Of a DNA stretch of 64,000 bases, positions 1 through 64,000 are shown in pieces. The notes below the pieces were generated by a model. It had not been told where the DNA came from. It did no database searches and saw only the letters and a list, made by a program, of their open reading frames with translations. Position numbers and translations under genes: made by a program. The stretch is from Dicyema japonicum (taxonomy: Eukaryota; Animalia; Dicyemida): contig RDEW01000032.1 of NCBI GenBank assembly GCA_011109175.1, positions 527,334 to 591,333 of the forward strand, in the 5' to 3' direction. Every line of letters starts with the position of its first letter. Position 1 is the stretch's first letter.

Positions 1-289
1 GTTGGAATAAATAGATTGAAGTTTTTAAATTCTGTGTCCAACAGACAGGCAGTAAAAGATCTCAGAGGTTCTAACTATCAAACGCAAGGAAAGACAGTAT
101 CCAAATGGGTCTGTAAGCAAGAATTCATCCGGAGGAAAGTTAACGTTGATGATTTATCTGTTCCTCGTGTTAATGGCAAAATCAAGTTTGGACAGAGTAG
201 GAGTGGATTTTTCTAACATACTTAACATTTAAGTGCTTCTAACAATCGTTCCGTTCAAAGCACAATAAGTTGAGAGGGTCCGTAATCCT

Positions 290-520
290 CTGTCGATCGT
301 CGACGAAAAGAGAAGTGGCCCAGGGGACCTCTTATTGCACTCTGTGCAAATGTTTACTCCGAACTTCTAGAAAATCATAAATTTCTGACCCATAGCCAAA
401 GTCACCATTTTTTCTATCCCTAGTGCTCTTCGAAGACAAATCTTTCTTCTTAGTGCGGAGAAAGCGTTAGACATTTCGATGTTCATCACGATTTCCCAAT
501 CGGACGTCATTCCTTATGAG
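290..520 (-). mobile_element. Degenerate CRE-type reverse transcriptase fragment
   Basis: Minus strand gives EMSNAFSALRR (cf. DISNAFNSLRRD) and VQ*..PLGPLLF (cf. QQGDPLGPLLF), with stops and frameshifts. Confidence 0.6.
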
Positions 521-1364
521 GAAGTGAAAAAACCTTCACTAATATTCATCGATCACGTTAGGATGTTATTCTTCCTGGATTCGATTCCCCTTACTTTGTC
601 ATAGGTTTTTATTCCTTTTCCTACTCTTCACTCGTTATACAAAATTTTTGTCATGTGATACACATATCTTAGTATAAATAAACCGACATTACATGCTTCT
701 ACGTCTTCAAAACGGACATCCTATGGAATTTTTTGATGCCTTAAGACGGATATCTTTTGAGTTTTTTGGTGACCAAAAGAGTTGGAATATCAGACAAGGG
801 ATTCCGGTTAAAAATATAAAGTTGCCCATTTGATTACTGTCAAATGATAGATACATGAACACGTGAGTTACTTAAATTATTAAAATAGGAGTACCATAGA
901 ATTCTCATATATGAGGATTTCAGCTTAAATTCAGGCATGTTTTTAATTCAACTATGGTCCACGTGAGGCATATATTTGAATAGAGTCAACTTTTTTCCAA
1001 ATTTTTGAAATATAGATTTTATAAGAATGTTCAAAACTACAAGTTAAATCAACAAAAACATTTAAAATCTGATAAAAAATATCAAGACAAGAGCGAGACC
1101 AAAGAGGTCGAAAACACAAGACACGAGTAAAATAATATTCCGGACGAAAGCCCGAAGCAGATATTCTATACAAAATATATCCAATAAAATATCTAATATT
1201 GAAATCACATAAACCTCCCTAAAATCTGTCCTATAAAGAAGGTGGTCTCCATAATAACGTCTCATAAGGACTTTGTTGAACCCAAATCTCTATTTTAAAT
1301 CCGGTTTTCGTCCTCTCATTTGGACGAATGTCACGTATATTTGAAGCATACATTTTAATTTAAT

Positions 1365-1535
1365 TTATTAACCCCGGATACACCAAAAAAGAAGTTAAAA
1401 AAAACAACTAATTAAGTGCATCCAGTTTCCATTCTACAGAATCAGAGTCCATCCGGAATCAACATGAAAGGTAAAAGACGTCCATACTTGCAGCTGTGGA
1501 AATCCATCCAGTGGAGTGGGAGTAAAAGTGGCATA
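1365..1535 (-). mobile_element. 3' end of an unclassified LINE family (copy 1 of 3) with terminal hairpin
   Basis: Strong DNA similarity to 28255-28410; inverted repeat GGATACAC(1376)...GTGCATCC(1416). Confidence 0.6.
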
Positions 1536-3289
1536 CAACTTTCGGATCAAGTAAGGGCTGCTTCATTCATTGCAATTTATGTCTTTGTTGTTTTTTGGGA
1601 TAGTTTGGCCAAAAGTTACATTTTAAATTTAAACAACCACAAGCGAAAGAAAGTCAAATAAATCTATAACTTTAGATTGAGCAACTTGTGGAACTTAAAA
1701 ATGCTAAATTTAGCATTGAGCCTTTTTCAATTGAACCAGTTTTCTGAAATTTTTATTTTAGTCTGAAATATCTAACGGCGAGGAAAGTCAGTCTTGGTGG
1801 GAAAAAGAAGCGACGTCTCTTATTCGGAAATTCAGAAGAAATAAATAATTTTAATATTTAGAATACTTTTGCCGAGGAAGTAAATGTAAAATTTGTATAT
1901 CTACTTTTTAAATTTAAAATCTTTCCGTTAATAGGAGTTCCATCACAAAACCGTTGTCATCAAAGTTACATGAAGGTCACATAGCGATTTTGCCTGTATT
2001 TCAAATTTAAAGTACAAGTAGTATTTAAATTAAATATTTTTTTAATTTAAAATTTATTATAATAATTACATGAATAAAAAAATATTATTATTAACACGAG
2101 GCTATCAGTTTTGGTTGTATAGATGGACGGTTTAAAACTATAATATTTGTTTGGATCCAGCGAAACTTTATTGCGCCGCTGTGGTTTGTAATAACTATTT
2201 TTATCAAAAATAGATCGTGAGTAAAAAAAAATTTATTCTTCAAATTGGGTTTGTGTCCAATAACTTTATCCTAATCGTGGGGGACTGTCATCAAAATATC
2301 TAATAGTTTGACATTTATTCAGAATCACCTAATTTAATTGAGGTAGGTCGACTGAATAAGACCGAGAATCCGAGATTGTATGGATTCACTTATGATATGC
2401 ATATTGGTCATAATTGATCATCGAAAAAACATAATTCGAGTTAAATGTTCGAGTTTGGGTGTTTGACTTTATTGTGATGAATTTTGTTGAGAATTCTTAA
2501 ATTTTAGCTTTCTTTAACTGCCGTCTCCACTCTTTAATGTTTATTGAATGTTTAAAATAATATTATTTTTTCGTTTTTTCCTTAATTTTGTTTATTCTAA
2601 TAAAATTTATTTATGTTTATTACCAATGAATTAAGTTACGTTAAATATGAGGAAAGTTGAAATAATAGTTATCGGACTCGACGTTTGTTATGCTTATACA
2701 TGAATCAGTTTTTTCTCTCATTTTTATGCTAAAAATATGTAAGTTTTTGTAAGACATTATGTAATCATTACAATTTTTCATTGCATCATGGTTGATGTAA
2801 TTCAGTCATCGATTTTGTAATGTATTCAGAGATGTCGGGAACTTAAAGGTTTTGTCTTTAATTTCACCTGAAGCAAAATTAAAGTAATTTAAAAAGAGAT
2901 CTTCTACATTGAGGTTGTGGAAAACAATCAGTAAATATTATCTGAAAGCAAGACAGTTTCCACCGTGTACGGTGTTTCGTTAAACAGGCAGTCTAACAGG
3001 CACTAAAGTTAAATCTATAACCCTAAGTCAATCGTCAAAGTTAGCAGCCTCTGATCCATAGCTTACTGATGAGGATATTCAAGCTAAATATACTGAGGAC
3101 GTCATGCATTCTAAAGGATGACTGAGAGGTTATGACTTTTTAATGGAAGACAAGAATTTGGTAAACAAATATATATGTGCTAATAAAAATCTACAGGTCT
3201 CTGATTTAAAACTGTCTGTGGATGCTTCATAACTTACTACAGTAAAGATCAGTCTTCTGTGAGACATTATGAAATATTTACGACACTCC

Positions 3290-4720
3290 TGATATCATCA
3301 ACTGAGGATTTAACATATTATATCTCCCCTTAATTGAGAAGCAAGTGTTTCCCAAATCTCTCAATAAATTATCATCGAAATAGAACGTATTGATAATGTA
3401 CATCCGGGTAAAGTATTCTGATGTGGGTGAGGAGAGAGATCCTTTTTGGATTCCCGCCAAGTACGTGGCGTCTCCTGAGTTAGATGGATCCAATAAGACC
3501 TCTTGGAATTGAAGAAACCAAAAAGTAGAAAGTACCATTTAGATGAATTATGTAATGATGTAGTAAAATCATCCCTTCCGTTATTTACAGGGCCTGGTAT
3601 TGCGAGATATTTGTTCAACCACAGCAAACATTCTTCAACCATGTTTGTATCTTTCGACGTCTTTTACCTAAGTTATCCAGTGTGTGCCGGGCTAGTTCCC
3701 TCACTCCTCTCTATTTTGTATATGATTCTGTTGCGTTCTTTTTTAAGAGAGTCAGTGAAGCTTGACGAGTTCTAAGACTCAATTAAGAGTCTGAATTTCC
3801 TTTAGTTTTTTGCCAATTCTTCTATTTCTTCGTCAAAAGTTCCCTTGAACCTCCTTGGAAAATTTCCCAGTACCATCCCAGCAGCCTGACTGACTCTGCT
3901 CGAAATATTCTTCCATAGCAGCCCGGGTGACATATTCGTGTCGACATTTTCAAGCAGTTTCGATTTTTTCTCGCCGTACTTTTAACGGATATTGTCAGAA
4001 GCAAACCACGGCCAAGGTCCTCACCGCGTACGAGCTGCCAGTACTCTAGATATTCCAAAGCGTCTCTAGAATGAGACGTGGCACTAGTAGTCTGTTATCA
4101 CTTGAGGTCATCATGCCACTGTACGAACGGAAGTCTGTGGGTAGCCTCCTCAGTGTTTGCATGCATAGTATGTAGTCGATTTGGTTAAATATATGGACAC
4201 GATTTCTACAGGAGTCTCTCCTCTGCCATGTCAACGTCGTATTATGTCACGCTGCATGTCCGAACGCCGTGTTACAAAGGAACAGTCTCGCAGAAGTGTA
4301 TAAGGACAGATTTCTGATCCCTCAATCGTGGCTGCCCAGGCAATTTGATTCGTCCCGCTTATCCCCACTTTGGAATTCAAGTCTCCAGTTATAAAGAGCA
4401 TGTAGGAGCTGACAGGGAAGAGTAAGCCGATTATAAGGACGAGTAGAAATTTTAAAGTTCCTCTGCTTTGGCGGATACTTTCACTGTGGTCGATATATAT
4501 CGATGGAGTAACATTATGGTTGTTTCCAAGGGGTAGTTGAAGATGGCAATCCTGTCGTTGATACTCCACGGTCTATGAGCCACCCCATCTGAGTCCATGT
4601 GTATAGCAAACTCTATCCAATCATTTCGGCAGCCTGACGGTGGTAGGAGCAGTCGATACACGTTCACAAATTTCATCCAGGCCATTGGGAACTTTAGTCA
4701 ACCTGGAGACAGCATACAAA
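3290..4720 (-). mobile_element. RTE-clade LINE, decayed (APE endonuclease plus RT remnants)
   Basis: FAIH..WSINDRIA, GDLNSKVG, NQIDYILC..RSY.G..SSD(H) and GIQKG.SLS..FDD motifs in order on the minus strand. Confidence 0.75.
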
Positions 4721-4799
4721 TATTCCGTATTGTTGGAGGTCCGGAAATAAGTGTTGTCTTTTTACGAATGATGTGAGTCCTCTCACATTTAATGATCCA

Positions 4800-6300
4800 A
4801 CGTAAAACAGGGAAAATTGAGTGCATGAAAAAGACATTTGTGCGAGAGACACGTAACTACCAAAAACAGAGTACCAACTGAGCGAACAGGGAAGGTATTG
4901 AGCCAGAACCCCAAATTCTCAGCAGATGCTGCATTCAGAAATGTGCGACGATGGGTATCTGAGGACCTTCCAAGTCATTTAGCTTTTTTAACAAAGGATT
5001 TTATCCAAATCCCTTTGTGATAAAGTTCTTCGGAACATCAAGCCTGTTTGTTATCTACTGCACGCATCCGCGTCAAACATAGGATCCAGACTCAATCCGT
5101 GACAGGAAAATAAGATTGAGCTGGTTAAGGCACGGCAGCTTGTGAGGGACGATGAGTAGCATGGAATGCCAAATCGGCAGAAGACCTCGAACCAATTACC
5201 CCAAACCTTATCGGGAGTTTTCTTTGGACCAGCCAGTACAATCAAATCGGATATTGAAGATTTCTTCACTCGCCTCTCTGATGAGATCCAGAGATTTAAG
5301 AGAATCAGGCTCATTAAAACAAAAGGAACTTCGCAATGAGAAAATTATCTTGGGAACAAATATGTTAATTTTTTCATGAAGAAGGCGGTATGTGCTTTAA
5401 GAGTTTTAAGCCTTCCGTCATGAGCCGGAACGAGTCGACCTTTTCTTCATAAACTTTTCCATCTCGGAAAAGAATTCAAGAAGAACCATATTAAAAGACT
5501 CGACTATCCAAGCGGTCTCAAGACAGTTTTGAACAATGTAAAACTATATCTCTGTTTTCCATATAATCGAGGTCTAACGGAGCAGGGATAGCGATTTCCA
5601 GAGCGTCGATAATCGAAAAATCCATACCAATCGTTCCATAGTTGAGGTTCCAGATAGCTTCTGAATAACGTGGTCAATAGTAATGTATAAAAAGAGAGGT
5701 CCAAGGGGATCACCTTGCTGAACACCAGAAGAAGAGTCGATAATGTAATCTCCGAATACAAGCAAACTTTCAAATCTTAAAAAAGATGGAAAAATCTGGT
5801 TATTCCGGACGTCCTAGAAACGCAGAACTTCAGAATGTGATCACGCCTGAGGGAATTGAATACACCAGAGATATCTAGTTTCACAAGTAGTTTGCGCTCT
5901 CTGGGATTATAGTGGAGACAAACAAGCGTGTTGAGTGAACATACATGAGGGACACCAACGCCCATCTGAGTTGGAGACATCTCGACACTGAGACGTTTAC
6001 ATACAAATTTCACTGAAATCTTTGATTCTAGACGTCTCAAGAAATTTCCAACTGCAATTGGACGAATACGACCGGTTTGTTAAAGGCGTACAAAAGTTCA
6101 TTGAAGAAAAGGTACCTCGCAAAAGGGTCAATGGCACCACTGATTAGAGATCGAATCCCGTTAATAATCGACTCCTCTGAAATAACAAGAGAGCTGGGAA
6201 AGTATCATCGGTGTACAATCACTAGATTGATAAACAAGACATTTTTTTCGGACGGGCCTAAGAATGCATGAATGGCAAGTTCAGGTATTCAAGACTTTCA
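4800..6300 (-). mobile_element. CRE-type non-LTR retrotransposon, decayed RT through C-terminal region
   Basis: IRPIAVGNFLRRL, PTQMGVGVP, VKLDIS..FNSLRRD, SSGVQQGDPLGPL, AH.AFF..K, and NAASAENLGFWLNTFP..SVGTL. Confidence 0.85.
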
Positions 6301-6929
6301 CAGTTTTCTTGGATAGTTTAACCTAGCCGATATGGAAAAAGCATATTTGCTCAAGTCATCATCGCGCACGGATTCAGCAGCGAGCAATGTGAAGATCCGA
6401 AAAGGAGGAATTACCACGGAATTGGCGACCGTATCGCTTTCTAGCCTATCTCGGTTGAGACTTCTACACGTCATTGTCCCGAGAACGTCTGAGTATATCA
6501 GCTTAATAGGACGGCTTCCGATGCGGCAGAAGGGCTAGCCTAGAATAACACTATGACTCTTCCAGAACATTGGACTCGCGATCATAACAGTAACTCCTAT
6601 TGCGTGCTCATCACAAAAATTTGTGCCACCTTTTGGAAAAAGCTAAGAAGGAAAAAATTATTCAAATCAGGAGAATTATCGAAGTAAGCCGGAAAATGAA
6701 GTACCGCCTTACGAGGACGGTAGAATAGTTTGGAGTCTTCTAGAAGCAATAATCTCCAGATAATATGATCGATCCACCCGTTATCTTACAAAACAATAAT
6801 AGAAAAGAATAGCTCCTTTAGGATGAACAATGTCGTGGCATTCCAATGTGGAATGAGCAAATAATTCCCTTAAATGAACAAAAAAAATGAATTTAAGATT
6901 TATTATAATAAAATGTAATTCCTAATTGT

Positions 6930-8571
6930 TTTTTCTTTCCTTCAATAATTCTTGCTTTTTACTTTCTTATTAAAGAAATTAGAGAAACTTCATGTTCATT
7001 CTCAACATTGGCTAAGAGTTGCAGTTAATCTAACTGCAATATCCATTTTGTCTATATGCCTTGTTTTTTCAGATTCTTGTTCACTATTTTCTTAATCTTA
7101 TAAAGAATTTGGATTTTCAATAAATGTTCATTTTCCGTGTATTCAATATTTAAAAAATCCTCAACTTTGAGAGGATCGAAAATGTCTGTTTTTCTGATTA
7201 ATAATAACAGCCTTTTCACGAAAGCCATAGTATTTATAGCTCCGCATAGGCAGGACACACACTTTATTTAAGTAAAGAACAGTTAATTTTAAAAAATCGT
7301 AAAACCAGGAATTATCTTCACTTCTTTTTTTCTTTTTCTTGTGTGTGGGTCCTTTCTAGACAATCCAGTTCCGCAGTGTGTATCCACTGATGACGGCGTC
7401 ACTCGTCAAACCCTTTTAGCATCGTAGATGCGTGGAACCTTCCACCAGGTGAACAGCAGCGAGAATTTTCTGATTATTGTATCATTAATATCAATTTCAA
7501 GAATTTCGTTATTGGAGTTGTTAAAAACTTTAAAATAATTCCTGATCGTCTCTTCGGGTACGTCTTCCCGAGCAATTTATGTAAAATGACAGTTTCCATT
7601 AAATTCAATTTTTGTAAGAATTATAGACCGAAAAATTGAGTTTCCAACAATTCCGTCCAATAAATTAACTTGCGTCTGGTAAAATTACTCATGAAAGATT
7701 TTATGATGCCAATATACATGGGTTGAAGCAACCCCATACTATTTTTTTGAAGAAACAATATTTTTTATATATTCCAAATTCGACCGGATACAATGCGCAG
7801 GGCAGTTGTCAATCAATAGTAAAATTCGTTTTTTTATTCTTTAGCTGTATATCAAAATTAATCAACCAATCCATAGATATGGATCCAGTCATCCAATCTC
7901 TTTGTGAACTATAATAGGAGACGGATCTATAGTTATAATTTCGAAAACATCGAGGCATTTTTTGTCTTGAAATCATCACTGGTTTCAACTTATACGTTCC
8001 GCTCATGTTTGAAGATAGCATAATTGAGACACGATCTTTAAAATTTTTGTAACCTTGAAATCGGTGTCTGCAGATGCTATTTGATGGAATGAGCTCATAG
8101 TATAACCCAGTTTCATCCAGATTATAGATTTGGTCTGGTTTATATGCTTTTGAAATTTCTTTAAATTCTTCAAAAAAGGATTCGACTTCGACAGATTTAT
8201 CTGTTTGCATTTCCCCATGTAATTTGCGCATTCTGAATCCGTGTCTCTTTTTGAATTTATCCAAGAATCCACTAGAATTTTAGAAATTACTGAGTTGTTT
8301 TAAATTGATTTTTCGAAAAGTACCTTTAGACTCTATTACCTCCATCCATTCAATCAATCTCTCTTTAAGCTTTGAAAACTTTAGTTTATGTGCAGTTTTA
8401 AAAGTGGGTTGATAATTTTTTTGAATCTTTCAAAATAGTGTCCTGCTTCAGATAAAGATAATTTTTTAAAATTGTAAAAATTGTAAAAAAATTGGCCAAT
8501 TAATAAGGAGAATAGGATTTTTTTCTAAGAAAATTTTTCAAAATGTGGCCAATTTGCGAGGGTCGAGTGTA
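6930..8571 (-). mobile_element. pogo/Tigger DNA transposon (DDE_1), decayed, interrupted by a SINE
   Basis: ORF 7809-8264 has KFKKRHG, IYNLDETGLYY, KDRVSIML, LKPVMI..QKMPRCF, WMT. TIR-like TA|CACTCGACCCTCGCAAAT ends at 8569 with TA at 8570-71. The reading frame is restored when 7201-7465 is removed. Confidence 0.9.
7201..7465 (-). mobile_element. tRNA-derived SINE, 5'-truncated copy
   Basis: Flanked by an 11-bp TSD TTTTCTGATTA (7190-7200 and 7466-7476), ends in a (TTA)n tail, and its body matches 31358-31676 and 57107-57384. Confidence 0.9.
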
Positions 8572-8649
8572 TTCAATTTATTTACTTACAAATAATTTTA
8601 TTTTTTAAATTGTTTATATACTTTTTTTGAATTGCATGTGGTATATGGG

Positions 8650-9210
8650 GCCAATTCAGAAGATCCTTGGAGTAACTTTCGATTTTCTGATGATGTTTGC
8701 TGATGTTCCAGTCACACGGAGGATGTGTTAACCAATGGTCTTCGACAATGGAACGTCCTAAAAGCCATCTTAAAGAAGAGCCCTTTCTTTCCTACTGCTT
8801 GTATCAGCAAAGTACATCTCCAAGTTATTGCGCCGACGATTGAATATGCCTGTTCTGCCTGGAGATTCGCCATTCATTCTACGAGGGTGGAGCGTGTGAA
8901 TTCTCTTAGACGGAAGATCATGAAGCACATACAATCAGACTCCACATCCGTCCCCAGTCTGCTTTCAGAGGAGGCGACGTTGAAGAATGGCCAGGGTTTC
9001 CTACGTTTCTGCAAGGAAATGGGAAACCTACTCAAGGAAAAGGTGGCCCATGCAGAGGAATTTCGGTCGGTTACAAAAAAGTGCACGCCGGTTGAATTCC
9101 TTTGCAGAAGGAAGAGAAAGCGCTTCCGGAATGCGGTTGGGTCATCAGAAGACCAGATGAAGAGAGTTCGGATGTTGTTGGAAGCTGGGATCACCTAATT
9201 AGTTAGTTTT
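8650..9210 (+). mobile_element. 3' part of an APE-type LINE ORF2 (CR1/L2/I-like), 'AGIT-stop' family
   Basis: KILGVTFD, then ORF 8725-9198 with APTIEYACSAW (RT thumb), ending LLEAGIT* followed by TTAGTTAG. Confidence 0.75.
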
Positions 9211-9279
9211 GACCTATCTTACTTGGTAGTCTTGGGGTTAAATACATAAAAATAAATAAATTCATCTCTTGGACAAATG

Positions 9280-9510
9280 TCTTGAAGATCGAGGATAGCC
9301 GAAAAAGAGCTTTCAAAATCACGGAACGCTGGAGTTCCACCTACCAATGCATCTTGAAGTCTTGATACGAATGAACAATAGAACGCGGCGTCGTGAGTGC
9401 AAAGATCCAGTCCTCGGCCGATACGTGCTTGTGTGTGGTCGAAGGAGAAGCATTGGGCTAAGATGAGGTCCCTGCTAGAACGTGCTGGGATCACGTGACT
9501 AGTTAAGTTT
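9280..9510 (+). mobile_element. LINE 3' end, 'AGIT-stop' family
   Basis: KRAFKITERW (cf. QKRAFKLTERW near 55920) and WAKMRSLLERAGIT*. Confidence 0.7.
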
Positions 9511-9699
9511 ATTTATGCGGAAAAGAAATAATCTTTTTAATCTACCTCAAAATAAAAAAAGGTATTAATTTTTACAAAAAATGGGGATTTATAATTATAC
9601 GATCTGGTATTATTCGTGGCTAAAAATCTTAGATTACACAATTTTGAGTGAATATTGGAGATGTTATTCGTTAAAAATAATTTTCCACACTTCATATTG

Positions 9700-10110
9700 C
9701 TAGGATGGGAGCACATTCATGAAATTTACATTCGACGATAATGTGTAATGGAATTTCTGAAAACCGTGCTGTGAAGGTTGAATAGGTCCGCCCTTTTTAA
9801 TTTTCATCACACGTCCTACCGTCACAGACATCATATCATTCTTCGGCAGACTAGTTTCATAATGTAATCTTCACAAGATGATTTGGTCAGGGAGAAAATA
9901 GGGAGATCCCTTTCGACTTCTATGTCTAGCCAGAAAGACTCATTGTCTCACAGGCGGTATCTATTTGATGACGAAAGAGGAAAGTTGACTGGAATGAATT
10001 GGTAAGAGTATGCCACAACTGAATCCTTGGTTTTCTACTTTAGTCCTTATGGTAGGACTCAGATGTAATACCCTCTCGAAAACTCCTTAACTCTTTTGTT
10101 AATAAATCGT
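9700..10110 (-). pseudogene. Decayed member of an unidentified gene family (paralog of 18423-18632)
   Basis: PDQII..HYET..KNDMMSVTVGRVMKIKKGGP versus FPDQILWYRKYYE..KNEIMSATVGRVIKMNEDGP; 18-bp exact DNA match at 9806-9823 and 18523-18540. Confidence 0.55.
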
Positions 10111-11059
10111 TATTATTATTATATTCGAAAAAAACGTTTTATTTCATTCTTAGCTTAAGTATGGACAAAGTTACGCATGAATCATATAAAACTCTAAATT
10201 CTGAATAAAGTAGCGGATTTACTTAGGACTCAGGTTTGTATCTCATTCCTCAAGATCAAGACATGGAAGAGCTGTTTCAGGATCTTCTGCCTACATTCCT
10301 GTAGGGATCATAAGAACTATAAATATGTCAGTCATGACTAAATATGGTATACTTATCCACCATGTTATAGGGTTTCTCGCCTATTAACGCCGTCAGTGCT
10401 GTCTGATACTAGAGATCCTCTTTGGTCCAGTTGTTGGTTTTTATACCAAAGAGGAATGTGCTACAAATTAAGACTTTTACCATTCTGGTAAAGTGGCCGA
10501 GTTCTGGACAGTAGTCACGATAGCAAGAGGATACATGAGGGATGTAAATGTTGACTATTGTCATTCGAATGAAGGGGAGGTTTATCTCACTGTGATCTGT
10601 TCAAGTGGATCTTCTGTATGTAAAATAATCGATATCCTGTTTGATAAATCCACTAATTGATCTGATTCCTGATGATGGTAGTGGGGCCTGATGATTCCAA
10701 TACATGCATTGGAGCACACAATATGGAGGAATATTAAGATAAGTCATTAGTTGGTTTTATAACCTTTTTAGTTTCTTTGAGGCTCATAAAATACATGATG
10801 CGGTTGAAGAGCTGAGTCTCGGAACAGTTAAACGTTATTTTAATACTTTTTAAGTTCGTAGATACAGGGGTAGGGGAAATTTTTTTGATGCTAACTTACA
10901 TGTCTGAGTGATAGAATTTCTGATTTATGAATTTAAATAAGCGACTGCGCTCATTAATATTAAATTTATTTCCAAAGACCAAGGGTAACCAAACTAACTA
11001 ACTCCTCGATCCTGACTCGTTCCAGTATTCCAGAACTTGTCATCAGGTAACGACGTTGT

Positions 11060-11300
11060 CCCCGGGAAGAATTGTTGGATCCTCTTGATGTCCAGGCATT
11101 GGACGCCTCCTCAGTAAGGTGGATCCAGTGACGCCATGAAATATGTTAATGATTTCAAAAATTAGACGTAAACTCCTGCGGTCGGAGTGAGACGTATCCT
11201 TTCCAAGCATTATGTCCATCCATATATGCCATTGCGGGAACCCCTAGAGAAAAAAAGCGAAGGATCTTTTTTTGGATGTGTGCCTAAGATTGGACTTCTT
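11060..11300 (+). mobile_element. LINE ORF1 fragment, same family as 38290-38900
   Basis: GIGRLLSKVDPVT matches GIGRLLGKVDEMT at 38570-38625 (minus). Confidence 0.55.
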
Positions 11301-11589
11301 GCTAGTCAGATGGATCTCATAACGCCTTTTAAGAATTGAGGAAAGTTAAGGACAGAAAGGAATCCTTCGAACTATGTATTCAGTACGTGGAGTCGAATTC
11401 ACAGCTAATCGCGAGTGCAGTCTCTCTGTTGGCTAATCCAAAACGTATTCTTATCACAACACCACCGATAAGGAGTAGTATTTTTCCATTACTAAACCTC
11501 AGCTTATGCAGAACTCACACTTTTTTAAGAAGTAAAAACAGTCACGCTAACTAATTCGAAACAATTATTCCAACAAAATGTTCTTGACC

Positions 11590-11680
11590 TCTCGTTCTTT
11601 CCTTTTTCTTGTGTGAGCCCTATAAGACAATCCGGTTCCTTATTGATGAACACTAATGACGGCGTCACTCGTCAACCAAG
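11590..11680 (-). mobile_element. SINE fragment (same family), diverged
   Basis: Shares ATGACGGCGTCACTCGTCAA, AGACAATCC.GTTCC and the A-rich linker with the other three copies. Confidence 0.75.
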
Positions 11681-11869
11681 ATTCTGTTTTGATTAGACGA
11701 CAACGTAAGTTGGTGAGAGTAGTTTCTCTGACAAACAACACTCTTTACGAAGCTATGACCAAATACCTTAAAAATTACCCATGATACGAGATAACTACAT
11801 ATCCTTTCTGGAGAGCTATCTAGGATTCATTTCCACTAAGGATAGGACCTCCCCATGTCGGTATCTAAT

Positions 11870-13248
11870 CACTTAGTTACTTGTGAACTTTCTTTTCCTT
11901 TTAAACAGTGATCTTGGGGTAACAATAAAATGGTCCAAGACCACAAAAAGAAGGGTCTTAAAACAAAGTAATAATAAAATGGTCCAAAACCACCAAAAAG
12001 AATGATCCTAAGATTTAACTTCTTATATGATTCATATACTGAGTTCTTTTCGCATTCCAATGAGTAATTAGTGCCTTGTAAAATGGACTTTGAGCGATTT
12101 GATGATTCCCAGATCCATAGGTTGAATAAGTCCTGTACTTTGGAATAAACATAATTTTAATATTTTCCAGATAAAAAGGTGGGCAATGAGATGGGCAATT
12201 ATCCATTTATAACAAAACTGATCTTTTTTCAATTTTCAATAGATTGTCAAAATTCGTAATCCAATTCGTAAAAATTGATGAAGTCATCCATGCCCTTTTA
12301 GACTTGTAGCAAGTAACTAAGGAATTATAATCATATTTCTTGAAACATCGGGGCATCTTTGTTTTCCCGATCATAGTGGCTTTAACTTATGTGTCCCTGA
12401 CAAATTGGCGCAAAGCTGACTGAAACTCTATCCTTGAAATTTTTATATCCGCTGAAAGGTGATTTGCAAATACTCCGAGAAGGAATCATTTATAAATATT
12501 CTTGTCTCATCCAAATTATAAATATTTTCAGACGAGTAACTCTTTAAAAACTTCTTCAAATTCTTTTAAAAGCCATCAAAATCCACATGTTTTTCAGCGC
12601 GCATTTCGTTGTGTAAATTTACGCATTCGAAATTTGTGTATTTTTTTTAATTTCTCCAAAAACCTAAAGAATTTTTAAAATTAGTTACGAAAGTTCTTTA
12701 GCGAAAAATTCTGCCTTATGTAATATTAGAGAATCGTTCAAAAAGGACCTTAAATGTTAGAGTAAATAGTGTACCTTTTGATTCAATTGAATCCATCCAA
12801 TCTACTAGATTTTCATAACCTCCGGGTATTTTAATTTTTACAAGTTTTTAGTTTAGGATTTCTGTTCTTGAACTGAAATAAAAGCGATTCTGCATTCATT
12901 AATATTTCATTGACAGTCCTTCTTGAGATTTTTTTTAAAGATATAAGAAAATCTGTTGCATATCGTCTGACATGAAGCTGTTTTATTGGTTTCTTTATAC
13001 CGCAATATTTCCACTTTTTGAGCAATTGAAAGTCAGGTGTATCCTCCAACAGGAACATTCGACACATGCTTGCTATAAATTATTTAAATTTTTAAAAATA
13101 TTTAAAGAAACAAAATAAAAATAATATTTTAAAATGTTGGCAAATTTCAGAATTGGTAAATATCATTGAAAATATAAAAAATCGATAAAAATTGCAAATT
13201 TCAGAATTGGCAAATTTAAGAGTGGCACATTTGAGAGAGTTTACTGTA
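11870..13248 (-). mobile_element. pogo/Tigger transposon, second decayed copy with 5' TIR
   Basis: NLDET, KDRVS, KMPRCF, WMTS, DNCPSH and PMDLGIIK motifs; TIR TA|CAGTAAACTCTCTCA ends at 13246; subterminal GCAAATTTCAGAATTGG occurs twice. Confidence 0.85.
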
Positions 13249-13777
13249 TTAACATTAACAGATTTTACCCAGTCCCCAAAAAATAAGTTTGTCATTCAGA
13301 ATAGCAATAATTCCATCACGTTGAAAAGGTGCAATGTTGACGAGGGTTAGGAACGAAAACTATGTTGTGAATTCGAGGATTGAAATAATATGTTGTATTT
13401 TCTTCCATACAGTCACTGAAATAAAATGAAAATTCTAAAAACGATGGGAATACCAAACTAAGTACTTTTGATTCCGACAGGATCTACAGTGACCTCATCT
13501 TGATTTGATGCGTTTCTTCCGAGTGCCCACAAACACTCAGCGAGTGTATAATCAGATACTCATAATTGAACGAGCACGAGTTTCTGAACCATTCGACCAT
13601 TTTGTCAATCGAGAACTGTGTACTTATTAGACAGACCATAAATGCCAGTGAAAGTCCGGGGATTATGGTTTTTCGTCGAGAGATGTCGTTATGAACGTGA
13701 TCGTATATCTTTAAGAGGGTTAGATTGTGTCGCTCAACGATGCCATATTAAACAAACCTCTTTATTAAGAAACCACT

Positions 13778-13860
13778 TACAGTAAAACTCCTAACCGCCA
13801 AATTTTACCTGAAAATCTCCAAATAGTATGGCAAACTCCTCCTATCGGCCAACTTAAAAA
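13778..13860. mobile_element. Isolated pogo-like terminus
   Basis: TA|CAGTAAAACTCCT.. with a repeated AACTCCT motif; no partner end found. Confidence 0.45.
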
Positions 13861-13929
13861 AATAGTTTATGGTCTTTGGAATAAATTTAAATTAATGCAC
13901 CTTTTTTATGTCATAGTCGTCCCAAAACA

Positions 13930-14293
13930 TGTGCAACCCTTTGAAGCTAACACGGGTTCCTGCAAACCATTTAACTTTCACACACTTTCCGACACTCTCC
14001 CAATTTATATCTGAAAGACTTAACGAGCCGAAGCCATATTTAAGTACTGTTCTTGCTTTTTTCTATAAATTACAAAATCATTTGATTCACTTTCAAAAGT
14101 TCATAACGGAGAAGATATTTGAAACGGATATCCACCTTAAACTGAAAAGCCGTTAATCTCAACAGTGTTCATATGTGGACAATATAATTTTTGCTTCAAG
14201 GGACTATGTATTCACCGCTCAAATAGTTAGGCGAATGCTCAATTCCTTAACCCAATGGTCGCGGAACCCAGGTTGGGAACCACTGCTCTACAG
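13930..14293 (+). mobile_element. hAT (Buster/Charlie-like) 3' end
   Basis: F.HFPTL..F and DIHLKL remnants; terminus GGTTGGGAACCACTG (14271-14285) followed by CTCTACAG, which fits the Buster NNNTANNN target. Confidence 0.65.
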
Positions 14294-14389
14294 AGAGTGA
14301 ATAAACTGCATTCCATTCGGTAAATTAGCACATTTCCGTCACTCGTCAATCCAAAGCATCAGCTTTGTTTAACTCACTAGAAATAATAT

Positions 14390-14860
14390 CTAGCAATAAG
14401 CAACTTTCTTCGTCTACCTGTTTGCCAGCCCCTTAAGAAGGTTCGATTCTGGTTGCTAAAACAACTCCGAGCCCTCTGCCCATATGGCATCTCTGGGCGC
14501 TGCCTCCTATATTCCAGTGTAATGCTCTCTAGGGTTTGTTTTAAAACAGTGACTGTAGGTTCGTCTGGAGCTACCTATCTACCCCTAACAGTCTTAGATA
14601 ACCCTTGTGGCACTTTGTTGCAATTCCTTCCCACGTGATTACTATTGGAATTATGATGACCTTGCAACCAAGTATCTGCCATATTTTGAAAGCAAGCCAT
14701 ACTTCCTTTTTTATCTACCTCCATAGTCTCCAAACAGTCTTAGGACGTAATGCCAACTTCTATGATGAGGACTTGACCAGCTCCTCATCGTGTATCACAA
14801 TGTCCGGTTTATTGTGCCTCATTTTTATTAAAATTCTGTGTAACCCAACCACCTGTAAGA
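14390..14860 (-). mobile_element. R4/NeSL-like RLE non-LTR retrotransposon, 3' endonuclease domain
   Basis: HNKPDIVIHD..LIIEVGITS..KKY..IIPIVITWEGI..KGY..LQS.VLKQTLESITLEYRR, a PD-(D/E)xK restriction-like endonuclease C-terminus with frameshifts. Confidence 0.8.
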
Positions 14861-16249
14861 AAACAACAGAAAAGTAACAAATATTACACTATTCATACAA
14901 AACAAAATAAAATCAACAAGTTAAAGCAAAAAACATAAACTTTTCAATTCATTACTCATTCCATTAATCGTCAAAATATGTGCCGCAAAAAACATTGGAG
15001 CCGAGGCTGTCCCCGCAAATACTTATCGCTCAAATGACAAATAAATGCATATTCCAGACTCAACCAATTTGTACTTACAGTTTTTACTCATCCAATAACC
15101 ATTAAAACAACCGCAACTTCCTTTCCAACCCGATCTTAGGTACCTCTTTTCCAGCCATTCGGATGATCGTCTTCCCATCTCCAACATCAACTTGACAAGC
15201 AAACAAACCGATCATTGAATTCCTTAAGAAGATTCTTTTCGTGCATCAATTTCTCATTCAAAATATAAACTACGGAACTACGAATACTCATAATCATATA
15301 AAATACCTGCTAATTCCATCAATGGGGTAGTATCGTCTGATAATAATAGGGAATTAACCTCCACATCAGAACAACGTGCATTAAGCTCACCCACCAGCAT
15401 TGAATTCCATTTCAGAACATCAAAAATTATTGCATATTTTGCTTTGAAGAACAAAAACTCCCTTTCTAGTTTTTTTATATTGGGTCTTCGGATATCTTTA
15501 TCCTTAAATTCCCAATTTAGGTGTGATTTTTTAAAGTTTTCCCGACTTTTTTCTAGTGATCTACCGACGGTAATGTCACTCTAAGATAAATAGACCAATA
15601 CACCAAAATATCGGATATTCCGTAATATCGGACGTTTTTCTGTTATTTTGGCTTCTGCTAGGAGTTCTTCCTGTGTCAGTCTCCTCAGAGGAACCACGGA
15701 AGAAGGTCGATGACGGAGTCTGGTTTTTTACCTCAAAGTTTGCTGCATGGTCTCGTTTTGCGAGCTTAGAATTCCGAATACTCAGCAAGACAGAGTAAAC
15801 TGTTTTTTGTCGCTTTCGTGGAGGTTGTGAAGTTTTCTGAAGCTATAGTGAGATCAACGGAATTACCATTTAAGAGGTTTTTTCTTACATTTTCTACTAC
15901 GTTTGATTGGTTCTTCATCCTCGTCGTTTTTATAGTCTTCATCGTTTCAGAGGATTCTCACATCATACATTTAAGATATTAATTAATTATTTATTTATTA
16001 TATTGTTTTTATTTAATATTTATCACGTTTGTATGATAAAAATTTCTTAGAAAAAATAATTCGTCTGAGACGACTTCTTTTCCGCCCATACCATACAGAC
16101 TTTCGAAGACGACAATATACTGAGGCCCCGACGTCATGAGATTTCGCTTTCGAATCGCTCTTCCTGAGTTGTACAGAGTTGCTTTCACGTTGAATTTGTT
16201 AAAGACTCGAAGATAAAAAACTACATCGACTTTTCCTCTAATTGACTTT

Positions 16250-16545
16250 TCAAAATCCTATCTTCCGAAGGATATCCGGGAAAACTTGACTCGTATAAGA
16301 TGTGGGGACCATCCCTCTCGACCGACGTTGGCAAACTGGATGATGTAAAAGATTTTCTCTGTTCCTTTTGCAACCTCTCCGAGTTGACAGCAAATCACCT
16401 TTTGATCTCTTTAACGCTGTTCGTCTACCATACCAAGTTGACCAATATATGGGAGCGACCGGCATCTGCGATGTCAGATTTTATAGCCGTTGGTCTCCAT
16501 AAGTTAATGAGATCTGACTAACTGGGTTAATTAACTGACTAACTA
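16250..16545 (+). mobile_element. I/Nimb-like LINE 3' end
   Basis: LPKDIRENLTRIRCGDHPSL, CSFCNLSELTANHLL, IWERP..DFIAVGL, followed by a TAAC-rich tail. Confidence 0.75.
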
Positions 16546-17174
16546 TTGATAAATCCAGTACAATGAAGATACTTGGGTTTACTCAATTATGGATTCTGTG
16601 AAGATCAACTCCTTCAACTGATACTAATATCCTCCCGAGAGCATTTCTGAATAATAATAACCGTATAATATAAAAACAATTTGCACTCCCACCTCACAAG
16701 ACCAAAATAAAACCAAACTGACTAATCACTTGATTTTGAAAAGTTCAAGCTCCTTCCTATTTTTGACCAAATGTTTTTTTCTAGAACCCAAATAAGCATG
16801 TATAATACTAGATGATCATAACTACCCATCGGTTCTTACGAATTAAAGAATAATTAGGAGTATTTCCATAAATCCGTTGATTCGTGATAGTTTACCTTAA
16901 AATAACAAAGTATTATTAATAGTAACCATTCATTCAAACAAAGGCATTATTAATCATAGTCCAATTCTCCATTGATAAATCGAATTCGATGTCTCTTGTT
17001 TCAATTTCCAGTATGCCAAATACCACTGGGTCTAAGTTATCATCATCCTCTCTATTGAGTTCATTCATAGCTAATAAATAAATAAATTCATAGCTAAGTA
17101 CGAAGGAAATATTCCACTATTATCAACAGAAAAAATGCTCATAAAAAGAAATTAATAATATTTTTTTATTTTTT

Positions 17175-17325
17175 AGAGCCTGACACTGGAGTATAGGAGG
17201 CAGAGCCCGGAGATGCCACATGGGCAGAGGGTTAAATTGGACAAGGCGCTCTCCGAGTTGTTTCAGCAACCAGAATCGAACCTCCTTAAGGAGTCTGGCG
17301 AACAAGCAGGCGAGGAAGGTTGTTG
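17175..17325 (+). mobile_element. R4/NeSL-like 3' end fragment
   Basis: SLTLEYRRQSPEMP; DNA matches 14390-14520 (reverse complement). Confidence 0.75.
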
Positions 17326-18422
17326 ATTATTAAAAATTAACTTTTTATTGTTGGTTAAATAATATTTTTTTAAATAATTTAAATTAAATATAAGTCACAT
17401 CTTAGATTTCAATGTAATTTAGTTAATGACTTTAAGAATGTCATCAAATGCTTAGATATTCAACGAGATCTGTACGAGGTTAATCATTCAATAGACACTA
17501 TTTCACCAACAAACTACCTCAATCTCCAAGATTACAAAAAAATTAACCAGAGGCATTATTTTCAATTGAAATTGATAAACTGGTTATCGGTTATCACCAA
17601 TTTTCATTTTTAGAGAAATACAAACATAAATTTATGCATAATTCTGATAGAATCTGTAAATATGACTTAAATAACAACAAATCAACAAACAAATATATTC
17701 AGTTTTATACCGGTTGACCAAAACATACAATAATAAACCACAACTTTGTCGATAAACTGAAGGACAGTTTTCTAATTATAAAAATGACCCTTAGCTTATT
17801 TTAGAGTTAGGTAAGACGAGGATTACGAAGAAGAGAGAACAAATAAAAGATATGAGGAACCAATACATAATGAGGATGCGGAAAAGGAGGTGATGCCAAA
17901 GGTCGTAAATGATTTGAAAGGAAAACCTAAAATATTGATAAAAATGAGGAGGAGGAATGTTTGTGGATGAATTATATAAGGGGGGTATCTCGACGTATAA
18001 AGTCAGGAGAACTAGGGAAAAGAGTGATGAAGAGACTGCTAACAAAATGGAAGATGATGACATATGTAGGGTCTCAATATAGATGGCTTCCGGTGAGAAA
18101 CCAATGCCGAGTGTGGATTTGTTGAAGAAGAAACTGAAGATTAAGCAAAACGAGGACCAAAGTCTTCTAAGATGTGGACTAAAGAAAACGGATGGAGTAG
18201 ACTTAAGAGAGCAAGAATATTCAAAGTAGTGGGCATGGAAGATGTTGACTACTTATATGTACCTTCTTTTAGTAGAGGGTTCACATATTTTAAATTACAC
18301 ACGTGTTAATTTTAATAAATCAACGATTTTTAAGAGATGTTTTGATAAATTTAAGTGATGTACCTCTAATTAATGTCTGCTTGGATGAAAACAGTAAAAT
18401 AACTTGTAGATAGTAGGCCTTC

Positions 18423-18632
18423 TTAGTATTCAGTGCGGTCGACCAAATCCATCTTCCAATAGCACATTACAGGCTTCCGCTTCAGAAAGAGTGGATAGGT
18501 AGGTCCGTCCTCGTTCATTTTTATCACACGTCCTACCGTCGCGGACATAATTTCATTCTTCGAATAGTTTTCATAATATTTTCTGTACCAGAGGATTTGG
18601 TCAGGGAAACTACGCAGTTCAATATATGACAT
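18423..18632 (-). CDS. 69-aa ORF of an unidentified gene family (possibly a pseudogene fragment)
   Basis: Open in the ORF track and has a recognisable paralog at 9700-10110. Confidence 0.4.
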   Translation of the reverse strand: MSYIELRSFPDQILWYRKYYENYSKNEIMSATVGRVIKMNEDGPTYPLFLKRKPVMCYWKMDLVDRTEY

Positions 18633-18673
18633 TAAGGTCCAATGGTATGACTATGCCAGTTATGTGCATTGAT

Positions 18674-19030
18674 CTATTTTAACGATATTAAAATAAGAAA
18701 TAATTTTCTTTTAAAAAATAAAAATAAATATACACTATTGACGATTTTCACTGCGTTACCAAAAACGACATTGCCAAAATTATTATTATAAACTACGTTA
18801 CAGAAGCAAAGAATGTCCAGAGTTGTTGGAGTAGTTATAGTATCAGGGGATGTTGTAGTAATTGGAGTATTTGTAGTCTTAGATGTCATGTTTTGGAGTA
18901 TTTGTAGTCTGAGGTGTAATAGTTGTCGAATAGTTATAGTATCATGGGATGTAGTAGTTTTTGTAATATTTGTAGTACTTTTTGGATTAGTTGTAGATCA
19001 GGTGTTGTAGTAATTGTCTTAGTCAAAAAG
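18674..19030 (-). pseudogene. Thr/Pro-rich (mucin-like) repeat-coding remnant
   Basis: TSKTTNTPITTTSPDTITTPTT plus a degenerate upstream copy (TTNITKTTTSHDTITI), followed by a hydrophobic tail; frameshifted. Confidence 0.45.
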
Positions 19031-19404
19031 ATTTACTTTTTAAATTTTTCGCCTTGCGGTATAATCGACCATCAATAACAATCAATTTCTCGGATTGTTT
19101 CATTAATTTGTATTTCGATTGTCTTGAAGATGTCTGTACAGGCTCGCCGTCTAGAATGCTCACTATGGATTAATATAACATAATATTTTTGACAGTCTAT
19201 TATTATGATAAGTAGAAATAAACATTTTATTTCCCACATGTTGAATATTTATGAATAAACCATCATCATAACAACTGTAAATAGGAGTTAACCAGAGGGC
19301 TTTATCTTAGTCCTCGACATAATAGCCTGGACAGTCCACACGACCCCCATCTCCTTCATTATTAAACGCCCATGTGTCCATAACCCATTAAGTCCAAAGC
19401 CAGT

Positions 19405-20250
19405 AGGTCCTTCTCAAGTTAGTTTTTCCAAGCTCCCGTTAGTGCCACATGATTCTAAATTTTCTTTACTATGGATCTCCACCGTCCCCTGTTGTTTGCA
19501 TCTGATCGAAGGTCTTCTAGTTCGTCTGCACATATAAGTTATCTTCAAATCCTACTAAGATCTTTATTCAGAGCCACATAGAGAGTGACTCTAGGTCTCC
19601 TCTGAAAGTTCCTGATCATTTTTGACACAAAATTTGTCATCTAATTATATAATCTCGATCGGCATGCATTCATCGAATTTGTCCTAAGAGCTCTCAGTAC
19701 TTCCTCCAGGTATACCACAAATAAAACCGGAGATACTCTCTAAGGTGTTCCAACTATTGTCTCGAAAGGCATCGATTTCTTGTCCCCAATTAGTTCAGTT
19801 ATTTCAGTATTAGACATTAGGAAACGAATAAATCTTGTTCTATCCTCATTAAGGAAACTCCCAATAACGTCCAACAAAAATACACAGGGCACATATCCAT
19901 CTGAGACCCAACTGGGTCGAACATCCTCTCTGAAAACGCTCAGCTCCGATAGCAAAATTAGTAAAGTCAAAAAATATTCGACTAAGCTTTATTAAAGATA
20001 AATCTTCCTCAAATATCCTTAGTAGTATTACTGGTCTCAGATTTATAGCGGCCCCTCGATCTTTTTTTGCTTTATGCAAAAAATTAAAATTCGATCACCG
20101 AGTTTCAACTCAAATCTCCATATTGAAAATCTGTAATACAAAATGACGATTCGCCTGGCATAACTTGATTATCGTTAAACACATGTCCAGAGACTACGCT
20201 CCACATAATCGATTCAACTTACCGTAAAAACTACATTTATTATGGTTCTC
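19405..20250 (-). mobile_element. RTE-clade LINE, internally deleted 3' half
   Basis: INLRPVILL, FETIVGTP..SISPVLFVVYLEEVLR, RRPRVTLYVALNKDL..LEDLRSDANNRGRW, and a GGAGCTT..AACTAACTT end. Confidence 0.85.
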
Positions 20251-20277
20251 ATTCTGGATCAAAGGTTAATTCCTACT

Positions 20278-20418
20278 CCAGATTAAAAACCATATCCTGC
20301 ATCAGCTCAAAAACAATAAATCATAATTTTCCAGATAAAATCATATCCTGCATGCGGCTCAAAACCATAAATCATATTTTTTCCCAGATAAAAATCATAT
20401 CCTTATGGCTCAAAAAAC
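20278..20418. repeat. About 53-bp tandem repeat, 2.6 copies
   Basis: Unit CCAGAT.AAAA.CATATCCTGCAT..GCTCAAAA starts at 20278, 20331 and 20384. Confidence 0.85.
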
Positions 20419-20633
20419 CTGGAGGATCATATGTTTTAGAAGTAAATATAGAGTACAATAATTTAAAAAATAAATATAAATATACTATGTAATTAATATT
20501 CAATACATATCATATTAAAATAAAAAATAAATTTTAATTATATTGTTATATAATGATTTAAGCTAAGTAATACATTAACATCTCAATTTAATTAATAAAC
20601 ATATTCGACTAGGCTTTTTTCCTAGAAATATTG

Positions 20634-21455
20634 CCACTGGTGAAAAAGTGGTGCCATTTGTGCTACAAGACGAAGAAATATACTACGAGTTTGAGTAACA
20701 TACTTCAGGCCTAATGGGGATGTGATGAAAGATGCTTTGTTTGTTCAGATTCACATAGAAGATCGCAGTGTCCAGTTAAAACAATAATAAGTTTTTTGAA
20801 TTGTGGTTCATCCATCGACTTTGCCAATTATGGAAGATGTCCCAAGGCTGTTGAAGCTAACATAGCGAAAAAAAACAAAATTGACCAAAAAGGAAAGAAT
20901 CGAATGGAAAATTATCTCTAAAACGAGAAAATGCCCTTAATGGAGAAAGTGAAGTTTCCAAATTGGAACGAATAAGAAATTAAAACTGGCTGGAATAGGA
21001 CATATAGTAAGAAACATTCTAAAAAAAACAGTAGAAGCTTCAATACAGAGAAGAGAGGGCAGCCACCGAAAAAAAACAGAAGTAGTCAGGATAACCCTGA
21101 TTAATGCCCGTTCTCTTTGGAAACGGGCCTCAGTGCTGGTTGCCTATAGCCAGCAACGATCCAGATGGAAGTTCTAATTATAACGAAACTAAATTGAAGC
21201 ACATGGATTGGATTTAGCATCTGAAATGATGACGAATACGAAAGAAAACAAGAAGAATCGGTGATTTATTACATTGCTTGTGAAACTCGCATTGTAATTG
21301 GGCTTTTTACGGAGAAGAGACATAACGGTGTCTCATGATAGTGCCCCGATATAGACGACCCCAAATTTTGGCTTTCCTCTTTAGTTAATGGCTCTTACCT
21401 TGTTTAGTTAGTTGGGGTTTTGCGAATAAATCATGTTATCTGTTATCTGTTATCT
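20634..21455 (+). mobile_element. Non-autonomous LINE derivative (ORF1 3' part, ORF2 stub and ORF2 3' end)
   Basis: CCHC knuckles (RCFVCSDSH..CP; NCGSS..ANYGRCPK), RITLINARSL..PD..I.ETKL, then directly a C-terminal knuckle remnant; (TGTTATC)3 tail; TSD GAAATATTG at 20625-20633 and 21456-21464. Confidence 0.85.
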
Positions 21456-21559
21456 GAAATATTGGTCCAATTATTTTGTTCTTTCAATTTTGTCTCCGCT
21501 AGTCGGGGTTCTAAATTTTACTAAAAACTAAAATGGATAAATTTTTTTCAGCAATACTT

Positions 21560-22110
21560 TTTGCCGATTTTCAACGTTTATTCAACAACAACACGTTTTT
21601 TCTACACACTTACAAACATTGATAACTTCACTCTGGATGGATTTATAAATAGACCTGTTTTCAATAAAATGCTCTACTCAATTGATATACATGACGTTTT
21701 CGGCTCTGTTTCTAGAAACATACTATCCAGAAAAATCTTTCAATCAGAGATCCAAGGAATCTTAAGCTTTGAATCACAAACTTCATAATTGGTTGAAGGG
21801 ACATGTTTGCATAGGAGATCTGAAATCTGTCTCACGTCTACTCATTAATTGTGTACAACAAATATCTCCGTTATCCCCTGCGCGATTTAACCTTTTTCTG
21901 GTCGATTTTCTGACTCGGAAATCTGATGTTAAGCAGACGATATTTTATTAATTTTAAGTTCTCTAGACATTCACAACGGGCTAAACATGGAATCTTGTGA
22001 AGAGGCTGTCGTATTTTTTCTTGAAATTCTCTAAAGTCCGAGCAGCCTCCCCAGCTTTCAACGCAGAACCAGTAAATCTCAACCGAGAAAAGGTGCATTT
22101 GTAGATGAGA
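21560..22110 (+). mobile_element. Non-LTR RT core fragment, clade uncertain
   Basis: SIDIHDVFGSVSR, CVQQISPLSPARFNLF and ADDI motifs across frameshifts. Confidence 0.65.
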
Positions 22111-22392
22111 GAGAGCAGAACAATTCTTCTGAATTCCTAAGGATAGCTAAAATTTCACTAATAGAAGCATGAGGTCACCAGGGCTTATTCATTTACGGAT
22201 CGAGAAATTGAACTAAAAAATCTACTTGTTTTGTCGAGAAAGTAGGCTCAAAATAAAAATTTTATGATTCATAAAGTTTTACTATTTAAAGTAATGAGAA
22301 GTATTCCTACCTTTCGAAACTTTTGTCTGAGTTGTCGATACAAAGGAATGGCTGCGGATTCCTACGGTTCTTTCTGAACGAGGAAAATCTAA

Positions 22393-22790
22393 TACAGTAA
22401 ACTCTCTCATTTTGCCGATTTTGGTTCCAGCGAAATTGTGGCTAATTTCAGAATAAAATTTTATTTTAAGTTTTAATTAATTTACTTATGATAATTAAAC
22501 TATTTAAATTAATAAATTTTTAAATTAATAAATTTATTTTTAAGAAAAACAATATTTTTAACCTAGAAAGAAAACAAAAATTAATTAAATTTTATTAGAG
22601 TAATTCTCAATTCCCAATTGCCTCTTATTAGAATTTTTAATATTTTCTATATATCCTATTGAAGTAATGAATTCTGCATCATTGTCATTTTCAATGTTTT
22701 CTAGAAGATATTTTTTAATCTCTCTTAATTTTAAAAGCATTTCAGCCTTGTTTAATAACACATGTACTTCTACATGACCGGATTCTGCTG
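22393..22790 (-). mobile_element. pogo/Tigger 3' end with TIR
   Basis: TA|CAGTAAACTCTCTCA at 22395, identical over 15 bp to the 13246 TIR; transposase-like C-terminus LKLREIKKYLLEN..RQLGIENY. Confidence 0.75.
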
Positions 22791-24540
22791 CGAGGTGTTT
22801 TTTGGACAGAAAGACGAACAAAACCCAGACATTGGAGTCAAGCTGGACATCTGCAATGCCTTCAATTCATTGAGGAGGGATCAGATTTTCGAAACTACAA
22901 GCAAACGAGCCCCGGAACTTATTAAACTTGTCTTCCTCGCTTACGGAACCATTCTTCACTGGTTTTCGGGGACAAGATTATCTGTCCGGAGACCGGAGTT
23001 CAACAAGGGACCCACTTGGTTCACTACTCTTTGCTCTGGCGATCAATGAAATTGTCCGCTCTATAAACACACAACTAAACCTTTGGTATCTCGATGACGC
23101 CACAATTGAAGGGCCGTGGAGAAAAGTACACGACGTTCTGTCACATGCCGTGCCGGCACTACGAAACCTCGGACTTGAGATAAACATAAAGAAATCGGAG
23201 CTAATAAATATCACATACTCGGAGAGTGATTTCATCAACGTGGTTGAGTCTTTCAACTCGGTACTACCTGGAATTACTGTCGTACCCAGGGAGCGGACAT
23301 ACTTTCTTGGGTGCACACTTGACGAAAAAAACTGCGGAACCATCTACAAACAAAAGAGGATGAACTCTCCAAAGTCACGGAGAAACTCTCCTTACTTGAT
23401 GGTCATACAGCGTTCTTCCTTTTGAAGAATAGCATCGGCTTGCCCAAACTCCTATATGCTCTCCGATGTTCTCCTGCTTCAAACATCGTGACATCCTCCT
23501 GTCACTGGATAGGACATTGAGAAAATCAGCTGAATTGCTTCTAAACATCCACTTTGATGCGCCGAGTTGGAACCAATGCAAGCTTCCTACACGCCTCGGA
23601 GGAACGGGTCTCAGGTCGGCGCTGGAGATCGCCTATCCAGCATATGTGTCATCGCTCTCAAGTGGAACCCTTTTGGTCCAAGAAATCCTACGTATTACAA
23701 CCGGACTCTCTTGGGAAAAAGTCTTCGACGAAGCTCGTTGCGAATGGTGTGAAACTGGTTTGGATATGCCGAACGATCCTTCGAGGCAACGTGACTGGGA
23801 TGATATTTACTCCAAGAATATCTTCGATGTGCTAAAGTCTGAGGCCAACCAGCATCGTCTTGCATGCCTCGTGTCCGCCGCCAACCATGGGAGCGGAGCG
23901 TGGCTGGATGCACTCCCGTGTTCCTCCCTGGGGACCCTATTGGACGATGACTGTATTCGGATTGGGATCGCACAACGCCTGGGAGCTGATGTTTGCGTCG
24001 AACACCAATGTCGCTGTGGAGGGATCGTCGATGCCAAAGGGCTGCACCCGCTCTCGTGCAAAAGGAGCGCGGGCAGAGCACCCCGCCATGCTGCTATGAA
24101 CAACATTGTCTTGCGAGCTCTTGAAGCAGCAGGATTTCCGGCAGTACTGGAACGTGTGGGATTGGACCGCGGAGATGGGAAAAGACCGGATGGGTTAACT
24201 ATCTTTCCGTTCACTGAGGGAAAATCGCTCGTATGGGACTGCACTGTTGTGATTCTTTCTCGAACTCGATGATGCTCAGCTCGGCGCAGTCTGCTGGATC
24301 GGCAGCCGATTTGGCCGAGAAAATCAAGATTAAAAAATATGGCGAAATTGGAGATCGCCGGTAGCAATCGAGACGTCTGGTGCGGCTGGAAGTATTACAG
24401 CCTCTTTCCTAAAGGAAATCGGGGGACAATTGGCCCACCGCAAGAAAGACGTTCGGCTGAGGCAAAGAATTGGTATCGCAGTTGTTCGCGGAAACGCTTA
24501 CTCCGTGATGTCTTCAGCCGCTCTCCCCCATAGTTAATAA
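22790..24540 (+). mobile_element. CRE-type non-LTR retrotransposon, best-preserved copy (5'-truncated, several frameshifts)
   Basis: VKLDICNAFNSLRRD, DPLGSLLF, LWYLDDATIEG, SGAWLDALP..LGTLLDD, CRCGGIVDAKGLHPLSC..RH (CCHC), KRPDG (RLE), and RGNAYSV end. Confidence 0.95.
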
Positions 24541-25019
24541 ATAATATTTTATTGTTAATAAATTTTTGATAGTAAAAAAATGACATAGTTGATAAAAATT
24601 ATCCTTTGTGGAGCCAGAGTAAAATTCTGATCATTCTTAAGCTTGCGTCATCGAGAAATTGTTTCCATATTAGTTTATAACCTGTTAACCAAGTCAAAGG
24701 GTATTGATAAGTCTATTACAGAATGTTGGTGTCATTTCATTAATTCATTTAGAGCCTTATTTCGTAAAACATGTATTGTAAAAGAACCAAGGTTTACATC
24801 AGAGATCTTTATAGGCCAGAATATGTCACGCAACGATAAAATCGTTAAAAACCTACTCCGTCAAAAGACATTATCAACAACACGAATCAATTTATGATTG
24901 TTATCAAGGCGATTCTAAAAACAATTATAAAAATATTATAAATTAAATAAATAATATCTTAGAATGGTTAACTAATAATTTTATAATTAACATATGATTC
25001 TAGTGCTGCAAATTTATAT

Positions 25020-25215
25020 TTCATCGGATTTTGTTGTTTTTGTGTTTTGTTGTTGTTGGATTTTGCTGTTATTTCATCGGATTTTTGTTGTTATATAATT
25101 ATCCTTCATACCGTGCTTGTGTTCAATTAGCGTCCTTTTCAACACAAACTGATTGGACATCAGTCCTTGTTGCTCCTTCAATAGATAATTTATCACAATT
25201 CTTGAAGCAATAACA
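25020..25215 (-). mobile_element. R4/NeSL-like 3' end fragment
   Basis: DKLSIEGATRTDVQSV..KRTL.EHKHGM, homologous to 59058-59360. Confidence 0.7.
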
Positions 25216-25224
25216 ACAAATACT

Positions 25225-25408
25225 GCAATAAACTGACAGATATGAATCTAAGTCAGTTTCCACGGACCTCGACATCTTCTATTGTACCAGCTTTTAAAGA
25301 GCTAATTGATTAATGGTTTATAAATTTACTTTTTTTTATATTAATTAAGTTTAAAAAAATTGGCGGCCCCTACAAATAAAGTAATTTATTGATTCTTGAG
25401 AACCACTG
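25225..25408 (+). mobile_element. hAT (Charlie/Buster-like) 3' terminus
   Basis: GGCGGCCCC..TTGAGAACCACTG (25396-25408) is the reverse complement of a CAGTGGTTCTCAA TIR. Confidence 0.6.
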
Positions 25409-25593
25409 CTCCAAACCATATTGGTTGTTTATCTCCATACTGGAAATACACCTTGACTTTTTGGTAAAAGGTAAAGTCAATATTTGCCACAATTGTACGC
25501 AAGGAATTTATTAGTTGACGGATCTAAATTTTTAGGCTGTCCCCAGTTTTATGAATGGGAATTAATCATCAGTCCCCAAAAGTAAAGTGCATC

Positions 25594-26480
25594 GTTAGTT
25601 AAGTTAGTTAAAGCTCCTTCGCGTAGCCCTAAAAGGGTTTCGCTTGAGCCATGCTTTACAGTCATCCTCCTCGCCATCCTCGCCCACGCCATCTTGATTC
25701 TGGCCTCATTCGAACATCATCCAGGTCGTCTGCTGTCATCAATTTACGACCGATTGTTTCGTAATCATCTTTTAAGCAAATTGGAAGTGTATTTCTTGGT
25801 CTGTCTCGAAATCCGTGACATCCGGAACAGTAGAAATATTCTTCCATTATTCTGTTACACGTCGTAGTCAAGTCCAGTCTACATTTCCAAATAGTTGCCA
25901 TCTCGATAAAATAACGTCCATGCTAATTGGTGTAGATTTACATAGAGCATATAGTTTCTCTTTTTCTCGGCCAGAAGATCCCAGTCAGTATAGCAGTTGA
26001 CTTCTGTGGAAAGTGTCTAGCCTCTCTAAGCGTATTTTGAGGTTCCCCATGTTTTGGGATTGTATATCAATATTGGCTAGATAAACGTGTCGTATAGTCT
26101 GACACGAAGTTTCAGTGAAACACGTTTTTTCTAATCCAGATGTTGTACATTTTTTGAAGTATATGGTTGCCGACATTTTCCTTCTACAAAGTGAGCCGAG
26201 TTTTTGTATGTCTCCAGAGTTCGTCATTTCTTGACTTGGCTCGTTCGATTCGTGTGTAGTCCGTTTTTGTAATATTTATGTGCAGATTCAAATTATTTAA
26301 AATAATTTCGGCTTGGACTAAATTTGTCAACTGGGCTTTCTGGTCAGGGAAGAGAAAAGTTTATATTGTTGCCAGGATAAGGGAGAAGCTACATCATCCG
26401 CGTATAACAATTCAATTATATCTTCGTATTTAGATCCCATTTCCTTCCTCAGCTCCCTGAGGGCAGCTTAAAGTGCATCG
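25594..26480 (-). mobile_element. RTE-clade LINE 3' part with intact 3' UTR and (TAAC)n tail
   Basis: LYADDV, NLHINITKT, RLYDTFI.PILIYN..TWG..LDTFHRSQL, FRDRPRNTLPICLKDD; 3' UTR stem-loop at 25611-25654; tail TAACTAACTTAACTAAC. Confidence 0.9.
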
Positions 26481-26684
26481 GGAAAACCTATATTATTGTT
26501 TTCTTAATAGAAATTATTAAAAAAATAATACTTTTATTTAACAGATTATAAAGTTCTAATTTTTAATTGATAAAATTTCCAGTGATTTTGAAAAATGCCT
26601 CGTGACCTCTCTTGTGGTGGCTTTTGAAAGAAAAGAGTAGCTTCTCCCTTATCCTGGCAACAATATGGACTGTTTCTCTTCCCT
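26346..26684. repeat. About 47-bp near-perfect inverted repeat (26346-26392 and 26637-26684)
   Basis: AGGGAAGAGAAA..ATATTGTTGCCAGGATAAGGGAGAAGCTAC and its reverse complement; the left arm interrupts the RT just after YADD. Confidence 0.9.
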
Positions 26685-26769
26685 ATTTTTCAGAGTTAAA
26701 TAATAATAATTTTCAGACATAAAACCATCCAGAAAATATTTCCAATCAACAAAAAACGATAGCAGAGGA

Positions 26770-26880
26770 CTGCACCTCATTACTTTACTCACAGCCAAAT
26801 CTGGGAAGCCACACACAATTGGAGAAGAACTTATAATACATCAGTTGCTCAGGAGATACGTGCAGCTAACTATTGTTAAC
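26770..26880 (+). mobile_element. hAT-Buster (ZBED5/SCAND3-like) transposase fragment
   Basis: LTAKSGKPHTIGEELII at 26788-26838, the hallmark KPHTIGE motif. Confidence 0.75.
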
Positions 26881-26899
26881 ACAGTAATAAGAATTGAGT

Positions 26900-27400
26900 G
26901 ATAAATATTATGCTTTATTAAAGAAGTATTATTCGTCGAGTGGTAAGAGACGTTGACATAAGCAAGTTTGCAGTGCTACTGAAACAACATGAAGATGTGA
27001 GTAATATGGTTGCTGATGTACCAAATGAGAGATTTCGATTGACCTAAAAAAGTATAAAATTATATTATTTCCTAGATTTGAAAATGAACATTTTTTGTTG
27101 CAATCTATAATTGACGTCTATTATAAGGAATCTTAAAAAATGGTATTAAAGTCGCTGAAAATTTAAAAGAGATCTTCATGGATTATAGCCCGAGCAGATA
27201 TTTACAATTTGATAACGGGACCCAATTCAAGAATATACAAACTGCTCAGTTATGCGAAGAATTCAACTCAAATCCACGGAAGGCCGAACGACCCCTAGAG
27301 TCATGGGATTGTTGAAAAATTCAATCCCAAGATCACAAGAAGTTTGTCAAAATTGCCTAGGCTTAATACCAGTAATACAAAGTCTGACAGACACCAATGA
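26900..27400 (+). mobile_element. KRBA2/Ginger-like DDE integrase, decayed
   Basis: ERF.IDL, VAENLKEIF..YLQFDNGTQFKN..LCEEFN, IHGRP.DP*SHGIVEKFN. Confidence 0.8.
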
Positions 27401-27984
27401 AGAGATAGAAGTAGATAACCCACGTGAATATTTTCTGGACTCTGACGGTCTTTTAGGAATGAATTCATTCATCAGATATACAGAAGAACGAAAAATAGGA
27501 ACTTCCAAGCTTCAGGTTATATGTGTCGCTGAAATAAGCATAATCATATTTTATATTAGAAATCGCCTCCAGCAAATTTTTTGAAAGCCTCCGAAAAGCT
27601 ATTGTATATAAAGAAGCAATTCAGGTTAGACAACATATGTTAGTTTTCGATGCAAATTAAGGACCATTTGACCTATTCCACTCCAAGATAATCTAAAATA
27701 GATTTGGAGTTGCTTTCTTTTTTGAGGACATATTGTCTTGATTCTCTGTGAAAAACAAGAAATGCTTTCATAAACCCAATCTCCACGCGCCCAGTTGCAA
27801 AATAGCCTAAAAATGATGTTTGTCTACCTCGTCCCTTAAAATTTGGTTGTGGAAACTAAATACTTTACTGTTACTCTCAATGCATCAACCCCTTTTGGTA
27901 GATCTCCAATATTCTTTTCTTTGTTGCATGAATACGTATTATTAAGCCAAAATCACCATGATATCAACTAATTATGAGAAAGGT

Positions 27985-28240
27985 ATCAAGTGATCCCAGG
28001 ATGGTATCGATGTTTCTCACTGGAACCACGTATTTGCTGTATGCCCGTTTTTTGGCGGTTATCGTGTTGGACGGATGTGGGACCGGATTTCCCCACGAGA
28101 TCCTCGAACTGGGTTGCCTTTGTCATATTCCCATGAGTTGAAAGATATTCTTGACGGCTCTACACTGTTCACCATCCATGATTGACAGTTGGCTTGATAA
28201 ATTGTGCATACTAGGGACCTACCGTTGAATTGAACGATCT
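27985..28240 (-). mobile_element. LINE 3' end, 'AGIT-stop' family
   Basis: Ends CCTGGGATCACTTGA (GIT*) at about 27990. Confidence 0.55.
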
Positions 28241-28254
28241 TTTATTTTTATTAT

Positions 28255-28500
28255 TTATTAATCCCGGATACACCGAGAAGGAAGTTAAAGTAAACTACTA
28301 ATTAAGTGTATCCAGTTTCCACAGAAACAGAGTCCATTCGGAATCAACATAAAGGGTAAAAAACGTCCATACTTGCAGTTGTGAAAACCCCTCCAGTGGA
28401 GTGTGGGAGAGCAAATGATCCTTTTTCGTGCCGGCCTGGCACTGGGCGCCACCTAGACAGGTGGATTACATGACGGCACTCTAATAGGAAGAGAGAGGAG
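28255..28500 (-). mobile_element. 3' end of the unclassified LINE family (copy 2) with terminal hairpin
   Basis: Matches 1365-1535 and 34505-34640; perfect 8-bp stem at 28266-28273 and 28306-28313. Confidence 0.65.
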
Positions 28501-28899
28501 GAACAGACGAACAAACAGAAACTTCAACCAATTAACCACGAAGTACGATCTTTTGAATTTAGAAATAATATTTTATACAAACTTCGTGGAGACGCCATGA
28601 TTAAATTCAACACACGTTTGCAGAGGGCATCGGTGCGTCGAAGGTTGCTCCAAGAATCTTGACTGAGTACTAGTATGGATTTGTCTCCTTCAGAAACAGT
28701 TGGAAAATACTGTCATTTTGAGTCTCATAAAAAAACGAAAGTATAGATATTATTGGGAGATACCGGCATACATAAAAAGAATAACTACTTTAATTCGTTT
28801 TGCTTAACAAAGTTGCAAAATGACCTTAGTCTGTGGAAATAAGTTCTTACCACTCGTTGTTTTGTTGTTTCATACAAAGCGGCAACTTAAACTAAAATT

Positions 28900-29670
28900 A
28901 CAGAATTATGAGACTAAACCAGTGATTCTACAAATCACCGAATAAGATGCAAGATCGCCTCCGGGTACATCACCCACCAAGGATGTATTACCACAGATTG
29001 GTGGAAGAAATCGGTCATCGCGTATGAACAAGAGCGACTACCATATTATACTTAAAACTGACTCCCAGATTCCGATTAAAGATAGTCTAGCTATCTAATT
29101 AAACGTACAACATCAATACAAAATGTTCAACGCAGAACTAATCCCCGTCCTCTTATGGAAGAGACTGGTGTTGCTTATATTTGGCGTGGACCTACGTAAA
29201 TCAATATAGGAATTCACAAAAATGTACTTCCTATGTTTCATTTTATGAACAAAGTAGTACCTTTTAGGTTACTGCAGGGGACTTGAATGCGAACCGGTTT
29301 TATTAGCAGAAAAGAGGTTGATGCTTCATCAGTGGTCTATCTCTAATGCTATCATCCATCCTCTCCAGCCCCAGTAGACCAATCAAAACTCTCTTTCGGT
29401 AGATATCTATGTAAACCTGACTAGTCTACGATATCCACAACCCCCTCTACCGAGATACTTATGTAAACTGGATGATGTAAATTGTGTCCACTGTTCCTTC
29501 TGAAACTTCTCCGAGTTGACAACAAATAACTTTTTTAATGTCCTGAAAGAGTACAATGTTGGTCTACAATGCCTAGACTGACAGATCTATGGGAGCACTG
29601 GTGTTTGCTGCGTTTTACTTAATAACCGCTGGTCTCTTACAAGTTAGTGAGGCCGGGGTCAATTAATTAA
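28900..29670 (+). mobile_element. I/Nimb-like LINE, internally deleted (APE remnant fused to 3' end)
   Basis: VTAGDLNA at about 29270; the 3' part matches 16300-16520 at DNA level (AAACTGGATGATGTAAA, TCTCCGAGTTGACA). Confidence 0.65.
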
Positions 29671-29766
29671 CTATCTGAAAAAAAAATCTTAATAGTTTCA
29701 TATTTTATGAAAATCACAAAACAGGTATTCTAAATTTAATTAAAAAAACGAAAATTAAAAAAATCG

Positions 29767-30165
29767 TTAAGCCGCGGATTTATTAATAGCACTGTGACAT
29801 AAACTATATTTGGAATCGTCTTCCTTGTCTGGCTTAGACCTGTCTATTGAATTATTAGATTCTTCGATCATCTCGTTGGTATCAATGGACTCATTCACCA
29901 TGCAGGAGTCTCCAGGCTTCTCTAATCCTGTCACCATAACTGATCTGATGCCATCAGCGATGTTAATAAGTAGTTTCGTGTCCACACCATAGTATCCCCC
30001 ATCATCATTCCATTCCATAATCAAATCTTTATGATCGAGAATACGAAATATTTCTGAAATATCTATGTCAGACTGGAGGACCTCATAGTCAGAATCACCC
30101 AAGCTTAACATATCATCTTCCTCAGGTATGATGAAACCAATATTAAAAAAATTTTTTATTAACAT
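29767..30165 (-). CDS. 132-aa acidic hypothetical protein, family not recognised
   Basis: One of the longest non-TE open frames; no motif recognised. Confidence 0.35.
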   Translation of the reverse strand: MLIKNFFNIGFIIPEEDDMLSLGDSDYEVLQSDIDISEIFRILDHKDLIMEWNDDGGYYGVDTKLLINIADGIRSVMVTGLEKPGDSCMVNESIDTNEMIEESNNSIDRSKPDKEDDSKYSLCHSAINKSAA

Positions 30166-31357
30166 TCCAACTCTACAAAATTTTGGGGTTTATATTTCGT
30201 AATAATATTTATTAAGTAAATCAATAATAGCGGCTAACCTCTTTTTTGGCGGTAAAATATTTTCATTGAATAATTAATTTCAGTAGTAGTGTCGGATTTC
30301 CGTGGAAGCAAAATTCCAAAACAATTAAAATACGCATCCATAGCGTGATGCCTGAGCATCAATCCCCATCCGTATAATGCTACCAAAAAATTGTCATCCT
30401 TCGGCATCTGATATTGGTCTCTATGAACCACAACTATTTTTTTACATAATGGTCACTTGAATTTATTCTATAAATTGACATTTTTATCTATTACCTAATT
30501 CACATTGCCCATTGATCAACGTCAATTTGCATGAACTTAGCAATATTGATTACATGAGTAATTGGGATATCAAACGAAATGACCCAAGTCCTTGTCTTGG
30601 TTGGGAATTTAACGAGATAAGAAGTAAGGATGCCAAATGAACATTGGCGAATCGAACGAGATTATAAAAAACAAAAACTCAAATTGTTAAATAGCCAAAA
30701 AAATGAAGTAAATGTAAAGATTATAACGAATATTTAGAATCAGAACCACGTGAGACAGTAAGAGAGTATATAAATTAGAATTTACAGACTGAATTTACTT
30801 TTTCCTTTATATCGTAAAAAAGCGGAATTTTGTAGGTAGACATGGAAGTAATCTTAGATATATGAGGATTCTGCCACGGGCACAAAATTGTGGGTGATAT
30901 GAATTTAAGAAGAAACATTTGACTCATTATTAGTACTCTCAGTCTCATTTAAACTGTCGGTTTTTTTTGACGACTGAAGAATGTAACCCCAAGTGGGCCT
31001 GGCTTATAATTTCAGATTTGTTGAGCACTGTCACATTGTTAAGCAACGATTATTTTGAATCCTACTAGAGTGCAGTTATTTTATTCAAATCGGTAGTTGC
31101 ACGATTGGCGAAGAGGCATCGAGCTATATGGAGGGACCTAAGAGGTCATTTGAGAAGAATATAACAAATGCGTGAGATATATTGCAGGGAACTACTTATT
31201 TTCTGAAAAGATTATATCCGAATCAGCATTACTTCCAGGAGGGAGAATAAAGGAGGTAAACCCTTGGAACAGGTAGCATACTTTCCTTCACATTCGAGGT
31301 AATAGAAATAAATTCCGGGAATTCAACGTGATTTATTTCATGTAACTAAAGGGCACT

Positions 31358-31676
31358 GTGGTTAGGTGTCGAACTAAGTGGTTTAGGTCACGGGTTCGAT
31401 TCTCGCTGCTGTTCACCTGGTGGAAGTTTCCACGCGTCTACAATGCAAAAAGGGCTTGAAGAGTGACGCCGTCATCAGTGGATACTCACTGCGGAACTGG
31501 ATAGTCTAAAGGGACATACACACAAAAAAAAGAAAACAAAAAAGTGAAGAGCATTCCTTGGTTCTCTCTACGATTAGTTATAATAACTGTTCTTTACTTA
31601 AATAAAGTGTGTGTTCTGCATGAGCGAAACCCTAGGCATTTTGCGTGCTTACGGCAACGCGGAAGTGCTTACTTTT
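31358..31676 (+). mobile_element. tRNA-derived SINE, most complete copy
   Basis: A-box-like GTGGTTAG and B-box GGTTCGATTC (31393-31402), internal A-rich linker, stem-loop tail, and an 11-bp TSD TAAAGGGCACT (31347-31357 and 31677-31687). Confidence 0.9.
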
Positions 31677-32144
31677 TAAAGGGCACTTCACAAGAAAAGG
31701 TAAAATTAGCGACTGAATTAACGATATGTATCCGTCTGTGTTGATGAACATGACTTATGAATATATTCAGAGCTCCCAGTCTCTTGAGAAGAGACAGACT
31801 TTTTGTTCATATCTCTAGTTGTTTTACGGCAATTTCCCAAACGTGAACCGGTTCAGGACCCCTTCGTATTTCTTCCCTTTTCTACAGTAGACTACATTTA
31901 TGTCGCTCCCGAAAATGTTGATGCGAGATAGACAGTCAATACAAGTGCTGGACACTTGAATAAGTAATTTTTTATTGATCGGAGCCATCACAGAAAGAAC
32001 CGATTTGAGAGAATACATACGGAGAGAGGGTCGTGGTGCAAAGTCCAAGTCGAGGTAAGACTCAGATTTAATTCCCCTCCAAATAACTCATGACTCTTTC
32101 GTTAATAAATTGTTATTTAAAATAATGAAAATTAGGCAATAATT

Positions 32145-32770
32145 AGGACGACAGAATGGCGAAGGCGTTACCTCTGATAATCGCCATTTCGAGCAATCTG
32201 CCACAACCAGAGTCCCTCCCGTGGCTCGCACCTTTTTGAGGCGAGTTTGCTTCCAATGCTGTTGAGAAAGGCTTCCGTCTTCGCGTTTACAGTTCCAGTT
32301 GTCTCCACAACAATGGAGGCGAAATGGTAGTGGTCTCCGAGGGATTCGTACTGATGGATTTTCTTGACCTTCGCCTGGTCGGCTGCGTCTCCAGGAGAGT
32401 GCGTCGCCGTCAGCAATCTGGCTCCTGAGAAGGTGTCCACACACGTTGCGTCTCAGACAAGTGATTTTCCGTGGGAGTATGGGAATAACGTCATTCCATC
32501 TGGCCTCTTCCCGTCGCCTCTGTCTAAGCCCAATGGTTCCAATTGGGCCGGAAATCCCGCAGTTTTGAGGGCTCGAAAGATGATGTCATTGAGGGCTGCG
32601 TGGTACGGGGCTCGACCAGCACTCCGTCGCCAAGACAGTAAATGTAATCCTTTCGTATCAACGTCACCGTTGCAACGGCATTTTTGTCTTTGGCATATGT
32701 CCAGTCTTAGGCGCAGTGCCACCCCGATCCTCAAGCTGCGGGCTGGATGGAGAATTGTTATTATTATTTG
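32145..32770 (-). mobile_element. CRE-type element, 3' RLE region
   Basis: [45 protein letters not shown]. Confidence 0.9.
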
Positions 32771-32887
32771 AAAAACCGAGAAAGACAAAACCCGTAAAAA
32801 TTAGAAAATCCGTAAAAACAACAAAAGTCAAATCAACTAAGGTTCTACAAAAATCAAGAAATCAAAAAAGTCATAATTTATTGTATT

Positions 32888-33163
32888 GTATTAAATTTTC
32901 TATTTTTTGACTAAACTCAAGAAATTATCGACAATGTCTCTAAGTCATCTTTGGCTAACGACCGTATATTGTAAACGCTAGTTGTTCTGAATCTTGCAGT
33001 CAAGATGGTAGAATCGATGATTTGGTATTAAATTTTCTATTTTTTGACTAAACTCAAGAAATTATCGACAATGTCTCTAAGTCATCTTTGGCTAACGACC
33101 GTATATTGTAAACGCTAGTTGTTCTGAATCTTGCAGTCAAGATGGTAGAATCGATGATTTGGT
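32888..33163. repeat. 137-bp perfect tandem duplication (2 copies)
   Basis: Units start at 32888 and 33025 and appear identical by eye. Confidence 0.9.
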
Positions 33164-33620
33164 CTAACAATTTGAGGCATCAATTGAAAGAACTCAGAGG
33201 AGCATCTCTCAGAAACGTCACATATTAGATAATACAATTCCACGATATATTGCACGGTTTGTAGTTATTATCTTCGATATCGAGATTCGTTGGCTGATTC
33301 TATTCAACTAAATTTCTGAATTCAATCCATCACGTGTGATTCCTCAGAAAATGAGAATTACGGAAAAGCCGTGAGTTTGAATGATATGAAGGTATGTCGA
33401 TAACAAAAGATCCGTTTTTCCGTATCCGTGTATCCGTGGACGGTCAACAGCTGTCCGTCTTGAGCGTAAATGTGATAAACTCCAAATTCTCGTTTAGTCA
33501 GTACAATATCTCTCTTCGTTGAGGCAAAAGTCGATAATCGGTTTAATTTTGTCCACCAAAAGTTGTTTAGGAGAAAAGTCCCTCGGACACAGAAAATCAA
33601 AGATGAAACCAAACGTTTAG
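32900..33620 (-). mobile_element. Possible second KRBA2/Ginger-like integrase, heavily decayed
   Basis: LNNFWW (zinc-finger region) plus weak DN and G.P.H-like remnants. Confidence 0.3.
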
Positions 33621-34504
33621 ATGGATAAACTTTTTAAATTCAGCAAATATTTCTGATGCAAGGTACCTCAGTTTAGGGATTTATCGCGTCACTTCATTTA
33701 CAAAGTTTTTATTTGTAACTGATAGTAAGGGAAAATAGTAGACCGAGTCTATTTTTCGTTGATTTAGTCCGATAACTCTACTTTAAAGATGTCAAGATAA
33801 CTTTCGTCGCTTTTTGTGAAATAAACAGCCTAATAATGCATTAGTACTTACATGTGCTTTTCTGCTCCTGGGAAAGACACGTGGTTTCGACATTCGACCA
33901 AGTTTTTATAAACAAGTAAAATTTCTCCGTTGTGGTCGGTTGTCCGATTACTGCTCGCAAAAATAGAGGCACAAATTTCATTGCGGAATTCTGCAATTTC
34001 ACTACAAAAATTACCTATTAAAATATTCTGCAGTTTGAAATCTTCATTGATTTCATTTTCCCCCAAATTTGCAAATCTTTGTATAAATTATTTTGTACCG
34101 CTTGATGTTGAAAAGTCTGGTTCTCTTGAGGCTGCGAAGCTATAATTCTTGAGTCGTTTTAGGAATAGGATTTCTGCAGGAACTGTAGATCCTAGTGAAC
34201 GCTGATGGTTCTTTGAGCGAACCTCACTCGCCATCCTGAAATGGAATAGCCACGATCATAATATAACTGGGAGAACATAATTATTATTCATTTGGTAGAC
34301 GCTTTAAATCACAGACACCATTTTGATGAAAGGAAAATCTGCTTTTTGAGACTCGACTTATTTGTTACAAATTCGTCTTCAGAAAAGGAGAGAGGAATCG
34401 AGAATGATGTTTTCACAGACTATAGGAACTCTAAGACATTCAACATAAAGGAGTTAACGTCTAGCTGCGTGGCGTCATGTGGTGCTGCGTGGCTAATTGA
34501 TTGA

Positions 34505-34640
34505 AATTATCTGTTCCTCTTCTTTCTCTTCCTATAAAGTGGCATCATGTTATCCATCTGTTTAGGTGGCACCCAGTGCCTGATTGCCACGTAAAAGGAT
34601 CATTTGCTCTCCCGCACTCCACAAAAGGGGTTTCCACAAA
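34505..34640 (+). mobile_element. Unclassified LINE 3' region (copy 3)
   Basis: AAAAGGATCATTTGCTCTCCC.CACTCCAC shared with 28380-28430 (reverse complement); C.DC knuckle remnant. Confidence 0.6.
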
Positions 34641-34890
34641 TGCAACCATAGACGTCTTTTTCAGTGTTTTAAGGTAGATTTGGCCGATTTTTTTATTTTT
34701 CTTTAATCACCAAATCTAAAAGATGTGGAATGGTAGCTTAGTACCTCCTCATGTAATTACTGTCAGATATTATACTTAATTGTGTAGGCTGTCATTATTT
34801 ACTATTTATTCTCTTCAAAAGAAAACTGAGATGTAATCTGTACAACTGATGAATATTATTGGACGCATAATATTTTTTAATCTAAAATTA

Positions 34891-35183
34891 AAAAATTGTT
34901 ATATTGTCGTGTTGTGTTGATTTTCTCCTATTGAGATTTTTCTCCTATTCTTGACTTTCACCTATTGTGATTCAGTGGAATGTTACTCGAAAAGTCATCT
35001 TTCAATTGCTCTGGCTGCAACATGAGCGATTTGAGAAAAATTGTTATAATGTCGTGTTGTGTTGATTTTTGCCTATTGAGATTATTCCCTTATTCTTGAC
35101 TTTCACCTATTGTGATTCAGTGGAATGTTACTCGAAAAGTCATCGTCCAATTGCTCTGCCTGCAACATGAGCAATTTGAGAAA
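34891..35183 (+). repeat. About 145-bp imperfect tandem duplication at the 5' end of a CRE element
   Basis: Units start near 34891 and 35036 with several substitutions. Confidence 0.85.
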
Positions 35184-35790
35184 GTTCGGAATTTTTTGTT
35201 CGGCCTGTGCATACTTCTTTCACCTCGGATGTTTGAAGCTCTCTCAGGCCTCCATCCGCGCCCTCGGGATATGGCAGGAGAAGACCTTTCCCAATTGGAT
35301 CCAGATTCGCTACTCAAACTTATCAATGAACGCCGTTCATCGAGGAGTATCCCGGTGAAGATCCCAAAAGCAGCACGTCCCCTAGCTGCCGAAGCCTTAA
35401 CTAAAGCAATCGACGATGCTCTCCACTCCGACTCTATAAACGAATGAGTACGTTTGTTTAATTTTGCTCCTTTCACACTTGGCTCTCCACGAGATCGCAA
35501 TGGGAAACAGTCTTTCTCAATTGAAATGAAGAATAACATCCGCGCATTTATGTATGGAACTCACTATACTGACCTCACGTCCTTTTGCATCCGTTCAACT
35601 GAGACTCGGGTTCAACTCGGGGAACTGAGATTTTTCGCCTAAGAAAGACTGTACAATTGCTTTATGGTTATCTACGTCATTCTTGTCAAATCCTTACTTC
35701 CCAGTCAAGTTGAAGTCAAAGTTCGTCTTGGATGTGAGGCAGCCGTTCACTCCGTCAGGACATTCATGAACCGCAGCATTCAAGACNCAT
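35110..35790 (+). mobile_element. CRE-type element 5' region with PHD-like finger, internally deleted
   Basis: CSAC-x11-CSAC-x4-H-x2-C..W, then IPKAAR..AAEALTKAIDD..LFNFA..L, then LPSQV.V.VRLGCEAAVHSVR. Confidence 0.8.
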
Positions 35791-35816
35791 TAAGTGAACT
35801 ATCTGGATTTTGTCTA

Positions 35817-36388
35817 GCACCGATGAAAATACGGAGTTCAATATTTTATATTACAATCTATTTTATGAATTTAACAATTATTTGCATCAATCAATTTTAA
35901 TGATTTTAAAATAGAGTTGCTTTTATGTTTCACTAAAGAACTAGATAGTCTTTTTTTTAATTCGTCATTAAAAAATAATGAATAAATTTGTTAAAATGTT
36001 AAAATAAATTTAATAATATATTTTTATTTTTTTTTTGAAATTAAATTTTTTTTTAACAATTAAACAAATATCAGTTGAGGAAGCCTGCTGCGTGGATTGN
36101 GCACCGATGAAAATACGGAGTTCAATATTTTATATTACAATCTATTTTATGAATATAACATTTATTTGCATCAATCAATTTTAATGATTTTAAAATAGAG
36201 TTGCTTTTATGTTTCACTAAAGAACTAGATAGTCTTTTTTTTAATTCGTCATTAAAAAATAATGAATAAATTTGTTAAAATGTTAAAATAAATTTAATAA
36301 TATATTTATTTTTTATTTTTTTTTGAAATTAAATTTTTTTTTTAACAATTAAACAAATATCAGTTGAGGAAGCCTGCTGCGTGGATTG
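35817..36388. repeat. About 285-bp near-identical duplication joined at an N (probable assembly overlap)
   Basis: Copies at 35817-36099 and 36101-36388 are separated by a single N at 36100. Confidence 0.8.
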
Positions 36389-36515
36389 CGAACGAGTTCC
36401 CTCGGAGTATGGCTATTCCAATCTTTTGTCTTAGCCATAACCCTTCTCGTTGATCCCTTTTCTTTCTGGCAAGCAATCCTCCGAGTTCTTGCAAGAATTC
36501 AGCCGTCATTGGACC
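36360..36515 (-). mobile_element. CRE-type 3' end
   Basis: WLRQKIGIAILRGNSFAIHAAGFLN*; closely matches 45780-45950. Confidence 0.85.
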
Positions 36516-36785
36516 AACGGCTCATTAAGATTCTTCATTTACTTTTCAGTTATTAATAATTTTTTTTTTTTAATTTCTAATAAATTATTACGCAGCATTG
36601 CAAGAATTAATAATCCAATATTTCCGTATTTTAAAAGATCTCTGTTGCAATCGTGAGAGACAACGCAACGTCGATAATGTCGGCGGGGTCCACTTTGGAT
36701 AGAAGGCAGTTTTAAATATGATTTACTGTAAATATGGTTTTCTGATTTAAATAAATTTCATGTTCTTCAATATGATTTTTCGCAA

Positions 36786-38085
36786 ATAACAGATAACATG
36801 ATTTATTCGCAAAACCCCAACTAACTAAACAAGGTAAGAGCCATTAACTAAAGAGGAAAGCCAAGATTAGGGGTCGTCTATATCGGGGCACTCTCATGAG
36901 ACACCGCATGTCTCTTCTCCGTAAAAAGCCCCAATTACAATGCGAGTTTCCACAAGCAATGTAATAAATCACCGATTCTTCTCGTTTTTCTTTCGTATTC
37001 GTCATTAATTTCAGATGCTAAATCCAATCCATGTGCTTCAATTTAGTTTCGTTTATAATTAGAACTTTCATCTGGATCGTGCTGGCTATAGCAACCAGCA
37101 CTGAGGCCCGTTTCCGAAGAGAACGGGCATTAATCAGAGTTATCCTGACTACTTCTGGTTTTTTCGGTGGCTGCCCTCTCTTCTTAAGAGCACCACTCTC
37201 TTCTCTGTGTTGAAGCTTCTACTGTTTCTTTTTTAGAAGGTTTCTTATTATATGTCGTATTCCAGCCAGTCTGCCCATACATTCTAAACTCTGACTTTAA
37301 TTTCTTATTCGTTCCAATTTTGGAAACTTCACTTTCTCCATTATGGGCATTTTCTCTCTTTTCTGTGTTGAAGCTTCTACTGTTTCTTTTTTAGAAGGTT
37401 TCTTATTATATGTCGTATTCCAGCCAGTTTTAATTTCTTATTAGTTCCAATTTTGGAAACTTCACTTTCTCCATTATGGGCATTTTCTCTCTTTTCTGTG
37501 TTGAAGCTTCTACTGTTTCTTTTTTAGAAGGTTTCTTATTATATGTCGTATTCCAGCCAGTTTTAATTTCTTATTAGTTCCAATTTTGGAAACTTCACTT
37601 TCTCCATTATGGGCATTTTCTCGTTTTAGAAATAATTTTCCATTCGATTCTTTCCTTTTTTGGTCAATTTTGTTTTTCTTCGCAATGTTAGCTTCAACAG
37701 CCTTGGGGCATCTTCCATAATTGGCAAAGTGGGTGGATGAACCACAATTCAACACGACTTATTATTGTTTGTAACCTGACACTGCGATCTTCTATGTGGC
37801 CTGAACAAACATCTTTTAACATATTTCTGGATGAACCACAATTCAACACGACTTATTATTGTTTGTAACCTGACACTGCGATCTTCTATGTGGCCTGAAC
37901 AAACATCTTTTAACATATTTCCATTAGGCCTGCAGTATGTTTCTCAACCTCGTTTTATATTCCTTCGTCTTGTAGCACCAGTGGCACCACTTATTCATCA
38001 GTGGCATCACAACGACGAGCTGAATCAACCTTACCCAATAGACGTCCAATGCCTGAACGGCATTGAGAATGATCAATCTCAACGC
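36786..38085 (-). mobile_element. Second copy of the non-autonomous LINE derivative, with internal tandem expansions
   Basis: Colinear with 20634-21455 including the same ORF2 deletion; three ~133-bp units (37204-37620), two 94-bp units (37734-37921), and a TGTTATCTGTTAT tail. Confidence 0.85.
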
Positions 38086-38289
38086 CATGTTTCAAAATCT
38101 TGAAATTAGATAAATGATCAAATAAATAAAATAATCAGTTAATTTATCCCCAGTAAAGCATATTTAAAACTGCCATCCATCCAAAGTGGACCTCGCGATG
38201 AAATTTAAGTCTATATATTTTTTTTGTATTTATTAAAAACAGTTTTAAAAAAGTAAATTAATTTCATAAATAATAATAATAAATTAAAC

Positions 38290-38900
38290 AATGCACAAGT
38301 TTCTCAGCACTGTGATTGTTTTGACTGAAATTCTCATGCTTTTCAATACAAAAAGTCAACATCTTAAGAGCCGTCATCTTTCACGTCCTTCTGAAAGTAG
38401 CAAACCTCTCAGTCTCCAGATAAAAGACAATGACTTCCTGTTCATCCTTCCAGTCATCTCTACAACAACGAATCTAAAAAATGTGTTTGGAAAATTATTT
38501 TTAAATAGAAAACGAGGAGGCACGTAGTAAATGCTGCTAAGTGATTGAAGATTTCTCTTCCTTACTTCTGATGACGTCATCTCATCAACTTTACCCAATA
38601 GACGTCCAATGCCTGAACGGCATTCAGAATAATCAATCGTTTCACTTTACCGGGAGACAAATCCGTTTCCTGTGACAAGTGCTGGCTTCGACCTCGGCTT
38701 CTGATGATGAAAGTTTTGAGATCGAATCTAAGTATAAAGGCAATCTTTGCGAAATTACAGATAGCAAGGATATGTTAATGGCCTGAAATAGGGGTATATT
38801 ACCGCGCAACGAAAACGGAGAAGTCCGTGTTTGATTTCTTTTCACGGTGACCATTTGATTTGAAACGTGGAGAAGTGCTTCAGATGCCCATAATTGTTCG
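38290..38900 (-). mobile_element. Upstream ORF1 region of the same LINE family
   Basis: A ~55-bp segment (GIGRLLGKVD) is shared by 38583-38640 and 38025-38085; ORFs 38374-38598 and 38642-38854. Confidence 0.5.
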
Positions 38901-39334
38901 AACTGATAAAAAAATAAGTTTATTAATAATTGTTAAACAACCAATACAACGTGCATCATTTGGTAGTAGCTCAGACTTGACGCTATTTCCTCTCAATTAT
39001 TGCGAGTGAGATTCTCAAAAACTGTCAGCAGCGCTCGCGGAAATTTTTATTGCGAGTAGAAATCCGATTCCTTAGTCTATAGAGGAATTCGAGTGTCGAA
39101 AGTCAAAGGAACTGGATATTTTAACTTTGAAAAAATATAAAAATTTAGACTAGCTGGAAAAAAAGCATTCAACGTTACAGATCGATTGACTTATAGGAAA
39201 TACTTTTCTACAATGCCTCTGGATTCTCTAATCCATAAAAACCGAGTAGCGTACCTGTTCAACTATGAGCATCACATAAGTGCATATGTGGGATCGACGG
39301 AGTGATCATCGTTCTAAGATGATGCCTCTGTTGG

Positions 39335-40235
39335 AGCTTATTGAAATTTGCAGTTATTCTTCACACGTGCCAGTTTCATCTAGCCCTTTAATTCTCCAAG
39401 ATCTCCCATGCATTTCTTGTAAGCCAATATTTTTCTTTATTTAAAACTCCATAGCCGACAACAACAACTTCATGATTATATTTCAAACTTTAACAATTTT
39501 TGAAGTCGAATATTCCTGAAATGTTTCAATTATATTTACCGCCATTGTAACGTAGAAAACCTACTACGGAACCCGCAGCCCTGACACTAACAGAAACAAA
39601 AGTCACGAGAGCATGTAAAAGCATTTTTTCATCTCCATTTTAATCGCCTCATATCCAGTCAAATTAAGTATTTATTTACCTTCATAATAATTTGTCTAAG
39701 GATTACTTTCCCCACATATGGATAACGATTTCTTGAGTTCTCAGTTTCTTCTTACCATAACCATTAAAACGAAAGTCCTCCACCGTATCCGTGCTAATTT
39801 AACAGTCAACCACATTTTGTTTATAGATATTAGTATATTGTGTTTGATCGCATAATGCGACTCCAACGTAGCCAACTAAATACATTAAACAGTCGCTCAC
39901 TGAAAAAAATGCATGCATGAGCCACACATATTTCCTTGCTCTTTTATGCCAGTGACACGATTTTGACTTACCCAACTAAAAATGTAGGATATCTTACTTC
40001 ATCAGTATTAGTCGTGTAATCTTCAAGTAATTCATCATCGTACGTATCATAAGAATCATATAAATTGAATTTGTTTGGTTTGCTGATTTCATTTGTCTAC
40101 AATACATATTGTGAGGTAACCATGTCAGCGAATTGATTTATCCCCAATTCATACAAAAATGAAAATTAGGCTGACCATTTGAATTAATTCCGTTAATTTT
40201 TTATTAAAATAATTTATCAAATATTAATATTTTTT
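39335..40235 (-). pseudogene. Intronless papain-family (C1A) cathepsin L-like cysteine protease pseudogene
   Basis: I29 propeptide GINQFAD (40124-40144); VTGIKEQGNMCGSC (catalytic Cys 39915-17); LESHYAIK, QNVVDC, YPYVG, GDE..L.HA, YNGG; NHEVVVVGYG (His 39472-74); YWLTRNAW (Asn 39412-14); LAR..NNC. Multiple stops and frameshifts. Confidence 0.9.
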
Positions 40236-41264
40236 ATATCAAAAAAATTTACCGACATTTTCCGCTTCCGACATAATAGCCGCTGTTCTTTTACAAGTTA
40301 GTGAGGCTGAGGCATCACAAGTAACAAACTAAAACGATTCTTTATTTGTTCACATTCTGAAATACTGAAGTGATGGACACAATGTAGCATCTGATTGTAT
40401 TAATTGTTTTTTGTGTTTAAAAAATATTTTTGTTTAGTTACTTGTCGTTGTGCTTTGGTCGTTTTGTTTAGCCAAGGATCCGATTCCTACATAACTTCAA
40501 TTTCTAGCAGTGTCGCCTAACTCGGTATATTTAATTTTGAATAAACATCATTATGGTTCACGATCTTTAGGTGATTCTTTAGATAACTCCAGTGAGACTG
40601 AATTTTCAGGTAACTACGATTTTCTTTTGGAATATCGTTTAGCTTTATTTCAGGGGTGGAATAGGGTACATAGATCCCGTATAGCTGCTCGAGAATAAAG
40701 AGTTTATTCAAGGAGTTTATCCAAAATTGGTTAAGTAAAAGTTAGGCTTACGATTAATGGTGTTACGGAGGGGCTCTTGTTCTTGGAGTTAGCGTTTTTG
40801 GTCATAGAGTTGGGATCTTGATTTTTAAGATTAATGATATTTGTTTTTAAGGTTTTGTCATCGGTCGAGGGTTAGGGCTGATTTATAACAACCTATATAA
40901 GATTATTTCGATTAAATTATAAATTGTAACTAAGGCAACGAAAAAGTTTCCCTTAAAATCAAAAAATTGACTTTCAAAATTTGACCTAATAGATTTGGCT
41001 AAAAATTAAAAGTAGATTTAATTTTTATTTGTTAAAACACAAAATTAATAATTTTTACATTTTCGGGTTGGAGATTTCTATCTTTTGTTAAAATCTTTTG
41101 AAGAATGAGCTCTCAACTTCACAGGATGTTGCCGGTATTCCATACACAATCAAAGGGAGAAATTAATACCAATTTATTTCACAAATGCTGCCTTAATTTC
41201 ATTTTTTTGCATACGAATTTCCAACTTTCAAGAATCTTCTTTATATCAGTATTATTTAACAAAT

Positions 41265-41430
41265 AACTAGACACCTACGCATGCTCTGCGTGCACATGCT
41301 TGTCGCGAGCTTCGATTATTTGACAAACGACTTTAGTCTCTTTAGGGACCTTCCACAGCACGGACATGTATACTTATTAAAGCTCAATGGTGTATGTATA
41401 CATGTGACACGATAACTCAGGTGTCTAGTT
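41265..41430. repeat. 166-bp segment bounded by perfect 12-bp inverted repeats (MITE- or Helitron-end-like)
   Basis: AACTAGACACCT (41265) and AGGTGTCTAGTT (41419); a third ACTAGACACCT at 41791. Confidence 0.45.
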
Positions 41431-42419
41431 CTGATTAAAAGTGCTTAGGAGACTTGAAATAAGTATTATATTATTGCATTTGTAAGAAGAGTGCTTAAAT
41501 AAGACGTTTAAAAAACAAGATTTAATTGTTTTCCACATGGACTGTCTCCCATTGTCACCTATCTCCGGGAATTTCTGGTATTAGTGCCCAGAAATGATTA
41601 AAGTGGAAAGTTTTTGAAATTAGCATTGAAGGTCACGCCAATTGACAGGATGATATTGATCGAAATTTTCAGATTCAAATTCTTCATATCTGGATCACAC
41701 ACTTTTTTGGAAATGTTTCTATTTGTTCAAAACTTTTTTTAAATCATTTATCCGAGAGTTATGGTCCAAATACATACAACATTGATTAGTACTAGACACC
41801 TCTACAAGCTCCGCATCAACATGGTCTAGCTTCTGCGACCCTACGAAAGATCAGGACTCATTGGAACAGATCACTGATCGCATCGTAACGAGCCATTACC
41901 TTCAAAATGGTTCGTTTTCAATTCTGAAAGGAATCAGCCTTGACTTTAAGGAACTGTTTGTGTTTCTTAAGCAAAAAAATAAAATTATTTTTATATAAAA
42001 ATTAGAATATGTCCTTGGTAGTGTAGAAAGAAATGTAGAAAATGTTAAATATAAAAAGTGCCCGTTTTCCTTTTATGGGCGACCATTTTATTAAGAACAT
42101 TTAGCCTACGTCGCAGCCAACTAGCCAATAGACCATTTGGCCACATTATTTTCAACGTTATAATTAAATATGACACTGGAATTCTGTTTATTTTTTTTGT
42201 TGGGAATTGAAAATTTGTTTCACATACCCCAAACGACATCGTGGAGGAAGAGAAATTTGTAGAATCTGGAGGATTCAAGTGATTAAAAATTATTATTTTG
42301 GAATAAAAATAAACCAGAAAGTCAAAAAACAGTCGGATTATATTTTTTTAATCTTATCAAGCATCATGTCCATTCTACCCCCTATAGTAGAGTAGGGTTG
42401 AGAGATTCCTTATGATGCA

Positions 42420-42700
42420 GGTCTCACACGACTCCTCTTAAGATCTGAAAAAGGTACGAACCAGAACAGATCATTCGACCAGGTACGAACCGGCGTGGAA
42501 ATTGTAGCCACATCTGATTTCGACTAGTGAACAGTACTATAAGGATCGGTTTCACGAAAGCCTCATACAATCTGGGTCAGAATGATCGGCAGCTGGATGT
42601 CTTTAGATTCATTTTTTCAAAAGCTTTTGCATAGTCAGCGTAGATAACAATTTCCTTGTCGCTATGTCATTGCAGTCCCCAACAACCAAACAAAGTTTAA
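42420..42700 (-). mobile_element. CR1/L2-like RT fragment
   Basis: VIYADYAKAFEK (cf. VIYLDFAKAFDK) and a GSVL..LF remnant. Confidence 0.55.
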
Positions 42701-45009
42701 TAGTTTCCTCCAGTTTTCGCGTTCATTGATAGAGGAAATTTTAGCCTGACGGTCTGTTTCTTGTGTAATTTAAATTTTTAATTAAAAAAAATAATAAATA
42801 TAATAGAATAAATTAATAAAATTTATTAAATAAATTATGTTAATCCATTCTAGTTGTAATGTTTATTGATTAAATAAATAAATAAAATAGTGACAATGAA
42901 CCATTGGGATATTTGAAGGTAGTGATTAGTGAACTAATTAAAGAAAACATCGATGAGGTAATCTCCAAAGAAGTAATGGAGTTTTCACTGAAATCCGTTT
43001 CCCAGTAAAAATTATAATGGACATAAATCTGGATGAATATATTCAGGATGCAAACAGGCGGTTAGAAAAATCCGAGGATATGGCTTTTCAAACTTGGTAA
43101 ATCAAAAATAATAATTTCAGGCTTAAATCAGTCGAAACACGTGGAAAACGTTAAGTAAATAATAAAGGAGTAAGAGCAGGTACTCGAGGTATCGTATACA
43201 TGTCATTTTTAAGAAAATAGAGGACTTTCTAAACGGATCCTGGGTAATATTGATAATTCATCGAAGAGATCTCAACCCTACAAGAACAATCAGAAGGAAT
43301 TCAAACGGTAATAAATTACCAATATTTGCTCGAGGTTTTCATGGAACACAGGTATTTTGAACACTTATAATCTAGGGATTTGTACAGTTTTATATTTTTA
43401 TATAAAACACACATGGCTACCTAAATATTCGATGAATACACGAATAAGATGTATGTATGTATTACTCGACTGGAGGCTTCTCTCTTTGCTTTTGATGGAA
43501 GGGATGATCATTGTACCCTATATTGACAAAAACAACAAAATTATCGTATCTATTTTTTATATCTTTTAATAATTTTAAATTAAATAAATATTTAAAAAAT
43601 TATTTTTTGTTGTTAATTCATTATTATTACTATTTTTAATAGTTACCTTGAATTAAAAAGAGGAGCTGGCCAATTACTTCTGCTGTTGTTCTTAAAGTAT
43701 TGAAAGGTGACTGAATTTTATTTATTACTACTTTTTGCATATAAGTTATTAAGGGCTTTCAATTATCAATTTTAGTCTATTTTACTGTAAATTTATTATT
43801 AATGTGATCTTCATTATGCTTTTATTTCTTTATCTTTGACCCAGTGATCCTGGGGACATAATAATAATGTTATTGTGCAAATGTTTAATTTTTTATTACT
43901 AGCCTTATTATTTTAATTTGTTAGCATAACTAGGAGTGTTACTAAGGAGGAGCAATATGCTTTACTGGGTAATTATGAACGGGAATATGTCTCTTTGAAT
44001 GACTTTCAGAAATCATCATATTCCACATTACAATACAATCCCGTTATTGCTATACTTATCCATAGAAATGCACGACTAGCCACGTGGCCGGTTCCCTCGA
44101 TATTATTGGGATGCTCCTATGTTCCCAAATCATAGTGAAACTCAAACAATTTAACGACGACAGCCGACTCTACTACAGGACTGGTATCCATTGGTTTGAG
44201 TCTTAGGTACTGGCTCTCAGCCTATCAGATGTTCTGGGAAAGATTTTACAACTTTTCACTTAAAATTTGGACAGTTTGCGGAACTATGATATGCGAAGTC
44301 CTGGAATGGTAGAATGCTCCGTGAATTCCTCATTTTTCGTTATCCGACGGTGTGGAAGTTACTAGCCTTTTGACTTTTATACATAGCCGTGTGTACTCCG
44401 AGAGTTTATATGTCTACATCGACCAACTATGGACTCTGACTCACGCCCTTGTTAAGAGGATGTCGGGACAGTTCTCTAAAATGATTATCAGTTATCGCTT
44501 TCTATTAAAAACTACGACAGTCATCGCTTTCTATTAGTTTTTCCATTTTACGGTTTTTTATTTTATTTCAAATTTATTTACTAAATTTTTAAATTGTTAT
44601 ATTCATGTTATTTATTTTTATAAATTATTTTATTTTCAGTCCCATGTGACGAGCAGTAAAGAATTGCAAGTCCTCAATCAACGGATCTGTTCTTAAGTCA
44701 CCTGTGTCTTTCTATGAGTCCAATATTTTGAAAGTATGTTGAGTTTTCTCTGATTTAAGGCAACTTTGGTTTTGTTGGTGGACTATTATGTCGCGAGCGC
44801 TACTTGCAGGTATCGCATAGTTGCAAGTAGTTGCGTCATATTATACTCGATTTTACTTATTGGCTGGTCGGATGAGGGTATCTGGACATATTGCATCTGT
44901 TTATAATGTTATTGTACAGATTAAACGACAGAAAAACTTTTGACCGTATCGGGGGGTAATATGATTTATTTATATTAACATTTTTAGCTGTTATTCAATT
45001 AATTAATCA

Positions 45010-45950
45010 TGGATGGGGTGTCGGTCTAAGATCGGCTGGAGGTTGCGCACCCGGCATATCTATCGTTTTTCTCAAGCTGCAGCCATTTGATACGGCAAGT
45101 TTTTCATCACACTATTGGACTTCGCTGGAATGAGTCATTTGACGAAGCTTGTCGGAAATGGAACGGTCCGGTCTCAAAATCTCTGAAGAGACAACGAAGC
45201 AAAGTAATTGGGATAACGCCTGCTCCAAAGATTTTTAAAAAGAAGCAAATCAACATCGTCTGACTTGTTTGGTGTCAGTTTCAAGTGGAGGGAGTGGAGC
45301 ATGGCTTGGTGCAATACCTTGCCCAAACCTAGGGACTCTTTTGGACGACGATTCTTTGAGGTTTGTAATCGGACAAAGGCTAGGACTAGACGTTTGTCAG
45401 GAGCACCGATGCCGATGCAGGAAAATAGTAGATGCGAAGGGATTGCACTCGTTGTCTTGCAGAAGAAGCGCCGGAAGAGGACCACGTCACGCTGGTCAGA
45501 ACGATGTGATCGTCAGAGCTCTGATGACTCATCGTCACAGATTGACCCAGTGAGTCTCGATCGAGAAGATGGAAAAGACCTGACGTGATGACCCTCTTCC
45601 CTTACACATCGGGAAGATCTTTGGTCTGGGACGCAACTTGTGTTGACACATTTTCAATCACTAATCTTTTCAAATCGGTTCACACACCTGGAGCAGTTGC
45701 TTCGACCGCGAAAACCTAAAAATCAAGAAAAATTCTTGCTTCGGGGACCGGTACGATCTACTCCTGTTAAGGTCGAGTCATCGGGAGCCGTTGGTACAAT
45801 GACGGTTGAGTTCCTACACGAACTCGGAGGAATGCTTGCCAGAAAGAAAAGGAATCAACGAGAATGGTTATGATTGAGACAAAAGATTGGAATGGCCATA
45901 TTCCGAGGGAACTTGTTCGCGATCCACGCAGCCGGCTTCCTTAACTAACT
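45010..45950 (+). mobile_element. CRE-type element 3' half
   Basis: SGAWLGAIPCPNLGTLLDDD, CRCRKIVDAKGLHSLSC, GKRPD, VESSG; ends GFLN* TAACT. Confidence 0.9.
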
Positions 45951-47789
45951 TTGTTTTTTTGTTAAATAATTATCTTTAAAAAAATTAATCATTTTATTAT
46001 AGAAATGAACATAAACTGTAATTGTCAGCTGTCAATTCCAAGGCATTTATGATTTTTATAATAATTCTTGTGATAGAGACTATAATTTCCTCCTACGTAT
46101 CATGCTTAGAGGCAATTCCTTTCAAGATTTATATGGAAGTTCGCTCAATCAGGTTTTTTTCTTTCGGTTGTGTTTTCTCTTTTTTGATATCATTAAACTA
46201 GTTCAAAAAACGCTGATGATTCGTATTTAATAACTTGGATTAAAATCCTTCTCAAAGTTGTAAGGTAATTTGTTTTGAGCATTCTGTTCTGTAAGATATT
46301 ATAATTGAAGCTAAAAGTACCAAACCCATTTGTTGAAAGTCATATTATTCAACTGTACCACCTCATATGAGAAATTGCGAAGTGGCTAAAGAAAAGCATA
46401 GAAAACTTGAAGAATGTCATATTTACAATCCACGGATGTTACATCATATCTCATTCTCAATTAAATAATGGATCAATCAAAATGAGATATATAAATAAAA
46501 TATAACAGAGAATCATATTAACTAGAATCTCAGTTTATAACAATAGTCTTCCATATTCAATTTTGATAGACGAAATCATATCTATAAGTACTTTGACCAT
46601 ACATGAACTTTACGAGAAAAAAACAAAATCATAACTTTGTTTGAATCTTTATCATGGCATGGCAAATCAATAATTCTAAGTAATAATAGTTAAGAAAAAT
46701 ATATCAATATTCAAAAAACGGTTTTATGACACTACCTTGCTGTTACAGGAAACTCAAAACATCTGATGAATTTATCGATCATTTGATGGCATACATCCTT
46801 CTTGTTAGTAAGAGTACGTAACAGAAGACCTCTTTTAGTGCTGAACAGCTATATAAAGTTTAAAAATTATTTGAATGAAGATCAAGACTTTAATTTTTGA
46901 CGTATAAGAATTCGAATATTGTTATGATGAATCCTCTCAATATACGTGTAACCTTATTTTATTAACCCTAGGACATCAAAGAATATATAAATTCTCCTCA
47001 AGTCAATCCTCCTCTCCTGATTTATCCAATTCCTTTTTAAGGTGTCATAATGATGTTGTTCTCATATTATACTTTTGAGACTCTAGCTTTTTAAGAAGAA
47101 AGCGAATCCACATTGTCTATTCATTGAAGAACTCAGGGATGATTTCTTTTGAATCACAAGTTATATAAATCATAAGCGTTATTTTATCATCGTTTTTAAG
47201 GTAAACTACTCGTTGACGACTTTGAGAGCTCGTCTTACAATATTACTTCGAGTTCTAGAGACGGTAGTACTCTAGTGTGTCGCCTTTAGATTAAAAGCTT
47301 TTAAAAATCGCGAAAATAGAACCGAATTCTCTTCAACAAAAATTAGTTTAAATATTTATACTTCATATTCGATTTCGGGCTATTTTTTCACATCCATCTG
47401 TTCAACCAAGGTATTTTAGTTCTTTTTTCCAAAAGTAGTAAACATATAACTCAGTTCTGTGACTTTCCAAACGATCTGAGGAGAAGGATCTTTTATAATT
47501 GTTTTACTTTATGTTTTTAAAAATTCAATATGTTTCATAGTGAGTCTTGTTTTCTGTGGTTCTAATAAACGATATGGCTACATATATTCGTAATTAAAAC
47601 ATACAACACATTGCAAATACAAGTGAATAAACACAAAAGAAAAATAGCTTTCTTTATATTCTTTAATTTTTTTAACAAGTCCCAGCAAAAAGGTTCACTA
47701 TATTATTTAAATTATTTAAAATAAATTTAATTTTTTTCTGCAACAGTCTTAATACTTTTATTAAGGAAAGACAAGAGATTAAACTGTTA

Positions 47790-48960
47790 TATAGCGGCTG
47801 ACTGTGTGGTTATTCCCTCTCAGGATAGCGAGCGAGATTCGCTCAAATAACCAGCGGCGCTCACGAGGGTCTCCTGTTTGTGTAACGATCCGATTCTTTA
47901 GACGACTGAAAATTTCATCGTCGCAAGCGCAAGGGAACCAGACGTCTCAATGGCAAGTGGAACAAACAAAAAATCGTACTTTTCCCGTTTCATCTTCTCG
48001 GCCTTCTCAGCGGCAGAACAGGCTCCGGGGAATCGGATCGCTACACAAACAGGAGACCCTCGTGAGCACTGAGTACATTGCAAGAGGCAAACGTGTCGGT
48101 GCAGGTAACGTTCCAGATAAGAGGTTTCCCGACTTCAAAAAGGAAGATTGTCATCTCATCTGGTCGTTTCCCGTCCCGCCTGCAAAGACCAACAGGTTAG
48201 AGCATGGAGGGGTGTCCGGCGGCGTCAAAGCTCGCCTAACGACTTCTTCAAGGCCATGTGTCTGGAAAATCTGCCTTATCCTGCAAGAGAGGGTGTAGCC
48301 AAAACAGCCGATCCGGTTTCCGCATCGGAACGGATGTAGAACACAGACTTTGAATCTCAGTCGCAATGAGATCCCAATATGGACGCATTCATCATCAGGA
48401 AGGTACCCAGAACTCCATTGGAAAAGGCGTTGAGCCAGGCACCGCTCTCGGAAGATGCCCCCGACAACAAACAGGCATGGCGATGTTGGCTAAATGATAC
48501 AAGCAAATCTTTGAAAGAATTCCAGCATATAACATCGTCCAAGCCTCGATGAGAGAACGAGGAAGGCAGGGAAAGCTGATAAATGCGGCTCCAAGCCTCA
48601 CGAGCATGGCCGGCGTCCTTGTCAATGGAGAATTCAGATAGAGATTGTAGAATCTAGTACAGGCCACTAGCGATTATAGGTATGAAAGGAAAGAAAGGTC
48701 CACACGGTTCCGAATCCCAAGTCCTCTGAGTCTCACTGGCAGCGTGACTTGCTTCCATGAGTAATCTTCGAACCGGACGTTGAAGATGCGTTCCGTTGTC
48801 GTACAAAAGATCTCGTTAATCTGTGCGAGTTGGTCATACTGGGTGAAATAGGGAGCAGTCCTCAGGACATACGCAAGCCTTTGTACGTTGAGACTGTTTT
48901 CAGAAGGAATAATGCTGTATGCATGTCAAGTAGACACAAGCGGTTCAGAGTCTCTCCGAG
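47790..48960 (-). mobile_element. CRE-type element 3' half
   Basis: RLAYVLRTAP, WKQVTLPVRLRGLGIR, SGAWLNAF, FVPLAIETSG, AILRGN. Confidence 0.85.
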
Positions 48961-49040
48961 TAAGAGTCGTTTTCACGTATTTATTATTTTAATTTATTGA
49001 ACCAAAAAACCACCGTCATATCCAAAATAACAAAATTCAG

Positions 49041-49120
49041 GTGATCCCAGCCTCACTCAACAGTCTCCGCATCTTTTTTCGGTGTTCCGATTGTGTTCCT
49101 GCGCATTTCCGATATAGACG
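49041..49120 (-). mobile_element. LINE 3' end, 'AGIT-stop' family
   Basis: KMRRLLSEAGIT. Confidence 0.6.
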
Positions 49121-49849
49121 GGGTGAATTTAATTATAAATTTAGTTATAAATATATCATAATTAAAAAAATCTGTAATACAAAAATCTACCTTTGTCGGG
49201 AAAAACTGCCCCAGATTATAAACTCCTTAGAAACCAAACACTCCAACAAGGTCTTCGTTGTCCCTACGTGCTTTCACTATGGCCCTCAAATCACCATTAT
49301 GAAGTAAGGAACCGTTATACACATTATTACAAATAATTTGTTTTGGGGTCGAGAACTCGGATTCTCAATAATATTTCGTCGAATTCATTTTGTTATGTCT
49401 ATGTTTCCACATAAACTCGCTATACGCTGTTTAGATTCTGACGTGCGGTTCCCAATTTTTTCCATTTAGCACTACGTAATACTTTTAGTGAGACTAGAAC
49501 CTTTCTATGGTGTGCGTATGGACATCACTAATAAAGTTATACGATGATTGACAGTCATATGAACGAAACCTATATCTTGGCGAAAGGGGTTATGGAAGTC
49601 AAACTAGGAATACCGTAAATGCTTGGAACCTTCAGCAGTAGTGGGCAGCAGTGAGACTCAAAAAGTATCCGAATTAAGTATATATTAACCACAAATTATA
49701 AATTAAAAAATAAATCAAATAATATAAGATATAATGAAGATAATAATCTAATTATTTTTTACGGAATTTCATTAAAATTAAGATTTTAGTGATCAATTTG
49801 TCTTCGTTTTGGTTGAGGTGATGACGTCTCTCTCTGGGACTATGTCTAA

Positions 49850-51620
49850 TGCACACCCTGGAGAACTCGTCCTAATGACATTCAATGAGAGAGGAATCGC
49901 GATGCAAAGGACACAACTAACGGAGGATCTCACTCGTTATGAAGTATCTGTAGTCTGCCTTCAGGAAACAATGTGAAAGGAGACTTGATGAAGTCGTGGG
50001 AGCATACTGAGTCATACTGCTAGAACCGGAATCCAGACACTGTAGACAGGGATTTGCTATTCATCGACGTTATGTCAACACGATTCACAGATTCTGGAGT
50101 GTAAGTGACAGGATCTCTGTCATTCAACTGAAGTTGGGCAAAACGCTGACTACCATTATTAATGCATATGCTCCGAATATAGGCATAGCAATGAAATGTC
50201 CAGATGAAGTTGAAAACTTCTACACGGAACTCTCGATGACCATGGACGATATTCGTGCTTCCCCCTAGTTTTTCTTGCCGGTGACTGGAACGCAAAAGTT
50301 GGAACACTTAGTACGGACGACAACTTCATTGGAACCCATAGTAGAGATAAGAGAAGTTCTACTGCACTCGCAGGATTCTGATGTACATTTGACCTACTTC
50401 TGTCCAACACCCCGCAAGGCACATGACGACTTGAGTCGGACATAGAAAAAATCGAAATGGTGAGATAGTTCCGATTTACAATAAAATTAATTATAATACT
50501 GTTAAGCGTAAATTCAAGTGCATGTTTATGGACTCGCGATCTTGTGGAGGCACTATCCTACTGAGTGATCACAAAACGGTCATATTTTGTTTTAAACTAC
50601 GAAGAAGTCAAGGAGTGATTAAGAGGAAACAAAACAAACACAACTCTGAAAGATTGGCGGTGAAAAGTCTGAACACAAATATCGCCACCCACAAGAGATA
50701 CGCCAACAAAGTGGACGTCTTCGTCTCAAAAGTAGACATGAGAGGCTCGCCAATTCAGCGGTGGGCTGCAATATCTAATGGACTTGGAAATATTGCCTGG
50801 GCATTATTGAAGGATGTCCCAAGAAGGCCACAATTGTCTATACGATGCTATCGAGAACACAAAAGAATTTGAGACTCCGGGCTGAGGAAAAAAAATCCAA
50901 AAAAGAAAGCATTATTAAAAGAAAAAAGGAACTCTATTCTACGGAATATAAATAAAAGAATACGCTTACTCAACGAAAGGACACTTGAACAGTACGCAGA
51001 GGAGGTTGAGGAACTTAATTTTGGCTCGAAAATGTTCATAGCAATCAGGCTTTTAAACAGAGCGGATAAACCTAAAGGATTGATTGTGAATGACAAGAAT
51101 GGAAGACGAATACTAGACAAAAAAGAACTTGCAGAGAATATTGCGGATCACTTGAATCGCTCTTCAGGAGTGACAACGAACGCATAACTCAATTTGTTAG
51201 ACATCCCAGATCTTTGACTAAGCCAATCACGGTGGCGGAGATACAAACCGCTCTGCAAAAGCTGAATAACAACCTGAGTCCGAACATTGATGGTATCAAC
51301 GGGGAACTTCTGAAACATTCGTCGCCCTCACTAGACATTTTTATGAAACATATGTCTCTCCCGATAGGACAGGTTATTCTGATACCTTTACAGAAACATG
51401 GGAAGACGGTTGGACCGGTAGAAAATCTGAGGCCCATAATCCTTCTAACAACTCTACGGAAACTACGCTCTCTGAATGTTCTGGAAAGGATTTCTCTATT
51501 GTTGACGAATATCTGACTCTGGGCCAGTGGTTTTAGAAGAAAAAGATCCACGGCGGATATCGTATGGACACATTGATGGATAGACAGAATTCCCCAATTC
51601 GACTGCTAGATGACTATCTT
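49850..51620 (+). mobile_element. RTE-clade LINE 5' half (APE plus RT N-terminus), decayed
   Basis: TFN.RG..VCLQET, GFAIH..FWSVSDRI, IINAYAP, AGDWNAKVG, SDHK, KLNNN.SP.IDGI.GELLK, ILIPLQK.GK..GP..NLRPIILL, SGFR..RSTADIVWTH. Confidence 0.9.
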
Positions 51621-51959
51621 CTAGGAGTATGGATATCATTCTAACATCATCAGTGTTAACAAGCCGCTCTCCTGTAGTTTAGCTTTTCTTAACTGTGTAC
51701 GAGACACTTATACGGCAATCCAGGGGGTGTTTTGATGTTTATGATATTTTACGTCAGATCCATAACTGTTAAAAATATCAGATTCCATCTTTTCACCGCT
51801 CAAGTTCCTCAATCTGTTTGTCCGCTTTCCTTTTACTCTATATTATTGAAGTTTTTTGATTTTTGTCAAAATAGTGTTACGAGCTATTTTTATGAAGAGT
51901 GCCCAAAACCAAAGTAGCGGTATTTTCGAATACGACTTCAACGCACTCCACAAATGGTT

Positions 51960-52760
51960 GCGTTATTGTCCGCATCTATTTTAATTATCTCCTCTCTGAG
52001 TTTTCGCCGTACTTTTTCATCACTAGTTTGTGGTCACTGGACGTCCCGAGGCCATTATAAGATATCGAGTTTTGTATAAGGTTTCTGTTACTCCAACACA
52101 AGATATAGTCTATTTGGTTGTGTATTTTTATCAGGTTCCCACTTTTATCCCTTCTTGAACCAACCCAAATAGTTTTATCTCTTGCTGGATGATCAAAGCA
52201 GTATTCGTTAAATAAGTTGAGGATTCGCAGAAATAGAGTAATGAAACATCAGAGGAATTTCGGCGGTTTTGAGCATGAGATCTAATATAGGTCTCCTCGT
52301 TCCTCACTTTGCCAATTCTAAGAATCCAGTCACCACCAATGAATGTCAGAAATGAAGAAAGTGATTCATGTCCTAGTGAGTAGAACAAACCAAGCTCTTT
52401 AGGGTCGGCATCAACCGGACAGCGGTCGGAGCATATCATTGATGATAGAGATGACAGAATTAGGTTTCGTTCCGAACTTGAATAGAGTGAGTTGAATACG
52501 ATCCGAGACAGTCCATACACGTGTCACAAGGTCATAAAGATCTCCGTGGACTGCATATCCAAGACCATAATGTCGACAATCATAGTCCGAAGCAATTATA
52601 TAATAATCATCAAATTTCGTAGTGGAAAATGCGGTAATTTTCGTTTTGATAAATCACGTCCAAGTTGATGTTTTTGACAGTGAACTTCAAACCTGACATA
52701 CGTCTACGACATGGAGTAACTCTTAAGATTTAACTGTTGACCATTAAGCGATGACCCTTA
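51960..52760 (-). mobile_element. RTE-clade APE endonuclease region
   Basis: GLGYAVH..VWTVSDRI, YAPT, GGDW..IGK, NQIDYILC..SY.GLGTSSDHKLV. Confidence 0.85.
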
Positions 52761-53569
52761 ATAAAATGAGAGTATACGAGTCCATAAAATTTAATATTTC
52801 CATTAATTAAAAGCATCACGTGTTTCCCATAATCACACGAATACTTAAGATTTCGTTTGTGATGTATTCCCAACCATCATTTCTACGAGCTTCTTTCGTC
52901 CAGCTTTCATCCTTGCTGAATGTTGGAATTGAAAAGGGAATAAGTAGACAGACTGAGACTACGATTGAAAAACACATCACTGGGACTTCCCGCAAAGGTA
53001 GCCATTCCCAATGGCGGCTTAAACCACCGTCGTTAATGAGTGGCTCCAATTTCACCACCATTCAAGAGGTCTAAAATGCAATTGTTCCTCAATTGAATTC
53101 GAATATAGAAATTAATTTAATTTTATTGATTTTGTAATAATTTGCCACTATGTTTTTTGCGATAATTGCTGGATATGAATAAGCTATCGATGGTACCATC
53201 AATATTAACGTAAATAGAAAGAGAAGGAATGAGCGAAATCTCATTTCCCCAAAAAGAAGATCCGAAAAAACTATAAATAAATTATTGTGGAAACCAAAAT
53301 CATCCTAATTCTTGGACATCATGTCTGAAAAGTTTACGGCTTTGTAGATATTCATTAACAAAGTTCATTTTTCCTTTTGTAGTAGTTTTGATTTAGGTTA
53401 TAGAAAATTCAATATCTTTTCCTAGTGATTGAGGAAGATCATTTGAGTAAAATGCAACTCTAATGACGTTCTCCAATCGAACAGAGAAAGTGTTAACAAG
53501 GAACTTTGAAGGATGAACGTTCTAAATGCTATCATAAAGAAGAGCCACTTTCTACCCGCAGTTTGTGTC

Positions 53570-53760
53570 AGTAAACTTAACCTACAAATTATTATGACGA
53601 CAAATGAATATGCCTGTTCTGTCTGATATGCTACTCACACTTCGACGGTCGAGCTTATAAATTTTCTCAGGCGGAAAATCATGCGGCATATTCAATCTGA
53701 CAGCATATCTATCTCAAATCTCCTCTCAGAGGCGGTGACGTTGAGAAATGACTGAGGTTT
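53570..53760 (+). mobile_element. LINE RT-thumb fragment related to 8800-9000
   Basis: DNA similarity (GAATATGCCTGTTCTG, ATCATG..GCA.AT.CAATC.GAC). Confidence 0.65.
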
Positions 53761-54089
53761 AAATAAAAAAATCTTTTTTAAGTCCCATAAAAAAAGTTGC
53801 GTCATTTAATTATTTAAACTAAATTTAATTATAAATTAAAATAATAATAATAATTCAAAAATCGCCCTTCGTTGAGAGACACTGGTCTAGATGATGCGAC
53901 CCCTGTCAATTAGGAAATGGATGTTTATTTTGAGTCATCGACCAATGAAACGGAGTATGCAGCTTCCTGCTACCAGAAGCGCTGAAAGCACCCGAATCCC
54001 AAATGAAACAGGAAGAATACTATAAAATCATATGTGAAGATAAATTTTTCAAGACTACTTAAAAATATGAATAAACAATGAGGTGCCTC

Positions 54090-54600
54090 TCTGATCGCTG
54101 GTAGATCTGAATGAAACGGAGCGTGGATTGAAGACTTCTTGATTGGAAACATTGGCTCCACATGCAGAAGTGCGGGAAGATTCTCGCGGCTCTAGTTTAA
54201 ATATTGTTGTGAACCACGAAATGTAGTCTTCTGGACGCTCTTCCATGTTGAAATCCACTGCCCTATACATAAGAGACGGAAAGTGATAGAACGAGTAATA
54301 ATCTTTCTGTCTAAGCAGGATGAATTGTTGATTTGGAATACTACATGTGTCGATTTTGCCGCCCATCAACATCATCAGGAGCGTAGTAGGACACTCTCCG
54401 TCACAAGGAAAGCAGGGAGAACTAAAAAAAGAAGCATAGAGGACTTCTCGACCAATATACCTTCTCACGATTGCTACAGAGACAACCGGAGTACCTGGTC
54501 TTCTTCAAGAAACTCTGACATATTGTTTCTTTCAGATGATAACCGCGAAACGTAATGGCTCATCCAGTTAGTCTCCATAGCGGTCCAGGGAGAAACGCCT
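54090..54600 (+). mobile_element. CRE-type C-terminal region, heavily decayed
   Basis: GAWIEDF, IWNTTCVDF, TIATETTGVPG remnants. Confidence 0.6.
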
Positions 54601-55619
54601 CATCATAAAGTTGGGAGGAATGAAAATAATTACTAACAGTTATCTGCATCATGCAAGAACATATTGTCAAAATCTCTCCTTGGTTGGCCAAGATCTTCTT
54701 AGCCTTTCTAACGAAAAGTCATCTTTAACGGATTTTACCAGTACCGTCGTCAGGTCAACTTGGAACCGGCGTTGTTCTAAACACGCTTTGCTTCCAATGA
54801 TTAAAAATACTAAAATACTTGGTTTGATATTTAATGCTTCATTTTCAAAAAATGTCGCCTATGTCTGCGAAATCTGGACCAAGGCAGGTACGTTATTTTG
54901 CCATAGCAATAAGAGCTTGACGATCATCTGCTGACAATTTATCAAACTATGAACTATACTGTCCTCTTGGGGACTACGGTTATCTAGGTTCCTCGAGAAT
55001 ACAAACAACTTAAAAATTTGCTTAGAGAATAATTACTGCAAAAGGCAGCATTCTATTATAAAATCTATATGCTAACTTTGATCGCATAAGAAGGAATAGG
55101 TCTGAACTACATTGAAAAACCATTCATCCGAAAAAACGGGCTTTATTTTTCATAAAAACTAGCACCTTGACCTCTAGTCGACAAATATCTCTGTCTTTAA
55201 ATATAAAAATCTCTAGTTGAGTCTTTCTTACCCTTAACGATTAGTGTAATTCTCTCAGAATAATTTTCTTCCTACAAAGTTAACCACGATGCTATTGTAG
55301 GGCTCTTCGTATTCTCGTGAGTTTAAAAAAACCTCCAGCGTCTTTGTACCTGAAAGACTAATCTCTGGTGCTGTTCTAAGTTACATCTTAACTACTAGAG
55401 ATGGTGATTTCTTCGAACTTGCCTATGATTTATATAGGAGACGACGTGACACATTAAATCAAGGAACACTCATGAACTTTAAATGTGGAATCCACATTTG
55501 CTAAAAATTAGTAACTTGTTTAAAACAAATTGGTGGAGTGAGTAATCAATTAAATATAAAATTATTTATATATTTAAAAATCAGCAAATTTAATAAAACA
55601 ATTTAAAACGATCCTTCTG

Positions 55620-56130
55620 GTCGTGACACTGCTAAAATTGGGAGGGAAGAGAATTGCCGTTCAGCAAATGGCAAAAAATATTGGGTCTGACTTTCGATAC
55701 GCACATGAACTTTTCGAGACACTTCACTAACGTGCTGAACAAATGTGAGAAGAAAATCAACCTTCTGAAATGCCTAACAGGTCTATGGAAAATTGGACAT
55801 CACCCTATACTTAAAACGCTCTACTCACAGTGCATCGAACAATGCATTTCATATGCGTGTACTTCATGGGGACCACTGGCCTCTTATACGAACATCCAGA
55901 AAATTTCCGCAACTCAGAAAAGGGCCTTCAAGCTAACGGAGAGATGGTATACAGGGGAAAACATTAATTTACCGACGCCCATGGAGAAACTAATCGAAAA
56001 AAACAAGAATGGACACAATGCCAAAAAGAAAGTGCTCGTCCGCAACGTACTTGTGTAGGCTCAAGGGATCAACACCGAGAAAAGAAGAGAGCTTCAATCC
56101 AAATCGTCGGGATCACTTAGTTTAGTTTTT
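55620..56130 (+). mobile_element. I-like LINE RT C-terminus, 'AGIT-stop' family
   Basis: ORF 55654-56058: KILGLTFD..F..H, LKCLTG, ISYACTSW.P, QKRAFK; GGGATCAC at 56109. A similar fragment lies at 54600-54930. Confidence 0.75.
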
Positions 56131-56454
56131 TTCGGTTTAACAGTGGTCTTTGGAATTGATTTAATTTAAAAAATGTTGCTATAACAGTGATGACTTTAAT
56201 GGAGATAATATACCATGTGCTTTCTTCGAGACATGTCGAAATCTTTTGGAAGGTTTCATAACACGTTGACAAAACAACAAAATACATGTCAAAAACAGTC
56301 TCACTTTTAAACAGCGAAATAGTTTAAAATAAAGGTTTGATTGAGGAAATTTTAAAATAACGAGCTCACATGTTTCGAGAAAAGATCCTGGCTATAGGAG
56401 ACATAACTATATTTTATAAAAAAACTGAAATTTACACAATTCTTGACTATTCGT

Positions 56455-56605
56455 AGGTCTCTTTCCTTAGAGCACTTGGGTGTCTATTGACCAAAGCCTC
56501 GAGGGAGCGTCGGGAAACCGAGTGGCTTTTCCAAAGGATATCCCTGGCAGTAGTCAGAGGTAACAGCCACTCGATCATATCCGCTGGACTCAGTAATTAA
56601 CTACT
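56455..56605 (+). mobile_element. CRE-type 3' end
   Basis: FLRALG..L..ASRERRETEWLFQRISLAVVRGNSHSI. Confidence 0.8.
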
Positions 56606-57106
56606 CATGTTTCCTAATAAATTCAAAAATTCGTAGGCAATTATTGCTATATAACATATCCAGTGAACATGAGAGACATTGTACACCAGTTCTGGAGATA
56701 TTTCAATCATTCTCTTGGTTGAGGGTTTTCCGATTATTTGAAAGAATAAATCAAAGCATATTCAATTGAAGTAGAACACAGACGCCAAATTTCTTAGAGC
56801 GAGTAGGGATCACACGATTTGTTAGTCTGGGTTTACTTGGTTCTTGAAAAATGCTTCATTTCATTTGACGAAAAAAACAATTTTCAAAAATAGCACAAGT
56901 CACCACAAGAATAATACAAGAAAAGATGAAAATAAAGATCGATGCTAACTGCATCCAATATCATAATAATCCGGCTCTTCGTCCAGTACGAGGTTGTGTG
57001 TGCTTAACGGATGAATATCGGGCGAAAATAAATATAATTTTTTTCGTCTGGACCTAGTGACCGTCGCAAACGTGACCATGGAGGATTATTTGTTCTGAAC
57101 GTCTTG

Positions 57107-57384
57107 TTACGGGTTCGGATCTCGCTGCTGTTCACCTGGTAAAAGGTTTCACGCATCTACGCTGCAGAAATGGTTTGACGAGTGACGCCGTCATCAGTGG
57201 ATACTCACTGCGGAACTGGATTGTCTAGAAAGGACACTCACACAAGAAAAAGAAAAAAGAAGTGAAGATCATTCCCTGGTTCTACGATTAGTTAAAATTA
57301 ACTGTTCTTTACTTAAATCAAGTGTGTGGCCTGCCTATGCGAGCTATAAATACTATGGCTCTCGTGAAAAGGCTTTATTATTAT
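57107..57384 (+). mobile_element. tRNA-derived SINE copy
   Basis: Begins at the B-box remnant CGGGTTCGGATCTCG; body and tail match the 7201-7465 copy; (TTA)n tail. Confidence 0.9.
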
Positions 57385-57629
57385 GACTAGTTAGTTTAGT
57401 TTTTACCAAGGTTCTTGGAAATTTTTATTAGATAAAATGCTTTAAAAAATGAAAATATAATTTTGCCCAATAATAGAAAGGTTGAGATAAAATAATAAAA
57501 GTGTTCCAAAATAAAAGAAAAATTGAAATGTGAGAATATAAAAATAACTTTGCTATTTTCTGCAATTATTAAAAAATTGATTTTAAACCATTATTATATT
57601 GGTGGACCTTTCCAAAGAGACCAGTTTTG

Positions 57630-57880
57630 GCATACCAAGATAGAGGCTATTTGGACACATTTTTCGTCTGGACCTAGTGACCGTCGCAAACGTGACCATG
57701 GAGGATTATTTGTTCTGAACGTCTTGACTTTCCGTGATCGATCAAGGGCGATTCTACCGACCGTACATAGCTAAGATCTTAAGGAACTCAAGAGACGCCT
57801 CAAAGACGGGGAAAACATCTACGGACTAATAGACGAAACAAAGAATCGCCAGAATTTGAAGAAGGAAACTAAGTCATTTG
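57630..57880 (+). mobile_element. RTE-clade 3' coding end
   Basis: LFGHIFRLD..ANVTMEDY..FRDRSRAILPTV..DL. The segment 57660-57726 is duplicated exactly at 57040-57106. Confidence 0.75.
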
Positions 57881-57959
57881 ATCTCTCGTGTTGCATATGC
57901 TTTACTACGTATGACATAAACGTCTTTTTTCAATAATCTGAATTTTTATTGATACAAAA

Positions 57960-58520
57960 TATACAAAAACTTCTAACCGAATGGACAGCAACGAGATTCG
58001 TATCATGAACTATCTGGATTTTGATCCGGAAAAAATTACACTGGTATTAAAAAAATAACGCAAAATCAATAAAGTTCGACCTCGATTTGGAACACAAAGA
58101 GTTCTAAAAACCGAGATTGTTCCAAAAATTGAGGTTTTAACCTGAAAGTTAATCTCTTCCTCATACAATAATTCTTCTATGAATTCTGATACGTTTTTAT
58201 CGCTTTGATCATTAGGATGTTTCTTTGTCCTTTTTAATGAGTGGGCCAATAACTGCTACATTTTTTAGTCTCAACTGCTAAAATAAATCGGGAACCTTTG
58301 AATCTAACAAATTAAAAGTATCTTCTTTTTCTCAAGAGTTTCAATCTTTGAACAGATGTTCCCACAAATCTCAAGTGATCTTTATCTTTTTATATTGGAG
58401 CTATTGTTCCAATGCTTGTTTGAAGTGTTGTGCTAATAATTTGTGAGAATATATTTTTTTCGATAGCGAAAAGTCATTTCAAGTTTTTTTCGGGAATTAG
58501 GCTCAATGCTACTAGGAAAT
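57960..58520 (-). mobile_element. Possible Tc1/IS630-like transposase remnant
   Basis: Only weak IPEK.N..RKKYS and NVAVIG similarity; many stops. Confidence 0.25.
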
Positions 58521-59049
58521 TGAGTCAACTTGAATCTTTATTTAAATTAAAATAAATAAGCCATTAAATAAGCCACAATTAATTAATTTTCTTCCAAAAA
58601 ATTTTTTGTATTTGTGTACATTTTTTGTATTTATATAGTTTTTTCCCAAAGGATAACAGTTATTCAACTTTTCGGAGTTGATTCTACTTATGTTCAATTG
58701 CATGAGTATATTTAATAATATAGTATTATCGTGTGCAACGATCAATTCGATAATCCAGAGGCGTATGATGCTATATTTAGTATAGACATAAGGCATTACC
58801 TGGTTCTTCTATATATCTTTAAAATAATAACTTGTGTGTGTTCGAAAGTAATATATTTAGAGGAGACAGGAGACAGACAGCACGCCGACGTAAACAACAT
58901 GTATTTAATAATGTTATTTCAGACTGCAGTGCCATTGCGGATAGGAACAATGTACTTGGCATTTGCGGAGTTTAATACTAAAATTTAAACTCACTAGATC
59001 GGTTCTTTTTTCAAGGATATATTTTATGGAATAAAATAATAATAACGAG

Positions 59050-59375
59050 TAAATTAACTAATTAAGCGTATTTTGATCCAGATTGTTGATAATCCCTCTT
59101 CTCTTAGAAGAAGAGTGTGCCATAACCTCCCTGTTACTCTGCATCTCCACATCAGATTCAGTCAAAATATCTCCGTTAGAGTCCAGTGGGCTGTCCTCAC
59201 GGCATGCCAGTTCCACAAGTTGGGAGGTAGCAAAGGCGTACTCTTCATCGTATACCCTCATCCCATGCTTATGTTCAATGAGCATACTTTCGAGCGTTCT
59301 CTTCAGCACAACCGATTGGATGTAAGTCCTCGTTGATTCTTCAATAGATAATTTATCCATATGATTCTTGAAGCA
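59050..59375 (-). mobile_element. R4/NeSL-like 3' end with an open 100-aa C-terminus
   Basis: TYIQSVVLKRTLESMLIEHKHG, homologous to the 14390 and 62554 copies. Confidence 0.75.
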
Positions 59376-59754
59376 TCTTGTAATGTTAATTAATTTAAAT
59401 TTATTATAATTTAATTAATATTTATTTCCTTTTTAGAATAAATATTAAATTAACGTAAAAACACTCAGAAATTGATGTTACACATATCCGGTCTACTATC
59501 AAGGGCGGAGGCTCCCAGAGATCTGACGGACATGTCTGTTATGGCGCACAATTCAAACTAACTTATCACATTCATGTATTAAAATATCTTATTTATATCT
59601 CATAATTGAAAAATGACAAGAGCCCGTACCCGGATGGTCTCAGTGGAGAATTCTTCAATATGGAAAACAAAAACTGCATAAAAGCAACGCTCGCATCTTA
59701 GACGAAATGTAAAGAACCTGCAGCACTTGACTATTGGTAGATTCATACCTGTCT

Positions 59755-60040
59755 TCTTACCATAGCGGCTTCGTAAGGGCAGATTGACTTTGGATGTTGC
59801 GTGGAGCCACTAGTTGATGTGCGCAATGGTCCAAAGGTTCTTTTGATGACTACCATTTTTGAGATCGACGTGTTAAAGGTGTAGACTGGGGAAATCAGAG
59901 AAATTCGTAACAAGTTAAGGCTTCCTTGATAGTGCACAGTCAGGCGAACTAAGACACTCCTAACCGACACGCACCTAGATGTGAGGATCAGGGAACCTCC
60001 TAAGACGATTCGTGACAAACTTTAGGAGTTGTCTCACTGC
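59755..60040 (+). mobile_element. RTE-clade RT fragment
   Basis: SGFRKGR..DVAWSH, RRTKTLLTDTHLDVRI. Confidence 0.65.
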
Positions 60041-60089
60041 ACAAGATCAAAAAAATCTGGTCTGCTAGTAAAGTGCTCGATGTGGATAA

Positions 60090-60210
60090 GTGTCGCCTAT
60101 ATAAGGGAACCAGACATTTGTGTAACAAACAAATATCCTCGGGTAGGGCCGCGTACTTTGCCGTTTTGACCCCTTGGTCTTCTCAGCGGCAGAACAGACT
60201 CCAGAGGTAC
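60090..60210 (-). mobile_element. CRE-type C-terminal fragment
   Basis: CSAAEK.K..KY; DNA matches the 47960-48030 region. Confidence 0.55.
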
Positions 60211-61059
60211 TTTTGAATAACCATTGGAATCATTCACTCACATTAAGACTTATTTTTGTGAATTTTTTGAAAATATAATTGTATGATCCTCGCCTATATA
60301 ACTGATGCAAAGTTGCCTTTCACGATATCAATGGAGATTAATTGGAAGAGCTATCGGGTCTAAAGCACAAGTGGTCGAGTATATCCTGGGGTTTTAAACA
60401 AAGAAATAATTGCAAGGACCACCAATGACTCTAGAAATTGTGAACTTCTCAGTATCGTCAGTTAGACTCTGATGGCAATCAACCTCCTTATGTTGGTGAC
60501 GTCAAGGCAACTAACTAACAGCTACAGAACCTGTAAATTATTATTACTTCACTTAAAGAGAATAAGACAAAGTGGACAAATCCTTAACGTGTCATTGTTA
60601 TTTACAAGATCTATGTTATGCTGCATAGAATAACGTTGACTTAAAATTGATGTCATCACGTGATTTAGAATTCTCATAGAGTTTTCCATGTTATCAATTG
60701 TGCTTTTATTAGTAGCACTTTCACGAGAGTCATAATATTTATAGCCTCGCATGTGCAGAAAAAATATAAGAGTTAGTTAGCATGCTCCAAGTTCTTCTGT
60801 TCTTAGCTAGGTCCCTCAGTGAGTCCAGATAGTCACCAGATGCCAATTTTTTTTTTCACGGCTTTCAGATCGTTTTGTAAAACGACCGGGAGGGTTGTTC
60901 TCGGTCTCCCATTGTGCTTTTAAGAGCTTTTATAAAATATTCGATAATAATATTTTTAACATTAAATATTATTTAAATTTAATTTAATTACTAGTGGGTT
61001 TGTGCCGTTAGTGATAGCGGACCAATCCATGCAGCACAGGAGTACTCGATACTCGGTAG

Positions 61060-61500
61060 ATCAAATCTAACGATGGCCGGGAAGATATTGAGTAGTGCGC
61101 TAAGTTTTGAGAATTCCAATTTTCTTTTGCATCCTGCGGTTACCAGGTCCACTTGATGAGTGAATGAAAGAAGAGGATCCAGGATAACCTCAAGGATTGA
61201 AAACGTTTAACTGCAATCACGAGATCATTCGCATACGATGAAAGAATTGAGTTTTTAGTGGATCGGGATGGGAACTCACTGAGGAACATGTTGAATAGCA
61301 TTGGTGACAACAATTATCTTGTGGAACTCCATTGGAAGGTATCGCGGTTTTGCTTTTTGGTTGTTTGCCACCACTTGGCCCATTCAACCGTTGATGAAAT
61401 TACGAGAAGAAACCTTCCCCGTTGTGTAGATTAATCCTAGACTCAAACCTAACCGCAGGAAAAGGACTGGTATGGACACCAGAATCGCTTAATTAGACGA
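61060..61500 (-). mobile_element. I/Nimb-like RT core fragment
   Basis: NGVPQDNCLSPMLFNMFLSEFP..SSYAND. Confidence 0.75.
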
Positions 61501-62553
61501 TAACTCTCTTATCCTTCTCTCTCGTCTTTTCTGGGTTAATAAATTAAATTTGTTTATCTCATTTGCTATTGAGACTTGGAAAAATACTCGTCCACAAGCG
61601 GACGATCGAGTCGATGATACAAAGGGTCAGCAAGGATCAACGTTAGACTCGATGTCTTCGATGGCGTATCTCGATAACTATTGTGACCGGTTCTAAATGT
61701 GGTTAGATAGATGATTTTTTAACATAACAAACTCGTTACTAATTAAACAAGGAGAAGTCCAATGAGTTTTACTAGTTGATGGGTCTGGTATAACGAGACA
61801 CCATATGTCTCCTCTTTAAATTATTTTTTTTCAAGTGTGTAATATTTTTTCAATAGATCTTGCACGTCTTTCATAACAAGGGTAATTTAGATTTTAAATC
61901 AAGTCCATATGCCAGATAGTAGCATATCTCTCTATCTATCGAGAAGTTCTACAAGATTACTTCTCTCATCACTTTCAGACTATCCTTGGAAGCCATAAAT
62001 CAAGAATGAACATAGATAAAAGTTTTTTTTGCAACATCGCTGTAGCTTTTTCCTGTTTTATTTTATGTAATATATAAAGGAACCCTTCGATTTCACACAA
62101 ACACCAAGATATTTCAACTGTTCCATGCATTTGATTACTCCAGTATTAATACAAATTTTTGACTTATTTTTGTTATTCACAATCCATGAAACAGTGCATT
62201 TTTCAAGAGATAAGGATAAACCTTTATCTCGAGATGACTTTTTTACCTAAAGATGTCGAGGACCTTGGTAAAACGTCCCACTTACCCATAGGACCCCTTA
62301 AAATCAATTTTTATAAAATTTAAAAAAATGTCAAACACATTGTAAAATATCTCGTAATGTTTATTGATGAATTTATCCAAAACCTGAAAAAATTAATTGG
62401 AGGCCATTTTGAAAGAATCCCTTTTGAATGGGAACCTTTCTTTCTCTCGAACGTAAAAAAACATACCTCAGAATAATAAACCAAAAGTCAGAATTAAACT
62501 ATTTAAAATTGATTGGCTGTATTAATTTATTCTTTTTAGTTTTGAGCCATTCC

Positions 62554-62877
62554 TTAGCTCTCTAACTGCAATCTTTTGGTCACCATCATCAATCTGATCT
62601 TACTCCAGCATTTTTGTTCCATGAGCACGATTCCGCCATCCTCAACTTGTTGTAGAGACTTTCGTTGTAGGAAATGAATGACCTCACTAACATCACTCTC
62701 TTGAGAGTTCATCCCATGTCGGTGCTCCATTAACATGCTTTCAAGAGTTGTCTTTGACACAATAGATTGAATATATGCCCTCAGAATTATATCCACATCA
62801 AAATCATCTATATATGACTTGTAGAACTTACTTGCAATTCCCTCCCAAGTCTTCTTTGAACCTTCAGGGCTGAGCAC
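62554..62877 (-). mobile_element. R4/NeSL-like 3' end with an open 107-aa frame
   Basis: TWEGIASKFYKSY..RAYIQSIVSKTTLESMLMEHRHG. Confidence 0.8.
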
Positions 62878-62889
62878 TCTTAGTCACCC

Positions 62890-63260
62890 CTGAAAATGAT
62901 CCATGACTGGATTTCCGCAAATGTCATCAGAAGCTTTGGTACCAACAAGCTTCTGGGACGTCTTCCCCCGAATATTGACGGAAGCCAGGCTTCTCTACAG
63001 TGGGAAATTCTTGTCCACTTCGCACGCCTCCTATGTGGATACCAAATGGATTTACGTTCCTATCTGAACAAAACTTCTTCCACTTGCCCATGATGCTTTC
63101 TCGACGCCAGAATACGGGCATCTCTTCTCCGGACCTACCTTCGAGTTATGCACAGCATCAAATAATCTGATGGATCTCTTGGAGCGTCCGCTCTTGTCTG
63201 TGAATGTTATTGTCAGCAATCGGTTTCCCTCACTCGAAACTGGGGGTAAATTAATTTATT
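62890..63260 (+). mobile_element. I/Nimb-like LINE 3' end
   Basis: NKLLGRLPPNIDGSQASL..ILVHFARLLCGY..DLRSYL..TCP (the PPxI..LP.R..L.QLRSG.C..L.SY family). Confidence 0.8.
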
Positions 63261-64000
63261 GTTAACAGCTAATTAAGTGTGTACAGTTGACACAGTGGCA
63301 GAAGCAGAAAGTCATTTCAATGTCACGCATACCTATAGAAATGGAAATAAACGTCGAGTTCTTGACCTGTAGTAGCCCTTCTGTAGAATGGAGAAAAAAT
63401 TACTAATCTACCTGAAAACGCATTCCATTTCATATTCGCAAGAAAATGTGTTCAATGATCTAGCTCCTCTCTTATCAATCCTTTTCCATCTCATGATAAA
63501 CACATCGACTTCTTACAACTGTGAGGACTTTTTAGTAGAGTTGAAAAACAAATGAACCTTTCCATGCAATTTCACCATTGGGTGTCATCTGAGACATGCA
63601 GATTACATGTTGCCACTAAAGCAAGAGAAAGTAAGAAAAGGAGGAAACTTTTTACAAATAGCTATTTCTGAGATATGTCCACTAAGCTACTACTTCCAAT
63701 CAACAAAAAAATTACTAGAAAATTAGATTGGTCAAAACGTTAATTTATGAAAATTTAAAATACATTATAAAAGTTTTTTATTATTCAAATTTATTTAAAA
63801 TAAGAAAACAACTAATGTCATTTAGTTAAGAGGCCAGGATTGCGTAAAGCTTCCCCCTGATCACCGTTATTTCAAGTTTCTACTTAACTCAAAGTTCTTT
63901 GAGGGATTTGTATTTTTTCGAAGCGATTAAATTATTAGAATTATGCAAAATATTAGATAATTTTACTCAATTTATTTTTCACATAATAATTAAATAATCC

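What the first reader, a model, noticed from the sequence alone, without database searches (positions are those of the whole stretch)
20625..21464. ORF1-retaining, ORF2-deleted LINE derivative that retrotransposed as a unit (HAL1-like)
Seen: ORF1 CCHC knuckles, about 45 codons of APE (RITLINARSL..PD..ETKL), then an immediate jump to the ORF2 C-terminal knuckle and 3' UTR. It is closed by a (TGTTATC)3 tail, flanked by a 9-bp TSD (GAAATATTG) and 5'-truncated. A second diverged copy at 36786-38085 (opposite strand) has the same deletion, a shorter tail and different flanks. Known: HAL1 elements are ORF1-only parasites of L1. Inferred: this is an independently evolved 'half-LINE' in a non-L1 clade, mobilised in trans.
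Basis: partly seen in the sequence, partly recalled or inferred. Interest (0 to 1): 0.75.

Follow-up and report, generated by a model that had tools for sequence, protein, structure and literature searches.

The report
Non-coding deletion derivative of a LINE
This is one copy of a short, non-coding hitch-hiker element, built from a foreign 95-base head plus leftover pieces of a resident jumping gene (LINE), that spread to at least 40 sites by borrowing that LINE's machinery; it is a real family of a known kind and does not carry a working ORF1 gene as first proposed.

Summary
Window 20634-21455 is a clean retroposon insertion with a 9-bp target-site duplication (GAAATATTG), a (TGTTATC)3 tail and an ORF2 deletion junction at 21199/21200. 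The second copy (36786-38012, minus strand) has the same junction.

- **Copy number:** the junction recurs in at least 40 places on about 24 contigs of the 67.5-Mb genome. Its statistics match the published Dicyema japonicum assembly.
- **Partner:** an autonomous LINE ("F2", about 3.9 kb) shares the last ~255 bp at ~95% identity and the same tail.

The HAL1-like reading fails.

- **No ORF1:** the element keeps only ORF1 codons ~150-265 of 281. It has no start codon or N-terminal domain, and stops or frameshifts occur in 22 of 23 copies. One subfamily shares a single frameshift pattern, so its master copy was already non-coding.
- **Not 5'-truncated:** the family has its own fixed 5' end, a ~95-nt head with a 30-nt hairpin. 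About 76 nt of it are shared with an unrelated ~570-bp non-autonomous family.
- **No C-terminal knuckle:** that stretch is the last ~32 ORF2 codons, which overlap a conserved 3' hairpin.

A sister deletion family sharing a different junction (at least 24 copies) includes members that keep the partner's 5' end and whole ORF1 region, and is the closer structural HAL1 analogue. The scan has already noted other LINE deletion derivatives in this genome.

The parts
20625..20633 (+). Left target-site duplication GAAATATTG
   Evidence: Exact 9-nt repeat of 21456-21464.
20634..20722 (+). Family-specific 5' head. It has no similarity to the partner LINE. In this copy it lacks the first ~6 nt (GTGGTG), and so one arm of the 30-nt hairpin.
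   Evidence: The head occurs at 40 or more sites and always starts at the same point. 76 nt are shared at 85-89% with family H, L037:2743-2818. There is no Rfam or tRNA hit.
20723..21053 (+). Remnant of partner ORF1 (residues ~152-265 of 281; knuckle 2 intact, knuckle 3 degenerate), with stops and a frameshift
   Evidence: blastn gives 87% identity to F2. tblastn gives 46% identity with 2 stops.
21051..21199 (+). ORF1-ORF2 spacer and the first ~50 codons of partner ORF2 (start of the AP-endonuclease domain: VVRITLINARSL...ETKLK)
   Evidence: blastn gives 92.7% identity to F2; tblastn. The partner ORF2 hits Pfam PF14529, PF03372 and PF00078.
21199..21200 (+). Deletion junction. About 2.34 kb of ORF2 is missing (L045-based coordinates 1199-3537), with 1 nt of overlap.
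   Evidence: The junction-spanning query is matched end to end at 40 loci.
21200..21297 (+). Last ~32 codons of partner ORF2 plus the stop (TAA at 21295-21297). The frame is broken in this copy. Hairpin 1 lies at 21268-21298.
   Evidence: Hairpin 1 shows two compensatory pairs between LINE families F1 and F2.
21298..21433 (+). Partner 3' UTR with hairpin 2 (GAGACAT/GTGTCTC) at 21317-21334
   Evidence: About 95% identical to F2 and the deletion family D2, and homologous to the F1 3' UTR.
21434..21455 (+). Tail: (TGTTATC)x3 plus T
   Evidence: The same tail unit is seen on F2, D2 and other E copies.
21456..21464 (+). Right target-site duplication GAAATATTG
36786..38012 (-). Second family copy (B). 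It has the same junction (37036/37035), a two-unit tail, and private tandem duplications (unit ~133 bp x3; ~77 bp x2). It lies between ~45-nt inverted repeats, and no target-site duplication was found.

Best explanation
The feature is one copy of a non-coding, non-autonomous retroposon family, here called E. The short form is ~0.82 kb and the long form ~1.2 kb.

**Composition, 5' to 3'**
1. A ~95-nt head with a 30-nt hairpin. It is unrelated to the partner LINE and is shared with another non-autonomous family (H).
2. Decayed fragments of the partner LINE's ORF1 (codons ~150-265) and the first ~50 codons of its ORF2.
3. The partner's 3' module: the last ~32 ORF2 codons, a 3' UTR with two conserved stem-loops, and a TGTTATC-repeat tail.

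**How it moves**
- Shown: the anatomy, the partner, the copy number and the target-site duplications.
- Inferred: E RNA is most likely made by RNA polymerase II or by read-through transcription, because every copy has T5 and T4 runs inside the 3' module. The reverse transcriptase of the partner LINE F2 recognises the shared 3' module, as in 'stringent' LINE/SINE pairs. The endonuclease nicks the target and the tail repeats pair with the nicked DNA. Reverse transcription then runs to the fixed 5' end of the RNA, giving 7-12-bp target-site duplications.

**Role of the coding fragments**
The ORF1 and endonuclease fragments are passenger sequence, not genes.

**Origin of the variants**
The variants are E short, E long, D2 and D3. 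D2 is F2 with a different internal deletion; D3 is the E head joined to a D2-type 3' half. They look like products of internal deletion and template switching among co-expressed RNAs (inferred).
For: **Family and junction**
- At least 82 matches in the genome.
- 40 of 40 scored junction matches are end to end, on about 24 contigs.

**Independent insertions**
- Distinct target-site duplications of 7-12 bp occur in about a dozen of 18 copies, often with 1-4 nt of tail/target microhomology.

**Partner**
- F2 full-length copies run ~3.8-3.9 kb (L045:1070-4861; L046 from ~961).
- F2 has a CCHC ORF1 (Pfam zf-CCHC, E = 0.0011, 19.4 bits, just under the 20.8-bit curated cut-off) and an endonuclease plus reverse-transcriptase ORF2.
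- E matches F2 in three blocks: 87%, 92.7% and 95.3% identity.
- The 3' ~255 bp and the tail are near-identical in E, D2 and F2. The sister LINE F1 has a much more diverged 3' UTR (conserved blocks only) and a CTTGT tail.

**3' module**
- The same two-hairpin fold appears in F1 and in F2/E, with compensatory changes in hairpin 1.

**Non-coding**
- The longest ATG-initiated ORF is 99 aa or less, and no ORF1 residue before 143 is matched in any of 23 copies.
- A frameshift pattern is shared within the Ea subfamily.

**Fixed 5' head**
-. It is shared with family H.

**Polymerase**
- T5 and T4 runs occur in all 23 copies.

**Modular relatives**
- The D2/D3 junction occurs in at least 24 loci.
- E long is a chimera of an Ea unit and an Eb unit.
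Against: - No F2 copy with a fully open ORF2 was found. The best open frames are 652-811 aa, and only 68 of 5072 candidates were scored. The partner may be extinct, or broken by assembly errors, so present-day mobilisation is unproven.
- Recognition of the 3' module by the F2 protein is an analogy, not a test. Hairpin 2 is invariant and so says nothing either way.
- Some copies lie in head-to-tail arrays (C312, C344). These could have grown by tandem duplication rather than by new insertions.
- The origin and function of the head are unknown.
- Copy B has no detectable target-site duplication.
Confidence: 0.85

Rival explanations
1. HAL1-like half-LINE: the element encodes a functional ORF1 protein that helps its own mobilisation while borrowing ORF2 protein in trans.
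For: It contains ORF1-derived sequence with one canonical knuckle. One Eb-type copy (L008) keeps residues 152-265 in a single open frame. The sister family D2 keeps the whole ORF1 region and the 5' UTR.
Against: - E lacks ORF1 codons 1 to ~149: the Met, the N-terminal domain and knuckle 1.
- No ATG-initiated ORF exceeds 99 aa in 23 copies.
- Stops or frameshifts occur in 22 of 23 copies, with a pattern shared across the Ea subfamily.
- The four D2 copies examined in detail are either 5'-truncated or have a broken ORF1.
Confidence: 0.03
2. The copies arose by segmental or tandem DNA duplication of one accidental deleted LINE, not by retrotransposition.
For: Head-to-tail arrays exist (C312:2176812-2182290 and C344:157207-162514). 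Copy B has no target-site duplication.
Against: The flanks differ, and about a dozen copies have different target-site duplications directly at the element ends. The flanks of window copy A match no other fetched locus. Tails vary in length, and some copies are 5'-truncated (L013, L019).
Confidence: 0.02
3. E is mobilised not by F2 but by the currently intact sister LINE F1, or by both.
For: F1 has many intact 898-907-aa ORF2 copies, while F2 has none among those scored. F1 and F2 share the 3' two-hairpin architecture. F1, F2 and E use the same insertion hot spot in repeat T.
Against: E's 3' module is ~95% identical to F2's, whereas F1's aligns only through conserved blocks. E's tail unit is F2's (TGTTATC), not F1's (CTTGT).
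Confidence: 0.1

Closest known systems
Bipartite ORF-absent non-autonomous LINEs (RIME/Ingi, NARTc/L1Tc, Vingi derivatives, R2 SIDEs, Bov-A/Bov-B), as listed in PMC5786205
   Same: It is an internal-deletion derivative that keeps the partner's 3' recognition end, is non-coding, and has been amplified as a unit with target-site duplications.
   Different: E does not keep the partner's own 5' end. It starts with a foreign head, and its LINE-derived 'front' is internal coding sequence (ORF1 codons ~150-265 plus the ORF2 start). The partner carries a CCHC ORF1, whereas PMC5786205 reports such derivatives only for the RTE, Ingi, Vingi and R2 clades. The partner's clade was not resolved here.
SINEs with LINE-derived bodies (Bov-tA, WALLSI, SINE2-1_ACar and others; PMC5786205)
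   Same: It has a head + LINE-derived body + LINE tail architecture. Heads and tails are exchanged between families: the E head is shared with family H, and D3 is the E head joined to a D2-type 3' half.
   Different: The head shows no tRNA, 5S, 7SL or snRNA signal. The element is 0.8-1.2 kb long and contains T5/T4 runs, so polymerase III transcription is unlikely. The body comes from coding sequence rather than from a 5' UTR.
HAL1 (L1), HeT-A (Jockey clade), Ag-Sponge (CR1 clade): ORF1-present non-autonomous LINEs (PMC5753468, PMC5786205)
   Same: ORF2 is deleted, ORF1-derived sequence is retained, and mobilisation is in trans.
   Different: Those elements encode ORF1 protein. E has only a decayed C-terminal fragment without a start codon. 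Family D2 in the same genome (L057:1036-2994) is the closer structural match, but no intact ORF1 was found in it.
Stringent-type LINE/SINE pairs with short-repeat tails (UnaL2/UnaSINE; Kajikawa and Okada 2002, as cited in PMC5786205)
   Same: The 3' stem-loop region plus a short tandem-repeat tail is shared between the LINE and its parasite. There is tail/target microhomology at insertion sites.
   Different: Nothing here has been tested experimentally. The tail unit is a heptamer, TGTTATC.

Membership tests
HAL1-type (ORF1-present) non-autonomous LINE | Encodes a complete ORF1 protein (start codon and full domain set) | tested here: not met
   Only ORF1 residues ~143-265 of 281 are ever matched. 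No ATG-initiated ORF exceeds 99 aa. Stops or frameshifts occur in 22 of 23 copies.
HAL1-type (ORF1-present) non-autonomous LINE | ORF2 removed by internal deletion, with the 3' end of the parent kept | tested here: met
   The junction at 21199/21200 joins ORF2 codon ~59 to the last ~32 codons. The 3' 255 bp are ~95% identical to F2.
HAL1-type (ORF1-present) non-autonomous LINE | Keeps the parent's 5' end (5' UTR/promoter) | tested here: not met
   E nucleotides 10-98 do not match F2, whose 5' UTR and ORF1 start lie elsewhere. This feature is met in sister family D2 (L057).
Bipartite ORF-absent non-autonomous LINE (RIME/SIDE type) | Non-coding, and made only of the parent's extreme 5' and 3' parts | tested here: not met
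   It is non-coding and keeps the 3' part. However, the 5' terminus is a foreign head and the LINE-derived front is internal.
Bipartite ORF-absent non-autonomous LINE (RIME/SIDE type) | Amplified as a unit by the parent's machinery (same junction at many loci, with target-site duplications) | tested here: met
   At least 40 junction-bearing loci and 7-12-bp target-site duplications. Actual mobilisation by F2 protein is not testable here.
SINE (head-body-tail retroposon) | Head derived from a small RNA gene with an internal polymerase III promoter | tested here: inconclusive
   There is no tRNA by ARAGORN and no Rfam family at E <= 1, or any meaningful one at E <= 10. T5/T4 runs inside all copies argue against polymerase III. 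An earlier scan note (s1-336697) derives a hairpin head in this genome from tRNA-Arg; I could not confirm that it is the same head.
SINE (head-body-tail retroposon) | 3' tail shared with a partner LINE | tested here: met
APE-type non-LTR retrotransposon (partner F2) | AP-endonuclease and reverse-transcriptase domains in ORF2, and a gag-like CCHC ORF1 | tested here: met
   Pfam PF03372 and PF14529 plus PF00078, and zf-CCHC (E = 0.0011, 19.4 bits, just under the 20.8-bit curated cut-off). Three Cys/His motifs are visible in ORF1. No RNase H domain and no C-terminal knuckle.
Named LINE clade of the partner (Jockey, I, CR1, ...) | Placement in a reverse-transcriptase phylogeny with reference elements | not tested
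   No reference set was available. The homologue search returned almost only unnamed metagenome proteins at 35% identity or less.

The most novel reading that the evidence does not exclude
The hairpin head may be a portable 5' module, of a non-tRNA and probably polymerase II type, that converts arbitrary internal fragments of a CCHC-ORF1 LINE into successful SINE-like families and is swapped between parasites of different LINEs (E and D3 with F2; H with another partner). If so, this would be the first ORF-absent deletion-derivative and LINE-bodied retroposon system reported outside the RTE, Ingi, Vingi and R2 clades. It sits in a tiny parasite genome where these elements, together with the LINEs, repeatedly hit the same few target sequences.
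Probability: 0.3. Interest if true: 0.45.

Novelty: new member of a known kind. Interest (0 to 1): 0.3.

Why it matters
It documents how a LINE family in a very small, repeat-rich parasite genome is out-numbered by its own deletion derivatives: roughly six near-full-length F2 copies against at least 64 junction-bearing derivatives. It delimits the 3' module sufficient for mobilisation to about 255 bp or less, because two independent deletions end within 12 nt of each other. It also shows modular head and tail exchange among non-autonomous elements. For annotation, these copies should be masked as non-coding repeats and not called as gag-like or endonuclease gene fragments. It does not change how LINE parasitism is understood.

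Tried and rejected
- **Direct Pfam scan of the window copy:** impossible, because every frame has stops.
- **Rfam scans:** the window at gathering threshold, and the E and F2 loci at E <= 1, gave nothing. The head alone at E <= 10 gave only chance-level hits. ARAGORN found no tRNA. A ribozyme or tRNA origin of the head is therefore unsupported.
- **Sister LINE F1 as partner:** I first took F1, which sits next to several E copies, for the partner. This was rejected because only conserved blocks of its 3' end align with E's and its tail unit is CTTGT; the adjacency comes from shared insertion hot spots.
- **E as the 3' end of a longer LINE:** rejected because target-site duplications flank the head directly.
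- **Clade assignment from homologue names:** failed, because the hits are unnamed.
- **Target-site duplication for copy B:** none found.
- **Extended flank similarity between copy A and the other loci:** none.
- **dN/dS:** not computed. Shared frameshifts and the missing start codon already settle coding status, and post-insertion decay would swamp the signal.

Full report
**1. What is in the window**

The element proper is 20634-21455 (822 bp).
- It is bracketed by an exact 9-bp duplication, GAAATATTG (20625-20633 and 21456-21464).
- It ends in TGTTATC x3 plus T (21434-21455).
- A second copy lies on the minus strand at 36786-38012. It is 84-92% identical, has a two-unit tail and unrelated flanks, and carries private internal tandem duplications.
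- Its 5' end is set by the family alignment at about 38012, not 38085.

**2. Host genome**

The window is C246:527334-591333 of an assembly of 67,542,437 bases in 377 contigs with about 36% GC. These figures match the published Dicyema japonicum assembly: 67.5 Mb, 377 scaffolds, GC 36.7%, 48.9% repeats (PMC6736024). That paper does not characterise the LINE families beyond noting many ORF2 copies. Earlier notes of this scan call the genome dicyemid in one place and octopus in another. I rely on the assembly statistics. Nothing here looked human.

**3. It is a family that moved as a unit**
- The 840-bp query finds at least 82 matches.
- A 171-bp probe across the deletion junction is matched end to end, at 94-97% identity, by all 40 scored candidates on about 24 contigs.
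- About a dozen of 18 examined copies have their own target-site duplications of 7-12 bp. Examples are TCTAATAAATAG, CGGAAAAT, CAATAAATTTT and ATAATGATTTG. These often overlap the tail unit by 1-4 nt.
- The flanks of copy A match no other fetched locus.

Segmental duplication is therefore excluded for the family as a whole. Head-to-tail arrays in C312 and C344 may have grown partly by local duplication.

**4. The autonomous partner**

A Pfam RVT_1 scan of the genome finds thousands of candidates. One family, here called F2, matches the element in three blocks:
- ORF1 region: 87% identity.
- ORF2 start: 92.7% identity.
- Last ~255 bp: 95.3% identity.

Near-full-length F2 copies are about 3.8-3.9 kb (L045:1070-4861; L046-L049 extend ~110 bp further 5'). 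F2 has the following parts:
- A 281-aa ORF1: MDSLK..., an N-terminal domain, then three Cys/His knuckles. The Pfam zf-CCHC match (E = 0.0011, 19.4 bits) is just under the 20.8-bit curated cut-off.
- An ORF2 with endonuclease (PF14529, PF03372) and reverse-transcriptase (PF00078) domains.
- No RNase H domain and no C-terminal knuckle. ORF2 ends ...AHGLDLASEIDDEYERKTRRIGDLLHCLWKLAL*.
- The same TGTTATC-type tail.

In coordinates counted from L045:1070, the element consists of its head, then 485-835, 1052-1198 and 3538-3792. The ORF2 deletion removes 1199-3537, with a single nucleotide of overlap at the junction.

**5. It does not retain ORF1 in any functional sense**
- tblastn of F2 ORF1 against 23 copies never matches a residue before 143. 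The Met, the N-terminal domain and knuckle 1 are all absent.
- In copy A only knuckle 2 is intact.
- No copy has an ATG-initiated ORF longer than 99 aa, and the longest ones are accidental fusion frames in the long form.
- 22 of 23 copies have stops or frameshifts in the remnant.
- Members of the Ea subfamily (L002, L014, L017, L027) share one frameshift pattern, so their master copy was already non-coding and still amplified.

HAL1 is defined as encoding ORF1p (PMC5753468), and that feature is not met. ORF1-present half-LINEs outside L1 are already known: HeT-A and Ag-Sponge (PMC5786205).

**6. It is not 5'-truncated; it has its own head**
- Most copies begin at the same nucleotides, GTGGTG|CCACTGGTGAATAAGTGGTGCCACTGGTGC. 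Target-site duplications lie immediately upstream or a few extra nucleotides upstream. Copy A lacks only the first ~6 nt.
- The first 30 nt fold into an 11-bp hairpin.
- The head, about 95 nt, has no similarity to F2.
- 76 nt of it recur at 85-89% identity at the start of an unrelated ~570-bp non-autonomous family, H (L037:2743-3313; at least 40 copies). The similarity stops exactly where F2 homology begins in E.
- Rfam and ARAGORN give no tRNA, ribozyme or snRNA assignment.
- All 23 copies carry T5 and T4 runs inside the conserved 3' module.

From the last point I infer polymerase II or read-through transcription rather than polymerase III.

**7. The 3' module**

E, D2 and F2 are near-identical over the last ~255 bp. 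The sister LINE F1 is about 60% identical in ORF2 protein, has a CTTGT tail, and includes intact 898-907-aa ORF2 copies. It has a homologous 3' UTR that folds into the same two stem-loops.
- Hairpin 1 overlaps the last ORF2 codons and shows two compensatory pairs between F1 and F2.
- The base of hairpin 2 also co-varies, while its top is invariant.

This agrees with an earlier scan note on a 3' hairpin in these LINEs (s1-309988). By analogy with stringent LINE/SINE pairs (Kajikawa and Okada 2002, cited in PMC5786205), I infer that this module is what the F2 protein recognises. That inference is untested.

**8. Relatives show modular evolution**
- **D2:** F2 1-1587 joined to 3526-3792. It keeps the 5' UTR and the whole ORF1 region.
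- **D3:** the E head and ORF1 remnant, then 1037-1587, then 3526-3792.
- D2 and D3 share one junction, found end to end in at least 24 loci at up to 99% identity (22 of them at 94% or more).
- The two independent deletions end 12 nt apart. This bounds the 3' sequence needed to about 255 bp.
- **E long (~1.2 kb):** an Ea-type front (to nt 571) joined to an Eb-type rear (from nt 202) at a 4-nt AATT overlap. A tree of the repeated unit separates the two halves cleanly.
- D2 is the better structural analogue of HAL1. However, the four D2 copies examined in detail are either 5'-truncated or have a broken ORF1.

**9. Caveats**
- No fully open F2 ORF2 was seen. The best open frames are 652-811 aa, and only a fraction of candidates was scored.
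- F2 may be extinct, or the assembly may carry indel errors.
- F1 as an alternative or additional driver cannot be excluded.
- The LINE clade was not resolved. The large protein search returned unnamed relatives at 35% identity or less, apart from one Octopus sinensis entry.

**10. Verdict**

This is a real, well-defined, non-coding, chimeric deletion derivative of a resident LINE. It is a new member of a known kind (non-autonomous LINE derivative, or a SINE with a LINE-derived body). It is not an independently evolved ORF1-encoding half-LINE. The scan has already recorded other LINE deletion derivatives in this genome (s1-324107, s1-371715), which I take to be a different family (not checked).

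Noticed in passing
L070:5454-8180 (Octopus sinensis assembly GCA_006345805.1, contig VCDQ01001570.1): An F1-like LINE, 86% identical in DNA over 2.7 kb to the dicyemid-assembly family, sits on a 388-kb contig of the host octopus assembly. Its 13-kb flank shares several other repeat families with G000 (70-96%) but shows no collinear single-copy match. Cross-contamination (in either direction) versus host-parasite transfer is unresolved.
   Followed up: partly
L066:1410-1699 (minus); occupied copies in L006, L008, L012, L023 and L045: A ~290-bp repeat (T) has an insertion hot spot, ATACGGGACG^WTTGCCATTTTG. LINE families F1 and F2 and element E all insert at the same nucleotides (TSD GGACGWTT). 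Four empty sites were found. Of the ~30 right halves, about ten could be matched to a known LINE or E end lying immediately alongside.
   Followed up: partly
window 21462-21477 and L003 (C279:228224-228239): Copy A and an independent copy on another contig are inserted 8-9 nt upstream of the same 16-mer, TTGGTCCAATTATTTT. This 16-mer has only 6 exact occurrences in the genome (3 clustered at C124:581-597 kb). That hints at sequence-directed targeting or a small target repeat. The motif resembles the T hot spot (ATTG..CCA..TTTTG).
   Followed up: partly
L037:2743-3313 (C1:248948-249518): Family H is a ~570-bp non-autonomous retroposon with at least 40 copies. It shares the 76-nt head with E but has an unrelated body containing an internal 81-nt repeat, and its 3' end is unlike that of F1 or F2. 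Its partner LINE was not identified.
   Followed up: partly
window 38150-38192 and 36690-36735: Copy B lies between ~45-nt inverted repeats (GGTCCACTTTGGATRGAWGGCAGTTTTAAATATG...). It is probably nested in a TIR element or foldback. No target-site duplication was found for B.
   Followed up: no
L044/L043 (C146:~313790-313800), junction of an E tail and a 5'-truncated F2: The tail ...AATCATGTTATC contains an ATG that is in frame with the ORF1 of the F2 copy inserted directly behind it, reading through as IMLSLIGFIQCFRC.... This is probably coincidental, but earlier scan notes describe LINEs in this genome that borrow upstream start codons.
   Followed up: no
L050:2320-4275 (minus) and L045: The F2 ORF2 open frame has no Met near its start (it begins ...GGALKKRGQSPKKPEVVRITLIN). 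Its first stretch lies downstream of the ORF1 stop in another frame. This suggests reinitiation or frameshifting, as noted elsewhere in this scan for another LINE (s1-400490).
   Followed up: no
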